Source of the DNA: a virus | Taxonomy: Duplodnaviria; Caudoviricetes | DNA: 58,905 nucleotides | Direction: 5' to 3' (one strand) | Virus record (IMG/VR): IMGVR_UViG_3300045996_001882 | Location: 1-58,905 of that record | Shown: positions 1-58,905 of the stretch, in pieces | Numbering within the stretch: the first letter of the stretch is position 1 | How the letters are laid out: every line of letters begins with the position of its first letter | Program-made: the position numbers and the translations under genes | The notes under the pieces: generated by a model | Told to the model about the DNA's origin: nothing | The model's database searches: none | What the model saw: only the letters and a program-made list of their open reading frames with translations

Positions 1-127
1 TCCCTGGCGATCTGACCGGCGAGCACGTCGTCGCGCGCTTCGGCGACAGAACGCAGAGCTTCGGCGAGAACCGGGGCGAGACCAGCACGAAGGCCGGCCG
101 TCACTGCCTCGACCTGACGCTTCTCCG
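1..127. repeat. Exact 127-bp copy of 58779-58905 (circular-assembly overlap)
   Basis: Identical sequence at both ends; the endolysin ORF reads in frame across the join; 127 is a common assembler k-mer length. Confidence 0.95.
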
Positions 128-1019
128 AGGCTTCGAGCAGAGCGCGCAGCGCCTCCTCGTCCAGGTCGGGATCGCTGATCAGACTCGCCACGAGCTGGAT
201 GAGCTTGTCGACCTTCGAGTTGGTCTCGTAGGCCACGTCCTTGGCCTCACGAATCATCTCGTTTGCGTAGCGGAGCAGCTGTCCCGTCGGCGCGGTCGTA
301 CGCTTGTCGATCTCGTCCGGGGTACGCGGGATCTCGTGGTTCCAGACATCCTGTGCGCTCACGTCATCATCTCCCTGCAAGTAGCTGAGTGGAACGTAGG
401 ATTCCAGCAGGTCGGTGGCAGTCCCGAGGAGCACCGGCTGGAAGTTGTTCTGCTGCCAGAGCTGCACTCCATCGATCAGCGCAGACTTCGCACCGCACTG
501 CATGAAGTACTTGACCCGTCCACGACGCACGACTTCAGCCATGCTGTCGTAGAACCCGTAGAAGCCCGCCATCTCGCCGACGACAGACACGAACCCCCGA
601 AGGTACTCGTCGATGTCGTTGTCCGACAGCGTGGCGTAACCGGCCTTGACCTTGAACCGATCGAGACACGCGAGAATCGGCGACTCGCCGTCCCAGCCCA
701 CACGACTGCTTCGCGCGTCAGCAAGAGCGGTCTGACCGTGCAGACGACCCTTCGCGTATCCGCCCTCGAAGTCGTTGTAAGCGATCTGGTGGAACAGGCC
801 GACGAACTTGCCGGCATTCCTGAACCGCTGGTATGCACCCGGGTAGTAAGAGATGCACTTGCGGTTCGCCGGGTAGCCGATGTAACGCCACACGAACGAG
901 ATCGGGTACTTGATGCCGTTGTGCCACACCTCGTTGATCTCGCCGGGCGAGAACTCACGAGCTGAGTAATCGGACCCGTAAGCCTCGATCACACGTGTGG
1001 TCTTAGTCAATCCTCCCAT
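1..1019 (-). CDS. Endolysin, DUF1906/GH25-like (Rv2525c-like) glycoside hydrolase; 360 aa, continues across the join to 58715
   Basis: Own translation (absent from ORF track): MGGLTKTTRVIEAYGSDYS...FVWRYIG...ILACLD...AGFYG...VQLWQ; ATG at 1019 preceded by GGAAAGAGGA; 1019+64 nt = 361 codons; upstream of holin. Confidence 0.8.
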   Translation of the reverse strand, partial: MGGLTKTTRVIEAYGSDYSAREFSPGEINEVWHNGIKYPISFVWRYIGYPANRKCISYYPGAYQRFRNAGKFVGLFHQIAYNDFEGGYAKGRLHGQTALADARSSRVGWDGESPILACLDRFKVKAGYATLSDNDIDEYLRGFVSVVGEMAGFYGFYDSMAEVVRRGRVKYFMQCGAKSALIDGVQLWQQNNFQPVLLGTATDLLESYVPLSYLQGDDDVSAQDVWNHEIPRTPDEIDKRTTAPTGQLLRYANEMIREAKDVAYETNSKVDKLIQLVASLISDPDLDEEALRALLEASEKRQVEAVTAGLRAGLAPVLAEALRSVAEARDDVLAGQIAR

Positions 1020-1037
1020 GTCGTCCGTCCTCCTTTC

Positions 1038-1925
1038 CTATGCCGGGTGAACGTGGGCTTCGAACATAGCGCCGATCGTGGAAGTGATCGCCTGCATGTT
1101 GCCCGTACCGTACGCACGTTCGAGCATCATGTAGAGCGTCGTCGCACCCGTCAAACTGCCCGTCTTGGGAACGAACCCGAACGGCGTGACAGCGTGTCGG
1201 TATTGACCATCCACACCCATGACTTCAGCAGCGATCGTGCCCGTTGCAGTGCCCTGACGAACGACCAACTTGGGCTGCGTGTTGCTCGCCGCCTGAATTT
1301 CGATCGCCGCCGACACGTTGATGAAGTACGGGAAGCCAGGGTCGGGAATCGCCAGTGTGGAAATCTGGAACGTTGCAGCAGTCGTCCCGCCCGTGGTGGT
1401 GAACGAGGTAGTTCGATACCTCAGAGGCGGATCCTGGCGGCGTCCACTCGCGCCGACGATCGCCGAGCCCTGGAGGATCTGGTCGCTGCGCAGAGTCGTA
1501 GCACTGTCACGGTACAGGTTGACGTCCGCCGCGGCAGTACCGTCGCCCCACTTGAGACGACCATCGAAGTCGATCGAGAACCGCTGGTTCACGTCCGTGG
1601 ACCGTCGAAGATCAAGCGCGCGGTTTCCCGCCGGCGCAGGAATGCTTCTCCACACGTGTGGAGCGTTGGCTCCTGAAGTGCCGTACGTCTCCGTTCCCTG
1701 GCCCATGTAGAGCCACGTCGCGCCGGCCCAGTGGATCTTGGCGCCAGTGTCACTCTCGTAAGCGATCTGACCCGACCAAGGCGATGCTGGGCGAGCACCT
1801 GACGTAGTTGAAGCGAGACCGATCTGAGTGTCGATCTGTGAGAGCCAGCCGTTGATCTTGGTGAAGTCCACCAGCTCGTTCTCATCGGCGATCAACTCAA
1901 GGGCGATCTTCGGCGTAGTCGGCAC
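1038..1925 (-). CDS. Tail fibre / minor tail protein (295 aa)
   Basis: RPASPWSGQIAYESDTG and WGDGTAAADVNLYR segments typical of actinophage tail fibres; Thr/Gly-rich; end of tail block. Confidence 0.65.
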   Translation of the reverse strand: MPTTPKIALELIADENELVDFTKINGWLSQIDTQIGLASTTSGARPASPWSGQIAYESDTGAKIHWAGATWLYMGQGTETYGTSGANAPHVWRSIPAPAGNRALDLRRSTDVNQRFSIDFDGRLKWGDGTAAADVNLYRDSATTLRSDQILQGSAIVGASGRRQDPPLRYRTTSFTTTGGTTAATFQISTLAIPDPGFPYFINVSAAIEIQAASNTQPKLVVRQGTATGTIAAEVMGVDGQYRHAVTPFGFVPKTGSLTGATTLYMMLERAYGTGNMQAITSTIGAMFEAHVHPA

Positions 1926-2226
1926 TCTTGTCCCTCCTTCGTCCCCGTGTACGAACCCGGTGGAACACGATCAGCGTGCGCATCGTGAACGTCACCGCGA
2001 GAGCGAGTAGAATCGTCCTCAGAACGTCCTCAGCGACCTGATTCGTCACGTAACGTGCGACGATACCGGACGCGAACAAAGACGCTACTGTGAACCCCAT
2101 GAACATCATGTGACGCCCGACGTCTGAACGCTCCCAGGGCGATGTGATCCAGTAGTAGATGATGAAGGACAACGCGAGTCCGAAGCCGGTCAGTATCAAG
2201 ACCGCTCGAACCGTGTCAAATGACAT
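1897..2226 (-). CDS. Membrane protein, putative holin-like (109 aa, about 3 TM)
   Basis: Three hydrophobic stretches, PWERSDVGRHMM motif, basic C-terminus. Confidence 0.6.
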   Translation of the reverse strand: MSFDTVRAVLILTGFGLALSFIIYYWITSPWERSDVGRHMMFMGFTVASLFASGIVARYVTNQVAEDVLRTILLALAVTFTMRTLIVFHRVRTRGRRRDKSADYAEDRP

Positions 2227-2560
2227 AGCCCGACCTACCAGTCTTCTTGGCCCGAACCTGAGTCCGAACGAACAGTGATACCCTCCACCACACGACGATC
2301 ACTAGGGCGATGATCGATGAGTAAGACACGAGAGCACGTCCTGGGTACTCGGCCCAGATGAACCGGGGCAAGTACGTCGATATCGCGTAGGCCACCACGA
2401 AACTGAACCAGAACAGGTGTCGCCCGACTTCCGTCGTCCGCCACGGTGCGAAGATCACGTAGAGGATCGGAAACAACCACGCCCCCACAAACGCTGCGAT
2501 GACGAAGAAGAAGTACAGGTACAACCAGAACCCGTTCAACTGCTCGACGATCGTGCTCAT
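2216..2560 (-). CDS. Membrane protein, putative holin-like paralogue (114 aa, about 3 TM)
   Basis: PWRTTEVGRHLF motif shared with neighbour; hydrophobic helices. Confidence 0.6.
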   Translation of the reverse strand: MSTIVEQLNGFWLYLYFFFVIAAFVGAWLFPILYVIFAPWRTTEVGRHLFWFSFVVAYAISTYLPRFIWAEYPGRALVSYSSIIALVIVVWWRVSLFVRTQVRAKKTGRSGYVI

Positions 2561-2772
2561 TGCGTCCGCCCCCTTCTCGCTGCCATGACCTTCTCGATGT
2601 TCTCCGCGAAGTGGTTCTCATGCTGGTATCGCCGGAGCCGGTCGATCATAGCCTGCGCTTCTTCGTCAGAAGCCGTCCCCCGTCGCAAATCGTACGCTTC
2701 GGCTAGCGTCTGTTCGGCTTCAGTTCCATCTACGTCCCCCACCTTCCTGAAAATGTTTCGCCAGAAAGTCAT
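2557..2772 (-). CDS. Small lysis-cluster protein (71 aa)
   Basis: ATGA overlaps with both neighbours; ENHFAE motif. Confidence 0.55.
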   Translation of the reverse strand: MTFWRNIFRKVGDVDGTEAEQTLAEAYDLRRGTASDEEAQAMIDRLRRYQHENHFAENIEKVMAARRGRTQ

Positions 2773-3029
2773 TCCTGGTCCTCCACCTGTTGGCGTATTC
2801 CCAGGATCATCCGCTCTAGCGTCTTCGCCGATTCGAGCTGAACCTGGGTGAGTAGTTGATCCTTGCGTTCCGCCGTTGCACGGTTGAACTCCGCCGCTTC
2901 CTTGTACTGCTCAATACGCTCTTCCATGACACTACGCGGAACAAGACGTCCCGTGTAGATCATCCACGCGACCGCTGTCAATACCGAGACTGCCCCGCCA
3001 GTCGGCACGTAGGAGAGCCACTCTTCCAC
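2769..3029 (-). CDS. Single-TM coiled-coil membrane protein (86 aa)
   Basis: N-terminal hydrophobic helix, GRLVPR, coiled-coil tail; GAGGTGA RBS. Confidence 0.6.
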   Translation of the reverse strand: MEEWLSYVPTGGAVSVLTAVAWMIYTGRLVPRSVMEERIEQYKEAAEFNRATAERKDQLLTQVQLESAKTLERMILGIRQQVEDQE

Positions 3030-3032
3030 CTA

Positions 3033-3206
3033 TCACCTCATTGACTTGAGTCTTTCGATTTCCCGATCGCGGTTTGCGATCTTGCCTGCGGCCAGTGCCA
3101 GCTCGTTCACGAGCTGCTGGATGCGGTCGAGGTAGAACTCCTGAAGGTCGGTGAACAACACCGCTTCCCCCGTTGACACTTCAGGGGTCGTCGTGGACTC
3201 AGGCAT
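3033..3206 (-). CDS. Small coiled-coil protein (57 aa)
   Basis: Own translation MPESTTTPEV...ERLKSMR; GGAG RBS; fills gap in operon. Confidence 0.55.
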   Translation of the reverse strand: MPESTTTPEVSTGEAVLFTDLQEFYLDRIQQLVNELALAAGKIANRDREIERLKSMR

Positions 3207-3786
3207 TGTTCTCCAACTCCTCTCGAGCTGCCTTCTGAATCACTTCGCCGATCGCCCGTTCCAGGAACACGAGCGGCCGCAGCAGGTCTGGGTCCATCTC
3301 CTGCACTCCGCTTCGGTGACGCTCGAGAATCACCGGCAACGACTTGATCACGAGATCCTGCGGGGGCGGGTTCGCGACAATTCGACGCATCTCATCAAGA
3401 ACCCCTCCCTTCGCACGTGTGGAGATCCTGAACTTCAGCTTGATGTTCGTGATCTCAGCCAGGTAGACTTCTCGTGCTTCGGCGATGGTAGCCGCCGTGA
3501 AAAGAGTCTTCTGACCCGCCCAGAATTCCGGTGAGACGTAGTCTTCGCAGATGACGATGTCTACCAGCGTGTTCACGTTGCCCGGGTCGAACCCGTACTC
3601 TGCTGCACGCCAGACCGGAGTGTCGTGTGGCATCACCAGCCGAACATCTCCGTGGTTGCCTTCACCGTCGTACTCTCGCTTGTCGATCTGCCAGAACTTC
3701 TTCCCCTCACGAGTAACGGTAGAAAGGTCGAGGATTTCCACCTTGACCAATTTGTCCCTATCGATGATCACGGCTTGATCCTCCAC
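3199..3786 (-). CDS. Hypothetical tail-associated protein (195 aa)
   Basis: In operon directly after the large minor tail gene. Confidence 0.6.
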   Translation of the reverse strand: MEDQAVIIDRDKLVKVEILDLSTVTREGKKFWQIDKREYDGEGNHGDVRLVMPHDTPVWRAAEYGFDPGNVNTLVDIVICEDYVSPEFWAGQKTLFTAATIAEAREVYLAEITNIKLKFRISTRAKGGVLDEMRRIVANPPPQDLVIKSLPVILERHRSGVQEMDPDLLRPLVFLERAIGEVIQKAAREELENNA

Positions 3787-6641
3787 ACCTGGGCCGAGTA
3801 GAACCCATTTCTTCCTGCCGTACCGTTGCCCACCATGAAGCTCGTGTTGGTAGAGTTGAACACGACCACACCCACGTTCAAGTAGCCAGTGAAGTCAGTC
3901 CAGCTCGCATTGATACAGACATCACCGATCATCGTAGCGCCGTAGCCGAAGCTGACCGAGCCGCCCGCCCAACCGATGTTGTCCAACCACAGAGCTGCTC
4001 GACCGCCGTTCGCGAAACCCCGCGCTCCATATCCCTTGAAGTACAGAACTTCGTCGTCGTAGATGCTGAGGTTCGCATCTCGTCCGTCGGGGTGTCGCCA
4101 TCCCAGCGTGGCGAACGTGCGACTCAAGTGCACCACACCCGCGCTGAGCGTTCCAGCCGTGTCGTAAATCTCCATCCACACGTTGTCGGCGTTGATCCTC
4201 ACACTCCCGCCGCGTGTGGAGCCGGTGCCGACCTGCGTGTATGACAGGCGAGCATCGTTGTCGAACAACCACAGGGTGGTCTGATACCCGCCCGAACCGC
4301 CCGAGTTCATGCCGAGGCTGGCATTTCCAGTAGACGGGGCGTTGATGTACGAGTAGGTCGAGCCCGTCGAAGGGTAGAATCTCATCTCTGGGAAGAACGT
4401 CCCGCCGACTTCCTCGTTCATCACGATGCGAGTTCCGACCGTTCCGGACTGTACCTGACCAGTGAAGTACCCCTTGCCGGTTGACGCGTCGAGGAACACC
4501 GTTCGGGTGTTACCCGAGTTGAACAGCTCAACGCCAGCCGTGTTCAGTTCAGCGCGAGCACCTGTGTTTCCGGTCTTGATCCGAGCGCCGACGAACCAGT
4601 CTGCACTGATCGTGCCGGCAGTCACCTTCGTGACCGTCAGGTTCTGCACGTGCTGATCGTCAATCAACGTTGCCGTTGCTGCGACAGACACACTGGGCTG
4701 TGATGCGTTGCCCGCCTCGTCCACCGCGACCACACGGTACCAACGAGCGCCGATCGCATCGGTCTTGAACCCGCCGACTGCGGGAATCAGACCGGTGATC
4801 ATCCCCGCGGTGACGGGCAACTTGCCAATCAGAGTGGCGTTCGACACCTCGAACGTGTTCGTCGTCCCCTGGTGAATCTCTAGGTGATTCATGTCAAGCT
4901 CGAGATTGTACGTGCCACCGCCAGCAACGCCGAGCGTGTGCGTGATCTGCACCCCGATCAGCGAAGCAGCGACCGTCGGAGGAGCAGGTGTGGAAGGTGC
5001 GATCGTGTCACCCGTGGTCTGCCACACCGCGAGTGTCGACCATGCGCCGGCGTTAGGCGGTGACCCGGTGTCGACTGCTCGAACCTGAGCTTCATAGGGC
5101 ATGTTCGGCGTGAGCTCTTGCAGCATGAACCGCAGCTCATCGGCTGTGACAGTCAAGTACTGCCAGTCAACGTTCTCGTACTTGAGCGGATTACCCCACG
5201 TACCGCCAGTAGCCTGAATCTCACCCCAGGTCTGGGTACCGAGTTGACCCCACGTCACCGGGAAGATCGGTGTGGTCGAGGTGCGATACCTGATCTCGTA
5301 GTAGGCTGCGTCGTTCATCGCAGAGCCGTCGGTGTTCAGTGGCCTCGTCCACACGAGTACAACCTGCGAGCGTGTGAGTCCTGACACAGGTGACTGGTAG
5401 ACTCCGAGGGCGAATGGCTGAACCCAGGTGGGAGCGGCCGGAATCGTGGTGTTCGCCGTAGGAGGACGCGTTCCAGGAGTCTCGGTGGATGACCCCGTGA
5501 GCGACCTGTTGTAGCCGCCCACAACCAGCGTGGTGTCGCCCTGTTCCCACTCGACGTACTTCGTCAGGTCGATCCAGATAGGCTCGCCGCCAGGCGTCGT
5601 CGGGTTCTTGCGGTACGCAACCGACATACCCTGAATGACAGGCCACGTCATCTCGGTGATCTGTAGCTTCACCGGATTGATGCGTCGACCCCGAAAGATG
5701 ACTTCCTTCGTGTAGTCGACCAGCTGAAGATCCTCGTCGTGAACCCACGCGTAGTCACCGACCTGAGCAACACCCTTGATGTCGTACTCGGTCGTGCTCA
5801 TCGTGAGAGCGGAACGCGGCTTCGTGAACCGGTTGAGTTGAAGCTGTGCTCGTGCCTCGGCGTTGGTGGTATCAGTCTGTGACTCCGACACGAGGCGAGT
5901 CAACTTGACGGGATTGCCGTAGAGGTCGCGGTACACATTCTTCACCGGGTCGATGTCAGCATCGGCCGTGACGATGGAATCTTCTGTACCTTCAGCGAGC
6001 AAGAGCACACGTGTGGTGAAGTCACGAACGTCATCAGACGTCTTGAGGTTACCGAGCAGTCCTCGCAGCCTCATGTCCACACCCGCGTCACGACGAATCA
6101 CTGCGCATCGCAGTTCATCGTCCGCGGTGAGGAACAGATCTTCCTCTAGCCCGGCGTCGAGCGTGCCATCACCGTTGACTCGCCAGGTCGCGCCGTAGGT
6201 CTCGGTGATGTACTTGATCACCTGACGCGGAGTCTGGTACCGAAACGTACCGGTCACGGGTGAGGCAATTCCGTACAGCGTCCCGGGCACAATCGCCCCG
6301 CTCGGTGGGAGAGCAGCTGTGATCGCGTCCTGGAACGTCGCCCCCGTGAAGGTCAACGGGTTCTCGAAGATCTCACCCTTGGCCTCCTCATCACCGAGCC
6401 AGTACGAGATGTCTGATCCCGACAACGAACGCGAGTCACCCTCGAAGTCACGCTGACGCACCACACCCACGTACCGCGCTTCGGACAGCAGTCCGTCCTG
6501 AGTGAGCGCGGGGTTGATCTGACCCACCGACACGGCGATGTGACCGAAGTACTGGATCTCGTCGAGAATCGATCGCGGAGTGTTCTCCCGAAGCTTCAAC
6601 GACCAAGAACCGAGCCCGCGAAGAATCTCCGTAATTGCCAT
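3768..6641 (-). CDS. Large minor tail / tail-tip protein with fibronectin-III-like domains (957 aa)
   Basis: YEAQVRAVD and YRVVAVDEAGNAS FN3 signatures; TWG repeats; second gene after tape measure. Confidence 0.8.
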   Translation of the reverse strand: MAITEILRGLGSWSLKLRENTPRSILDEIQYFGHIAVSVGQINPALTQDGLLSEARYVGVVRQRDFEGDSRSLSGSDISYWLGDEEAKGEIFENPLTFTGATFQDAITAALPPSGAIVPGTLYGIASPVTGTFRYQTPRQVIKYITETYGATWRVNGDGTLDAGLEEDLFLTADDELRCAVIRRDAGVDMRLRGLLGNLKTSDDVRDFTTRVLLLAEGTEDSIVTADADIDPVKNVYRDLYGNPVKLTRLVSESQTDTTNAEARAQLQLNRFTKPRSALTMSTTEYDIKGVAQVGDYAWVHDEDLQLVDYTKEVIFRGRRINPVKLQITEMTWPVIQGMSVAYRKNPTTPGGEPIWIDLTKYVEWEQGDTTLVVGGYNRSLTGSSTETPGTRPPTANTTIPAAPTWVQPFALGVYQSPVSGLTRSQVVLVWTRPLNTDGSAMNDAAYYEIRYRTSTTPIFPVTWGQLGTQTWGEIQATGGTWGNPLKYENVDWQYLTVTADELRFMLQELTPNMPYEAQVRAVDTGSPPNAGAWSTLAVWQTTGDTIAPSTPAPPTVAASLIGVQITHTLGVAGGGTYNLELDMNHLEIHQGTTNTFEVSNATLIGKLPVTAGMITGLIPAVGGFKTDAIGARWYRVVAVDEAGNASQPSVSVAATATLIDDQHVQNLTVTKVTAGTISADWFVGARIKTGNTGARAELNTAGVELFNSGNTRTVFLDASTGKGYFTGQVQSGTVGTRIVMNEEVGGTFFPEMRFYPSTGSTYSYINAPSTGNASLGMNSGGSGGYQTTLWLFDNDARLSYTQVGTGSTRGGSVRINADNVWMEIYDTAGTLSAGVVHLSRTFATLGWRHPDGRDANLSIYDDEVLYFKGYGARGFANGGRAALWLDNIGWAGGSVSFGYGATMIGDVCINASWTDFTGYLNVGVVVFNSTNTSFMVGNGTAGRNGFYSAQVWRIKP

Positions 6642-7840
6642 TACCGTGTCACCCCGCTCACAAGCTCCGAAGGACTGCCGATGTACTGCGCGTACAGAGA
6701 AGTCGCCGAGTCACCTGTTGCCGGCGTAGTTCCGTTGAGCACCACACCGACCATCGCGTCGAAACGCACTGCAGAGGCGAGCGAGATCCCGCCATTCGCC
6801 AGGTCAGTCGTGAATGTGCGAGTAGACCCGACAATGTAGCGATTCCCGTTCGCGTCGTTCGCCGTAGCTGAAACGAAGCCGTTGCCCGACGTACCGGTCT
6901 GAGCTGTAGACAACACCAGAGCGAACGTGCCGGCAGTTGCGCTCTGAGCGTAAATCTCAGCGAACCGAGCGCCTCGCCGGAGTGTGATGTCACACGTGAC
7001 GCGAACGGACGCCAGCGTGCGAATCAGACGCACTGTGACGACTTCGTACTCGTTGTGAATCACGCTCACCGCGTCGGGCACTCCGAGCGTTGTGCCGGCG
7101 TAGGTCATGTTCCAGTTCTTCGCGCGCCAGGCAGTACCATCCCAGACGCTGACCTCGAGCACACCACCCGACAACAGTGGACGAATGCGCATGATGCTGT
7201 TCGACACCTCCCACGACCCGGGTGTGGTCGCGAACGAGGTCCCCACACGCTCGAACCCGTTGGCGTCGAGAAATCGAGCCCGACCGAGCCCGTAGTTCTC
7301 CTCGTAACTCGTCCACCGCGGGGTCGTGCCGGCGAGCGTTCGGTAGACGCGAATCGTCCCGTCCGTTGAGACTCGATCGGTGAACGGCGGGATGGTGGAA
7401 CTGACGAAGTACCCGTTGTGACCCCCGGCAGGTGCGTGCCATCGATCACCTGTGACCGTGAAGTTGTTCTGGCGAGTGAGAGCGCCGCCGAGCTTGGATT
7501 CCAGGTCAATCTCGAAGGATGAACCGACGCGGAGCAGATCGATCGTCCAGGGCAGCGCGCCCATCGCGTGATCTTCCCACTTGAGCCAGTTCGCCGTTGA
7601 TGCCGACACCTGGTAGTAACCGTTGAGCTCGGGCTTCTGGCTGAACACGACGGGGACGAACGAACCTCGAAGATTCAAGATGTCCTCACGCCGCCTACTC
7701 ATGTCAGGCAACTTCACGTGTGGGGATGACTCTTGACCAGCGAGCCTCAGCGTTCGCACGCCATCAGTATTCTCTTCGTTCACCGACAGATTCTCGCGTA
7801 GAGACACACGCCCAACCTTGACTACTCCGTATCTACTCAC
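6641..7840 (-). CDS. Minor tail protein, distal-tail position (399 aa)
   Basis: Immediately after tape measure, overlapping start/stop; beta-rich composition. Confidence 0.7.
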   Translation of the reverse strand: MSRYGVVKVGRVSLRENLSVNEENTDGVRTLRLAGQESSPHVKLPDMSRRREDILNLRGSFVPVVFSQKPELNGYYQVSASTANWLKWEDHAMGALPWTIDLLRVGSSFEIDLESKLGGALTRQNNFTVTGDRWHAPAGGHNGYFVSSTIPPFTDRVSTDGTIRVYRTLAGTTPRWTSYEENYGLGRARFLDANGFERVGTSFATTPGSWEVSNSIMRIRPLLSGGVLEVSVWDGTAWRAKNWNMTYAGTTLGVPDAVSVIHNEYEVVTVRLIRTLASVRVTCDITLRRGARFAEIYAQSATAGTFALVLSTAQTGTSGNGFVSATANDANGNRYIVGSTRTFTTDLANGGISLASAVRFDAMVGVVLNGTTPATGDSATSLYAQYIGSPSELVSGVTR

Positions 7841-10626
7841 ACGTACTCCTCGTCCAGTGTGCGAATCGCATCCTTCAGGTTGACGATCGTCTGACGGAAT
7901 GCAACGGGGTTGGTCGGGTCGAGATTGCCGTCTACCTTCAGGGTCAAGTTCTCGATGTTCGTAGTACGTGTATTAGTGCTCGTATTGGATACACCAGCAG
8001 ACGTACTAGATACACCGACGTTACGAGCGAGTACGCTTGCCGGCATCGTCATCGGGTCGAGTTGTCCGGCAGCCACAATGTTCGTGGCGACACGGGCAAC
8101 CGTGTTCACGACCTGATCCTTGAGGTTATCCACACCGACGACGTAGCCCTGCATCGTGTACTCACCGAAGGCTCGGAACACTGTCGACGGTGAGGCGATT
8201 CCCAGGGCAGACTTCGCACCGTTGATGACCGCGCTAGCTGCATCCTTGACCCGTCGAACAGCTTCGGTCACCATCGACGCAATACCATTGATCAGGCCAA
8301 TGATGACATTCTTGCCGGCAGACACTAGCCAGTTGGCGGCGTCACCCAGAGCGCCGATGATTCGACCGGGCAGAGAACCCACCAGGTTCATGACGTTGTT
8401 GACACCATCTCTGACTGAACCGCTGACCGAATCCCACACCCCTCGGAACCAGCTGATGATCGGGTCGAACACCGAGTGGAAGATCTGCGAGACACGGTTC
8501 CACGCGTTGGACACCGCACCAGTCACCATCTCGACGGCGGCTGACGCAACACGCTGAAGATCAGCCCACAAAGCCGAGAACCACTCAGCCAAAGGATCGA
8601 AGACCGCGTGGAAGATCGTGACCAACTGGTTCCACTTCTCAGACACGAAGTTCACCGTGTTCGAGATGATCGTGGAAATCGTCTCGTAGAGGTAGTTCCA
8701 GATACCCGTGAACCATTCAGCCAGTGGATCCCAAATCGCGTGGAACAATTCGACGGTCTGTTGGAACCACGACTGAATCAAGATCCAGATCAACTCCACG
8801 ACCGTAGAAATCACGGTGTGGATAATGGTGAAGATTCCTGTGATGATCGTGATGATGGGAGTGAGTACCGTCGTAGCAGCCGAGACGATGTTACTCCACA
8901 CCGTGTTGAGGAAGTCACGGATAGCCGTCACCGGCACCATGATCGCGTTGCTCACCCGCGTGAACACGTCTGTGAAGAACGTGACAATGCTGTTCCACAC
9001 GCTGGTGATCGTGTCCGTGATCGAGGACCAGACCGACGAGAAGTACAGGACGATCCCGTCCCAAAGTCCCGTGAAGAAGTCAACGATCCCGTTCCAAATT
9101 GTGGCTGACGTGGAAGCGATCCACTCCCATGTTGCACTCAAGAACTCGACAATCTTGTCCCAGTTCATGATGATGATGGCTACCAGTGCGATCACCGCGG
9201 CAGCGATGGCCACATAGGGGTTCATCAACATCACCAGGTTGAGCGCTGCTTGGGCAACAGCTACAGCCTTCAGAACTCCGACCAGAATCGCCCCCACGAT
9301 GAGAAGCTGACTGATCGCATCGGCGTTCGCCGTGATGTACAGCGCCAAGCCCGCGATGATCGGGGCAAGGAATTCGATCACCGGCACCAAGTTGTCAGCC
9401 AAGGCCGCAGCCAAAGCCGCAACAGCGCTGACGATGATGGGCAAATACGGCCCGAGCGCATCGAGACCGCCTGTGATCAGGGTGCCGATCGCATCGCCAA
9501 CAGCGATCAACGCCCGTCCCAAGTTCGCCATGAACGTGGCGAATTCCTCAGTTGCTGTGAACTCGCGCAGTCGATCGAGCACCGAACCGAGGCCACCAGC
9601 AGCCGTCTCAGAGCCCGTGACAAGTGGCCCGAACACGTTGCCGACAATCGCCGCGATGTCGACGAGCAAGCCGCCCAGCTGACGCAAAGCATTGAGTCCG
9701 CCCAGGAGAACTTCCTCGAGTCGACCCGACTCGATGAACGACGCAGTCCATTCGCGGAAAGCATTCGCTGCTTCGAACGCCCCGCCCGTCAAACGCGCGA
9801 ATACCTCAGCGCCGGCATTTGCCAGATCGAGGAACGCCGCAGCGAGCGGGCCCAATGCGTTGCCGAGGTTGAACACGATAAGACGTGTGGCACGAAACAG
9901 GCCATTCACAGCCTCGACGTTTCGTCCCTCCGTCATCACGATGGCAAACCTGCGAGCGACGATGTTGACGGCTTCTGCCACACCGACGAGCCCGTCCCTC
10001 AGGACTGGGATGTAAGTCTCTGTCAAGCGCTGAAGAGCGGGGCCCAACCCGTTGAAGAAAGCTTCCTGCACAGCCTGCTGAACGGGCTTGAACGCCTTGG
10101 CCGACTCACGAACTGCCAGCGCGAATTCGCGAGCTGCCGGCGACAACTTCTTCAGGGCTTCTTCGACCGCAGCAGCGTCGGCCTCCAGGTCGACCATGAC
10201 CTCGAGAGCATCGCTGACTCCGCTGAGCGCCACCTTGAATGCAGCCATCGCCACACCCATCGCGGCGAATGCGCCCGGGAGAATGAGGGCAGCACCGGAT
10301 GCAGTAGTGAGCGCACTCCCCAGCGCAACAACTGCGGGAAGAGCACTACCGACCAGACCGAGAACACCGGCCATCTTGCCGAACGACGTGAGCAAACTCA
10401 GCAGACTCGAGCCGACCTTCTGCAGTGCTTCGCGCGACTGATTCGCCGATCGCGTGGCGGTCTTGCCCATCCTGTCGTGCTCATCGGCATTCTTGCGCAG
10501 ACCATCATCAAGATCCCTCAACTCTTCCTTGAAGGTGTTGATGTTGCCCCTGGCGCGCATGACGCCGTTCTCGTCATAGTCGATGATGATCTCGCCGTGA
10601 ACACTACCGATCCGGTGCTCAGCCAC
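7837..10626 (-). CDS. Tape measure protein (929 aa, GTG start)
   Basis: Ala/Leu/Gly-rich with periodic Trp/Phe repeats (IWNGIVDFFTGLWDGI); GTG at 10626 overlaps upstream TAG, AGGGGGA RBS. Confidence 0.92.
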   Translation of the reverse strand: MAEHRIGSVHGEIIIDYDENGVMRARGNINTFKEELRDLDDGLRKNADEHDRMGKTATRSANQSREALQKVGSSLLSLLTSFGKMAGVLGLVGSALPAVVALGSALTTASGAALILPGAFAAMGVAMAAFKVALSGVSDALEVMVDLEADAAAVEEALKKLSPAAREFALAVRESAKAFKPVQQAVQEAFFNGLGPALQRLTETYIPVLRDGLVGVAEAVNIVARRFAIVMTEGRNVEAVNGLFRATRLIVFNLGNALGPLAAAFLDLANAGAEVFARLTGGAFEAANAFREWTASFIESGRLEEVLLGGLNALRQLGGLLVDIAAIVGNVFGPLVTGSETAAGGLGSVLDRLREFTATEEFATFMANLGRALIAVGDAIGTLITGGLDALGPYLPIIVSAVAALAAALADNLVPVIEFLAPIIAGLALYITANADAISQLLIVGAILVGVLKAVAVAQAALNLVMLMNPYVAIAAAVIALVAIIIMNWDKIVEFLSATWEWIASTSATIWNGIVDFFTGLWDGIVLYFSSVWSSITDTITSVWNSIVTFFTDVFTRVSNAIMVPVTAIRDFLNTVWSNIVSAATTVLTPIITIITGIFTIIHTVISTVVELIWILIQSWFQQTVELFHAIWDPLAEWFTGIWNYLYETISTIISNTVNFVSEKWNQLVTIFHAVFDPLAEWFSALWADLQRVASAAVEMVTGAVSNAWNRVSQIFHSVFDPIISWFRGVWDSVSGSVRDGVNNVMNLVGSLPGRIIGALGDAANWLVSAGKNVIIGLINGIASMVTEAVRRVKDAASAVINGAKSALGIASPSTVFRAFGEYTMQGYVVGVDNLKDQVVNTVARVATNIVAAGQLDPMTMPASVLARNVGVSSTSAGVSNTSTNTRTTNIENLTLKVDGNLDPTNPVAFRQTIVNLKDAIRTLDEEYV

Positions 10627-10883
10627 TACTTGTTCCCCCTTCTGCGCGTTGGTGCGGCGGGACTTGCGAATCTCCCAGGCATGGAGCCATCTTCGTCGAG
10701 CCACACCATGATGCGACGCTGCTCGGCTTCTTCCTTGCGCTTCTTGACATTCTTGGTGTGGTCAGAGACATCCGCCTCAAGCGAAGAACCGAACAAGAAC
10801 ACGGCTCGATCGAACAAAAAGGCTTCAACTGGATGCTCTAGTCCATACAAGTTGGAAGGGGGGAGGTGGTATGCCTGTGACAT
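10626..10883 (-). CDS. Tail assembly chaperone, downstream (T-like) segment
   Basis: Between chaperone and tape measure; no clear RBS; frame open back to the TTT CGC site of the upstream gene. Confidence 0.65.
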   Translation of the reverse strand: MSQAYHLPPSNLYGLEHPVEAFLFDRAVFLFGSSLEADVSDHTKNVKKRKEEAEQRRIMVWLDEDGSMPGRFASPAAPTRRRGNK

Positions 10884-10902
10884 CCGCCACGCAGAGAAGA
10901 GA

Positions 10903-11430
10903 TCAGTTGCTTTGCTCGCGAAATCGCTCGAGCTTGCTCAGATCTCCCACCGCGTACGAGAGGATGTGGGCACGGTCCTCGAACGGGATGGTGTCGGTGT
11001 AGATCACACCGGCCACACGATCCTCGTAGTCGAGCGGAGTCTCCGTGCCGTCCTCGTGGCGAGTGACAGGTCGCTGAACGACCGGATCGAGGAGCATCGC
11101 TTCCGTCACTCGATCCATCAGGTTGTTCAGCTGCGTCATGGCCCCAGGCTTCTTCAGCAGGCTGTTCACGTCGATCTCGGCGTTCGCCGCCACCGGCTTG
11201 TCCTGCTGCACCTTCTTGCCCTTGACGCGCTTGATGTGCTTCTCCTCGACGAGGGCAGACAGGGTATCGACACTGTCGATTGCGCCCGCCTCGAGCAGCT
11301 TGTCGACCCCGGGAGCCTTCACCAGGATGGTCGAACCGCTGGGCACAGTGATCTCCCGCTGAGCGGGACCACCCCACGTGTGTCCACGCGAGATGTTGGA
11401 AAGCTTCTCAGAATCGTTGATGGGTGGCAT
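10903..11430 (-). CDS. Tail assembly chaperone (175 aa)
   Basis: Position between major tail and tape measure genes; AGGAG RBS. Confidence 0.75.
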   Translation of the reverse strand: MPPINDSEKLSNISRGHTWGGPAQREITVPSGSTILVKAPGVDKLLEAGAIDSVDTLSALVEEKHIKRVKGKKVQQDKPVAANAEIDVNSLLKKPGAMTQLNNLMDRVTEAMLLDPVVQRPVTRHEDGTETPLDYEDRVAGVIYTDTIPFEDRAHILSYAVGDLSKLERFREQSN

Positions 11431-11470
11431 CCCAGTGCTCCTAATACCCGTTGACTGATGTTGGTGTGGA

Positions 11471-12316
11471 TCAGGCCGTCGTGGTCTTGCTGACCTTGCT
11501 CGACCAAGCGCCGGGCATGCCCGACTTCTTCGCGCGAACCCGGTAGTCGTACGCGGTTGCCGCCGTGAGGCCGGTCTGCGTGACCGTCTCGGTACCGGTC
11601 GGGACCGTTGCCGGCGTACCCGCGGCGAATGCCGAATCCGGGGCGGACGTCAGCTTGCGCTGGATGTCGTAGCCCTCGTTCTCGCCTACGACCTCGTCCC
11701 AGGTGAGAACCTGCGTGTTCGCCGTCGTCGCCCCAGCCGTGAGGTTGGACACCATGGTCGGCGGCATCGGGATTGCCGTCACCTCGTCGTTCGAGACGAA
11801 GTCGTACACGACACCGTAGAGGTTCTCCGGATCCTCGGGCGTGTTCTCGTCGCCCATGAGGCAGCCGTAGCCCGTACCCGAGCAGCTCGTCAGGAAGAAC
11901 TGCTGGTCGCCGAACTCGCCGCCGATCGTGTCGGTGCACTTCGCTCGGTAGATGATCGCGTGCAGATCGCCGCCCGCGTCGTCGATGACCTGACCCTCGA
12001 TCATGAAGTACGGCCGACGGTTCGTGACCTTCTTGCGAAGACGACGAGACGCCACGAGTTCGGTGACAGAAGCACCGCTGAGAACCGCGTACGCGGGGAA
12101 GTCGATGCCGCCCGCCTCGATCTCCCAGGAAACCGTCGGCGCAGCCTCGTGCGAGGCCACTTCCTCGTCGTCGCCTCGAAGCGATTCCGAATCGCCGTTC
12201 TCCTCGAACGACAGAGTACGACCCACCGGCAGTCGAACGGGGACACCCAGCTCGGTGCAGGTCTGATCGGTGTACGGCGTCAGCACGAGCCGACGCAAGC
12301 CAAAGGGAAGCGCCAT
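11471..12316 (-). CDS. Major tail protein with C-terminal FN3/Ig-like domain (281 aa)
   Basis: Synteny; LRGDD motif; C-terminal LTAATAYDYRVRA FN3 signature. Confidence 0.85.
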   Translation of the reverse strand: MALPFGLRRLVLTPYTDQTCTELGVPVRLPVGRTLSFEENGDSESLRGDDEEVASHEAAPTVSWEIEAGGIDFPAYAVLSGASVTELVASRRLRKKVTNRRPYFMIEGQVIDDAGGDLHAIIYRAKCTDTIGGEFGDQQFFLTSCSGTGYGCLMGDENTPEDPENLYGVVYDFVSNDEVTAIPMPPTMVSNLTAGATTANTQVLTWDEVVGENEGYDIQRKLTSAPDSAFAAGTPATVPTGTETVTQTGLTAATAYDYRVRAKKSGMPGAWSSKVSKTTTA

Positions 12317-12498
12317 CAGTTCCTCTTCTCTACTTTCGCGAACCTTCGCGTGGTGAATTCACCGGTCTTGAGATTGAACCGATGAACGACGACCTCGCCG
12401 GGATTGTGCAGACAGAAACGGGAATTGCAAGCGATCTCAACGCAGTCTTCATCGATCACCACACCGTGCAGCTTCGCTTCACATCGCAGCTCGGTCAT
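12316..12498 (-). CDS. Small zinc-ribbon protein, Mu Com-like pattern (60 aa)
   Basis: ELRCEAKLHG...VEIACNSRFC; coupled to both neighbours. Confidence 0.5.
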   Translation of the reverse strand: MTELRCEAKLHGVVIDEDCVEIACNSRFCLHNPGEVVVHRFNLKTGEFTTRRFAKVEKRN

Positions 12499-12899
12499 GA
12501 CACCCCCGAGCCAGTCAGAACGAAGGAGGCGTACCTCGTGAACGTGTTCGCTTCGTCATCACTCAGGTCCTCCGAATAGCCCTCCCAGTTGACCTGTGAG
12601 AGCCAACCGCTCGTTTCCGGTGTTGCGATACCGGCGAGGTCGATCAGGGCGTCACGGACGTGTTTGAGGCACCGGTTGATCCGACTGTAGTCACCCTTCT
12701 TGTCGTGAACCCACACCTGAAGTGATCGTCGGTTGATCGGGCCGAGGCCCGGGTCGGTGTTACCCCACCGAAGGACGATGAACGGCTTTGCGCCAGGAGT
12801 GTCCACATCGTGCGTGATGTAGATCCGGTTCAAGGTGATGCCCTCAGCGTTCAAGCCCGGGTCAGTGCCCAGCAGAGTGCGAATCAAGGTCGTCGCCAT
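12495..12899 (-). CDS. Tail terminator protein (134 aa)
   Basis: Start at MATTLIR (TGATG overlap); PFIVLRW and LQVWVHD patterns; position before major tail. Confidence 0.65.
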   Translation of the reverse strand: MATTLIRTLLGTDPGLNAEGITLNRIYITHDVDTPGAKPFIVLRWGNTDPGLGPINRRSLQVWVHDKKGDYSRINRCLKHVRDALIDLAGIATPETSGWLSQVNWEGYSEDLSDDEANTFTRYASFVLTGSGVS

Positions 12900-13252
12900 C
12901 AGTCGAACACCTCCTCGAGCATTTGCCTCAGTCGGGGAACCACAGAGTTCATCACGGGGCCGATGATCGCGTACTTTCCTGACCATCGAACTTCAAGCCA
13001 AATGTTGTACGGCATCGACCCGAAGAACACCAGTGAAGTTGAAGACGCACTCTGGTAAACCCGGAACCGGAGACCTTGACGAGCGTTGCCCGTACGGTCA
13101 GTCCATCTCGCACCAGATTGCATCTCAGACTTCCCCTGAAGTCCCCAATATTGCAGGATATCCCTGATAGTCTCCCGGTGACGTTCATCGAGGTCACTCA
13201 ATCCCACGCTGAGGGAATCGGATTTCACTACCGCTCTAGCTCTGGAAGCCAC
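12899..13252 (-). CDS. Tail completion / HK97 gp10-like protein (117 aa)
   Basis: WTDRTGNAR and YNIWLE...GKYAIIGP motifs; synteny. Confidence 0.7.
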   Translation of the reverse strand: MASRARAVVKSDSLSVGLSDLDERHRETIRDILQYWGLQGKSEMQSGARWTDRTGNARQGLRFRVYQSASSTSLVFFGSMPYNIWLEVRWSGKYAIIGPVMNSVVPRLRQMLEEVFD

Positions 13253-13622
13253 GGCGAGTCACCAAGCCTTTGACCTCGTAGCCGTTGTGCGGGACGATCT
13301 CGATGATCTCGTACCGCGCACCGTTCGAGTCGAGCCAGTAGTCGTAGATCTGCATCTCACAGTCCCACTCACCGAGGAGCGTGAAATCCACGATGCGCTC
13401 CACACCGTCCGCCGAACGCACCGGCCGAGTGCTGTCAGACATCGTGATCAGTTTGAAGACCTGCGGCTCACGCGGTTCTCCGTCGATCCAGTCAGTACCG
13501 CCCGATCCGGTGCGTTCACGCACTTGAGGTATGAGGACGATCGTGCTGGGATCCCAGGCGATGAACTCTTTCGTGAGCCGCCTTTGAAGCTGAAGTTCAA
13601 GCGTGATCGCGGGAGTCGTCAT
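13236..13622 (-). CDS. Head-to-tail stopper (128 aa)
   Basis: Start MTTPAIT after GGGGG RBS; beta-rich, DYW...RYEI pattern; synteny. Confidence 0.6.
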   Translation of the reverse strand: MTTPAITLELQLQRRLTKEFIAWDPSTIVLIPQVRERTGSGGTDWIDGEPREPQVFKLITMSDSTRPVRSADGVERIVDFTLLGEWDCEMQIYDYWLDSNGARYEIIEIVPHNGYEVKGLVTRRGFQS

Positions 13623-13630
13623 GCTACCCC

Positions 13631-13945
13631 CTAAGCCTGCGGGCGAGTGATCCGCCGAATGGTCGTTCTGCGCGCGGTCAATGCTGCTTCTTCGCTGGCA
13701 GCCTGATTGCGGTAGTATTCGGCCAACTTGAGCGAGTTGTCGAAGATGGTGCCGAGTGATCGCGACGAACCTGCCTCGCTCACGTTCACCAGCGTGTGGG
13801 ATCGAGCCGCAACTGATTCCCACGTGAACTGCACGGCCTCGTTCATCGAGTCCGCTCGATCGATGATCTCGCCCAACTGCTCATCGGTCAAACCCACATC
13901 GCCGATGATGCCCCTGAGCTCGTCGATTTCCTCCTGGCTAGCCAC
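13631..13945 (-). CDS. Head-to-tail adaptor (104 aa)
   Basis: LRGIIGD...LTDEQL and VSEAGSSRS motifs; synteny. Confidence 0.65.
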   Translation of the reverse strand: MASQEEIDELRGIIGDVGLTDEQLGEIIDRADSMNEAVQFTWESVAARSHTLVNVSEAGSSRSLGTIFDNSLKLAEYYRNQAASEEAALTARRTTIRRITRPQA

Positions 13946-13972
13946 CGAGCCTCCCGACGTGCGTAGTCCGAA

Positions 13973-14047
13973 TCAACACAGCGGCGTCATCACATGCACG
14001 AGCACGTTTGGGGCGCTCACAGACACGCTCAGACGCCGCTGTGTTGA
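13973..14047 (-). terminator. 16-bp perfect inverted repeat with 43-nt loop; attenuator or mRNA-stabilising hairpin after head genes
   Basis: TCAACACAGCGGCGTC (13973-13988) and GACGCCGCTGTGTTGA (14032-14047), intergenic. Confidence 0.65.
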
Positions 14048-14055
14048 CCTGGGAA

Positions 14056-14442
14056 TCACGCGACGTTGTCGTCCTCGCCGAACTCGGCATCGTCCGCCTC
14101 GAGTCGAGCCACGAGCTCACTCTTCTTGCCCGAGGTGGAGTACCGCGTGGCAGCCTCGTCGGCTGGCATCCCGTCGTCGCCGGCGACCATCGCCTCGTGC
14201 CGCTTGGTGAGCTCCGTCTTCAGCATGTCGACGGTCCACTCACTGTACGGGGGGACCTCTTCGTTCTCTTCGAAGAACTCCTCCTCGTCCTCGTCGCCGA
14301 GCAGGAAGCGCCGGTGCTCGATCGCCTTCTGTTCGTCCTCGAGCTGCTGGACCACGCGGTCACGACCGATGGAGATCAGGAAATCCCGATCCTCGTCGGA
14401 GAGAGGAGCACTGTACTCCTTGCCCTTCACCAGAACAGACAT
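14056..14442 (-). CDS. Acidic capsid-associated protein with SAP/HeH-like motif (128 aa)
   Basis: YSEWTVDMLKTELTKR...GKKSELVARL. Confidence 0.6.
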   Translation of the reverse strand: MSVLVKGKEYSAPLSDEDRDFLISIGRDRVVQQLEDEQKAIEHRRFLLGDEDEEEFFEENEEVPPYSEWTVDMLKTELTKRHEAMVAGDDGMPADEAATRYSTSGKKSELVARLEADDAEFGEDDNVA

Positions 14443-14455
14443 GAAGCTACTCCCC

Positions 14456-15595
14456 TCACAGGTAGTCGAAGTTGGCCGGCGGGGTGTAGGTGGTACCGGT
14501 CACGACCTGCATGACCGCCCCTGCACCGCGATGACGAACACCGAGGCCGAAGCCGCGGATGTACGCCGAGTCGATCAGCGGGTAGTCAGGGTTCGGGCCC
14601 TTCACCAGCCGCATCCCCTGAAGATCCGGGTTCACGTGCTGGCGCATGCCGATCGGGTTGCCGAGGTTCGCGACTCCGCCGGTGGCGAAGCAGAACAGGT
14701 ACCCGACCGGAATGTAGTCCTCCTCGATGATCAGCGCGTCACCGTAGGAACCGATGACGTTGAACCCCTCGAGGGTCGCCGCCGGCTGAGCACCGAGCAG
14801 CAGCTGGTTCTGCGGCAGCAGCATCGCGTTCGTGCCGACCGACGGGATGAAGTCCCAATCGGCGTGCGTGGCGTCGACGGTGCCCGGGCTATCGGTACGA
14901 CCCGAGGCCGAACGGAAGGACCGGATGCGCGGCGACTGCGCCTTGTTCACCATCACGACGATGCGGTAACCGAGCGCCTTGGTGTAGCCGTGCTCGGTGA
15001 CCTGCTCGATCAGGAAGTCGAGATCCTCGGCGTCGAGCGTCGCGCCGTTCGTGGTGGTGTAGTGCGTGTGATTCGACGTGAACGTGTTCTGCCTCCACTT
15101 CGGCGGCGCCTCGCCCACACCGTTGTAGAAGGTGTAGACGTTGTACGGGTTCTTGTTGATGTTCGCGGTGGTGTTCGTGTTGTCGAAGATCCGCTTCATC
15201 ACCGCGTTGAACACCAGCTCGTTGTCCGCCTCGATCGCGGCGTTCTGGATCGAGTCGACCTGCTGAGCGGTCGCGTCGGCCAGGAACATCCACGTGAACC
15301 GAGCGGCGAGGTCGTACCAGTCGAACGGGTAACCGATCGAGTACGAACCCAGCCCGGTGCGAACACCCTTCGGACGACCGAACTCGGACGCCTTCTCGAA
15401 CTTCGTGCCCTGACCGAGGATCGGGACCTCTTCGATCGGATCCACGACGCCGAACGTCAGGAAGTTCACGAGAGCCGAACGCTCAGCGTTGTACGACTCC
15501 AGAACAGCCTGGTAGTCGACCCACAGCCCGTTGAGATCGCGGCCATCCTTCGTCGTGGTGACGAGATCGGCCTTCTGGTTGTAACCCTGAGGCAT
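14456..15595 (-). CDS. Major capsid protein (379 aa)
   Basis: Size, strong C/G third-position bias, position after scaffold and decoration genes. Confidence 0.85.
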   Translation of the reverse strand: MPQGYNQKADLVTTTKDGRDLNGLWVDYQAVLESYNAERSALVNFLTFGVVDPIEEVPILGQGTKFEKASEFGRPKGVRTGLGSYSIGYPFDWYDLAARFTWMFLADATAQQVDSIQNAAIEADNELVFNAVMKRIFDNTNTTANINKNPYNVYTFYNGVGEAPPKWRQNTFTSNHTHYTTTNGATLDAEDLDFLIEQVTEHGYTKALGYRIVVMVNKAQSPRIRSFRSASGRTDSPGTVDATHADWDFIPSVGTNAMLLPQNQLLLGAQPAATLEGFNVIGSYGDALIIEEDYIPVGYLFCFATGGVANLGNPIGMRQHVNPDLQGMRLVKGPNPDYPLIDSAYIRGFGLGVRHRGAGAVMQVVTGTTYTPPANFDYL

Positions 15596-15636
15596 GTTGA
15601 GAACCTCTTTCCCACACGTCCGTTAGGACTGTGTGA

Positions 15637-16080
15637 TCAGGCCGCTGCTTCCGCACCGGGGACGACGCGGACGATGAGCCGGGTGGCTTCCACCGTGTGG
15701 CCGATGCGACCGTTGGCCGCGCCGGGAGCGGTCGTGCCGTACGTGCCGTCCGCGTTGGAGGTGTAGACGGTGCCGGCGGTGGCAGCCGTTCCGTTCGCCG
15801 CGGTGAACTCCACGATCTCACCGGCGGTCATGACGTCCACGATCTCGCCGACCTTCGTCGGCTCCTGCAGGCAGATGATGCCCACCAGACCGCCGATCGC
15901 GGTCCCAGCGTTGAGCGGGGTGCCGATCACCACACGGCCGTTCGCGTCGAGCGACACAGCCTTGATCTTGCCGAGATCAGCGTGCGAGTAGTCCGGCGCG
16001 TTGGACGTGTAGCCGTAGTTCGCGAGCAGAGGTGCGCGGAAACCGCCCACCATCGGGTCGTACTTGTCGATGCGAGGCAT
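15637..16080 (-). CDS. Capsid decoration / minor head protein (147 aa)
   Basis: Gly/Ala/Thr-rich; between scaffold and capsid. Confidence 0.65.
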   Translation of the reverse strand: MPRIDKYDPMVGGFRAPLLANYGYTSNAPDYSHADLGKIKAVSLDANGRVVIGTPLNAGTAIGGLVGIICLQEPTKVGEIVDVMTAGEIVEFTAANGTAATAGTVYTSNADGTYGTTAPGAANGRIGHTVEATRLIVRVVPGAEAAA

Positions 16081-16124
16081 CTGTCGTTGTCCTTCCTGAG
16101 ACGACGTGTGGAACGAGGTGTTGC

Positions 16125-16763
16125 TCAGCCGACCTTCTGACCGCGGAATGCCGCCGGGAATCGACGGCGCCTCTCGGCATCCGCGGCAGCCTGGTCGGGG
16201 TTGGCACCCTTGCGAGTGCTCGATCCGGACCCAGTCGCCTCAGGCGCGGGCTGGACGATACCGGTCTTCACCAGGTACGACTTCTTCTTGGCGAGCGCGG
16301 CGACGGCTTCCTTCATGCCGGTGACCTTGCCGTCCTCGGCGATCTCCACACCCTCCATGAAGTCGCGGAGCAGGATCGCGTACGCGTCGCTCGGGTCCTG
16401 CCACTGGATGTTGCCCTCAGCCGCCAGGAAAGCGTTGCGCAGCCTTTCCGAGCGGAGAGCGATCGCCGTCTCCTCGCGAGCCTTGAGAGCTTCCTCGGCA
16501 TCGCGCTTGGCCTTCTCGATGTCGGTGAGCGTGGCCTTCTCGGCTTCGGCGATCTTCGCGGCCAACTCTTCCTTGGCCTTCTGCTCTGCAGCGGCCCGTC
16601 GATCGGCAGCCTTCATCCGCTCGAGCAGCTGGTCGTACTCCGCCTTCGACACCGACAGGTTGGCCTGATCACCCGTCTTGCCAGCGTTCGAATCACTACC
16701 CGTCTGCGGGTTGGTGTTCTCGGTGCTGGTCGACGGATCGGTGTTCGGGTCGGGCTGCGTCAT
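16125..16763 (-). CDS. Scaffolding protein (212 aa)
   Basis: Disordered N-terminus, coiled coil, LAKKKSYLVK; position. Confidence 0.8.
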   Translation of the reverse strand: MTQPDPNTDPSTSTENTNPQTGSDSNAGKTGDQANLSVSKAEYDQLLERMKAADRRAAAEQKAKEELAAKIAEAEKATLTDIEKAKRDAEEALKAREETAIALRSERLRNAFLAAEGNIQWQDPSDAYAILLRDFMEGVEIAEDGKVTGMKEAVAALAKKKSYLVKTGIVQPAPEATGSGSSTRKGANPDQAAADAERRRRFPAAFRGQKVG

Positions 16764-16793
16764 GACGATCTCTCTTCCTGGGGCCTCTGACCC

Positions 16794-16955
16794 CTACTTG
16801 CGCTTCTTCACACCAGAGTGCTTGCTGGCGGGCAGTCGTCGGTAACGAGTGACCTTACCGCCCTTGGTTTTGTGGGCCTTCTCGCGTGCCCACGGCTGCT
16901 TCGTGGCGAATGCCCACCGCCACTGCTTCTTGGATTTGAAGCCCTTGTAGCCCAT
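16794..16955 (-). CDS. Very basic small protein (53 aa)
   Basis: Own translation MGYKGFKSKKQWRWAFATKQPWAREKAHKTKGGKVTRYRRLPASKHSGVKKRK; fills gap in operon. Confidence 0.6.
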   Translation of the reverse strand: MGYKGFKSKKQWRWAFATKQPWAREKAHKTKGGKVTRYRRLPASKHSGVKKRK

Positions 16956-16958
16956 CGA

Positions 16959-17807
16959 TCACGCCGCCTTACCTAGTTTCTTTCTCATCAGAGCGACCAT
17001 ATCGCTTGGGGAGATCAGATCGTAGGTCATGTAACACAGGCAATGCGGATGAGGTTTGTCGGGAACCTCGTCAGGCTTGAATCGCTTCTTCTCCGCGTAC
17101 TGATCACACAGGTGTTTGGGGTTGGGTGGATGTCGCGAAGACAGATTCCAGATCACAGCCTTGACTTCTTCTCGACCCTTGACGAGTTCTTGCTGCTCAT
17201 CGTGGAACGAGTTGTTAATCTCGGTACGGGCGAGGCGCATAGCGGCGTAAGAAACACCGCCAGGTGTGGCAGGATCGATGAACTTCCGAACTGATCGCGC
17301 AAGTTCCTTCGCGGACAAACCTTGAACGATACCTGCTTTGATCATGTCCTGAACACGACCCGAGGCAAGGTCAGCGTTGCGATACACGCGCCGTGAGAGG
17401 TCTCGTTCGCGTCGCGTACGCAACAACTCGATTGCGGCGTCAGCAGACGCCTGAATGCCTTCTAGGTACGCGTTCGCACGCCTCTCGCCGACAGCGGCGC
17501 GCAATGCGCGATCGATCGACGCTGAAGCGCGTATTGCAGCCTTCCCGACGATCGGAATGTACTTCAAGATGGTGCTCAAAACACCTGATCGCCACATCTT
17601 TTGCTGGTCGGCGTCGATCGCATTGAGCACAGCCTGAAGCTGTACCTGACGCATCGCAGCCCCCACACCGCCGCTTGACTCGAGTGCCTCGATGCGCCGA
17701 GCTGACTGCTTTGCAGCGAGTCGAAGGATGCGACGCATCTCGACATCCATCTTCGTCTGCACAGTCAGATAACGCATGAGCGGTTCACGGTTCGGTGTGG
17801 GAGCCAC
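16959..17807 (-). CDS. MuF-like minor capsid / head morphogenesis protein (282 aa)
   Basis: RLARTEIN and PDKPHPHCLC motifs. Confidence 0.85.
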   Translation of the reverse strand: MAPTPNREPLMRYLTVQTKMDVEMRRILRLAAKQSARRIEALESSGGVGAAMRQVQLQAVLNAIDADQQKMWRSGVLSTILKYIPIVGKAAIRASASIDRALRAAVGERRANAYLEGIQASADAAIELLRTRRERDLSRRVYRNADLASGRVQDMIKAGIVQGLSAKELARSVRKFIDPATPGGVSYAAMRLARTEINNSFHDEQQELVKGREEVKAVIWNLSSRHPPNPKHLCDQYAEKKRFKPDEVPDKPHPHCLCYMTYDLISPSDMVALMRKKLGKAA

Positions 17808-17821
17808 GATTCACCTCCGAC

Positions 17822-19267
17822 CTACTCGTCGTACTCGACCTTCTCGGCTACGAACAGGGAGTAACGCTTGCTGTTACCCAGCTCGCGACTGCGGATGTAC
17901 GCTCGGCGTTGAGCGTTACCCAAACCCTCGTACTCCGGCTCACTGGAGAACCTCGACTCCGCGGTCGGTCGCTTGGGAGTCCGCTTCTTCGGCACGGCGC
18001 GAGGCGCTGCAGTACGCTGGGTCGCCGATTCCTGCTGTTCGCGAGCAGCGTCAGCGAGAAGGTTCCCGCCGTTCCCCGAGATCTTCTTGATCGCCGGCGA
18101 GTTGCGACTCTGACCTGTGGAAGCGTCGTAAGCGCGACTCGACATCGAACGGTCGCTGGGCTTGCGCGGTTCGTTCGCCCTCGCCGCTGCCGCGATAGAA
18201 GCCTCACGAATGCGACGCTGGTAAGCAACCCTCGCTTCTTGATCACGCCTCTGCTGCTCGTGCTTGGCCTGTGCAGCCTTGCGACGAGCCACACTCGCTT
18301 CGCGTTCTGCCCGAGTGGGCTCGTTGCGATTGCGAGCAGCAGCCGTAGAAGAGGCACGAGCAGCACGAGTCGACATCGGCGCGCGATTCGGGTCACCCGC
18401 CGTGGTCGAGCCGTTCTTGCTCCTGCGAACGCGGTCGCGACCCTTCGTGTTCTGCAGCTTCGAGTCCGCGACCATCTGCGCCTCGAACTCGGGGCTGTTG
18501 AGGTACGCCATGAGCGCATCCTCGGTCTTCGTGCGAAGACCCTCGGAATCGAACGTCATGGCCTGCTTCAGAGCCTCGGCGTCGCTCTTCTGCTTCGCCG
18601 TCGCAGGTTCCTGAGCCTCGGCAGCCCGACGCTGCTTCTCCGACCTGTTCCCAGTCCCGAACATGATGTCCGCAGCACTCTCGCGAGAAATGCGGCCACC
18701 TTCGGCCTTGGGGTAAGTCTTCTTCGCCGCGTCGTTGTTGTTCACCACACGTGCTGCCGACGGTTCGTTGGCGCGAGCAGCCTGCTTCTCGAGAAGACTC
18801 GTGAGCTTTGAGTCACCCTTGAGTTTCGCCACCGCGTGAAGACGGCTGTCCTGCTCACTCAGGCCGGGCATCTTGTCGAAAGTGCCGTCCTGAAGCTTCT
18901 TGACCTGCGCCTGCGTGTCGTTGTTCCCTTCGGCGACGGTAGTGAGCTTGCCCTCTCGAGCACGCGCCTGTGCCTTCACCTCGGGTGTGGTGGACTTGGC
19001 AACCGTCGATGCCTGAACACCTTCGTTGCGTCCGCCCTGAGCCTCTTCACGTCGAGCCTGTGCACGAAGACGCTTCGCGACAGCGGATCGACGAGCGATC
19101 TGCTCAGGCGTCAGGTTCATCTTCTTGCTCGACGTGCGAGCGTTGATGTTCGCGACCTTCTCGCGGGCAGTCAGACGCTTCTTGGGACCGCCTCGATAGG
19201 CGTTCTTGTTCCCCTTCAGAGACCGGGAGATGGCAGCCTTCGTCGCGGCACTCAGACTACGTGCCAT
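17822..19267 (-). CDS. Highly basic Ala/Arg/Lys-rich protein (481 aa), candidate internal virion protein
   Basis: Composition; N-terminal SAATKAAISRSLKGNKN resembles NUMOD3; located between portal and MuF. Confidence 0.65.
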   Translation of the reverse strand: MARSLSAATKAAISRSLKGNKNAYRGGPKKRLTAREKVANINARTSSKKMNLTPEQIARRSAVAKRLRAQARREEAQGGRNEGVQASTVAKSTTPEVKAQARAREGKLTTVAEGNNDTQAQVKKLQDGTFDKMPGLSEQDSRLHAVAKLKGDSKLTSLLEKQAARANEPSAARVVNNNDAAKKTYPKAEGGRISRESAADIMFGTGNRSEKQRRAAEAQEPATAKQKSDAEALKQAMTFDSEGLRTKTEDALMAYLNSPEFEAQMVADSKLQNTKGRDRVRRSKNGSTTAGDPNRAPMSTRAARASSTAAARNRNEPTRAEREASVARRKAAQAKHEQQRRDQEARVAYQRRIREASIAAAARANEPRKPSDRSMSSRAYDASTGQSRNSPAIKKISGNGGNLLADAAREQQESATQRTAAPRAVPKKRTPKRPTAESRFSSEPEYEGLGNAQRRAYIRSRELGNSKRYSLFVAEKVEYDE

Positions 19268-19268
19268 C

Positions 19269-19349
19269 CTACTTCACCTTCTTCCCGGATCCCTTGTTGC
19301 GCTTGAGCCGCTTGTCCTTCCGGGTTCCCGGATTGGGCTTTCCTCCCAT
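19269..19349 (-). CDS. Basic micropeptide (26 aa)
   Basis: MGGKPNPGTRKDKRLKRNKGSGKKVK; GAGGTGA RBS; fills portal-to-next-gene gap with 1-nt spacers. Confidence 0.5.
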   Translation of the reverse strand: MGGKPNPGTRKDKRLKRNKGSGKKVK

Positions 19350-19350
19350 G

Positions 19351-20883
19351 TCACGTCACCTCGATGTCGAGTCCTTCGTTGGCCAGTTCATCATCGACTC
19401 GAGCACCGAACGGATCCGCCGCCCGAGCGATGCGATCTTGGTCGGCCTGGATGTCCGCTTCCATGTTGGCCGGGAACTGAATCCCGAAGAGGCGTGTCAT
19501 CTCAGCTCGATAGAACGCCGTGCTGATGACCTGGCGATCCAGCATCGCATCGAGTTCAGCACGGGTGGCAGCGCGGTCGGTCGGCATCTTGTCCCCGAAC
19601 GTCATGGTTGGAGCCATGCCGTCGAATCGAACTTGCTCGTAGGTCGGGAACCACTGCGTCGCGAGGTCGTAGAGCATCTGATCGTGAGTACCCAGGATGA
19701 GTTCTTCCTTGGCCTCAGCCTTGGACAACATGGGAGCGAACTGAAGAGCACGCGCCACACCCGATTCAGCGACCGACACGTCAACCGAGCCGATAGCGAT
19801 GTCAGGCGTGTTCGAGCCCTCCTTAATGTTCTTCATCAGCAAAGCGATGTGTTCCTGAAACGGGCCGACTGAACCCACACCGCTGACGCGTTGGAACGAC
19901 TTGCCGCCTTCGTACCCGACGACAGATCCCGGCCCGAGTTCCCACGGGAGTTCGTTGCCTTCGTCATCCGTCGGGTTCGGAGCATCCGTCGCGTACACGC
20001 CGAGGCCTTCCAGAGCGAGTGCGAGGTCTTCGTCCGAAATCGACTGATTGACAGCGGCGATGATTCGCTCGAACCCGCGAAGATCACTAGATCCGAACGG
20101 GTTCTGGGGCTCCTCGAAGTTCTTGGTGTGGTACAGGGGGATCGAGGTGATCCCGGGCAACTCCATCACGGGGGTGAGCACCTGCTTGGGACGCGTCTTC
20201 GTGCCGGCAACGCCCCACTCGGGATCGACCTCCCAGAGCGTCACTTCGTACGACACCCATTGACCCGGATTCTCCGCGGTCAGAGGACGTCGATACGTCG
20301 AACGCTTCAGGAGGATTTCCTCCGAGTTTTTCGGATCGGCGTACATGTCCACGACATGAACACCCACGATCTTGTCGAGATCGTTCTCGTCGAAGATCGG
20401 GAAGTACGTCCCCGGGTCGACCGCACGAATCGACACGCGAGAGCCGGGCGGCTTGAGGGGGTCAGCGTAGAGCTGCCACACCCAATCGCCGCGCATGAGG
20501 CCGTAGAGCTTGTTGCTCGTGAACTTCGACCAGAATCGTTCACGCTTGAAGAAGTTGTTCCAGAAGTCATTGGCAGCCGAGATGGTCTCAGCCGTCGCCG
20601 GGTTGATGAACGACGGCACGAGCGCGAGGCTCGGCTTGGGTGCTGTGAATCGAGCTGTGGTGTTGATGATGGTCATACCGCTCGGCAGGTAGATGGGCTT
20701 GTCCTCGACCGCTCGAGCTACCAGCTTGAACGTCTGAGGAACCCCCCAGTAAATCTGCTCGTAAAGCCCGTACGACGTCACACGCTCCTGATCCAACCTG
20801 TCAGCAATCCATGACGGACCGCCGCTGGCGGGCATGAATCCTGACAGTGTGGAGTAAGGCGTGAAGTCGGTTGGAGAAGTCAT
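19351..20883 (-). CDS. Portal protein (510 aa)
   Basis: Follows terminase; PFGSSDL and SGVARAL motifs. Confidence 0.88.
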   Translation of the reverse strand: MTSPTDFTPYSTLSGFMPASGGPSWIADRLDQERVTSYGLYEQIYWGVPQTFKLVARAVEDKPIYLPSGMTIINTTARFTAPKPSLALVPSFINPATAETISAANDFWNNFFKRERFWSKFTSNKLYGLMRGDWVWQLYADPLKPPGSRVSIRAVDPGTYFPIFDENDLDKIVGVHVVDMYADPKNSEEILLKRSTYRRPLTAENPGQWVSYEVTLWEVDPEWGVAGTKTRPKQVLTPVMELPGITSIPLYHTKNFEEPQNPFGSSDLRGFERIIAAVNQSISDEDLALALEGLGVYATDAPNPTDDEGNELPWELGPGSVVGYEGGKSFQRVSGVGSVGPFQEHIALLMKNIKEGSNTPDIAIGSVDVSVAESGVARALQFAPMLSKAEAKEELILGTHDQMLYDLATQWFPTYEQVRFDGMAPTMTFGDKMPTDRAATRAELDAMLDRQVISTAFYRAEMTRLFGIQFPANMEADIQADQDRIARAADPFGARVDDELANEGLDIEVT

Positions 20884-22259
20884 CGGCCCATCCTTGCCTT
20901 GGTGACACTAGACCGTCTCTGTGTCAATGTCTCACCAGGGATTCCGTAGTAGCCGCGCATGAATCGACCCAGCGCTTCAGGGCCGTGGTTGTCCTTGTCG
21001 ATCGGGTGCTCGCTTTGGGACTTGACCTCAGATCGATGTTCCGGCCAGCGATAGCCCTCTCGCATCTCCCAGGAAAGCTGCTTGCACGATCGATCCACAA
21101 ACAGCTTCGGTTGACGATCACGATGACCGTATGGAAGATGTGTGTTGCGCTCCTTCAGCGCGCCGCGAATCAACGAGTCACGGATACGCCTTTCGCCGCC
21201 TGTGTTGTTCCTGGGCGGGATCTTGAGTGCATTCTGCAACGTCAACGTGTCGTCAGGCTCAGCAGGATCCGGGTAGAAAGCCACAGTCTTTCTCACCAGA
21301 TCCCCGTGATGGAGCAGAAGTTCCTGCGCCACCTCAGGCGTGTCGCGCTGAGTCCAGTAGAATTCCTTGATGACGTAGATGTTATCCCACTCATCAACCT
21401 GGAGCCACAACCACACGAACGGGTTCGTGTAGCCGTAGTCAATCGCAGCATACAGCGGCCACGACGGGTTGTACTCCAAGTTCTTCAGGTGAATGTCGTC
21501 ATCCCATTCCTGCATGACGGCACCGACCTTATCCACGAACTGAGCACCGTACTGACGGTTGAATTCATCAGCCGTCAGATCAGCCTCTGCTTCGAGGATT
21601 TCCGGGTCATTACGTCCACCCGGGAAGATCCAGGTATTAGCCCAACTCGGGAATCGCCAGGACTCCCAGTTGGGGAAGTTTGTGTCTGATCCACGCTGCC
21701 ACAGGGCGTAGAGCAACGAATGCTCCGACTTGCCCTCGGGCACACCCGTGAACGCAGCCCAGCCCTTCTTGTCGGACAGCGTGGGGCGAATGTACTCACC
21801 CCAGGTGCGGCGCTTGTGCCGGCCCGCTTCGACCATCAACACGAAGTCGAGACCGTCGCCGACGAGCGTCTCTGGGTGCTTGGCGCTCTTGGCGAGCAGC
21901 TCAAAGCCCCAGTTAGTCTTGATGTGCATTGACCCGTTATCGGGGTTGTTCTGGAACTTGATCGACTCCCGATCGATGCCGAGCCGTCGGAAGTCATCGT
22001 AGACGATCTTGAATTCCTTCTCAGCATCAGAGTACTGGGGACCACACACCCAGCCGAGTTGAGGGCCGCCCGTGATGTGTCGCGACACGACGAATGCCTG
22101 CGGCTGAATCTCGTAGGCACCCATCTTCGTCTTGCCGAAACGACGCCCGTTCGGAGCAACGCGAAAACGCGCTCGCGAATTGTGAAACGCCATCTGACCG
22201 GGGTGCGGCTCGTACCCGAGCTTCTCGAAGTACTTCGCTTTGTCAAAGATCTTGGGCAC
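20880..22259 (-). CDS. terL: Terminase large subunit (459 aa)
   Basis: Walker A GRRFGKT, Walker B-like VLMVEAG, nuclease IDYGYTNP, DPAEP, DNHGPEALG. Confidence 0.95.
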   Translation of the reverse strand: MPKIFDKAKYFEKLGYEPHPGQMAFHNSRARFRVAPNGRRFGKTKMGAYEIQPQAFVVSRHITGGPQLGWVCGPQYSDAEKEFKIVYDDFRRLGIDRESIKFQNNPDNGSMHIKTNWGFELLAKSAKHPETLVGDGLDFVLMVEAGRHKRRTWGEYIRPTLSDKKGWAAFTGVPEGKSEHSLLYALWQRGSDTNFPNWESWRFPSWANTWIFPGGRNDPEILEAEADLTADEFNRQYGAQFVDKVGAVMQEWDDDIHLKNLEYNPSWPLYAAIDYGYTNPFVWLWLQVDEWDNIYVIKEFYWTQRDTPEVAQELLLHHGDLVRKTVAFYPDPAEPDDTLTLQNALKIPPRNNTGGERRIRDSLIRGALKERNTHLPYGHRDRQPKLFVDRSCKQLSWEMREGYRWPEHRSEVKSQSEHPIDKDNHGPEALGRFMRGYYGIPGETLTQRRSSVTKARMGR

Positions 22260-22276
22260 GAGCCACCTCCCTTCGA

Positions 22277-22510
22277 TCAGACCAGCTCGATGATCCAGCG
22301 CGCGTCCGGGTCGCTGTTGCTGACACCCGAACCATCACTGAACTGGATGTTCCGCAGATCCGCGCTCACGCCGACGATCGTGCGATTCTCCACGAGGTCC
22401 TGCACGGGCGGCTGGATCGACACATTGCACATCTCGCCGAGGTACTGCTTGTACTCCTCGGGCGTCGACTCGGCATCCGGCAGTCCGGGCCGACCAGAAG
22501 GAACGGTCAT
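22277..22510 (-). CDS. Hypothetical protein (77 aa)
   Basis: AGGAGAG RBS, in operon. Confidence 0.55.
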   Translation of the reverse strand: MTVPSGRPGLPDAESTPEEYKQYLGEMCNVSIQPPVQDLVENRTIVGVSADLRNIQFSDGSGVSNSDPDARWIIELV

Positions 22511-22518
22511 AAACTCTC

Positions 22519-22731
22519 CTACTTCGAGATCTGCTTGGTAGCAGGTGGGGCTGGCTCCGTCTCAGCATTTCTGCCGTTCGGGAACCCCGCAGCCGGGTTG
22601 GTTGCGGTGATCATGTAATGCGTCTCCTTGACGGAGTTCGCAGGACTGTGGGGCGGCGGCTGGATCAGATTACCCACACCACCGAACTCAGTTCCCCGAT
22701 TGATCGGGCGGCGAGAAATGTGGCGGCTCAT
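22519..22731 (-). CDS. Hypothetical protein (70 aa)
   Basis: GGAGG RBS, in operon. Confidence 0.55.
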   Translation of the reverse strand: MSRHISRRPINRGTEFGGVGNLIQPPPHSPANSVKETHYMITATNPAAGFPNGRNAETEPAPPATKQISK

Positions 22732-23029
22732 ACGACTGACCTCCCATCGAACTGACGGTCCTGAGCAGCTTCGCGGCTTCCTCGATCTGCTCGGGGGTGA
22801 TCACACCTGCGTTGATGAGCGCCATGCGCAGCGCCGGGTCGAAAGGCACCATCGCCGGCATGACTTGCAACGGGGGCGGTGTGGGATCGTCAGCAACGAG
22901 CTGGTCTTTCTCGTTGAGGTACCTGGACGGGGCGTTGAACGGGTGTCGGGGTGAATTGGCGACGTGCCAGCTCAACGTTTTACCGCACATCGAACACGTC
23001 TCGTCAGAATCGTGATCACTGCCCTTCAT
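22688..23029 (-). CDS. Hypothetical protein with CxxC...H...H motif (113 aa)
   Basis: CSMCG...H...H; start overlaps end of terminase small subunit. Confidence 0.5.
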   Translation of the reverse strand: MKGSDHDSDETCSMCGKTLSWHVANSPRHPFNAPSRYLNEKDQLVADDPTPPPLQVMPAMVPFDPALRMALINAGVITPEQIEEAAKLLRTVSSMGGQSYEPPHFSPPDQSGN

Positions 23030-23552
23030 CGCCTTCCACCTCCTCCCATTCGCTTTCGTCCAGGTCGATCGCGTCATCGTGCACCATCTCACCGTCAGCG
23101 TTCACGATGACATCTGCGAGCATGTCCGTGAACTTGACGTTGTTCTGGACCTCCACACGCTGCGTCGCCATGCCCATCGTCTGGTCGAGGATGTACTTCG
23201 CAGCCTGGAACCGAACTGAATCCGATTCACCCTGCATCATCAACTCATGCATGACGCCGATCGCAGCGCCCGAGTGAACACTCAGCTCAGTGAGTGCTGA
23301 ACTCTTGAGCCGACGTGATGCTTCCTCGAGCACGATCGTGGTGACCCACGACGGACGCTTCTTGCGGAAGTTGCCTTCTTCGTCTCGGGGTTGCCCCCGG
23401 CGCAACTCCTCGAAGTCCCATTCTTCGACGGGCTTTCGATAGATGATTGCGAGATCGGCCTTGGCACGAGTCACATCCCGCTTGACTCGATTTTCCGTTC
23501 TCTTCAAGCGAGCACGTGCCGCTGCGGGCCGCTCGCTGTATTCACGAGCCAT
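23016..23552 (-). CDS. Putative terminase small subunit (178 aa)
   Basis: GGAGG RBS before MAREYS; VRFQAAKYILD...G...QRVEV pattern; upstream of terL. Confidence 0.65.
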   Translation of the reverse strand: MAREYSERPAAARARLKRTENRVKRDVTRAKADLAIIYRKPVEEWDFEELRRGQPRDEEGNFRKKRPSWVTTIVLEEASRRLKSSALTELSVHSGAAIGVMHELMMQGESDSVRFQAAKYILDQTMGMATQRVEVQNNVKFTDMLADVIVNADGEMVHDDAIDLDESEWEEVEGDEGQ

Positions 23553-23641
23553 GACGAGCCTCCACCCTCTGTGTGGATGACCCTCATGGCAGAATACGAC
23601 GTCGGGGTAGTCGCGTAACTGCCATGAGGGCCATGCTACGC

Positions 23642-23671
23642 ACATTACGCACCCAAAATCCCTCTTGTCAA
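23642..23671 (-). promoter_or_regulatory. Sigma70-type promoter for packaging/structural operon
   Basis: TTGACA-N18-TAATGT in the intergenic gap upstream of terS. Confidence 0.65.
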
Positions 23672-23764
23672 ACGTCGCACCGGCCGGTCACATTTTTCTC
23701 AGATACTCTGACGAAATCGGCCGACCGTCAGGTAGCAACGATCAGCCGATTCGCGTCGACACGG

Positions 23765-24079
23765 TTACTCGATCGAATCGTCGTCCGGGTCACACGTGCA
23801 GTTGGCCTCCGAGCTGCGATAACGCAGGATGTCAGAAGCCTGGGTCAACAGGCCTAGTGCGACGGTCGCTCGAACCTGACCCTGGCGGAACAGCAGGCCC
23901 ACATCGCCATGCGGCGCGCCGTCGGCGTCGGTCATGTCCATCTTCATCAGCTCGATTGCCACGATGAAGTCCACCATGAAGAAGCCCGGCGCCGGCACGT
24001 TGTACGCCTTCATGGCCGCCTTGATGGCCTCCTCGAGTGCGTAGTCCGCATCCTTCTGCTCTGACGTCTTGTTACCCAC
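23765..24079 (-). CDS. Hypothetical protein (104 aa)
   Basis: GTG start after GGGAG; GLLTQA C-terminal pattern. Confidence 0.5.
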   Translation of the reverse strand: MGNKTSEQKDADYALEEAIKAAMKAYNVPAPGFFMVDFIVAIELMKMDMTDADGAPHGDVGLLFRQGQVRATVALGLLTQASDILRYRSSEANCTCDPDDDSIE

Positions 24080-24081
24080 AA

Positions 24082-25790
24082 CTACTCCCGTCCCAAATCC
24101 ACGACGATGAACCAACTAATCCACGCCACCACAACCGTGATCAGAAACGCGAAGAACCACGAGATGTCGTAGTGAATGAACCGCGCCAGGAGTTTCACTC
24201 CCACCGTGATCGGCACACACATGCTCAGCTTGATCAGGAATTCCTGAACCGGCGTGAACATCCTATCCCCTGTCATCGAAATCGAGCACTCGACCTTGGC
24301 CCTGCATTCGATGTGGTACAGGGGGCGGCCAGTTCACCTTGGTGTGTGCCGCCCGGGTGTACTGAGCACGCGTGACACGACTACGTGACGCACGAGCTCC
24401 CAGAACACCGTCCAGGTTCGTCTGTGAGCGCCTGAAACGCATTCGACGAGTGAATGCGCGTCGCACACGCTCCAGGAGCGTCACGAGACCTCCTGGCGTC
24501 GTTCGTCATCGACCATGACCTGCTCCGTGATGTTGAACAGCAGCTGAACGGCCCGATTGAACTCGGGCGAGATCTGCTTGATGTTTGCGCGCTGATCGTC
24601 GGTCAGGCTCATCCACACCGATCGGAGGTCGATCGCGTGCGGGTGGTCGAAGTGCGGCGTGGTGTAGGTCAGAACCGACAGCGCCACACCGAACTCGTCT
24701 TCGATCGCCTTCTGTACTCTCGAAGACATGACCGATGACGGGATGCGCTCCTCGGCCTTGTAGACACCGGTGACGAGGAAGTTCACTCGACGATCGGCCC
24801 GCGGCGTGTGGGCATTAGTCATGACTGCTTTCCCATCTGGTCGATGACGCGCTGGACATTCTCGAAGGTGTCGTGGTTGTACTCGCCGAGAAGCTTCCCG
24901 TATCCCATCTCGGGAAGCGCTCGCTCGACGGTCTTGGCCTTCGCCTCCACACGAGCCTGACGAGCCCTGTGATCACTGATGGCCCGACGCCAGCGATCCG
25001 GTTCGTTGCGCATCGCGGAAGTGACAGCCTCGAACGCCGACACCTCGTCCTTCAACCACACCTGCTGACGCGCACTCTCGCCGAATGCCTCGGGGAGTGG
25101 GCCGAAGAAACGAACTCCCCCGGGAGACACCTTGAGTTCGCGAACTTCGCCAATCTGGTCTTCGGTCTTGCGGTTCACATCAGTTCCAATCTTGCGTCGA
25201 GCAGCAAGTCCATGTCGGGGTGTGGGTAGTGCTTAGAACGTTTCACGATGTCACGCAGATGATCGTCCACCGAATCGACGATGGACTTACCCTCCTCATC
25301 GGCCTGGATGATGTAGCGATACCCATAGGCCCCAGTCACGTACATGTACTTCTCGGCCCAATTGACCTGGACCGTGTCGAACTGCTGAACGGTTCTGCGA
25401 CGATTACTCCTGAGTACCTTCGCCATCGTCAGACCCCTCATTCTTGTTCTGTGTTGCTTCGATCTTCGCACGCCTCAGGGCGTCTCGCATCAGTTGCTTC
25501 ACATCTTGTGAGAAATACGGCTCAGCACACCTCATGCGCGTGCGTGCGATAGCACGGGCGTAACCCTGAAGCATCGCCTTGTACTTGACGACCTCCAGTT
25601 CCGGATCCATCTGATCGATGTACACGCCCGAATCAGACTGTGCCGCGACGACCTTGCGCGCAATCGCCAAGAGGTCATCATCCACAGTTTCTACCAACGT
25701 GCGCCCAGCCGTGGAGTGACCAAGACTGAGCGCATCGTTGACCTTCTTCGCCAGCTTCCTGTCGATACCAGCCTGTGTGCGTCGCGTCAT
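24082..25790 (-). CDS. Run of six overlapping small hypothetical genes (24082-24276 membrane, 24263-24484, 24481-24822, 24819-25178, 25175-25471, 25404-25790)
   Basis: ORFs tile the minus strand with ATGA/GTGA-type overlaps; no recognisable motifs. Confidence 0.5.
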
Positions 25791-25829
25791 GCGTCGAACG
25801 TACGCGCAGAGATCACCACGGACAACTCA

Positions 25830-26021
25830 TCAGGCAAAGCGATCGTTGCCCCCGGGAACAACGCTCCCGGGCGGCGGCCAATCACCTTGCTGAGCGTAGC
25901 CCATCACCGACCGGACTTGGGGCGTATCAGATCCGCATTCACACAGCCCACACGCCCAGCACCCGCCGCAGTCCTCACAGCGGTCGTGATGGACGTCCTC
26001 AGCGTCCTCGTCGACACTCAT
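25830..26021 (-). CDS. Cys-rich small protein (63 aa)
   Basis: HDRCEDCGGCWACGLCECG; ATGA overlap with exonuclease gene. Confidence 0.45.
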   Translation of the reverse strand: MSVDEDAEDVHHDRCEDCGGCWACGLCECGSDTPQVRSVMGYAQQGDWPPPGSVVPGGNDRFA

Positions 26022-26605
26022 CTCGCGCCACCACCCGCCGCGATGCTGCGCAGGTACGCCCGCTTCACAGCGTTGTGGCGGGCGTCGTCGAGGGCGTTGT
26101 GGAGGCCGGTCTGCTGCTTCGGCAGCTCGTCCCACGGCACGCCGAGCCGCAGCGCTTCCTGCTGGATGTCGCACGTGAACATCGGCAGCCCGTCGGGGTG
26201 GTCGATCATGGCGCCCCAGAGCTGGCAGAGGGCGACGTGGTCGTACGCCCCGTAGTCCGCCCACAGCACCGGTCGCCCGGCGGCGAGCAGGAACGCCTCG
26301 ACCTCGGCGGCGATCTGCTTGCGCGACTTCACCAGGGGACTGTGGTAGTCGAACAGCCACGATTTCGGCATGTGGTTGTTCCAGTCCCCATAAGGCTTCG
26401 GGAGGCTGGGCACGACGTTGTCCATGAGCCACTGGTTCTTGCGGATGCGGCGCTCCAGGCTGCCTCTGGTGGTGTCGCTGCTGACGGCGTAGTACTCGCG
26501 GCCATCGGCAGCGACGATCCCGATGGAGATCAGCTCGATGGTGCAGCCGTCCTCCAGGAACTCCAGGTCGTAGTCGTAGTCGGTGGTCGGAGTGTCAGCC
26601 GTCAT
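26018..26605 (-). CDS. DEDDh 3'-5' exoribonuclease, Rv2179c/RNase AS-like (195 aa)
   Basis: YDLEFLEDG.TIELISIGIV, WADYGAYDHVALCQLWG, HNALDDARH. Confidence 0.85.
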   Translation of the reverse strand: MTADTPTTDYDYDLEFLEDGCTIELISIGIVAADGREYYAVSSDTTRGSLERRIRKNQWLMDNVVPSLPKPYGDWNNHMPKSWLFDYHSPLVKSRKQIAAEVEAFLLAAGRPVLWADYGAYDHVALCQLWGAMIDHPDGLPMFTCDIQQEALRLGVPWDELPKQQTGLHNALDDARHNAVKRAYLRSIAAGGGAR

Positions 26606-27165
26606 CGCGTCGACCCCGAGTTCTGGCTCATGTACTGACGGCATTGGTCGAGCCACAGCCATACAGCCTCACGCCACTGTTTGTTGGCCAACGCCCAATT
26701 CATCTGGGCATCGAGGATGATGTCGAACGCGTCGCTCAACATCTGCGTCTCGTCCAACAACGCCGGACCCGGGCTTGAACTCTCACCGTTCATCACTGCG
26801 GTACCCGCGTTGTGGACTGTCGAGGTGACCACCCCGTCTACGTCGATAACGCGCACGTAGCGCCACATGTGCTCCTTGAAGTACCCGATCTCGTACTTGA
26901 GCACCAGTTCGCCGGGGTTCTCGACGGAGTACATGGGCTCGAACGGCCTCGAGAAGATCTTGAGGTCGCCGTTGTTCGGGTTGATCTCCCACGAGACTCC
27001 TCGAGCGAAGTCCTCGTAGCTGAGTTCTCCGCTCACCGAGTCGACAACCTGCACCCGAACTCCGCCGTGACGAAGCTCACGCTCGCCCTCGTCCGCACCC
27101 TGCTGCATTCCCACGTCCTTCTTCCTCGGCCAATCCCTCGGATTGATGTGCACGTTCACGGCCAT
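26602..27165 (-). CDS. Hypothetical protein (187 aa)
   Basis: GAGG RBS before MAVNVH; overlaps neighbours. Confidence 0.55.
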   Translation of the reverse strand: MAVNVHINPRDWPRKKDVGMQQGADEGERELRHGGVRVQVVDSVSGELSYEDFARGVSWEINPNNGDLKIFSRPFEPMYSVENPGELVLKYEIGYFKEHMWRYVRVIDVDGVVTSTVHNAGTAVMNGESSSPGPALLDETQMLSDAFDIILDAQMNWALANKQWREAVWLWLDQCRQYMSQNSGSTR

Positions 27166-27599
27166 AGAAATCCTCGTTTCCTCATGAATTTTTGTGTTTG
27201 GGCCCACGTCACAATCGTGCGTGGTACAAGAGGCATCTGCCCTCTTCGATGTTTCCACACCAGCGAGAGAATCCCATAGACCTCCTGATAAGTCCAGTTG
27301 TTCTCAGCCATCATCCACAGAGACCAATTGATCAGCTCGTATTGGTACTCCGTGTACATCATCTCTACGATGTAGTGATCTCGCTTGTCTTTGAGTCGCT
27401 TGATCCGCTGAGTTCTCGGTTTCAAGTGACCCGAAACAGTCAAGCTCATCTCGTACCAGAGCCCAGTTTGCTTGTCGTACAGCCGGACGTACTTGGGCTC
27501 AGGCCGGCCAGTCACCCGAGAGAACTCTTCCTGCGTGACGTACTGCCGCTTGGGGTTGTCACGCCACCAGATCAGGCCTTCTTCGTCAGATTTCGGCAT
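27156..27599 (-). CDS. Hypothetical protein (147 aa)
   Basis: Aromatic-rich ORF tiling operon. Confidence 0.55.
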   Translation of the reverse strand: MPKSDEEGLIWWRDNPKRQYVTQEEFSRVTGRPEPKYVRLYDKQTGLWYEMSLTVSGHLKPRTQRIKRLKDKRDHYIVEMMYTEYQYELINWSLWMMAENNWTYQEVYGILSLVWKHRRGQMPLVPRTIVTWAQTQKFMRKRGFLWP

Positions 27600-29763
27600 C
27601 GTCGAGACGAGCCTGAACCAGGGCCATCTTGCGGTGCACGAGCTGCAGCTCCGAGATCGGCTTCAGAGTCTCCACAGCCTGAAGCTGCTCGAACATCGGC
27701 AGGTCACGCTCACGCAGAGTGCGACGACGCTTGAGCCAGCTGTGCCGCGAACGCTGCTCGGTCTGTGTGGGCAGGCCGTACCACGTCAGCTCGAGGAGGG
27801 GTGTCCCGTTCTCGTCCAGGGGAACGCACTTGCGGTCGTCACGAACCCACCACAGAATGTCGTCGGAGTCCGTGTACATCTCGCGGCCCTGCAGTTCGCG
27901 CACCGTGTTGAGCAAGCTCTCTGTGATCGCGTCCACGATTCCTCCTTCTGCTCGTCGGGAGTACAAGCACAAAGTATCTCACCAGGAACCGGACCGACAA
28001 ATGCAAGGAGAGTACCCACACCAACACCAGTGCCCCGGTGAGCGTCATTTCTTCTACCCCCTGACCTTAGAGGCCATCTCAGCGACTACAGAGCACGTCA
28101 CGCACGCACGTCGCATGTGACGGTCAATCACGATGCTCTTCGAGCGCGTCAGCGGGTCCGTGAGGAGTGCTGCGTGATAATCACGCACGATCGATGCACG
28201 CAATGCGTGCAGAACACCAGCGAGCGCAGGGGCGGTAGACAACACCAAGCCCACACCGAGCTCGAGCATCAGGGATGACGTGAAGGCGAAGCCCAGCATC
28301 ACGTCACCAGCCCAGAAATGATGCCCCACATGATGGCGAGGCCCGGCGAGGTGAGGCCCAGGACAACTCCGGCGAGAGCGGACAGGACGAGTGCAGAAGC
28401 GATACGACGTGTGGTCATGCCGCGTACTGTACGGTCCTGCCCGCTCAGCCGTCAAACTGTCGCTCTAGGTCTGAGGAGGCACTGGCTTCTTGATCTTGTT
28501 GAGGCTCCTCGACAGCATCTCCGCCACGTCAGCGGGTGTGGGCGCTCGACCCGTCACAGGATCGCCGTATTCCCGGACCATCGCGTCGTAGATCGGGGTC
28601 ACCTCGAAGTCATCCACGATCGTGCCCGAGATCACATGATGTTCGCTCACAACCCGCCTCCTTGGCTCTTGCCGACCTGGTACCCGATGAAGATTCCGAT
28701 CCCAAGCAGGACCGCGCCGAACACGACCCCGAACATGAGCGCACCGAAGCTGAGATCCATCACTTGGATGCCCCACCGTTGGTGATCTGACTCGTGCAGT
28801 TCGTACACGCCACACGCATGTCCGTCAAGTCGAGCGTACCCACTTCGCGCACGTACGAGATCACATCGCCTTCGTGAATGCGGTGCTCGTCATTCAGGGC
28901 ACAAGGCCCGTTGAACTTCGCATCCCACGACGTGATCTTCTCGAACTCCTCGAACTTCACCTCACCGCCGGCGTCGATGTTGCGATGCCATTTGCAGGCA
29001 CACTCACGCGGCCACAACTCGGTGAGGAGGCAACGACCGTCCTCGTCGACTAATGCCACGGGATCACCAACCCCCACCCTCACCGCGGCCCAGCACGTAC
29101 TTGAACACGCCCCACGCCTTCTTGGCCTTGCCCTGACGCGGCGTCTTCGTGTAGTTCCCCTTCTTCATCAGGCCCATCTCGCGAGCCTCCTTCGGAGACA
29201 CGAAGATGTATTCCTGCGGCTTGTCCTTACCCACACCAACACCTGGCCTTTCGTTAGCGCGTCATCATCTCATCATCAGTGCACAACGACACTATCAGAT
29301 TTCTCTTGTGCCGGCACAGTCGCGCTGAGAGACGACGTAACGCCTCCACCGACGTGTTGAGGTGCAGGAACCCGATCGTCGCTCGTACGGCGCTTCTGAG
29401 CAGCTACAGCGTACCCGACGAGGATGAACGACGCGTGTACTCCTGCAGCACCGAACAGACCGTACTTCTGAAGCAACTTCGTGCTCGGCATTCCTGAGCC
29501 GAGGATCATCCACAACGCGGGGACTGAGAACTCCTTTGCTATCTTGAGGATCTTGTGCGACGTGTTGAGCAAGCTCACGAGCCGTCCTCGGTATTGTAGT
29601 CAATTCGGGGAATGAATGCCACTCCGTCCCACACCCGCGCGAGTCGGTGGATGCGACACGTCAGGCGAGCGCCTACGTGAATCATCGGCCGAGCGAACGG
29701 CTGCAGGACGAAACGGCAGCGACAGCCTTCGGGAATCGGCGTCGCCGGCGGAACGGGCACAGT
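27586..29763 (-). CDS. Run of small hypothetical genes (approx. 27586-27936, 28054-28320, 28465-28641, 28760-29083 Cys-rich, 29276-29578, 29575-29763)
   Basis: Minus-strand tiling ORFs; starts uncertain. Confidence 0.4.
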
Positions 29764-29765
29764 GA

Positions 29766-30233
29766 TTACCTCCAGGCCGCGAGCATGTCGGCGTACGACT
29801 GCCCCTGATGGGTCACGATCTCGTGAGGTGTGGCCTTCGTCGGTCCCGTGATCTTGCCGGGGTCGGGCACGACCAGCCCGCGATGCACGCACTGGATCAC
29901 CAACGCGACACGGTTCTCGACGTTCCAGGCGCGGTAGATCCGCTGGAGGTACGTCTTGATGGTGTCCTCCGTCATGAACAGCTGGCGCCCGATCTGACCG
30001 TTCGTCAGACCCTGGCACACGAGCGCAGCGATCTCGGCCTCGCGCTTGTTCAGGAACAGCCGCTGCGCGCGCCAGTCGGGCTTCTCCTTCGAGTACCGCT
30101 TCGACATCACCCGCTCCTGCTGAAGGGGCGTCATCGGTTGATCCTGAACCTGCACCAGTTCAGCCTTGCTCCCCACACCCATCTCGTGCTCCTCGGCTCC
30201 GGCGTTGCTCGGGTTCGGCTCCGGCGTCGACAT
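29766..30233 (-). CDS. LuxR/GerE-family helix-turn-helix regulator (155 aa)
   Basis: LNKREAEIAALVCQGLTNGQIGRQLFMTEDTIKTYLQRIYRAWNVENRVALV. Confidence 0.9.
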   Translation of the reverse strand: MSTPEPNPSNAGAEEHEMGVGSKAELVQVQDQPMTPLQQERVMSKRYSKEKPDWRAQRLFLNKREAEIAALVCQGLTNGQIGRQLFMTEDTIKTYLQRIYRAWNVENRVALVIQCVHRGLVVPDPGKITGPTKATPHEIVTHQGQSYADMLAAWR

Positions 30234-30344
30234 TCAGTCCTCCACTCTCACGTCACGGTCAGAGTCAGTAGTTGCCGGCGATGATCAGCAGCGTTCCCAT
30301 GACGTACAGAACTACGATGATCACACAAGCCCAGAAAATAGCCC

Positions 30345-32383
30345 TCACCTGATCAAGCCTCCCTCGTTCTCCCACGAATCGATACCCGACGAAATGCGCA
30401 CGCGATCGATCGATGCGTTCACCATGTCACGAAACGTCGAGCCCGGCACCCCGTACATGAAGCCGAAGACCTCCCGCTTGAGCGCACGGCGTTCGGGGCC
30501 GTTGGGCATCGTGCGGAGCGCGTCGATCGCTTCACCCACAGCTGCCGGCACACGCGTCTGGTAGTTCGAGTACTGAGCCCGACGCTGATCGGCCAACTTC
30601 TTGACGTCATCCCAGGGATTGACGAGAGTTCCGTCCTCGGCCAGCCGCATGGCGACCTTGATCTCGCTCGGAACGTAGGCCGCGTCGATGAAGACCCGAT
30701 CCCCACCATCGGAAAACCCGAGTCCGAGTTCGTCGTTCAGGTTGTGCTTGCCCACAGTTCCTCCGGTCACCTTTCTTTGGCACGCAACAGGTTCAGGTAC
30801 ATTCGGGCACGTTCACGCCCGGTGTCAGTGTCAGGGTATCGGATCACCGGACCAACTCCAATACCGTTCGGGTCGACCTCGTTGCCGTGACGCAACCGGA
30901 TCTTCGAAGCATCACCGGCCCCCGTAGGCCACGTGATGATCTCCACACACCCGCGTGAAGCTATGAGCACGAGACGATAGCTTTGCATCTCACTTCTTTC
31001 GCTTTCCGAAGAGCACGAATCGCAAGATGATGATCCCCGCCAACACGAGCAGAAGCAAATCGGTCGAGAACCCGAACAGGTTGGGAAGATCCGTGAAGTC
31101 GATGTCCTCGAGCCAGCCCAAGTCGATCTCGGGCAGCTCGAGGTCACCGAACAACACGTCTTCTTCAGTATCGATGACAGTCACAGTCGTCATGTCCTGG
31201 ACAGTACATCACTGTCAGTCCTTCTCCGCACGAGACACGGCTTCACTGACAAGAGCAGCCTTCTCGTTGATCAGCTGATCTATACGCAGCGTCAGATCCC
31301 TGATCAACTGACGAATCCCTGCAGCCAGAGATTCCTCCTTCTTCAGGTCCTCGTTCCACCACATCAGGGCCTGCCAGGCGTCGACGATCTCCTGACGATG
31401 AACCCCCGTGAAGTGCGCATCCACGCGCTCGATCAAGGCCGGCCCGACACTCCCAGCGTTCTTCCACACCGGCGTGATCCGGATGATCTCGTCGAGATTG
31501 AGGACGTCGATCAAGCTCTCGTTGATCAGGTACCCGCTCTCGTAGGCGGGCTTGTCGTACAGGTACACCATGAACTCGCCCTCAGGCTTGAGCCAGCTCG
31601 TGGCCTCGATCGGCTCGGTGCTTCCCTTCAGGAACACCTTCCAGCCCTTGAGCTTCTTGTCACCGAACTTCTCGTCGCCATTCATCGGGTTGTGCTCGCC
31701 GACCTTCCCGGAATCAGGTGAACGGACGTCAATGGAGCCGGCATCATGCTCACACGAACGAGGCACTCCTGTCGACTCGAACTACCGAATGACCCCACAC
31801 CCGAACACCGCATGTCCTCGACGGTCGTTCCGGGCACCCGCACGCGTTCGGTACCACCCTCACCACCCGCCGTCGACGCGAACACCGCACCGATCATGGC
31901 GCACGCAGTCAAACCAGCGCCGATCATAGCTCCCATGATGCGACGACGCGCACTCATGCGTTTCACAGGCACAATTGCAACCTCCTAGCAGACACGTACA
32001 CGGCTTCAAACCGGCATCACATCGAATCACGCACGAGGCGTGTCAAGCATCGCTCACAGGCGTTCTGAGCGCGTCGCCCGTCACGAGATCGCTCAGAGGC
32101 ACCGCCGGCAAGTCCAACTCTCGGCGGATGTCCTGAACCTCAACGGCGGCCTTGACGCGGGCCAAGTACAGGGCGTGCCACGAGAGAAGAGTCATCACGC
32201 GGCCGATCAGCGCCAGTCGCGGCGGTGCGAGGCCTTGAGCCAGATCCACCACTTCTCGAGCACGGCCCAGCCGGACCAGGCGTCGATCTTGCCCCAGATG
32301 TTGGACAAGAAGACCATCGCCGAATCCCAGGCGGAGAACAGCGCGGAGAACAGAACAGCGAAGTTGCGAAGGAAAGTTTTCAT
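30345..32383 (-). CDS. Run of small hypothetical genes (30345-30770, 30767-30988, 30990-31193 TM, 31215-31685, 31682-31972 signal peptide, 32043-32195, 32207-32383 Trp-rich)
   Basis: Tiling ORFs with RBS-like purine runs; no family recognised. Confidence 0.45.
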
Positions 32384-32387
32384 GCTC

Positions 32388-33185
32388 TCAGTTTACCTCC
32401 GACATCGGACCTCCGCAACGAGCGCAGTAGATCCACTCACTTTCCCCGATCTTTCCGCATCGCCCTGCGCACTTGCGGACGGGCTCAGTCTTGGCCTCGT
32501 CGCCGTCGAGGAACGCAGCAAGTTGGCGGGCTATCACTCGCAATTTCTTGTCAGTTTTTCGGCGCAGCGCAACAGCGTTTGCATCTCGAACAAAACCAGC
32601 CCCACCATTTTTTTTGCCTGATGCAGCCAACCGTAGGCCAGAATCGAGCGACCCGTAAGAGCTTTTTCCCTTCCCCGTCGCCCTGCCCTGTTCGTCTGAA
32701 GCTCCACGACCAGAGCCCAAATTCGTCTCCCCGAAGCACCGATCGATCAGAGCTTCATACCGAAAGACGAAGTCCCCCGGCAAGAACCGCAGAATGAGCC
32801 CGATCTCCGCATCATCCAACGACACCCGGCGAAGAGACCGACCCCCGCCACGACGGCCCGATCCCACACCCCCGTCCAGCACCGGGTGCGGCTTGTACCC
32901 GTCTGGCAGAGAGAGACTACGAGAGTCAGAGCTACCAGAATCAGAACCAGGGATCGTCACAGGCCGATACCCGTGATCCGGACATCCCACACCTGGCCTG
33001 TACAGCTTCTTGCACCGACCCTTGCCGTGAGCGCCCGTCGATTCCGAACAGACGATCGGCACAATCGAGTCCATGAGCTGCAACAACTTCTTCTGCTCAT
33101 CCTCGGGCAACTTCTTCCACCAATCACCCGAACCAACACCGCCGCTGCTGCTGCCGCCGCTCGAACCGCCGCTCATTTCCGTCAC
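32388..33185 (-). CDS. Zinc-binding protein, two Cys clusters, Gly/Ser-rich linkers (265 aa)
   Basis: C-x10-C-x9-CPDH near N-terminus; C-terminal CAGRC...CARCG; first gene of leftward arm. Confidence 0.6.
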   Translation of the reverse strand: MTEMSGGSSGGSSSGGVGSGDWWKKLPEDEQKKLLQLMDSIVPIVCSESTGAHGKGRCKKLYRPGVGCPDHGYRPVTIPGSDSGSSDSRSLSLPDGYKPHPVLDGGVGSGRRGGGRSLRRVSLDDAEIGLILRFLPGDFVFRYEALIDRCFGETNLGSGRGASDEQGRATGKGKSSYGSLDSGLRLAASGKKNGGAGFVRDANAVALRRKTDKKLRVIARQLAAFLDGDEAKTEPVRKCAGRCGKIGESEWIYCARCGGPMSEVN

Positions 33186-33289
33186 GCCGAGAATCTATCA
33201 TCTCCACACCCGTCCCACCAAAAACCAAACCAAAAGCCCGATGAATCAACTCACCGGCATGATGTTCTGGCGGCGTATCTGTTCTTTTT

Positions 33290-33530
33290 CTTCGCGCCAC
33301 ATACGTCGCGCATGTGTATGTATTGCGTGTTTATAAACACGCTAATACATGAATACGCATTGACGTAGGCGTATAAAAGTACACCGATACATACCCCCAT
33401 CAGATTAAAGAGTTCTAATGGGTACAAGAAATACACCAGCATGATCAAAAAATACATACCCCCTCAGATCGAGTTGGTGTATGTATTTCTGACGGTGTAT
33501 CATACGTATCCAATACACCATCAGGTCAGG
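33290..33530. promoter_or_regulatory. AT-rich divergent intergenic region, putative replication origin with palindrome and iteron-like repeats
   Basis: Perfect 18-bp palindrome GCGTGTTTATAAACACGC (33325-33342); ATACATACCCCC(A)TCAGA at 33387 and 33452; directly upstream of primase-helicase. Confidence 0.55.
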
Positions 33531-33543
33531 GGATTGACAGAAT

Positions 33544-35856
33544 ATGGAAGACAGGTTCGACCAGGATCAGGCCGCAATATTCCTTCACAGGTTGTTCGGC
33601 GATCGTAAAGGGTACATCTCGCTGGTCTTCGGTCACAACCCGAGGATGCAGAAGCCGAGGTTCGCGCCCGATGACTTTCGGCCGGCATTCTACCTTTGGC
33701 CTGAACAGTCAGACGACTTGTTCGAGGCAGTGGACGACTCGCTCAATCACCCGGACATGCGCGGCGACAACGTCGAGGTGTTCATCTGCCCGAGCCTGAG
33801 GAAGATCCCGTCGCGGAGCAGGGGCACGCACGCGCCGCTCATGTGGGTGTGGGCAGATCTCGACGTTGACCCGACACAGGATCAGATCGATCGCATGAAC
33901 CGGCTCGGCGCTATGACGGTGCTGTCAGGATCAGAAGGTCACAGGCACGTCTACATTCCTCTGGACAGGGCTGTCAAGGCGGTCGACCACAAGGCGCTGT
34001 GTCTTTCGCTGAAGGACGCTATCAAGGCCAAGGACTCGAAGATCGCAGAGAATGACTTGCTGCGGCTTCCCGGCACCTTGAACTGGAAGAGCCTCGAGCC
34101 CAAGCAGGTGTTCCTGAAGTCGATCGGTCGCAAGCCGAAAGACCCCAAGGAACTGATTCGCCTGCTCAACATGATGCACGGCAATCCTTGGTCTCACTAC
34201 AAGGAATACGCCGAGGCAACGACACCCAAGCAGCTCGAAGACGTGCGAGACGTCCCGCGGCCGAAGCTCACGGGCGACAGTCTCAAGGCGTACAGGTACT
34301 CGCCCGATTCGGACGGGCAGCGTCACGACGCGATCTACAAGCTCGTCAAGACGATGAAGGAACAAGGATACACGCGTGATCAGACCCACGCGACGCTCCA
34401 CACGTACCCGCCGGCGTTGAGCAAGTTCAAGACGCCGTGGGCTATCTCGAACGACGTCGACAGGATCTGGCAGAAGTCCAAGCTGTCATCACCTCTGAGT
34501 GCTGACAAGAAGACGGCAGCACCGGCAGCAGCGGACATCTCTGAGGAAGACGACGGCTCAGAGCAGCCTGAGCTCGAGTTTCACGTGTGGGGCGACGTCG
34601 TCAAGCGTGTGGACGAGGCACCGCCCCCGCAGTACTTGTTCCAAGGAATTTGGGTCGAGGGCGATTACGGCGTTGTGTCAGCGCCTGACAAGTCGGGCAA
34701 GTCGTGGACCATGGCAGATGCAGCGATATCGTGTGCGAGCGGTACGCCGTGGATGAATCGATGGGAAACGCCCCTCGGGCCGTCGCCTGTCGTGATCTGC
34801 TTCGGCGAAGGATCTGAGCGCAAGCAGATTCGACGCGCACGCGCTATCGCCCGTCACAAGGGAATCTCAGACGAAGACTTCCGTGCGCTGCCGATTCACC
34901 CGATGTTCTCTGTTCCTCAGATCAGCGACGATCAGCACCTCACAGAACTCGAGGCGAAGATCCGCACAGTGCGGCCCGCGCTCGTGATCATCGACCCGTT
35001 CTATCTCGCGGCGTCGGGCGCTGACTCGTCAAACCTGATCCAGATGGGAACGATGCTGCGTCGCATTCAGCTCGTGTGTCAGCGACACGGGGCTGCCCTG
35101 ATGATCAGTCATCACTTCAACAAGTCGTCATCAGCGGGCGGTAACGGCGACGTGCACTCGCGCTCGAGCGGTGTGGGACCGACAGCATGGGGTCGAGTTC
35201 TCGTCGCTATCGAGATCGAGCGGAACTACACTGACCCGATCACCAAGCGATCACAGGTGACCTTGAAATGGGATGTCAAGGGCGATGAGATCGCCAACGA
35301 GCAATTCCACGTTCAACGCGACGTGTGGGAGACTACACCCGGTGATCTGTCGAGCGACATGAACTACTCCCTGCAGTTCCAGGATCAGGAGGCTGTCGCT
35401 CAGGCTAAGCCCCTCGTGAACGCGCCGTCGATGCAGCGAGTCTCACAGATCTTGGAAGATCACAAGGCGGGATACGGCATTCGCGCGATCATGCGTGTGG
35501 CCAAGGAATCGGGAAAGGCAATCAGTCAGAAGACTGTTGAGAACTGCCTCGACCAGTTGATGTTGCACGGGTTCGTGCAAGAGGGGCCGAAGGTCGGGCT
35601 GACCAAACCTTACTTGTCGGTGAACCCATTCAGAGCCGACATGCTCAATGGCGACATGACATTGCAAGTGGCAAGCCACAATGGTGTACGCAAGCCATAC
35701 CGGCCACCATCATCAGCCACATCTACCACGCCCACACGTCGAGTGAACAACCTGAAGCCACGCATCACGAATCGTGCACCGCGTACGTCAGCCACACCGG
35801 CAGCCACTTTGATCCTCGACTTCTCACAAGTTTCGCGACCGCGACGACGTTACTAG
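33544..35856 (+). CDS. Primase-helicase (RepB-like primase domain plus RecA-like AAA_25 helicase, 770 aa)
   Basis: WVWADLD, SGSEGHRHVY, LLRLPGTLNWK; Walker A APDKSGKS; Walker B VIIDP; ISHHFNK. Confidence 0.88.
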   Translation: MEDRFDQDQAAIFLHRLFGDRKGYISLVFGHNPRMQKPRFAPDDFRPAFYLWPEQSDDLFEAVDDSLNHPDMRGDNVEVFICPSLRKIPSRSRGTHAPLMWVWADLDVDPTQDQIDRMNRLGAMTVLSGSEGHRHVYIPLDRAVKAVDHKALCLSLKDAIKAKDSKIAENDLLRLPGTLNWKSLEPKQVFLKSIGRKPKDPKELIRLLNMMHGNPWSHYKEYAEATTPKQLEDVRDVPRPKLTGDSLKAYRYSPDSDGQRHDAIYKLVKTMKEQGYTRDQTHATLHTYPPALSKFKTPWAISNDVDRIWQKSKLSSPLSADKKTAAPAAADISEEDDGSEQPELEFHVWGDVVKRVDEAPPPQYLFQGIWVEGDYGVVSAPDKSGKSWTMADAAISCASGTPWMNRWETPLGPSPVVICFGEGSERKQIRRARAIARHKGISDEDFRALPIHPMFSVPQISDDQHLTELEAKIRTVRPALVIIDPFYLAASGADSSNLIQMGTMLRRIQLVCQRHGAALMISHHFNKSSSAGGNGDVHSRSSGVGPTAWGRVLVAIEIERNYTDPITKRSQVTLKWDVKGDEIANEQFHVQRDVWETTPGDLSSDMNYSLQFQDQEAVAQAKPLVNAPSMQRVSQILEDHKAGYGIRAIMRVAKESGKAISQKTVENCLDQLMLHGFVQEGPKVGLTKPYLSVNPFRADMLNGDMTLQVASHNGVRKPYRPPSSATSTTPTRRVNNLKPRITNRAPRTSATPAATLILDFSQVSRPRRRY

Positions 35857-35865
35857 GATGTGCAC

Positions 35866-36351
35866 ATGAGCCTGAACCTGACCACACTGCCGACGATGAG
35901 AGACCTGCTCGCGGACGAGGTGTACGCCGAGTACTTCGAGAAGACGCCCAAGCTGACGAATCGAGGCGGGCAGCCCTGGCGCGTCCTGGCGAAGCGTCAC
36001 AACGCCGGGCCTGACAAGGTGCGCAAGCCGTACAAGTACGGCATGGCGGACTTCGAGCGGTACCGTGACGCCCGTGACAAGGTCGTGTCACTGCTGCTCG
36101 AACCGCGCAACATCGACGTGGCGCTGATCTCGAAGCGTCGACTGATGATGCCGCCCGTCGGGTTCGAATGGGACAGCGCGTGGCACTGGTGCACCAGGTG
36201 CCGTCGACCGAGCGAGTTCAGGCTCACGTGGTCACGACCGCCCGCTCTCAAGGACGCGCCGGCGATCACGTTCGATGAGCCGGTTCGATGCGTGTTCTGC
36301 GGTGTGCGTGCCTCGTTCGCCAAGCCGATCACTAAGCCGAGGATGTCATGA
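35866..36351 (+). CDS. Zinc-finger hypothetical protein (161 aa)
   Basis: WCTRCRRP...RCVFCG; TAGGAT-N6-ATG possible leaderless start. Confidence 0.6.
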   Translation: MSLNLTTLPTMRDLLADEVYAEYFEKTPKLTNRGGQPWRVLAKRHNAGPDKVRKPYKYGMADFERYRDARDKVVSLLLEPRNIDVALISKRRLMMPPVGFEWDSAWHWCTRCRRPSEFRLTWSRPPALKDAPAITFDEPVRCVFCGVRASFAKPITKPRMS

Positions 36352-37123
36352 TGAGCGACGAGGAAATCGATCGGACCACGACCATGATGCAGGATCAACT
36401 CCGGCACATGGACGCGCTCTACGAGATCGTGAATTCGAGCGACGAGGCGGAGGTAGTTCGTCTGGCTATCTCTGCGCTCACGGGCACGCCCAGCGGCCTC
36501 GCGTACCTGCAAGCACACCCGATCATTCTGTAGGAAGGACCCCCGTTCATGTCTGGAGCATCGACCCGCAAGGGTAACTTCGACGCGCGCAAAGCCCGTG
36601 AGATCCTGGCGCGTCGTCAGGCCAATCACCGCTGCGACCAGTCATTTCTCCAACGTGCTCCGCGCTTCGACATCGTGCTGATGGTCGAGGGCGAGGAGTA
36701 CAAGAAGCACGGCTACCACTGCCCCACGTGTGGAGCAAGGTGGTTGAAGATCTTCGTTCGTCGGTCGGGTACCCTGTACATCAACTGGGAGAAGCAGGAG
36801 GTCACACCGCTGTGAGTCCTAGCTGGAAAACCAACAAAGAGGGCCCAGCCCCGTTGAGGGACTACGACAGGCTCGGTGTCGCCGAGGTGACGGTGGTGAG
36901 ACTCACCGGCAATGCGCGCGCGTCGTTGCTCGCTTATCAGGGCACGATTACGAGCGCTGAGTGTCTCTGTAAGCCGGCTTTGGGCATGACCGCACGTGAT
37001 GCACGTGCACGAGCGTTCAAGGCGCACAAGCGTGCTTTCTGGGCCGGAGCGTGTGACTTCGCGCCATACGAGAACGTCAACGACCTCGACCGGCGACTGC
37101 TCACGCGAGAGGAAGAGGAATAG
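36348..37123 (+). CDS. Three small hypothetical genes (36348-36533, 36549-36815 Zn ribbon, 36812-37123)
   Basis: Tiling ORFs with overlaps and AGGA RBS. Confidence 0.5.
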
Positions 37124-37126
37124 CCG

Positions 37127-38662
37127 GTGGGATACAAGTGGAAGACCACACCGTACCTGCATCAAGTGAAGGGAGTGAAGCGGCTCCTTAAGCAAGGGTA
37201 CGGTGGCGCCCTGTTGATGGAACCGCGGACGGGGAAAACCAAGACGACGATCGACTGGCTGTCGATCTTGAACCAACAGGGCAAGCTCAAGAAGGTTTTG
37301 ATCATCTGCCCCGCACGCGTCATGGACGTGTGGGTCGCGGAGTTGCTGACTCATTCACCGCGTCGGGTCAACATCGTCGTGTGGGATAGAAAGGCACGCA
37401 AGGACGGTCCACTGCCCGAGCACAACCCGGTGTTCGACATGACTGTGGTGATCGTGAACTACAACGCGTTCGCCACACCCGGGAAGAAGTTGGCGAGCGG
37501 GCGACGCTCGAAAGCAACCGGGCGGTTCAAGTTCAGGTCGTTGATCTTCAAGTGGATTCAGGGTGAAGACGCGGCGTGCGTGCTCGACGAGAGTCACAAG
37601 ATCAAGAGTCCCAGCGGCAAGACGTCGAACATGGTGGTCAGTCTCGGCAGCAAGTTCACCTACCGCGTGATCCTCACCGGAACACCGGTCACGAAGGCGA
37701 AGCGACTTCACGACCTGTACATGCAGTGGCAGTTCTTGAACCCGAGCACGCTCGAACAAATCGGCATCTACACTGTAGCCGATATGAAGGATCGAATGGG
37801 ACGGTGGACTGAGCGCAACGGGTTCCCGCAGTTCCTGCGCGCGAATGACCAGGGTGTGGAAGAGATCCGTCACGCGATCCACACCGATGCCTACGCGGTG
37901 AAGCGCGAGGAGTGCTTCGACCTGCCGCCGAGTGAGAACCGCATCATCCACGTACCGCTCACGACGTCAGCACGTGTGTACGACGAGATGGCTGAGCGCC
38001 TCGTGGCGACACTGAAGGACAAGCTGCGGGAGGAACACACGGTCGAGGCCGGTATCCCACTCACGCTCGCCCTGAGGCTTGCTCAGATCACAGGAGGATG
38101 CGCCACGACGGACGAGGGCAAGATCCTGCGCGTCGGGCGTGAGAAGATCAACGTCTTGACCGAACTCGTGCAAGACGAAGCGGTCGAGAAAGAACAGAAG
38201 ATGGTGATCGCGGCGAGGTTCAAGCCCGACCTGGCCGCAGCTGCTCGCATCGGCACTCAACTCGGTCTCCCCGTGTACCGCCTTCAGGGCGGCATTAGTC
38301 GTCAAGAAGCCACCGACAGCATTCGCAAGTTCAAGGAATTGGAGGGTCCTGCTCTGTTCGTGATGCAGCCTTCCGCAGGATCGCTGGGCATCGACCTGTC
38401 AGCTGCTCATCATTTGGTGTGGTACAGCCAAACACCGAACTGGACTGACTACACGCAGTCGAACGACCGAATCGCCTTGGCGTCAGGCATCAAGACCTAC
38501 ACGTACCTGATCGCTCCCGACACGGTGGATCAGATCTTGTACGACAGCTTGCAACTGGACGGCGAGGTCGCTCGACACATCACCACACGTCCTGAGGGGT
38601 TGTTGCGCTCTCAGGCTTCGATCAAGCGCATGAATTCGATGCTGGATATCAACGCCAGCTAG
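37127..38662 (+). CDS. SNF2-family (SF2) helicase (511 aa)
   Basis: MEPRTGKT, LDESHKIK, LTGTP, GSLGIDL, QSNDRI. Confidence 0.92.
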   Translation: MGYKWKTTPYLHQVKGVKRLLKQGYGGALLMEPRTGKTKTTIDWLSILNQQGKLKKVLIICPARVMDVWVAELLTHSPRRVNIVVWDRKARKDGPLPEHNPVFDMTVVIVNYNAFATPGKKLASGRRSKATGRFKFRSLIFKWIQGEDAACVLDESHKIKSPSGKTSNMVVSLGSKFTYRVILTGTPVTKAKRLHDLYMQWQFLNPSTLEQIGIYTVADMKDRMGRWTERNGFPQFLRANDQGVEEIRHAIHTDAYAVKREECFDLPPSENRIIHVPLTTSARVYDEMAERLVATLKDKLREEHTVEAGIPLTLALRLAQITGGCATTDEGKILRVGREKINVLTELVQDEAVEKEQKMVIAARFKPDLAAAARIGTQLGLPVYRLQGGISRQEATDSIRKFKELEGPALFVMQPSAGSLGIDLSAAHHLVWYSQTPNWTDYTQSNDRIALASGIKTYTYLIAPDTVDQILYDSLQLDGEVARHITTRPEGLLRSQASIKRMNSMLDINAS

Positions 38663-38678
38663 CGTCCCGTCTTACAAG

Positions 38679-38715
38679 TTTACAAGGCATTTCTCCACAT
38701 ACTAGGATAGGACGC
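38679..38715 (+). promoter_or_regulatory. Promoter of nucleotide-modification operon
   Basis: TTTACA-N18-TAGGAT-N7-ATG. Confidence 0.55.
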
Positions 38716-39267
38716 ATGATCATAGTAGAGGGATGTGATGGGAGCGGGAAAGACACCCTGATCCAATCACTGGCGTCGTACTTCCAGCTGCCCGTGCACG
38801 AGCGAGCCTGTACCAGTGAAGGGGGACCGATCGACGATCTCTACTCGTGGGTTCAGCGCGACGTTCTGCGCTTGCAGGAGCAGCCCCTGTCGATCTACAA
38901 CCGGCATCCTCTCGTGTCCGAGTACATCTACGGTCCGATCGTTCGTCAGTTCCTCCCGCAGGAATTCACCACGACGAACGCGCACCTCCTGATCAGGATG
39001 CTCGCCCAGCGGTCGTTCTTGATCGTGTGCGAGCCCCCCATGCACGAGGTCGCGCACAACCTGTCCGCTCAGCCGCACAACGCGCAGATGCCGGGAGTGT
39101 TCGATCACTTCCCGCAGATCTACAGTGCGTATCAGACGATGCGTCAGTTCTGGCCCGGCCAGGTCATGACGTACAACTACACCTACGGACAAGATCACTT
39201 CAACGGTCTTCTGTCCGCACTTCGCATCCACGTCGCCACTGAGAGGAACTACCGCCATGCCGCGTGA
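38716..39267 (+). CDS. dNMP kinase, thymidylate-kinase-like (183 aa)
   Basis: MIIVEGCDGSGKDT P-loop; YNRHPLVSEYIYG. Confidence 0.85.
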   Translation: MIIVEGCDGSGKDTLIQSLASYFQLPVHERACTSEGGPIDDLYSWVQRDVLRLQEQPLSIYNRHPLVSEYIYGPIVRQFLPQEFTTTNAHLLIRMLAQRSFLIVCEPPMHEVAHNLSAQPHNAQMPGVFDHFPQIYSAYQTMRQFWPGQVMTYNYTYGQDHFNGLLSALRIHVATERNYRHAA

Positions 39268-39862
39268 ATTCGTCAAGTCCGCCGAGATCATCTCTCTCTA
39301 CGACATCCAGGAGGACTCGAACGAGTGGCGCACCCAGGCCTACCCCGACACGTGCGGCCCGATGTACCAGTTCATGGGGGTGGCCGAGGAGGTCGGTGAA
39401 CTGTCGCACGCGCTCCTCAAGTACCTTCAGGGCATCCGCGGTTACGACAAGGACCGCATGCTCGCCGAGGTCGGCGACGCCGGGGGCGACATCGTCATCT
39501 TCCTGTGTGGGCTGTTCTCGTCGCTCGGCCTCGATCTCGAGCAGGAAGTGAACCAGGCGTGGGCTCACGTCAAGAACCGCAACCTGCGACAGGGTTCCGA
39601 CAACGGCTCGACCTCCGGCACCTACACGGCTCCCGCGGATGTCGACGTGCCGGCGCAGAATAACTCCCAGCAGCGCGGTGATCAGCCCAAGCCCGTGTGC
39701 GCCACGAACTGCGGGTGCTCGATGTCGGACGATGTCAAGGTCGTCAGCGTCGATGACACCCCCATCAACCAGCTCAACCCCGAGCAGCGTGAACGTCTCC
39801 TGGGCATGCCGCCCGTCAAGCCGTCCTACGACGCTGCTGCGCACGCGAACAGGATCCCCTGA
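39257..39862 (+). CDS. mazG: MazG-like dNTP pyrophosphohydrolase with C-terminal extension (201 aa)
   Basis: GVAEEVGEL...AEVGD EXXE/EXXD motifs. Confidence 0.85.
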   Translation: MPREFVKSAEIISLYDIQEDSNEWRTQAYPDTCGPMYQFMGVAEEVGELSHALLKYLQGIRGYDKDRMLAEVGDAGGDIVIFLCGLFSSLGLDLEQEVNQAWAHVKNRNLRQGSDNGSTSGTYTAPADVDVPAQNNSQQRGDQPKPVCATNCGCSMSDDVKVVSVDDTPINQLNPEQRERLLGMPPVKPSYDAAAHANRIP

Positions 39863-40752
39863 TGGTTCATCTGATCAAGGCTCCGACCGCGACGCTGCTT
39901 CACGACAAGCTGGCGAATTCGCTCCTGTTCGGTTCTCGAACCGAGCTCGATGACGCCAACTCGGTCGACGTGCAGCTTCACAACGTCGTGGCCGAGGCCG
40001 ACTCGTTCGAGTGGCTCAACAGCGCCGAGAGGTTCTGGACGACTCGTTCGAGGTGGAACACGATGGTGCGGCAGTACATCGATCCCGTGGCTCTTCAGGA
40101 ATGGCTCAACATCATCGAGGGCCGATTCCCGTCGAGCAAGCGCGGCGTCGCCGTTCTGCGCACCAACACGGTGGCCTCACGCAACACCGGCCGGGGTGTG
40201 ACCCGTCGATGGGGTTCGTGCATGTTGAGCCTGTCGTACCGCGTCAAGCCGTGGCCTCAGATCACCCTGCACTCGCGCACGTGCTACCTGGGCTACTTGA
40301 GTGTTCTCGACATGACGGTGGCCCACGTGTGTGCACGTCTCGCCGGCGCACGATCGGGTGTGGACCCAACAAGCATGAGGTTCGTGTGGAATCTCGAGAT
40401 GGCCCAGTTCCACGGCTTCAGGTGCCTCGCGTACCCGGTCGGGGGATCGGACGATTTCTTCGAAGAGTTCACCGCGCACGACGCGAGACGCGAGACTTAC
40501 CCGGGCGTGTACCTCGCACGCAAGGAGTACGACAAGATCGAGGCGCTCGACAACGCGCTGGTGCCGTACGGCGATCAGTCGTTCTCATCCAGCCGTCGGG
40601 TTCGCCGTCGGTTCCACACCCAGGTTCACGGGTACGACTACGCACTTCAGTTCGAGGGGGGTAAGGACCCCAAGAATTCGAGGGCGTACCGACCGATTCC
40701 CCACACGTCGACCGACGATCTGGACTTCACACCGATTGGGATTATCGCATGA
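39862..40752 (+). CDS. Divergent thymidylate-synthase-fold paralogue (296 aa)
   Basis: PSSKRG, WGSCMLSLSYR, LHSRTCYLGYLSVLD, AQFH in the order and spacing of TS motifs (manual alignment). Confidence 0.55.
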   Translation: MVHLIKAPTATLLHDKLANSLLFGSRTELDDANSVDVQLHNVVAEADSFEWLNSAERFWTTRSRWNTMVRQYIDPVALQEWLNIIEGRFPSSKRGVAVLRTNTVASRNTGRGVTRRWGSCMLSLSYRVKPWPQITLHSRTCYLGYLSVLDMTVAHVCARLAGARSGVDPTSMRFVWNLEMAQFHGFRCLAYPVGGSDDFFEEFTAHDARRETYPGVYLARKEYDKIEALDNALVPYGDQSFSSSRRVRRRFHTQVHGYDYALQFEGGKDPKNSRAYRPIPHTSTDDLDFTPIGIIA

Positions 40753-41561
40753 GAACCACCGGCCGCACTGTGTTCACCGATGTGCATTCGACTGAGTTCA
40801 GTCGTCTGTTCTCGATCCTTCGTCACAACCTCAACGAATCGTCGGTGTACGACCGCGGTCGGTGGCAATCCCAAGACGTCTCGACGCGCCCTGAGATGAA
40901 CACACGCGAACTCTGGAACGTGCACATCGAGTACGACATGCCGACGACGAACAAGGCGCTTGTGGACGCTGTGAGGCCTAACCGGCCGTGGGCCGACGAC
41001 CACTTCCTCGAGCGCGTGTCTGGTCAACCGCTCAACCCGCCGCCGTCGTCATCTTGGTGGCCTTTCAACCAACGGGACAATGCTCAGCACAAGTCGGCCG
41101 ACAAGTTCTCCCACACGTACCCCGAGCGATTCTGGCCCAAGTGGGCCAACGGCAAGGACGTCGAACGAAACCCCAAGAAGCACCGAGGTATTCGATTTGG
41201 TTATGGTGATCTCGCCGACGTCGTCAAGCAACTGCGAGCTGACCCTTTCACCCGCCAAGCATACCTCCCTGTCTGGTTCCCCGAGGACACCGGCGCGGTG
41301 CACGGCGAGCGAGTCCCGTGCTCGTTGGGTTACCATTTTGTCCGCAATGGCAGTAGGCTTGATTGCGTTTATAGCCTTCGCTCTTGTGACTTTTTCCGTC
41401 ATTTCCGTGATGATGTATATCTCGCTTGCCGGCTCACCGATTGGATCCAAGATCAGCTCCTGGATGTGGATGGTTATCCCTGGCTAGGCAAGCTCGTGCT
41501 CAACATCTCGAACCTGCACTGTTTCCGTGGAGACCAATGGCTGCTTGACAAGGAGGACTGA
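40749..41561 (+). CDS. Thymidylate-synthase-fold enzyme, probable dCMP C5-modifying (methyl/hydroxymethyl) transferase (270 aa)
   Basis: HFLERV, TYPERF, PFTRQAYL, VPCSLGYHF, LRSCDFFRHFRDD, NLHCF; Asp at E. coli ThyA Asn177 position. Confidence 0.8.
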   Translation: MRTTGRTVFTDVHSTEFSRLFSILRHNLNESSVYDRGRWQSQDVSTRPEMNTRELWNVHIEYDMPTTNKALVDAVRPNRPWADDHFLERVSGQPLNPPPSSSWWPFNQRDNAQHKSADKFSHTYPERFWPKWANGKDVERNPKKHRGIRFGYGDLADVVKQLRADPFTRQAYLPVWFPEDTGAVHGERVPCSLGYHFVRNGSRLDCVYSLRSCDFFRHFRDDVYLACRLTDWIQDQLLDVDGYPWLGKLVLNISNLHCFRGDQWLLDKED

Positions 41562-41566
41562 CCAAC

Positions 41567-41713
41567 ATGGATCGCAAAGCTCGCATATCGGTGTGGTGGG
41601 ATCGAGTAGGCTTACCCTCATTCCTCGGCTTTCTGATCGTGTGCTTCGTGATGTCTCTGGCGTTCGGCGTGTTCTTCGTTCTTCGTGGTCTGGGGTGGCT
41701 CCCGTGCCCGTGA
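41567..41713 (+). CDS. Small membrane protein (48 aa)
   Basis: Own translation MDRKARISVWWDRVGLPSFLGFLIVCFVMSLAFGVFFVLRGLGWLPCP; AGGAGG upstream; GTGA overlap with deaminase. Confidence 0.5.
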   Translation: MDRKARISVWWDRVGLPSFLGFLIVCFVMSLAFGVFFVLRGLGWLPCP

Positions 41714-42144
41714 CGCCTCGTCCCACACGCCATGACATGCTGATGCAGATTGCTCATGTGGTGGCCTCTCGTTCGACGTGCGATCGACTCAACGTCGGTG
41801 CAGTTCTGTCTCGCGAGGGTCGCGTTCTGTCCATGGGCTACAACGGCCCGGCGAGCGGTCTGCCCCACTGTGCACACGAGAACGGGGAGCCGTGCGACGC
41901 TGCGATCCATGCAGAGGCCAACGCGATCACGTGGGCTGCTCGTGACGGAATACGGATCGTCGCGTCTGATCTGTACGTCACGCACATGCCGTGCCTGGGG
42001 TGCGCGAAGTTGATCGCCCAGGCAGGAATTCGCCGAGTCATTTTCCAGAGTTCGTATCGCGACCGGGCAGGACTTGACTTACTCACACGTGCTCGCGTAG
42101 GTTTCGTCAGTTACGATCCGACATTGTCGGGAGGAGGACTGTAA
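41710..42144 (+). CDS. dCMP deaminase (144 aa)
   Basis: RSTC.R..VGAV, GYNG, HAEANAI, PCLGCAK. Confidence 0.92.
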   Translation: MTPRPTRHDMLMQIAHVVASRSTCDRLNVGAVLSREGRVLSMGYNGPASGLPHCAHENGEPCDAAIHAEANAITWAARDGIRIVASDLYVTHMPCLGCAKLIAQAGIRRVIFQSSYRDRAGLDLLTRARVGFVSYDPTLSGGGL

Positions 42145-44696
42145 TGGGTGTGGGGAATCCACGCATTGAGCTGGCGGTTCGTAATGCCGACTGCACTGCT
42201 TGCAAGCTTCACGTCCAGGCTGACGGCGACGACCGCTGTGTGACCGCGAGGGGTTCCCACGCGTCCGACGTTCTCATTCTGACCAAGCATCCACTCGGGC
42301 CCCGTGCGCTCAAGGAGCTGAAGACGTACCTCGAGCGCGCGGGTTTCGACCCCGAGCAGTTGTTGTACACGGGCGCAAGCAAGTGCTTGACCTGGGATCT
42401 CGAACCGACGAAGACGACGATGAAGGCGTGCAAGCCTTACCTTGAGGCTGAGGTCGAAACGTCGAAGGTCAAGTGGATTCTTGCGATCGGCAACGAGGCT
42501 CTGTATTCCGCCGCCGGCAAGTCCGGGATCATGAAGCACCGCGGGATCACCTACGACGGTGTGGGTGGTTCTCGAGTCGTCGCGACGATCTCGCCGGCGA
42601 TGGTGTACCGCAATCCCGGCCAGAAGAGCGGGTTCGAGGCTGACTTGCGTTACTTCTACAACCTCGTGACCAAGAATCCGACAATCGCCGCTGCCGAGCC
42701 CGATGAAATCCACACCGTTGACACGAAGGAAAAGCTGCACGCATTCCTGGAAACACTCGCCAACGGTGAAGCAGCGGCCTACGACCTCGAGACGACCGGG
42801 TTCGAAGAGTACGTCTCAGACGCTGCTATCGTGTCAATGGCGGTGACAGTACGAACGCGTGACGCGAAGACGTCAGCGACGACTACAGAGTGCTTTGCGG
42901 TGCCCCTCTGGCATCCCGATTCGCCGTGGCGTACCGCGTGGCGTCGCATCATGGAACTCATCGGCAAGTACCTCGCTCGAGTTCCCAAGCGCATCGCTCA
43001 CAACGGGAAGTTCGACAACAGGTGGTGTCGTCAGTTCAACGCTCGCGTCAAGCTGACATTCGACACGATGCTGGCGGCACACCTCCTCGACGAGAATCGA
43101 CCCAAGGGGCTCAAGCCTCTCGCACGTACGCTCCTCGGTGCGCCGCCGTGGGACATCCAGATTCACAACGTCAAGGGCAAGCCGTGGTGGGAAGTTCACG
43201 GGCTCGACAACATCCTGAAGTACAACGGGCTCGACACCTGGCACACCCTTCGCCTTTACGACCTGTTCGTCGAGGAGTTGAAGAAGAACCCGCGGTTGGC
43301 CAAGATCATGCAGTACCTGATGATGCCCGCCAACGAGGTGTTCACCGACGCCGAGATGCACGGGGTGTGGGTCGACCTCAAGCGTTTGACGGCCAACTAC
43401 CAGATCGTCCTCGAGCGCCTCGCCGATGTCGAACAACGCCTCTCGAAGTGGATTCCTGAGGACCACGGATTTGGCGAGGTCAACTTCAACCCCTCGAACT
43501 TCGCACGGTGGTGGTTGTTCACCCATCTCAAGCTGCCCGTCCTCGCCCGTGGCAAGCAGAAGGAAGATGGTTCACCTGGAGCGCCGTCGATGTCTGAGGC
43601 TGTGATGCTCGAGCTTCAGGAGATCCACGAAGTTCCACGTATGTTGCTCGAACGCGCGGGCTATGAGAAGAATCGACAGTTCTTCGCTGCGTACTCGAAC
43701 CTGGTTGACAGTCGCGGTCGTATCCACACGTCGTTCAAGCTGACTGGGACCGTGACAGGGCGACTTTCTTCGGGCAAGGAAGAAGCCGACAAGGTGTCAG
43801 GCCGCGTACCGCAGCGAGGTGTGAACCTTCAACAAGTTCCCCGTGATTCGTTCGTGCGCGGTGTGTTCGGCGCCGCACCCGGGAACTACTTCGTTGAGTG
43901 CGACTACTCCCAGGTTGAACTTCGAGTTGCTGCCTTCCTCGCCCAAGAGCGTACGATGTTGCACCTGTACGCAACGGGTCAGGACATTCACATGGCGATG
44001 GCTATGAGGATGACCGGCAAGGCTGCGAAGGACGTCACCAAGGAGGAGCGCAAGAAGGCCAAGGCCGTGAACTTCGGGTTCTTGTACGGCATGGGCTGGA
44101 ACAAATTCATCTCCACTGCATGGCTCAACTACGGCGTTCGAGTGACCGAGGAGGAAGCACAGGCATTCCGACGGGCATTCTTCGATCAGTTCCCGATGCT
44201 GCTCAAGTGGCACGCTTCGTGCAAGGCGTTCGCGCGCAAGCACGGGTATGTCATCAGCCCGCTGGGTCGCAAGCGCAACCTTCCCGACATCTACTCCCAG
44301 GTTCAGTCAGTGGCGAACGAAGCTGGACGTCAGGCGATCAACTCGCCCGTTCAATCGTTCGCATCTGACATGGCATTGTGGTCGATGGTGCTCGTCAATC
44401 AGCAGTTCAAGAAGCGCGGGATGAAGGCCACACCGATCGGGACCGTTCACGATGCTGTGAACTACGAAGTGCCCGCCGACGAGGTACACATCGCTGTTCC
44501 GATCATCAAGCACACGATGGAGAACTTGCCCCTCCAGAAGTACTTCGGCATCGACCTGAACGTTCCGATCATCGGTGACGTCAAGCTGGGAACTCACTGG
44601 GGTGACTCGCTCGAGATGGACAACGAGGTGTCTGTCAACGGTGAGCGCATCCTTGAGTGGATGAATGAGAAGGGGTTTGTGACCAATGCCAGTTGA
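42144..44696 (+). CDS. polA: Family A DNA polymerase with N-terminal UDG-family-4-like domain and 3'-5' exonuclease (850 aa)
   Basis: CTACKLH; YDLETTG, HNGKFD, YNGLD; TGRLSS, DYSQVELR, RKKAKAVNFGFLYG, TVHDA. Confidence 0.95.
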   Translation: MGVGNPRIELAVRNADCTACKLHVQADGDDRCVTARGSHASDVLILTKHPLGPRALKELKTYLERAGFDPEQLLYTGASKCLTWDLEPTKTTMKACKPYLEAEVETSKVKWILAIGNEALYSAAGKSGIMKHRGITYDGVGGSRVVATISPAMVYRNPGQKSGFEADLRYFYNLVTKNPTIAAAEPDEIHTVDTKEKLHAFLETLANGEAAAYDLETTGFEEYVSDAAIVSMAVTVRTRDAKTSATTTECFAVPLWHPDSPWRTAWRRIMELIGKYLARVPKRIAHNGKFDNRWCRQFNARVKLTFDTMLAAHLLDENRPKGLKPLARTLLGAPPWDIQIHNVKGKPWWEVHGLDNILKYNGLDTWHTLRLYDLFVEELKKNPRLAKIMQYLMMPANEVFTDAEMHGVWVDLKRLTANYQIVLERLADVEQRLSKWIPEDHGFGEVNFNPSNFARWWLFTHLKLPVLARGKQKEDGSPGAPSMSEAVMLELQEIHEVPRMLLERAGYEKNRQFFAAYSNLVDSRGRIHTSFKLTGTVTGRLSSGKEEADKVSGRVPQRGVNLQQVPRDSFVRGVFGAAPGNYFVECDYSQVELRVAAFLAQERTMLHLYATGQDIHMAMAMRMTGKAAKDVTKEERKKAKAVNFGFLYGMGWNKFISTAWLNYGVRVTEEEAQAFRRAFFDQFPMLLKWHASCKAFARKHGYVISPLGRKRNLPDIYSQVQSVANEAGRQAINSPVQSFASDMALWSMVLVNQQFKKRGMKATPIGTVHDAVNYEVPADEVHIAVPIIKHTMENLPLQKYFGIDLNVPIIGDVKLGTHWGDSLEMDNEVSVNGERILEWMNEKGFVTNAS

Positions 44697-45747
44697 GCTG
44701 TACGTCGATCCTGACACCGGGATGAACATCGTCACGCACTCGATGGTGAAGGCGTTTCGACGGTGCCCGCGTCAGGCCATGTACAAGTACGTGGACCGAC
44801 TCAAGCCCAAGGCGCTGTCGAAGCCCCTGAAGCGCGGAACGTGGATCCACGCACTACTCGAGACGCATTACAAGGGCGGTGACTGGCGGGACACGCACAA
44901 GAAGCTCAGCGAGCAATTCTACCGGCTGTTCGTGGAAGAACAGGAGGCCCTCGGCGATCTCCCGCGCGAGATCCGTCGACTGATGCAGTCGTACTTCTGG
45001 CACTACCGCGACGACGCTGACTGGAAGGTACTCGAGACCGAGTTCACCATCGAGACCGAACTCTTCCCGGGCACGATCTACCGCGGACGTGTGGACAATC
45101 TCGTCGAGACCCCTTACGGTCTTTACGTGGTCGACCACAAGAGCCATCGCACGTTGCCCGACCTGTCAGACCAATTGCTCGACCCGCAGTCCGTTCTGTA
45201 CGTGTGGGCTGCACGTCGACTCGGCATGCCTGTGAAGGGATTCATCTGGAACTACATCAAGACGGATCCCCCCAAGCAGCTTCGATTCAAGAAGGACGGC
45301 AACCTGTACGCGAAGCAGGGTGCAACAGACTACCCGACCGCGTACCGTAGCCTGATGGCACGCGGCATCGACCCGCGCGACGAGGAGAACGAGAAGTGGG
45401 TGGCGTATCTGAAGCCCCTTCAGAACCAGCGTTACCGACCGGACTCTACGCTGCAGTTGTCCCCCTTCTTCCGTCGCGATACGTTGGAAAAGGATGACGC
45501 GATGATCGAACGAGCAGTCAAGGAGGTGATCCACACCGTCAAGCGAATGCAGAAGTACCCCTTCGACAAGCGCGATTACGTCGAGCGTGTGGTCAACCGT
45601 GACTGCAAGTACTTCTGCTCATACCGTTCGATCTGCACGTCTGACCTGATGGGCGGCAATTCCGAACTGATCGCTCGACAGCAGTTCCGCGTCGGCGACC
45701 CGATGGACTACTACCGCGACGACAAGCTGGAGGAAACAACGTCATGA
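44686..45747 (+). CDS. Cas4/RecB-like PD-(D/E)XK exonuclease (353 aa)
   Basis: CPRQ, GTWIH, GRVD...VDHKS, Q...Y, C-terminal CKYFCSYRSIC. Confidence 0.85.
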   Translation: MPVELYVDPDTGMNIVTHSMVKAFRRCPRQAMYKYVDRLKPKALSKPLKRGTWIHALLETHYKGGDWRDTHKKLSEQFYRLFVEEQEALGDLPREIRRLMQSYFWHYRDDADWKVLETEFTIETELFPGTIYRGRVDNLVETPYGLYVVDHKSHRTLPDLSDQLLDPQSVLYVWAARRLGMPVKGFIWNYIKTDPPKQLRFKKDGNLYAKQGATDYPTAYRSLMARGIDPRDEENEKWVAYLKPLQNQRYRPDSTLQLSPFFRRDTLEKDDAMIERAVKEVIHTVKRMQKYPFDKRDYVERVVNRDCKYFCSYRSICTSDLMGGNSELIARQQFRVGDPMDYYRDDKLEETTS

Positions 45748-45995
45748 GTAATGACCCGCACTACGTCCTGCGTTACACGATCGAGCGTGTGGATCACATC
45801 AAGCCCGAGGCCCGTAGTTCGTACCGAACGGATTCGTTGCCCGAGCCGAAGGAGACGCGTGTCGTGACGGAACTCGCCTCCCACACGCTGAAGCGCGGTG
45901 ACCTGACTAGTCTGATCGCGACGGCGATCAAGCACCTCGATCTGGTGGAGGACGACAACATCCACGACCCGAAGCCGAAGGGTAATGTTCGCTGA
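45744..45995 (+). CDS. Hypothetical protein (83 aa)
   Basis: Coupled to both neighbours; GGAGG RBS. Confidence 0.6.
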   Translation: MSNDPHYVLRYTIERVDHIKPEARSSYRTDSLPEPKETRVVTELASHTLKRGDLTSLIATAIKHLDLVEDDNIHDPKPKGNVR

Positions 45996-46786
45996 TGAAG
46001 ATCACTCTGATCTCGAGCAGTACCCTGGTGCCGGCGCGGGGCGCGATCGAAGGTCCACCGTGGGCGATCAACAAGTGGCTCCCCGAGGACGGCCGTCGAG
46101 GCGACGACGAGTGGAGTCCCGACTTCGCTGACGACGCTGACATGATCACCGAGTTCGCGGGCCGTGCGTGTTACGAGTCGTGGGACAGGCCGAACCCCAA
46201 CACGGCTCACAACGCGGACTACGTGCGCAACATCCTGGGGCAGCAGCACGAGTCTGTGCTGGAACACTCATCCCTGACGTTCTACGTCGAGGAGGTGTCG
46301 CGTTCGATGACGCTCGAGTTGGTGCGTCACAGGCACCTGAGTTACTCGCAGCGGTCTCAACGTTACGTCAACGAGTCGTTGTCCGATTTCGTGATTCCGG
46401 GCGATCTCAGCGACCGTCAGCGCGATCCGTACATCGCCCGGCTGATCGAGGAACTCAAGGATCATCACAAGTCGGCCGCGAACCTCTACGGTGAGATCGT
46501 CGAGGCCCTGATGGACACCTGCGTAGACGAGCGGGGCGAGCTGTACCCCAAGCTGGGAATCAAGCAGGCGCGAGGTGCTGCTCGGGCGGCGCTGCTCGAG
46601 TCGACCCACACCAACATCGTCGTCACGGGCAACTTGCGCGCCTGGCGTGACATGCTCAAGAAGCGGTGGCACGTCGCTGCGGAGAGGGAAATCCGCGAGT
46701 TTGCCGGCTTGATCCTCGCCGACATACGATCAATCGCACCTAACAGCGTTCAGGACATTCCGTCCGAACCCTACGGAACGGAGTGA
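45995..46786 (+). CDS. thyX: Flavin-dependent thymidylate synthase ThyX (263 aa)
   Basis: EFAGRACYES, HESVLEH, RHRHLSYSQRSQRY, NLRAWR, AEREIR. Confidence 0.95.
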   Translation: MKITLISSSTLVPARGAIEGPPWAINKWLPEDGRRGDDEWSPDFADDADMITEFAGRACYESWDRPNPNTAHNADYVRNILGQQHESVLEHSSLTFYVEEVSRSMTLELVRHRHLSYSQRSQRYVNESLSDFVIPGDLSDRQRDPYIARLIEELKDHHKSAANLYGEIVEALMDTCVDERGELYPKLGIKQARGAARAALLESTHTNIVVTGNLRAWRDMLKKRWHVAAEREIREFAGLILADIRSIAPNSVQDIPSEPYGTE

Positions 46787-46787
46787 C

Positions 46788-47618
46788 GTGGCGACCACCA
46801 CCGCGCGCAAGGTCGCAGCACGCAAGGACTACGACGCGATTGCTGCGAGCAAGATCACGAGCCCCACGGCTCAGGGTCTGTTCCGCCCGCGCATTCTCGT
46901 CTACGGCAAGAATAAGAAGGGCAAGACCCGTTTCTGCACCACGCCCGGCAAGGGCAAAGTGCTGATCGTCGACCCCGAAGAGGGCACGAAGGCGATGAAG
47001 CGGCTCGACCCGGACGTCTGGCCGATCTCGAAGTGGGAAGACATCGATGATGTCTACAACTTCCTGAAGGGGGGCAATCACAACTACGAGTACGTCGCCC
47101 TCGACGGGATGACGCGCATTCACGACTTCGCCATTCGGTGGGTCATGAACGTGGCAGCTGAAGCCCGCCTCGACTCGAAGCCTGTTCTGGTGCAGAAGCA
47201 GCACTACGGCCAGGCAGGTCGACTGACGTCGGACCTGATCACGAACTTCCACAACCTCCCCATGGGTGTCATCTACACCGCTCAGGAGCGCATGGAGGCC
47301 AGTGCGGGGTTCGACGAGGAGGACGACGACGTCGAGCAGGCTGCTGCTCAGATCGTTCCCGCACTTCCGAAGGGTGCACGCGCCGCGCTCAACCAGATCG
47401 TGGACGTGATCGGCCGAATCTACATCGTGAAGGTCGAGAACCCGAAGGACCCGGAGAAGGTCATTCTCCAACGACGGCTGTTCGTGGAACCGAGCGAGCG
47501 ATTCGACACGGGTTACCGTTCGGACTTCCAGCTGCCGCCATTCATCAAGAACCCGACAGTTCCGCGTCTCATGGATCTGATCAACACGGGTAAGAGCGAA
47601 AGGGTTACCGCCAAGTGA
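46788..47618 (+). CDS. AAA_24 / Sak4-like RecA-family ATPase (276 aa)
   Basis: YGKNKKGKT, IVDPEEG, VALDG, YTAQE. Confidence 0.8.
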   Translation: MATTTARKVAARKDYDAIAASKITSPTAQGLFRPRILVYGKNKKGKTRFCTTPGKGKVLIVDPEEGTKAMKRLDPDVWPISKWEDIDDVYNFLKGGNHNYEYVALDGMTRIHDFAIRWVMNVAAEARLDSKPVLVQKQHYGQAGRLTSDLITNFHNLPMGVIYTAQERMEASAGFDEEDDDVEQAAAQIVPALPKGARAALNQIVDVIGRIYIVKVENPKDPEKVILQRRLFVEPSERFDTGYRSDFQLPPFIKNPTVPRLMDLINTGKSERVTAK

Positions 47619-48262
47619 GCAACAAGGCTACCACCACGATTCTCGACTTCTCCCAGGCGAAGGAGCGCGGGGCATACAACCCCAAGCACATCGAGGAGGG
47701 GGACTACGTCGGCAAGATCGTGCACATCGTGGACTCGCCCACGAAGGAGAAGGACGACGGCACGGGCAACAAGCCGCAGTGGATCGTCGGGATCGTCCTG
47801 GACGACGTCCGCGGTGCCTCGTACCCGTACCGCTGCCAGCTCGAGCCGGACCAGCTGTGGAAGCTGCGCAACGTGTTCGAGGCCGTCGGCATGAAGGTCG
47901 GTCAGCGTCGGATCAAGGTCGACCCGCAGAAGGCGGTCGGCAAGAAGATCGGCGTGACCATCATCGACAACGAGTACAACGGCAAGGTCTCCTCCCAGAT
48001 CGACCAGGTGTTCCCCGCGTCCGACCTGATCGCTGGTGACGAGGACGACGTCGATCCGGAGGACGTCGACACCGACGAGGAAGAGACCGAGGAGGAGCCC
48101 GCTCCCCCGGCTCGTCGCACCAAGGCTGCTGTCGCCACGACCGCGAAGAAGACGACGGCGAAGCGTGCGACGAAGCCCGCCCCGGCCCCCGAGCCGGAGG
48201 ACGAGGAGGAAGAGGAGATCACCGACGAGGACCTCGAAGAGCTGGACGTCGACGAGCTGTAG
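47615..48262 (+). CDS. Single-stranded DNA-binding protein, DUF669-like, with acidic tail (215 aa)
   Basis: EEGDY, LWKLR, EYNGK; Asp/Glu-rich C-terminus; follows Sak4-like gene. Confidence 0.7.
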   Translation: MSNKATTTILDFSQAKERGAYNPKHIEEGDYVGKIVHIVDSPTKEKDDGTGNKPQWIVGIVLDDVRGASYPYRCQLEPDQLWKLRNVFEAVGMKVGQRRIKVDPQKAVGKKIGVTIIDNEYNGKVSSQIDQVFPASDLIAGDEDDVDPEDVDTDEEETEEEPAPPARRTKAAVATTAKKTTAKRATKPAPAPEPEDEEEEEITDEDLEELDVDEL

Positions 48263-48294
48263 TTCCTCTCCCCACACCGCCGCCAACAATTAGT

Positions 48295-48323
48295 TTGACA
48301 TCGGGGACGCGATACGTCATACT
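48295..48323 (+). promoter_or_regulatory. Sigma70-type promoter
   Basis: TTGACA-N17-CATACT. Confidence 0.65.
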
Positions 48324-48329
48324 GATTGC

Positions 48330-48412
48330 GCGGTGATCCGAACAACACTCGTCGAGTGCGTTCGTCATACCAGGAGCCGGGCTGTGTTAATCCCCTTGCA
48401 GCCCGGCTCTTC
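48330..48412 (+). ncRNA. Candidate two-hairpin small RNA or leader (about 80 nt)
   Basis: Lies between promoter and an 11-bp stem; internal stem CGAAC..CACTC/GAGTG.GTTCG. Confidence 0.4.
48374..48412 (+). terminator. Intrinsic terminator-like hairpin
   Basis: GAGCCGGGCTG / CAGCCCGGCTC 11-bp stem followed by TTC. Confidence 0.55.
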
Positions 48413-48440
48413 GGTAGGCAACTGAGAAAGGCTAACGAAC

Positions 48441-48743
48441 ATGTCCGGACCCGAGACTCGAATTCAGCGCGCCATTCAGAAGATGGTGAAATCCCGCGGT
48501 GGGTTCGTCTTCAAAGTACACGGCTCTGAGACGATGATGGCAGGATTGCCCGACCTCGTCGTGTGCTACAAGGGTTACTTCATCGCGTTCGAGGTCAAGA
48601 CACCCGTCGGCAAGTTGTCAGAGCGTCAGCGGTACGTGCATCGCATGATGTCACGCGCTGAAGCGATCGTAGCCGTGCCTACAAGCGTCGCTGAAGCCTC
48701 CGCAGTGCTCGATGACGTGGACACATGGTGCGACGCAAACTAG
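48441..48743 (+). CDS. VRR-NUC nuclease / Holliday junction resolvase (100 aa)
   Basis: E..IQ, KVHGS, GLPDL, FEVKTP.GKLSERQ. Confidence 0.88.
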   Translation: MSGPETRIQRAIQKMVKSRGGFVFKVHGSETMMAGLPDLVVCYKGYFIAFEVKTPVGKLSERQRYVHRMMSRAEAIVAVPTSVAEASAVLDDVDTWCDAN

Positions 48744-48794
48744 ACGCTCACAGACGATTTGAGCGCCGGTGCAAATGCAAATCAGTACGCCCGC

Positions 48795-48821
48795 CGAAAA
48801 GCCGCCCGGGGGCGGCCTCGG
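48795..48821 (-). terminator. Terminator at convergence of replication arm and early cassettes
   Basis: GCCGCC-CCCG-GGCGGC then TTTT on minus strand. Confidence 0.6.
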
Positions 48822-49400
48822 TTAGCGAGATGCGCGGCACACACGACGCGCGGCCGGTGTGGAAGGATGCGAGCACGAGGAGTGGGAGGTCGACGTACGG
48901 CGAGCAGGGGGAGCAGCAGCGACCGGCGACTCGTCCTCGAGCCCGGTGACGGTGACATCCTTCATGCCGGCAACACGTCGGACAGCAGCGATGAACACAT
49001 CGCGCTGGTACACGCGGACATCGAACTCAAGGGAAGTGTTAACGACATACTCCCGGTCAGGACGGAGCAGGTAATGACCACTCACCAGAATGCGGTCCTG
49101 AGGCCCGTCGAGAGTCGAAATGGACTCGGTCGGCTCGATGCTGTCAACGATCACCCAGTACTTGTGGTCAACGAAGACGCGGTCGCCGATCTTGACGTTG
49201 GCCCACGTGGTCGTCATGGTGTGGCAGAGATCGTCGTAGATCTTGCGAGCACGCGCGGCAGCGGCGGTGAGCTTGTACCCCTTACCACTGCACCCGAGGC
49301 AACGACCCTCCCAAGCAGGCGAGGGATACGTACCGGTTCCCCCACACCGCGTGCACGGCTCGACATGGAACTTGATGCTGAGCTTCGAGTTCGTCGTCAT
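48822..49400 (-). CDS. Protein with DnaJ-type CxxCxGxG zinc finger and C-terminal HCHC module (192 aa)
   Basis: CTRCGGTG...CLGCSGKG; SHSSCSHPSTPAARRVCR. Confidence 0.75.
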   Translation of the reverse strand: MTTNSKLSIKFHVEPCTRCGGTGTYPSPAWEGRCLGCSGKGYKLTAAAARARKIYDDLCHTMTTTWANVKIGDRVFVDHKYWVIVDSIEPTESISTLDGPQDRILVSGHYLLRPDREYVVNTSLEFDVRVYQRDVFIAAVRRVAGMKDVTVTGLEDESPVAAAPPARRTSTSHSSCSHPSTPAARRVCRASR

Positions 49401-49432
49401 GGGGAGATCCTATCAGAGATGTCAGGTGAACT

Positions 49433-50053
49433 TCAGGCGAAGGAGCGCGACGAGCGGCAGCGACGTCGAGCAGCAGGCGTTGCATCGTGCCCGCAGGTCG
49501 CGTGTGACGACCCGGAGCGCTTCGCCGGCACAACTACCGGGGCGACGTTGTTTGGGGCGTCAGCGACGATCTCAGCGGTGGAATTATCAGCCTCGGTCAG
49601 CTGATTCGTTGCTGTAACGTTACCTTGGGCGAGGTAGATCGGCTTGTCGACCCCCTCAACCCGGATTCCCACCCGCGGACCCCAGTGGCTGTCACCAACC
49701 CACATCACGATGCCCGAAGTGCCGATCTTGACCTTGCGGCCCTTAGTGACGGTGACATGCTGGTCGACAACGATTTGGCCCGAGGCCAGCTCGTGACGGA
49801 TCTTGTCCTGGTACTCGACGACGGCGTCAGGGTCGCATTCGTGCACGTGCCAGCAAGCGGTGCGGCGGGCGCCGGACGCGGCCCGGTACGTCACGTCGAG
49901 CAGCTGGTTTTTCCGGTTGTACCGGGCGACTTCCCGCCCACACGCGTAGCATCGGCCCAAGTCGTGCACGTCCTCAGCCTGGTGGTTCCGCCCGTAGCAC
50001 GTGATGTGCAGCGTATCAGGGTTGCGCACGAAGCGCGGGCGCGTAGTCGTCAT
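49433..50053 (-). CDS. Protein with Cys/His region, KOW/SH3-like segment and C-terminal HCHC module (206 aa)
   Basis: VTVTKGRKVKIGTSGIVMW...RVGI; SHATCGHDATPAARRRCR. Confidence 0.75.
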   Translation of the reverse strand: MTTTRPRFVRNPDTLHITCYGRNHQAEDVHDLGRCYACGREVARYNRKNQLLDVTYRAASGARRTACWHVHECDPDAVVEYQDKIRHELASGQIVVDQHVTVTKGRKVKIGTSGIVMWVGDSHWGPRVGIRVEGVDKPIYLAQGNVTATNQLTEADNSTAEIVADAPNNVAPVVVPAKRSGSSHATCGHDATPAARRRCRSSRSFA

Positions 50054-50246
50054 GTGACGACCTTATCAGAAGTCCTGGGAAGAACCCAACAAGAACTTCA
50101 GCTCGCTCGTACGCAGGCGCAAGGGCCGGACGTATCCTAGGTATCTTCAGTCCTTCACCTGACGTCACGCGAGCGCTGAAGCCCAGTTTGCACTTGCAAA
50201 GACCCCTGCCCACCACTGAGCCGGCACGAGGCCGGCAGGGTGTGGA

Positions 50247-50609
50247 TCAAGCGGTGCGGCGTGCCTTGCGGCAAGCAGCGCGACCCTTCGACGTGCGAGC
50301 GTGCGTGCAGAAGGCGTGGGAGGAAGACGTGGGGACATGCACCTCGGCGTGCGCAAGGGACATCGCATGGGGCACATGCAGGTGGTAGTACGAGATGAAC
50401 GCGGGGACGAACCCGTAGTCGTCAGTTGCAGGGTCGTACGAGTACGAGTACGCGGGCATCGCGACGGCGACGAACTCGAGGGCCTGACGTGCGGTTTCGA
50501 CCTCGAAGTGCATTTCCTGGTCGGCGGAGGGGCGGACATCCGGTTCGGTCAGGTAGAGCATGTTGTCGTCGGCGTCGAAGGCGGTGATTCGGTACGTCGC
50601 GGTGTTCAT
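50247..50609 (-). CDS. Hypothetical protein with C-terminal HCHC module (120 aa)
   Basis: Own promoter; SHAFCTHARTSKGRAACR. Confidence 0.75.
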   Translation of the reverse strand: MNTATYRITAFDADDNMLYLTEPDVRPSADQEMHFEVETARQALEFVAVAMPAYSYSYDPATDDYGFVPAFISYYHLHVPHAMSLAHAEVHVPTSSSHAFCTHARTSKGRAACRKARRTA

Positions 50610-50663
50610 GCCAGAACTCTACCACACCCGGCGACAGGGTCGCAACAGGTGTGGCGAAGAGTT

Positions 50664-50993
50664 TCAGGCGGACGCGGCACGTGCCTTGCGGCAGGCAGCA
50701 CGCGCCTTGGGCGTCACCTCGTGGTCACACGCAGCGTGTGACCTGCGCGTCTTGGCAACGGTGTTCGTGTGGCCGGTGCGCAGTTGGGGCTTCGCGTTCA
50801 GGCAGACGAGGCAACCTTCGCGCTCCTCAGCGTCCTCGGGAAGGTTGTCGTGGTTGCCATCCTCGTGGCAGTTTTCCCAGCCCCAGAAATCGTAGCACTT
50901 GTTGCACACGTCGCGGTAGTGGCGGCCCGGGGTGCGGTTTGCGGCGGTGATGCGCGTACCACATTCGGTGCAGGTGATCGTCGTTTTCGTCAT
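50664..50993 (-). CDS. Cys-rich protein with C-terminal HCHC module (109 aa)
   Basis: Three CxxC pairs; SHAACDHEVTPKARAACR. Confidence 0.75.
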   Translation of the reverse strand: MTKTTITCTECGTRITAANRTPGRHYRDVCNKCYDFWGWENCHEDGNHDNLPEDAEEREGCLVCLNAKPQLRTGHTNTVAKTRRSHAACDHEVTPKARAACRKARAASA

Positions 50994-51112
50994 GCCAGAA
51001 CTTTACCACACCTCAGCGCAGACGTGCAAGGGGTATGGTGATTTGCTTGTGCAAACTGTCCTCTCACCGACAAACCCGCACGTGGCGGGCAGTCGGGGGA
51101 GGGGGTCAGTGA

Positions 51113-51451
51113 TCAGTCAGCGAGCGTGTCGCTGTCCTCGAGCTTCAGGATCGCGTCAACGATCAGGACCTCGAGCGAGTCGTCAGAGAGCTCGGTCAGC
51201 GTCTCGCGGATTTCCAACATCGCACGATCGATCAGGTCGGCGTTCTCGACGTTGGGGGCGACGTTGTTGCGCTCCTCGATCGCGCAGAGGATCCCGTACG
51301 CGGTGACATTGTGGGGATCGGTCGGGGAGAACATCCCGTACGTGTTGAGCTCGCGCGGGGACACCTCGTCGTCGAGCCAGGTCACGAGCGTGCGGATCGC
51401 GGTGTCGACGTCATCGGCGGTGTGCGGGCGGGTGTTCGCGTTGTTCGTCAT
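51113..51451 (-). CDS. Acidic hypothetical protein (112 aa)
   Basis: Own promoter, downstream hairpin. Confidence 0.7.
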   Translation of the reverse strand: MTNNANTRPHTADDVDTAIRTLVTWLDDEVSPRELNTYGMFSPTDPHNVTAYGILCAIEERNNVAPNVENADLIDRAMLEIRETLTELSDDSLEVLIVDAILKLEDSDTLAD

Positions 51452-51500
51452 GTGAAGACCTTACCACACGCCTGCGTCGTCGCGCAACAGGTCATCACAG

Positions 51501-51737
51501 TCACTTGCGCGCGTCGCCTGCCTGGGCCCACTCGAAGCGCGGGTACCCTTCAGACGCCCGTTCGCGCCCGATCAGGTCACGAGCGTGGTCCCAGCTCGCG
51601 GTTTCCAGGAGGATCTCGTACGACACCGCGGTCCCACCTGGTGACGTGTAGGGACGCAACTGACGAACTGCCTGGTCAGCGGTGGTGACGTTGATCGAAC
51701 CGACGTAGCCGTCGTTGCGGCGGAAGACGAAAAACAC
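51501..51737 (-). CDS. Hypothetical protein (78 aa)
   Basis: ORF fills gap; GAAGGG upstream. Confidence 0.5.
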   Translation of the reverse strand: MFFVFRRNDGYVGSINVTTADQAVRQLRPYTSPGGTAVSYEILLETASWDHARDLIGRERASEGYPRFEWAQAGDARK

Positions 51738-51749
51738 GAGGAGTACCCT

Positions 51750-52187
51750 TCAGATTTCGATGGTGTGGATGATGTCGTAGGGAAAGACCATCTCGTTGTC
51801 CTCGTGGTCGAGGCCCTCGATCGCGTCGTCGCCGACGCGGGTGAGACGAATGAGGGTGTCAACGGGAACGTCACCGAGACCCGGAACTGCATGGGTAACC
51901 GTGATGAACTTCTCGACTTCCTGGTCAAGCGCACGTGACAGCAGGATCAACGTGTTCGTGAAGCGGTCGCGCGAGCTCTGAGTACGCCGTGAGCGCCTCG
52001 AAGTCGTTCGCCGCGGTGACGTCTCGGTCGGCGTACGATCGGCGCTCACGGACGAACTCAGCGCCTGACCGAACGGCGTGACGAGCAAGTTCGTCGTGTC
52101 CGCGGCGGGGGTGATTCCCGCACGCCGGCACGCGGCACGACCCGCCGGAGTAGCGGGGTGGTCACACAGCTTATGAGACATGGCCAT
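51750..52187 (-). CDS. Hypothetical protein with N-terminal HCHC module (145 aa)
   Basis: MAMSHKLCDHPATPAGRAACR; GGAAGG RBS. Confidence 0.7.
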   Translation of the reverse strand: MAMSHKLCDHPATPAGRAACRRAGITPAADTTNLLVTPFGQALSSSVSADRTPTETSPRRTTSRRSRRTQSSRDRFTNTLILLSRALDQEVEKFITVTHAVPGLGDVPVDTLIRLTRVGDDAIEGLDHEDNEMVFPYDIIHTIEI

Positions 52188-52269
52188 GATCAGAACGCCT
52201 TCCAGGGAGAACACGCCAATGCGCGGCCCGCGATTGAGCAAGCAGCGCATTGACGTGCGGCGGGAATGG

Positions 52270-52575
52270 TCAGCGGGCAGCGACGATGTTGCGCTTGATG
52301 CGCCAGGTCATGGCACGCGTGGCGTCGTGCGAGGACCAATCGACCTCGTTCTCGTTCACCTCGATGATCGGCTTGTCGGTGCGGGTACGCACGGAGGTCA
52401 CGATGCGGTACGTCGTGCGACGCCGGCGCAGCTGGGCGGGCGTGGCCGGGATCACGATGTCGCGGTTCGAGGGCGTGAAGTCGACAGTCACATCACCCAC
52501 ACGCAGATCGCGAGCGAACACGAGTTCGAGGTCGGCGGGAGTCACAGTGGCGCGGAAGGCGTCGGTGTTCGTCAT
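52270..52575 (-). CDS. Hypothetical protein (101 aa)
   Basis: Own promoter; ARDLRVGD motif. Confidence 0.65.
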   Translation of the reverse strand: MTNTDAFRATVTPADLELVFARDLRVGDVTVDFTPSNRDIVIPATPAQLRRRRTTYRIVTSVRTRTDKPIIEVNENEVDWSSHDATRAMTWRIKRNIVAAR

Positions 52576-52690
52576 GCCATAACCTTACCAGGACTCACGT
52601 CGTCATGCAACAGGAAACCCAAGTTTGCTTTAGCAAATACTGACCGCTCTCCGAAGCGCACCCGGAGGTGCGCGCGGAGGAAGGGGCAGG

Positions 52691-53002
52691 TCAGAGGGAC
52701 GTGGGGTCGACGTTCTTGACGCAGTTCTTGCACGTCACACACTCGGCGAGCGCGTCGACACGCTCCGCGGAGTCGAGGATGTTCTTCTTCGTGCAGGCGA
52801 ACGTATCACCGTTGGCGAAGTGAACGACCTTCGACCCCTTCGCGATGACCGCCGGGTACGTGGGGGGCAGAACGACCTTCGTCGCCTTCGGCGTCACGCC
52901 GGCACGGGCCCGGCGGCAGGCGGCACGAGCGACCTTCGTGCGGGGGTGAGTGCAAGCGGTGTGGGCGGTGGTGCGGGGCGCGGTGTTCGTGTTCGTCGTC
53001 AT
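52691..53002 (-). CDS. Protein with N-terminal HCHC module and C-terminal H/C zinc finger (103 aa)
   Basis: AHTACTHPRTKVARAACR; VVH...C...VTCKNC. Confidence 0.75.
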   Translation of the reverse strand: MTTNTNTAPRTTAHTACTHPRTKVARAACRRARAGVTPKATKVVLPPTYPAVIAKGSKVVHFANGDTFACTKKNILDSAERVDALAECVTCKNCVKNVDPTSL

Positions 53003-53101
53003 GCCATAAACCTAATGCCTGTGTGGCGTGGTGTCAACACGCTTCGCAGAAGTCGGCCTGTTTTCTTTTGCAAACATGCTCTGACCTGGCCAAACTGCCG
53101 C

Positions 53102-53131
53102 AAAGCCCCGCGACGTCGAAGGTCACGGGGC
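53102..53131 (-). terminator. Intrinsic terminator
   Basis: GCCCCGTGAC-N7-GTCGCGGGGC then TTT on minus strand. Confidence 0.55.
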
Positions 53132-53148
53132 CCGCGGGGGTCAGATCA

Positions 53149-53382
53149 TCAGGGGTACGTGTCGCCCGGGGCGTACTTGCTCGCCTCGTCCTCGCTCACG
53201 CACACGGTCTTGATCGCCTGGTCGCCAGGCGGGTCGACAGCGATCGACCAGAACTTGTCCTGCCCACACTCCTTCGAGGGGACGTCAGGGCTGTACACGT
53301 TGACGACGGTGCCACTGACGGTGTTGCACGCAGTGAGCGCGAAGGCCATCGCCACGAGCGCGGCGGTGAACTTGGTACGCAT
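53149..53382 (-). CDS. Predicted lipoprotein (77 aa)
   Basis: MRTK + hydrophobic core + LTAC lipobox; two further Cys; GAAGGA RBS. Confidence 0.75.
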   Translation of the reverse strand: MRTKFTAALVAMAFALTACNTVSGTVVNVYSPDVPSKECGQDKFWSIAVDPPGDQAIKTVCVSEDEASKYAPGDTYP

Positions 53383-53428
53383 GTCATTGGTCCTTCAGGT
53401 AGGCGGTGAAGCGAACACAGGAACTGTA

Positions 53429-53707
53429 TCAGACCTGACGCTGCGCTCGACACCTTTTCCGGGCAGCAGGAGTGTGTTCGTGATCACACCCAGCATGTGA
53501 CCCCAACTTGCGCGACCCTGGAGGACGAGGAGCGGCCGACTTCTCCCGCGTACACGTGATGCACGACGAGTTGAGACGCTCCTCGTGTTCGCCGTCACGG
53601 TGCTCCCGTGCCAGCTCAGCGACGAGCCAGCACACCGGACACAGCTGATCACGGGCCCGAGATCGCACGCGGTCGCACTTGGGGCACACGAACGCGCTCA
53701 CGGTCAC
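53429..53707 (-). CDS. Cys-rich protein with C-terminal HCHC module (92 aa)
   Basis: Three CxxC pairs; SHAGCDHEHTPAARKRCR. Confidence 0.7.
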   Translation of the reverse strand: MTVSAFVCPKCDRVRSRARDQLCPVCWLVAELAREHRDGEHEERLNSSCITCTREKSAAPRPPGSRKLGSHAGCDHEHTPAARKRCRAQRQV

Positions 53708-53898
53708 ATCCGCGATTCGCGACGAACCCGAGGGATGCGGTGCAGCACAGTGGCCCAGTCAGGAGTGGCACCCTCGTGCGCGATCGGACGCAGGCGATGT
53801 TTCCCCGTGTACGCGTACGAAGGGACGGTGCTGTAGATCAGGTTGACGACCCACACGACGAGGGCGGCCCCAACGATCAGGGTCAAGAGCGTGGTCAC
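53704..53898 (-). CDS. Small membrane protein (64 aa)
   Basis: N-terminal TM; YTGKHR; GGAGG RBS. Confidence 0.55.
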   Translation of the reverse strand: MTTLLTLIVGAALVVWVVNLIYSTVPSYAYTGKHRLRPIAHEGATPDWATVLHRIPRVRRESRM

Positions 53899-54293
53899 GC
53901 GGAGACCTCCGAGTCAGTGCGGTTGAAGCGCGTCATCTGCGAGAGGTGCAGGCCGGCAGCGCGGAGGCGTGCCTCCAGGCGGTCGACACGCTCACGCGAC
54001 GCAGCGTCACGGCGCTCACGCTCGCTGCGGGTGAGCCCGCGGTGGAGCTGGTCGGTCGTGAGGATGAAGTCAGTGTCCTTGACCTGGCGGCGAGGGGTGC
54101 GCGCCTTGGCCTCGGCGGCGGGGGCCTTCGCGTTGAACCGCTTCTCCAGGACGACCAGGTCGGCGTCGCTGAAGGCGTACTTGCCGCCCGCGCCGGCGTT
54201 GCGGAACGTGGGGTCGGACCGGAGGAACTGACGGAGCTTCTTCGGCGTGGTCCCGATGCGCTCGGCAGCCGCCTTGGTGTCGTACGAGGTCAT
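53895..54293 (-). CDS. MerR-like helix-turn-helix DNA-binding protein (132 aa)
   Basis: TKAAAERIGTTPKKLRQFLRS...GGKYAF; GAGGA RBS. Confidence 0.75.
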   Translation of the reverse strand: MTSYDTKAAAERIGTTPKKLRQFLRSDPTFRNAGAGGKYAFSDADLVVLEKRFNAKAPAAEAKARTPRRQVKDTDFILTTDQLHRGLTRSERERRDAASRERVDRLEARLRAAGLHLSQMTRFNRTDSEVSA

Positions 54294-54390
54294 TGCGGTG
54301 ATCCTCTTCTTCGTGGAGTTGTCTTTCGGTCTTGCAACTCGAACGTACACGAGGGGCGTGCGACGTGTCAAATCACACGCCCCCGTGTCG

Positions 54391-54588
54391 TCACATGTTC
54401 GGCAGGTTCGAGATCCCGTCAGACGCGTTGACGAGCATGTTCCCGATCATGCGCATGTCATCGCACGACCCGGACATCACCTCACGCCCGTTGACGACGA
54501 GGTGCACGATGTTCGTGTCCTCGTTGCGATACACGGCGATCACGTTCGGGTGCGTCGGGGAGGGGAGCGGGTTCGCGTTGTTCGTCAT
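54391..54588 (-). CDS. Hypothetical protein (65 aa)
   Basis: Leaderless promoter; MTNNAN start shared with 51113-51451. Confidence 0.65.
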   Translation of the reverse strand: MTNNANPLPSPTHPNVIAVYRNEDTNIVHLVVNGREVMSGSCDDMRMIGNMLVNASDGISNLPNM

Positions 54589-54644
54589 GTGAGAACTGTA
54601 CCACACCCGTCAGAGGCGACACAACAGGTGTGGCACAAGATCTT

Positions 54645-54899
54645 TTAGTCGTGATCCATGTCGCAGTCGTCGTCGCAGTCGTGCTCGTTGACGAGATCCA
54701 TCAGGTCGTTGAGGAGATCGTCGGACACGTGCCCGTAGTGCTTCGTGATGATGTCGCGCACGGCGAGGTTGTAGATCATCGTGATTCCCGTGTTCGCCTG
54801 CGTGTCCTCGAGCAGGATCAACGGGTCGTCATCGACCGCCTCGGCGTAGGCGTACAGCTCGTCGAGGAACGCGGTGTCAGTTTCGGTTTCGTTCGTCAT
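54645..54899 (-). CDS. Very acidic hypothetical protein (84 aa)
   Basis: Leaderless promoter; Asp/Glu-rich. Confidence 0.65.
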   Translation of the reverse strand: MTNETETDTAFLDELYAYAEAVDDDPLILLEDTQANTGITMIYNLAVRDIITKHYGHVSDDLLNDLMDLVNEHDCDDDCDMDHD

Positions 54900-55006
54900 G
54901 CCACAACACTACCCGCACCTGCAGTCATCGCGCAACCTGAACCTCTGTGACGCAGGTCACACAGTCATGTCTTGACAACACCCCTGCGTCAGGTTAGTGT
55001 TGTGGC

Positions 55007-55315
55007 ATGACGAACAACACGAACAACATCGCCTCGATCATCACCTGCACCGGGCGACGCGGCGCGAAGGCCTGCTCCCACGCTGCGAAGGCGGGTCGCA
55101 CGATTCACGCGATCCCCGCACATCGTGACGACTTCTACCTCGTCCTCCCCACGTATCACTTCACGTCCGCCGAGGAGGCGCTGACGTACGTGTCCAACGC
55201 GTTCGACAACGCGCCCCTCGTCACGTCCGACGCCGATCGCGAGTCGTTCGAGGCTCAGGAGATCGCGTTCAAGATCCCGAGGACGTACGTGCACCCCTCT
55301 CGTCGCAACGTCTGA
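55007..55315 (+). CDS. Hypothetical protein (102 aa)
   Basis: TTGACA-N17-TAGTGT-N6-ATG. Confidence 0.7.
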   Translation: MTNNTNNIASIITCTGRRGAKACSHAAKAGRTIHAIPAHRDDFYLVLPTYHFTSAEEALTYVSNAFDNAPLVTSDADRESFEAQEIAFKIPRTYVHPSRRNV

Positions 55316-55710
55316 TCATTCCCCACACGCCCGACGCTCGGGAGGCGCTGATCGCGTCTCTCGGGCGTTTTCGTGAGCGTCGTGCGTGATCGTGCGTTCG
55401 TACGTGTTGCGGACGAGCACGAGCCTGCTAGCAGGCACGAAACGTCTCTCGTCATTCTCGTCAATCACCATGTAATACCCACGCCCGGCATTGTAGAGAA
55501 TCCTCACCAATCCGACAGTGCCACACGTCGCGTACATTGATTCAGACATTCCCATTCCTCTCTGCACAAAGCCCACACCAGGCGAAATACGATTGGTCGC
55601 AGTTGACGATTCTGCATTCGTATTTCTGGGGGAGCTTGGTGTGGGCTTCATGCTCGGATCATCGTTGCCTGGGCCATCGCTTTGTTCGCAACCCAAGAAA
55701 CTACCCGAAG

Positions 55711-55788
55711 TGAGGGGGGCGGGGCTTGAACCCGCCTTCGGTGAAGATCATTCACCTACTCCCATGCGCGACCCGGAATCGCCCCCTC
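55711..55788 (-). tRNA. Non-canonical tRNA-like cloverleaf, anticodon GAT (Ile-like), no encoded CCA
   Basis: GAGGGGG/CCCCCTC acceptor; ATTCC/GGAGT arm; GGTGA-ATGATCT-TCACC; GCGGG-TTCAAGC-CCCGC; discriminator A. Confidence 0.6.
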
Positions 55789-55796
55789 GGCTTGTG

Positions 55797-56507
55797 TCAG
55801 TCGTCGAGATCCTCGACGTCGTCCTCGTCCTCGTCCTCGAACTCGTCCTCGACGGGCGCCGCGGGCTTGGCGGCCTTCTTGCCGGCGGGCTTCGCGGCCT
55901 TCTTGGCCTTGAGCTCGGCGAGCTTCGCCTTCTTCTCCTTCTCGAGGGTGCCCGAACGCACGTGCTCGACCAGGGCGACGACCACCGGGTCGTTCTCACC
56001 CTCGAAGGAGTACCTGCCGCGCTCCTCGCCGATCTCGCGGTCGAGCTGACCGGACCGCGCCATCTTGCGCAGGAGGGCCCGCAGGTCGTACGGCTTGTAG
56101 ACACGCCCGGTCTGGGTGGCGACGTGGTCCGCGAGCCACGAGGAACCGAACTGGATCGCCGGCTGCTTGGGCTTCACGGCCTTCTTCGCCGGCTTCGCGG
56201 GCTCCTCCGCCGCGGCAGCAGCCTTGCGACGACGCTTCGCCGCAGGCTTGACCTCCTCGGGCTCCTCCTCCTCGGCGAGCTCCTCGTCGTCCTCGTCGTC
56301 GTCCGAGTCCTGCTCTTCGTCCTCGACGGGCTCGGGTTCGGGCGCGGCGGCCTTGCGACGACGCTTGGTCGGTGCCGGCGCGGGGGTCTCCTCGTCCTCG
56401 GACTCGTCGTCCAGCTCGATGTCGTCCAGCTCGTCGGGGTCGACAGTGGCGGGCACAGCGGGCTTCACAGGAGTGGTGGCGCGGCGACGTCGAGTGGTGG
56501 GCGGCAT
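55797..56507 (-). CDS. Histone-like low-complexity protein with central HTH-like domain (236 aa)
   Basis: Alternating D/E and K/A/P tracts; WLADHV...YDLRALLRKM...GRYSF; own TTGACA promoter and GAGG RBS. Confidence 0.75.
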   Translation of the reverse strand: MPPTTRRRRATTPVKPAVPATVDPDELDDIELDDESEDEETPAPAPTKRRRKAAAPEPEPVEDEEQDSDDDEDDEELAEEEEPEEVKPAAKRRRKAAAAAEEPAKPAKKAVKPKQPAIQFGSSWLADHVATQTGRVYKPYDLRALLRKMARSGQLDREIGEERGRYSFEGENDPVVVALVEHVRSGTLEKEKKAKLAELKAKKAAKPAGKKAAKPAAPVEDEFEDEDEDDVEDLDD

Positions 56508-56594
56508 TGCGGTACCTCTTTCGAACTCGGAGAGTGTGCAGTTCAGTTGAAGCGAACAAGAGCCAACATAATGTCTATGCCGGCGGATGTCAAA

Positions 56595-57011
56595 TCATCG
56601 AGCGGTGCGCGAGTTCGTCGCGCGGTACATCGTGCTGTGCTTGGGGTTGGTGACTGCCTCGACCAGATCCCACTCGACCAGCATCTTGAGGACCCGCGTC
56701 ATGCGGGACAGTTCCACGTCGATGTTCTGCGACAGCGTCTGAGCGGTGACCGGGATGACCAGCTGGCGGAGAATCGCCAACACCTGGTTTCCCAGTGCCT
56801 GATCCTCGCTCGGGTCCAGCGCTTCCACACGTCGCTCGAGATCGCTGATTCGTCCGGCGAGAACGAGGAGCGAATCTCGCAATTCGTTACCTCGGCGAAC
56901 ATTCTCGTCACGCATGTTGCGCACCGTCGCGTCGCAGGTGTCGATGTTGGCGCTCAGATTGTCCACAGCGGCCTGAAGCATCGCTGTTGTCACGTACTCG
57001 TCATCGGTCAT
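56595..57011 (-). CDS. Coiled-coil plus winged-helix protein (138 aa)
   Basis: Leaderless promoter; VLAILRQ...TAQTLSQ...RVLKMLVEWDLV. Confidence 0.65.
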   Translation of the reverse strand: MTDDEYVTTAMLQAAVDNLSANIDTCDATVRNMRDENVRRGNELRDSLLVLAGRISDLERRVEALDPSEDQALGNQVLAILRQLVIPVTAQTLSQNIDVELSRMTRVLKMLVEWDLVEAVTNPKHSTMYRATNSRTAR

Positions 57012-57085
57012 GCCAGGAACTGTACGGACAACCTGAGCGCCTCTCAAGTTCAGAGACGAAGACGTCGCTAGGTAGAGTTCTCCAC

Positions 57086-57361
57086 ATGCTGATTCTCCCC
57101 GACCCGAACGAAATCCCCGCCTGGATCTTGTTCGTGGAATGGCGCGAACGTCTCGCCGCACTGAACAAGGGTATCCCGAGCTTGCACGACTCGTGCACCT
57201 ACCTGCGTGAGATCGGTCGTAAGAACCTCGTCGAGGCCGCGTTGCTGGTAACTCAGGATATTCGCCGCGAGCGTTGGCGCAACGAGGGCGGTTACAGCGT
57301 GCCGCTGTCGTTCGACTTCTTCGAGTCGGTTGACTCGTTGTGGGAAACGGTGCGAGATTAA
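57086..57361 (+). CDS. Hypothetical protein (91 aa)
   Basis: TTCAGA-N18-TAGAGT-N7-ATG. Confidence 0.6.
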   Translation: MLILPDPNEIPAWILFVEWRERLAALNKGIPSLHDSCTYLREIGRKNLVEAALLVTQDIRRERWRNEGGYSVPLSFDFFESVDSLWETVRD

Positions 57362-57365
57362 TCCT

Positions 57366-57650
57366 ATGAAGAACACTAACCCGTTCAGTGAATCTGCCCG
57401 GTGCAAAGTCTTCAAGCACGACTTCGACGGTCACATCTTCCTCGAGACGATCAAGAATTCCACACGCTGGGTCGCTCGACTTCAGTGCACAAGGTGCGGA
57501 ACTCGTCGTGTGGATGTCATGATTCCTCTCACCTGCGAACTCGTGTCTCGTCACTACGAATACCCTGACACCTACGACACGCAGCTCGAGCACTCCGACG
57601 CCAAGCGAGTTCTGTTCAAGTTCATGATTCAGGAAGAAGGCAACAACTGA
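57366..57650 (+). CDS. Zinc-binding hypothetical protein (94 aa)
   Basis: C-x4-H...CTRCGTRR...YEYPDTY. Confidence 0.65.
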   Translation: MKNTNPFSESARCKVFKHDFDGHIFLETIKNSTRWVARLQCTRCGTRRVDVMIPLTCELVSRHYEYPDTYDTQLEHSDAKRVLFKFMIQEEGNN

Positions 57651-58045
57651 TGGCACACCTCATCTGCCTGTCCGATCGCCGACGAGTTCTGCGGTTCGAG
57701 GACAAGGACGGTCACACCGTCGTGATCCACCGCGAGGACGGCACCGACTGTCAGTCCGAGTTCGTGCGCATCGGGCGATTCACCTACGCTCCACACGACG
57801 AGCCCCTCGTCGATCAGGTAGCGCTCGGCGTGTACCACGCGACGGCCGTGCTCGGTCGCCTCGTCGCAGTGACCGACCTCGAAGCTCAGGGCAAGGCACT
57901 GATCAAGATGAACCTGCAGAAGGCCGAGCGTCGCAAGCGTCGCGCTCAGCGGTGGGGTCACGCGATCACCGACCTGGGCGAGTCCATGAAGTCGGCGACC
58001 GCCGCCCTCGAGATCCTGAACGGTCAGCTGAACAAGAAGAACTGA
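57650..58045 (+). CDS. Hypothetical protein (131 aa)
   Basis: TGATG overlap with upstream gene. Confidence 0.6.
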   Translation: MAHLICLSDRRRVLRFEDKDGHTVVIHREDGTDCQSEFVRIGRFTYAPHDEPLVDQVALGVYHATAVLGRLVAVTDLEAQGKALIKMNLQKAERRKRRAQRWGHAITDLGESMKSATAALEILNGQLNKKN

Positions 58046-58052
58046 TCGTTCT

Positions 58053-58119
58053 ACTCCAAAGCCCGGGACTCAGTTCAGGCGTCGAGAATGTGCCTGTTCC
58101 GAATCCCGGGCTTTAGAGT
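58053..58119. terminator. Long-stem, possibly bidirectional terminator
   Basis: ACTCcAAAGCCCGGGA ... TCCCGGGCTTTaGAGT, 7 nt after stop codon. Confidence 0.65.
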
Positions 58120-58149
58120 GAGTCTCGCGTGATTCGCGCCTACGTCGTG

Positions 58150-58400
58150 ATCGTATTCGACACACACCTACGGGGGGATGTACTCAACCGTATAAATGTG
58201 TGTATGAATCGGACTGTATTTCGCGGCACGCGAAGCAGCGAATACATCCGATCCTACCCATTATGTGTAAAAAAGCAACTCCTAATACGATACCCGTAGG
58301 CGCTATTTTTCATGATCAAACGAATGATTTTGCATGTGCAAACCTACGGTATGTATTCGTCGCGATTTCGCTGGAAAAATACATACCCCTCAGACAGGTA
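58150..58400. promoter_or_regulatory. Second AT-rich non-coding region carrying the same AATACATAC motif as 33.3-33.5 kb
   Basis: GGTATGTATT (58348-58357) inverted to AATACATACC (58378-58387); ATACATACCCCTCAGA at 58379. Confidence 0.5.
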
Positions 58401-58454
58401 ACTCACGCCTGTCTGTGTGCACATGCAAACCCGACCAGACCTGTCACAGACCTG

Positions 58455-58715
58455 TCACACAGCGCGCGGCGTCGTGTCGGGGTTCGGCGCACCGAGGTCC
58501 GGGCGGAAGGTGTGCTTCGTGTAGAAGGCCACGATCCAGGTCACAGCGGCGGTGACGAGCGCGGTCAGGATCGCCTCGACGACGTCCGACAGAGAGGCCA
58601 GGAACGGAACCTGCTTCATCAGGAACGTCATCAGAAACGCCACGATCAGAGCCGTCGCCGAGGCGGTGGTGACCTTCTTCTCGACCGGCGCGCTGTTGGT
58701 GTGGGAGGTCGTCAT
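58455..58715 (-). CDS. Holin (86 aa, 2 TM)
   Basis: TGATG coupling to endolysin; APVEKKVT start, two hydrophobic helices, YTKHTFRPD. Confidence 0.75.
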   Translation of the reverse strand: MTTSHTNSAPVEKKVTTASATALIVAFLMTFLMKQVPFLASLSDVVEAILTALVTAAVTWIVAFYTKHTFRPDLGAPNPDTTPRAV

Positions 58716-58905
58716 CAGCTGTTCTCCTTCTGAGTGGGGATCTTCGCGGACAGGATCTCGCCCATGCGCTCGAGCGATTCCCTGGCGATCTGACCGGCGA
58801 GCACGTCGTCGCGCGCTTCGGCGACAGAACGCAGAGCTTCGGCGAGAACCGGGGCGAGACCAGCACGAAGGCCGGCCGTCACTGCCTCGACCTGACGCTT
58901 CTCCG
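58715..58905 (-). CDS. 3' end of endolysin (continuation of 1-1019)
   Basis: In-frame ...ESLERMGEILSAKIPTQKENS* with TGA at 58715-58717. Confidence 0.8.
   Translation of the reverse strand, partial: EKRQVEAVTAGLRAGLAPVLAEALRSVAEARDDVLAGQIARESLERMGEILSAKIPTQKENS
58779..58905. repeat. Exact copy of bases 1-127
   Basis: Direct comparison. Confidence 0.95.

What the first reader, a model, noticed from the sequence alone, without database searches (positions are those of the whole stretch)
55711..55788. tRNA-shaped RNA with a good acceptor/T half but non-canonical D arm and anticodon loop
Seen: 78-nt cloverleaf starting 8 nt after the stop of the histone-like gene, with a 7-bp acceptor stem, T arm with TTCAAGC loop, and 5-bp anticodon stem with GAT centred. 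Deviations: C at position 8, a 5-bp D stem with 12-nt loop, A32, C37 and no CCA. Established: U8 and purine 37 are near-universal in tRNAs. Inference: a tRNA mimic (decoy for anticodon nucleases or toxins, nuclease-resistant Ile tRNA, or RNase P/Z processing signal that defines the mRNA 3' end), likely missed or scored pseudo by standard tools.
Basis: partly seen in the sequence, partly recalled or inferred. Interest (0 to 1): 0.7.

Follow-up and report, generated by a model that had tools for sequence, protein, structure and literature searches.

The report
Odd tRNA-shaped element after phage gene
A soil phage carries a single 78-base stretch that folds like a transfer RNA in its acceptor and T-arm half but not in its core or anticodon loop, so it is probably a tRNA-derived processing signal or a relic rather than a working tRNA, and nothing like it was found in any relative.

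Summary
On the minus strand, 55788->55711, 8 nt after the TGA of a 236-aa gene, lies a 78-nt sequence. It has a perfect 7-bp acceptor stem, a perfect 5-bp T stem with a TTCAAGC loop, a perfect 5-bp anticodon-like stem around GAT, C8, an oversized D arm, A32 and C37, and no CCA.

It is not chance. A canonical acceptor+T-arm descriptor hits once in the window against 0.013-0.02 expected.

It is not a normal tRNA. ARAGORN finds nothing, Rfam finds nothing at gathering, and the best tRNA-clan score is 17.9 bits.

It is a singleton:
- No homologue turned up in the viral, metagenome or genome collections.
- Homologues of the upstream gene in the nearest relative and two isolates are followed by plain hairpin terminators.
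- 25 of 25 IMG/VR loci holding that gene have no tRNA nearby.
- The genome has no integrase, so this is not an attP.

My best reading (0.4) is a tRNA-derived module in the 3' UTR, read by tRNA-end-processing enzymes. The main rival (0.3) is a decaying tRNA gene. There is no covariation or RNA evidence. Interest is modest.

The parts
55711..55788 (-). 78-nt tRNA-shaped element. Acceptor 5' strand 55788-55782. C8, G9 at 55781-55780. D-like arm 55779-55758. Anticodon-like arm 55756-55740, with GAT at 55749-55747. 4-nt variable region 55739-55736. T arm 55735-55719. Acceptor 3' strand 55718-55712. Discriminator A at 55711.
   Evidence: Sequence. Fold. Weak tRNA-clan match covering 55712-55788, 17.9 bits, confident only in the acceptor and T arm. 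Single descriptor hit against 0.013-0.02 expected. Unique in the window.
55797..56507 (-). Upstream 236-aa ORF with acidic and Lys/Ala/Pro-rich tails around a conserved central domain (residues about 118-187). The element starts 8 nt after its stop codon.
   Evidence: ORF list. GC3 0.90. phrog_16498, unknown function, E 7e-18. No Pfam, NCBIfam or PDB match of note. The central domain is found in 66 actinophage records at under 60% identity.
56565..56593 (-). Promoter-like site TTGACA-17-TATGTT upstream of the 236-aa ORF. It would place the element on that gene's transcript.
   Evidence: Consensus scan: 1 site found against 0.2 expected in shuffles. A consensus match only.
55654..55708 (-). Middle hairpin between the tRNA-like element and the long hairpin.
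   Evidence: Fold of the 256-nt intergenic stretch: -104.7 kcal/mol, z -3.40, 0 of 200 shuffles fold as well.
55558..55653 (-). Long interrupted hairpin (arms 55653-55634 and 55583-55564, inner arms 55626-55615 and 55595-55584) followed by TTTGTG. It is the likely terminator of the 236-aa gene's transcript.
   Evidence: Inverted repeats I1 and I3. Fold -46.6 kcal/mol, z -6.15, 0 of 200 shuffles. It did not meet the simple terminator scan's T-run rule.
55316..55555 (-). Possible 79-aa ORF downstream on the same strand, preceded by GAGAGGA. It is uncertain whether it is a real gene.
   Evidence: ORF list. Weak phrog_33326 match, E 3e-4. Weak DUF7393 match, E 0.02. No tblastn match in 50,697 phage records.
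55007..55388 (+). Convergent 102-aa ORF (55007-55315) and its hairpin + TTTT terminator-like site (55326-55388). Together they bound the intergenic region on the other side.
   Evidence: ORF list. GC3 0.87. Inverted repeats I2 and I8. Sequence.

Best explanation
The element is a genuine, lineage-specific tRNA-shaped module, either tRNA-derived or tRNA-mimicking. It sits in the 3' untranslated region of the 236-aa gene, between the stop codon and a strong terminator-like hairpin.

It keeps the half of a tRNA that tRNA end-processing enzymes read: a 7-bp acceptor stem stacked on a canonical T arm. It also keeps an anticodon-like hairpin. It lacks the tRNA core (C8, a 5-bp D stem with a 12-nt loop). 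It also lacks a decoding-type anticodon loop, because A32 and U38 can pair and position 37 is C.

Most likely it does not decode. I propose that it is co-transcribed with the gene and cut at its 5' side by host RNase P, 8 nt after the stop codon. It would then be trimmed at its 3' side by tRNA 3'-end enzymes. This would set the 3' end and lifetime of the upstream mRNA and release a small stable tRNA-like RNA.

Shown: shape, non-randomness, failure in tRNA detectors, position, and absence from relatives. Inferred: transcription, cleavage, and any effect on the mRNA.
For: 1. Canonical acceptor and T-arm geometry occurs once in the window, here, against 0.013-0.02 expected. With an anticodon arm added, 0 of 300 random sequences match.
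2. All 17 pairs of the acceptor, T and anticodon-like stems are Watson-Crick, and the T loop TTCAAGC fits TTCRANN. The deviations all fall in the D region and the anticodon loop. Infernal aligns only the acceptor and T arm with confidence. This pattern fits selection on the minihelix half rather than on decoding. That is my inference from one sequence, and it has modest weight.
3. The element is intergenic, on the same strand as the upstream gene and 8 nt after its stop. A promoter-like site lies upstream of the gene and a very stable hairpin + TTTGTG lies downstream. So it would be transcribed as part of that mRNA's 3' UTR.
4. That RNase P and the CCA-adding enzyme need little more than an acceptor/T-arm minihelix is established knowledge, recalled and not tested here.
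5. A second aberrant tRNA-like element exists in a distant relative, G002. It is 54 nt, has no anticodon arm, scores 32 bits on RF00005, and starts 10 nt after a stop codon. This is only a weak parallel: the sequences are unrelated and the upstream genes are not homologous.
Against: - No homologue of the element was found anywhere. There is therefore no covariation and no sign of purifying selection.
- No transcript evidence exists.
- The nearest relative G001 and two isolates (Huwbert, Shrew) carry the homologous gene followed by ordinary hairpin terminators and no tRNA-like element. In addition, 25 of 25 IMG/VR loci with the gene have no ARAGORN tRNA within 1.5 kb. So the module is dispensable for that gene family.
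- An RNase P cut would leave the upstream mRNA without a protective 3' hairpin, so a stabilising role is not obvious.
- The fold energy is not exceptional (z -2.39), and the MFE does not form the proposed D arm.
- The 'perfect stems, deviant loops' argument is weakened by ascertainment.
Confidence: 0.4

Rival explanations
1. It is a decaying tRNA gene. A tRNA, possibly an Ile isoacceptor, was acquired by this lineage as phages often do. It has since lost its D-arm geometry and anticodon-loop identity and now has no function.
For: tRNA genes occur sporadically in this phage group. Among 10 further relatives' records, 2 hold tRNAs above the Rfam cut-off, and G002 holds a tRNA with its anticodon arm deleted. 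The element is absent from all relatives examined. Its tRNA-clan score of 17.9 bits lies below the tRNA family's gathering score of 29 bits. ARAGORN reports it only when thresholds are dropped to 85%, along with 17 other candidates in the window. The covariance model of the element gives its best foreign hit to a real phage tRNA-Ile(tat) in Streptomyces phage KimJongPhill, at 23.5 bits and rough E 0.017, with a nearly identical T arm.
Against: All 34 stem bases of three arms and all 7 T-loop bases are intact, while at least 4-5 deviations sit in the other 37 bases. If decay were uniform, about 0.02-0.05 of such cases would look like this. That figure is my rough estimate, not a computed test, and it is subject to ascertainment bias. 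A compact lytic phage genome is expected to purge dead DNA, which is general knowledge.
Confidence: 0.3
2. It is a trans-acting tRNA decoy. After processing, the RNA soaks up a host tRNA-directed defence enzyme, either an anticodon nuclease or an enzyme that modifies the acceptor end, and so protects host tRNAs.
For: The shape keeps the acceptor/T half and an anticodon-like hairpin but could not compete in translation. Phage tRNAs with altered anticodon loops have been proposed to evade VapC, PrrC and colicin-type nucleases in mycobacteriophages (PMC10264068, abstract read). Virally encoded tRNAs that neutralise PARIS and retron effectors are reported (PMC11464382 and PMC11555353, search listing and abstract starts only).
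Against: There is no evidence of expression, no conservation and no known partner. The published cases are functional replacement tRNAs, not decoys. A single-copy 3'-UTR element would have to accumulate to high levels. The anticodon loop may close to 5 nt through an A32-U38 pair, which makes it a poor mimic of a real anticodon loop.
Confidence: 0.1
3. It has no tRNA relationship. It is a GC-rich multi-branch structure that belongs to the transcription terminator or 3'-UTR stability region, and the tRNA resemblance is coincidental.
For: In relatives, the same position after the homologous gene holds hairpin terminators. The whole 256-nt intergenic stretch is unusually structured, with z -3.40. 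Stability of the 78 nt alone is modest and similar on both strands. The identical T-stem and acceptor sequence recurs in unrelated tRNAs of Verrucomicrobiota, archaea and others, so GC-rich stems of this kind arise repeatedly. Across a scan of very many windows, a few chance full matches are expected. That is my rough estimate, not a computation.
Against: The canonical descriptor is expected 0.013-0.02 times per window, and it hits only here. The T loop matches TTCRANN exactly. The T stem abuts the acceptor strand with tRNA spacing. The anticodon-like arm has a 7-nt loop with T33 and sits a 4-nt variable region from the T stem. No T run follows the element.
Confidence: 0.1
4. It is a functional but non-canonical tRNA-Ile(GAU) that is charged and decodes AUC/AUU, perhaps one resistant to an anticodon nuclease.
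For: The anticodon-like loop is 7 nt with T33 and GAT centred. The discriminator is A. The acceptor and T arm are perfect.
Against: C8, an oversized D arm (5 bp and a 12-nt loop) and C37 in place of a purine. ARAGORN finds 0 genes. RF00005 finds nothing at E<=10. The best clan score is 17.9 bits against gathering scores of 29 (tRNA) and 47 (tRNA-Sec). That a modified purine 37 and A38 matter for tRNA-Ile recognition is recalled, not tested.
Confidence: 0.05

Closest known systems
Ordinary phage-encoded tRNA genes (for example tRNA-Ile(tat) of Streptomyces phage KimJongPhill)
   Same: 7-bp acceptor, canonical T arm (GCGGG/TTCRAGC/CCCGC is nearly identical), discriminator A, an Ile-type anticodon triplet, and an intergenic position on the coding strand downstream of a gene.
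   Different: C8, a 5-bp D stem with a 12-nt loop, A32, and C37. It is not found by ARAGORN or by Rfam at gathering. It scores only 23.5 bits between the two with a model built from the element itself.
tRNA-like 3'-end processing modules (mascRNA of MALAT1; plant mitochondrial 't-elements'; RNase P cuts inside bacterial operon mRNAs).
   Same: A tRNA-shaped structure with a good acceptor/T half and a degenerate rest, sitting just downstream of a longer RNA's functional part. RNase P cleavage there would define that RNA's 3' end.
   Different: Those are eukaryotic, organellar or E. coli cases with experimental cleavage data. Here nothing is shown beyond sequence. No upstream 3'-end-protecting structure is evident, and I know of no phage example.
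tRNA gene fragments and pseudogenes in prokaryotic genomes (PMC9897764, search listing and abstract start only)
   Same: It scores below tRNA thresholds, has partial tRNA features, and is not conserved.
   Different: It is a full-length cloverleaf outline with both acceptor strands present, not a 3' or 5' fragment. No integrase is present and no matching host tRNA was found, so it is not an attachment-site remnant.
tmRNA tRNA-like domain and bacterial Y RNA (YrlA) tRNA-like module (PMC4201824, search listing and abstract start only)
   Same: Non-decoding RNAs that keep an acceptor-like stem and a T arm.
   Different: ARAGORN's tmRNA search finds none. No tmRNA or Y RNA/YrlA family appeared in any of the three Rfam scans of the window, even at E<=10 on the locus. 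Pair 3-70 is G-C, not G.U. There is no long Ro-binding stem.
Candidate structured RNAs in IMG/VR phages, including 'tRNA or tRNA-like' candidates (PMC10690425, passages read)
   Same: Computationally found tRNA-like structures in uncultivated phage genomes, of unknown function.
   Different: Those candidates were defined by covariation across several homologues, whereas this element has none. Whether this contig appears in that paper's supplementary tables could not be checked, because supplements are closed.

Membership tests
Canonical tRNA (Rfam RF00005 / ARAGORN) | 7-bp acceptor stem with an unpaired discriminator | tested here: met
   GAGGGGG/CCCCCTC, 7 Watson-Crick pairs, discriminator A.
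Canonical tRNA (Rfam RF00005 / ARAGORN) | 5-bp T stem abutting the acceptor, with a 7-nt T loop TTCRANN | tested here: met
   GCGGG/TTCAAGC/CCCGC. The only descriptor hit in the window.
Canonical tRNA (Rfam RF00005 / ARAGORN) | D arm with a 3-4-bp stem and a 7-11-nt loop, preceded by U8 | tested here: not met
   C8. The best D-like pairing is 5 bp (one T.G) with a 12-nt loop. The MFE forms a different hairpin. Infernal leaves this region unaligned.
Canonical tRNA (Rfam RF00005 / ARAGORN) | Anticodon loop of 7 nt with U33 and purine 37 | tested here: not met
   T33 is present but position 37 is C. A32 and T38 can pair, giving a 5-nt loop in the MFE.
Canonical tRNA (Rfam RF00005 / ARAGORN) | Score above the detector thresholds | tested here: not met
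   ARAGORN at default finds 0 genes. It appears only at the 85% threshold, among 18 candidates. Rfam at gathering finds 0. RF00005 on the record finds 0 at E<=10. The best clan match is 17.9 bits. tRNAscan-SE was not available.
Phage attP carrying a host tRNA 3' part | An integrase gene in the phage, and sequence identity to a host tRNA 3' half | tested here: not met
   No tyrosine or serine recombinase domain in the complete record. The exact 22-mer of the T arm plus acceptor is absent from 185,579 species genomes. tRNAs that share the stems differ in the T loop and everywhere else.
tmRNA / tRNA-like domain | Detected by the tmRNA models; G3.U70 alanine identity pair | tested here: not met
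   ARAGORN tmRNA search finds none. No tmRNA family match in Rfam. Pair 3-70 is G-C.
Intrinsic terminator | A GC-rich hairpin immediately followed by a T run | tested here: not met
   No terminator-like site at the element in the scan. The sequence after the acceptor is ACTTCGGGTAG. The long hairpin 60 nt further on, followed by TTTGTG, is the better terminator candidate.
RNase P-processed tRNA-like 3'-end module (works-like, not a curated family) | An acceptor/T-arm minihelix present at the 3' side of a longer transcript | tested here: met
   Geometry is met. The position is 8 nt after the stop codon, upstream of the terminator-like hairpin and downstream of a promoter-like site. Transcription itself is not shown.
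RNase P-processed tRNA-like 3'-end module (works-like, not a curated family) | Cleavage by RNase P, then 3' trimming and CCA addition in vivo | not testable with these tools
   No RNA run holds the locus. The contigs laid do not cover 55696-55783.

The most novel reading that the evidence does not exclude
Some actinobacteria-type phages carry stripped-down tRNA mimics that keep only the acceptor/T-arm half. Here the mimic has a dummy anticodon hairpin. In the distant relative G002 it has no anticodon arm at all. In both phages it is placed right after a stop codon. Host RNase P and the CCA-adding enzyme would release these as small RNAs. The RNAs would then act in trans, for example as sponges for host enzymes that attack tRNA acceptor ends or anticodon loops during infection. 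This would be a non-decoding, RNA-based counter-defence, distinct from the known replacement tRNAs.
Probability: 0.1. Interest if true: 0.7.

Novelty: new member of a known kind. Interest (0 to 1): 0.35.

Why it matters
If the element is functional, it would be a bacterial-virus example of a non-decoding tRNA mimic. It would be used either to punctuate an mRNA or to interfere with tRNA-directed host enzymes. It would also show that standard tRNA finders hide such elements.

As it stands, it is a single sequence with no relatives and no RNA evidence. Its main practical value is as a well-defined test case. The 78-nt RNA has a precise predicted RNase P site and is cheap to test in vitro.

Tried and rejected
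attP or host tRNA fragment: rejected.
- The complete record has no integrase.
- The exact 25-mer is absent from viral contigs and the exact 22-mer from genome contigs.

Descent from a specific host tRNA: not supported.
- A degenerate T-arm+acceptor pattern found 57 metagenome loci.
- ARAGORN places the match in tRNA-Arg(tct) in 39 of them and in tRNA-His(gtg) in 7.
- In 4 it falls in another call: Tyr, Leu, Met, and one of unknown type.
- In the remaining 7 ARAGORN calls no tRNA.
- I aligned 10 of the 50 tRNA-bearing loci and all 7 without a call. They share only the stems required by the pattern.
- The same pattern found 36 genome loci: 27 Verrucomicrobiota, 4 Actinomycetota, 3 archaea and 2 Enterobacteriaceae-labelled MAGs.
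- Of these I examined 6 with ARAGORN and aligned the 4 actinobacterial ones. There is no similarity outside the T arm.

Finding relatives for covariation: failed.
- The upstream protein, whole or as its central domain, found no close relative in viral contigs or metagenome contigs.
- A profile found 25 distant loci, none with a tRNA or a match to the element's model.
- The nearest phage by capsid (71% identity) has the gene but not the element.

Sequence similarity to phage DNA: blastn of the element gave only chance-level hits, E 3-10.

Expression: no RNA holder is listed. There are 5 DNA soil-metagenome runs from 2 studies. The contigs laid are identical fragments that leave 55696-55783 uncovered, so they give no variants and no ends.

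G002's anticodon-less element: no relatives by exact pattern or by the downstream protein.

tRNA-related enzymes: I scanned 40 ORFs with PHROGs. None is a CCA-adding enzyme, RNA ligase or similar. About 50 small ORFs were not scanned.

Literature: searches found no described phage 3'-UTR tRNA mimic of this kind. That is a statement about those five searches only.

The script machine was lost, so no codon-usage analysis or refined statistics could be run after that.

Full report
WHAT THE WINDOW IS. The window is a complete 58,905-bp IMG/VR virus record. Its ends repeat over 127 bp. It encodes a tape measure protein, major head protein, portal, large terminase, DNA polymerase, helicase, primase and exonuclease. 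It also encodes nucleotide-metabolism genes. It has no tyrosine or serine recombinase. Its capsid protein is about 50% identical to those of Arthrobacter, Microbacterium, Mycobacterium and Micrococcus phages. The DNA is held at low depth in soil metagenome runs. It is therefore a probably lytic siphovirus of an actinobacterial-type host.

THE OBSERVATION. The element lies on the minus strand from 55788 to 55711. The 236-aa ORF 56507..55797 ends in TGA, and 8 nt later the element starts.
- a 7-bp Watson-Crick acceptor stem;
- C8;
- a possible 5-bp D stem (one T.G) with a 12-nt loop;
- a 5-bp anticodon-like stem with the loop ATGATCT (A32, T33, GAT, C37, T38);
- a 4-nt variable region;
- a 5-bp T stem with the loop TTCAAGC, abutting the acceptor 3' strand;
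- discriminator A and no CCA.

RNAfold gives -36.3 kcal/mol. It keeps the acceptor, T and anticodon-like helices. It closes A32-U38 and replaces the D arm with another small hairpin. Stability is modest (z -2.39, 6 of 200 shuffles as good), and the other strand folds about as well.

IS IT MORE THAN CHANCE? I wrote a descriptor from general tRNA rules only: a 7-bp acceptor, an adjacent 5-bp T stem, a TTCRANN loop, and at most one G.U per stem. It hits once on both strands of the window, at this element.
- Window-sized first-order Markov sequences give 0.013 hits each (300 sequences). With an anticodon arm added they give 0 in 300.
- With a wider length range (45-95 nt) the expectation is 0.02.
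- The T-arm core is unique in the window even with 3 mismatches allowed.
- One caveat applies. In a scan of very many windows a few chance full matches are expected (my rough estimate). The intergenic, same-strand, post-stop position is what makes chance unattractive here.

IS IT A tRNA?
- ARAGORN at default finds no tRNA or tmRNA in the window.
- ARAGORN reports the element only when thresholds drop to 85%. It then uses a different register (anticodon aat) and reports 17 other candidates as well. At 80% there are 104 candidates.
- Rfam finds nothing at gathering thresholds.
- Rfam finds no tRNA-clan match in a 701-nt scan at E<=10.
- RF00005 finds nothing in the record at E<=10, while its 14 control genomes all ring.
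- Only when 111 nt are searched alone does a tRNA-clan match appear. It is tRNA-Sec at 17.9 bits (gathering 47), E 0.16, with confident alignment only in the acceptor and T arm.

So it fails membership in the tRNA family on three counts: the D arm and U8, purine 37, and score. It meets the acceptor and T-arm criteria.

SURROUNDINGS. A promoter-like site (TTGACA-17-TATGTT, 56593-56565) precedes the 236-aa gene. After the element come a 55-nt hairpin and then a long interrupted hairpin (55653-55564). The long hairpin folds at -46.6 kcal/mol, z -6.15, and is followed by TTTGTG. The whole 256-nt stretch is unusually structured (z -3.40, 0 of 200 shuffles). Beyond it lies a doubtful 79-aa ORF on the same strand. 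A convergent 102-aa gene with its own hairpin + TTTT follows. The element therefore sits in the 3' UTR of the 236-aa gene, upstream of the likely terminator.

That gene is 'histone-like' only by composition. It matches phrog_16498 (unknown function) and no Pfam, NCBIfam or PDB entry of note.

RELATIVES.
- The exact T-arm+acceptor 25-mer is absent from IMG/VR. The 22-mer is absent from 185,579 species genomes.
- The upstream protein has no close relatives in IMG/VR or JGI metagenomes.
- The nearest phage by capsid is G001 (71% identity). It has a 43%-identical homologue of the gene. That homologue is followed by two strong hairpins, the second with UUUUCG, and by no tRNA-like element.
- In Microbacterium phage Huwbert and Curtobacterium phage Shrew the homologue is likewise followed by a GC-rich hairpin and a T/G-rich tail.
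- A profile of five homologues found 25 IMG/VR loci. ARAGORN finds no tRNA in any of the 25.
- A covariance model of the element (R1) was searched over 37 sources (266,955 bases). It finds only three things: itself; a real tRNA-Ile(tat) of Streptomyces phage KimJongPhill (23.5 bits, rough E 0.017, nearly the same T arm); and an unconvincing 17.3-bit hit in G001.

The element is thus a lineage-specific gain at a place where relatives have a plain terminator. No covariation test is possible.

ORIGIN. A degenerate pattern for the T arm and acceptor 3' strand matched 57 metagenome loci. It falls mostly in bona fide tRNA-Arg(tct) (39 loci) and tRNA-His (7 loci). It matched 36 genome loci: 27 Verrucomicrobiota, 4 Actinomycetota, 3 archaea and 2 Enterobacteriaceae-labelled MAGs. 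Alignments show identity only in the stems that the pattern demands. These GC-rich stems recur in unrelated tRNAs and say nothing about descent or host.

With no integrase, an attP reading is excluded.

A PARALLEL. The distant relative G002 (capsid 45% identical) has one tRNA-like element of 54 nt. It has U8, a normal D arm and a normal T arm but no anticodon arm. It scores 32 bits on RF00005 and starts 10 nt after the stop of an unrelated Lys-rich ORF. It too has no relatives. Among 10 further relatives' records only 2 hold tRNAs. This shows that tRNA genes come and go in this group and that aberrant forms exist. It supports neither function nor decay decisively.

HOW IT MOST LIKELY WORKS. 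The intact part is exactly the acceptor/T-arm minihelix. That RNase P, 3'-end trimming enzymes and the CCA-adding enzyme recognise this minihelix is established knowledge, recalled here. The parts needed for the L-shaped core and for decoding are off-consensus.

I therefore favour (0.4) a non-decoding, tRNA-derived module that is co-transcribed with the 236-aa gene and excised by tRNA-processing enzymes. This would set the mRNA's 3' end 8 nt after the stop and yield a small tRNA-like RNA. The shape and the position are shown. Transcription, cleavage and consequence are inferred.

The main rival (0.3) is a decaying tRNA gene. Against it, all 41 bases of three stems and the T loop are intact while 4-5 deviations fall in the other 37 bases. 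I estimate this is about 0.02-0.05 likely under uniform decay. That estimate is weakened because the element was picked for its perfect stems.

The other readings are:
- a trans-acting decoy (0.1);
- a coincidental structure in a terminator region (0.1);
- a working odd tRNA-Ile (0.05).

COMPARISON AND NOVELTY. It works most like the tRNA-like 3'-end modules known from MALAT1/mascRNA and plant mitochondrial t-elements (recalled). In appearance it is most like a phage tRNA pseudogene. Large-scale surveys already list uncharacterised 'tRNA or tRNA-like' candidates in IMG/VR phages (PMC10690425, passages read). Their supplements could not be opened. Phage tRNAs with altered anticodon loops have been linked to evasion of anticodon nucleases (PMC10264068, abstract).

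I rate the element a new member of a known, loosely defined kind. Interest is modest (0.35), because it is a singleton without conservation or RNA evidence. It does have a sharp, cheap experimental test.

Noticed in passing
L017:1501-1554 (+), = G002:C1:31471-31524: A 54-nt tRNA-like element in a distantly related phage. It has the acceptor, U8, a D arm and a T arm but no anticodon arm at all. It scores 32 bits on RF00005 (above the cut-off of 29) and folds at z -4.06. It starts 10 nt after the stop of a Lys-rich ORF and ends 28 nt before the next gene. No relatives were found.
   Followed up: partly
window 50968-51034, 51426-51492, 54563-54629: A 67-nt repeat in three copies (69-100% identity). 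Each copy spans the start of a minus-strand small gene. Read on the minus strand, each holds a TGTGGTAAGGT-like motif a few bases before an ATG that opens with Met-Thr-Asn. These look like repeated promoters for leaderless early genes with related N-termini. That reading is mine and is untested.
   Followed up: no
window 38716-41561 and 45995-46786: Two thymidylate-synthase-like genes (phrog_160 and phrog_85), a thymidylate-kinase-like gene, a MazG-like gene and a strongly conserved unknown (phrog_13667, E 2e-92) cluster with the replication genes. This might point to a modified pyrimidine in the phage DNA.
   Followed up: no
window 49436-50053, 50667-50993, 51753-52250, 52694-53002 (all minus): Four ORFs in the right arm match the same unknown family, phrog_18656. 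They form a small paralogous family of probable early genes.
   Followed up: no
window 55797-56507 (-); L084, L085, L086, L014: The 'histone-like' gene has a conserved central domain of about 70 aa (FG...LR.LLRKM...R..F.G..DP). It is found in 66 actinophage records and 25 IMG/VR loci, flanked by variable acidic and Lys/Ala-rich tails. In Huwbert and Shrew it is a lone gene, oriented against its neighbours, between the tail and replication modules. No known family matches it.
   Followed up: partly
window 55558-55653 (-): A very stable interrupted hairpin of about 90 nt (-46.6 kcal/mol, z -6.15) followed by TTTGTG. It is the probable terminator of the 236-aa gene, or a regulatory structure ahead of the doubtful 79-aa ORF.
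   Followed up: partly
L124:4015-4038, L142:1300-1323, L126:6365-6388, L159:6286-6309: In four Actinomycetota genomes (Arachnia propionica x2, Krasilnikovia, one uncultured) the same T-arm+acceptor sequence occurs where ARAGORN calls no tRNA. They are unrelated to the element upstream of the T arm. What they are was not worked out.
   Followed up: no
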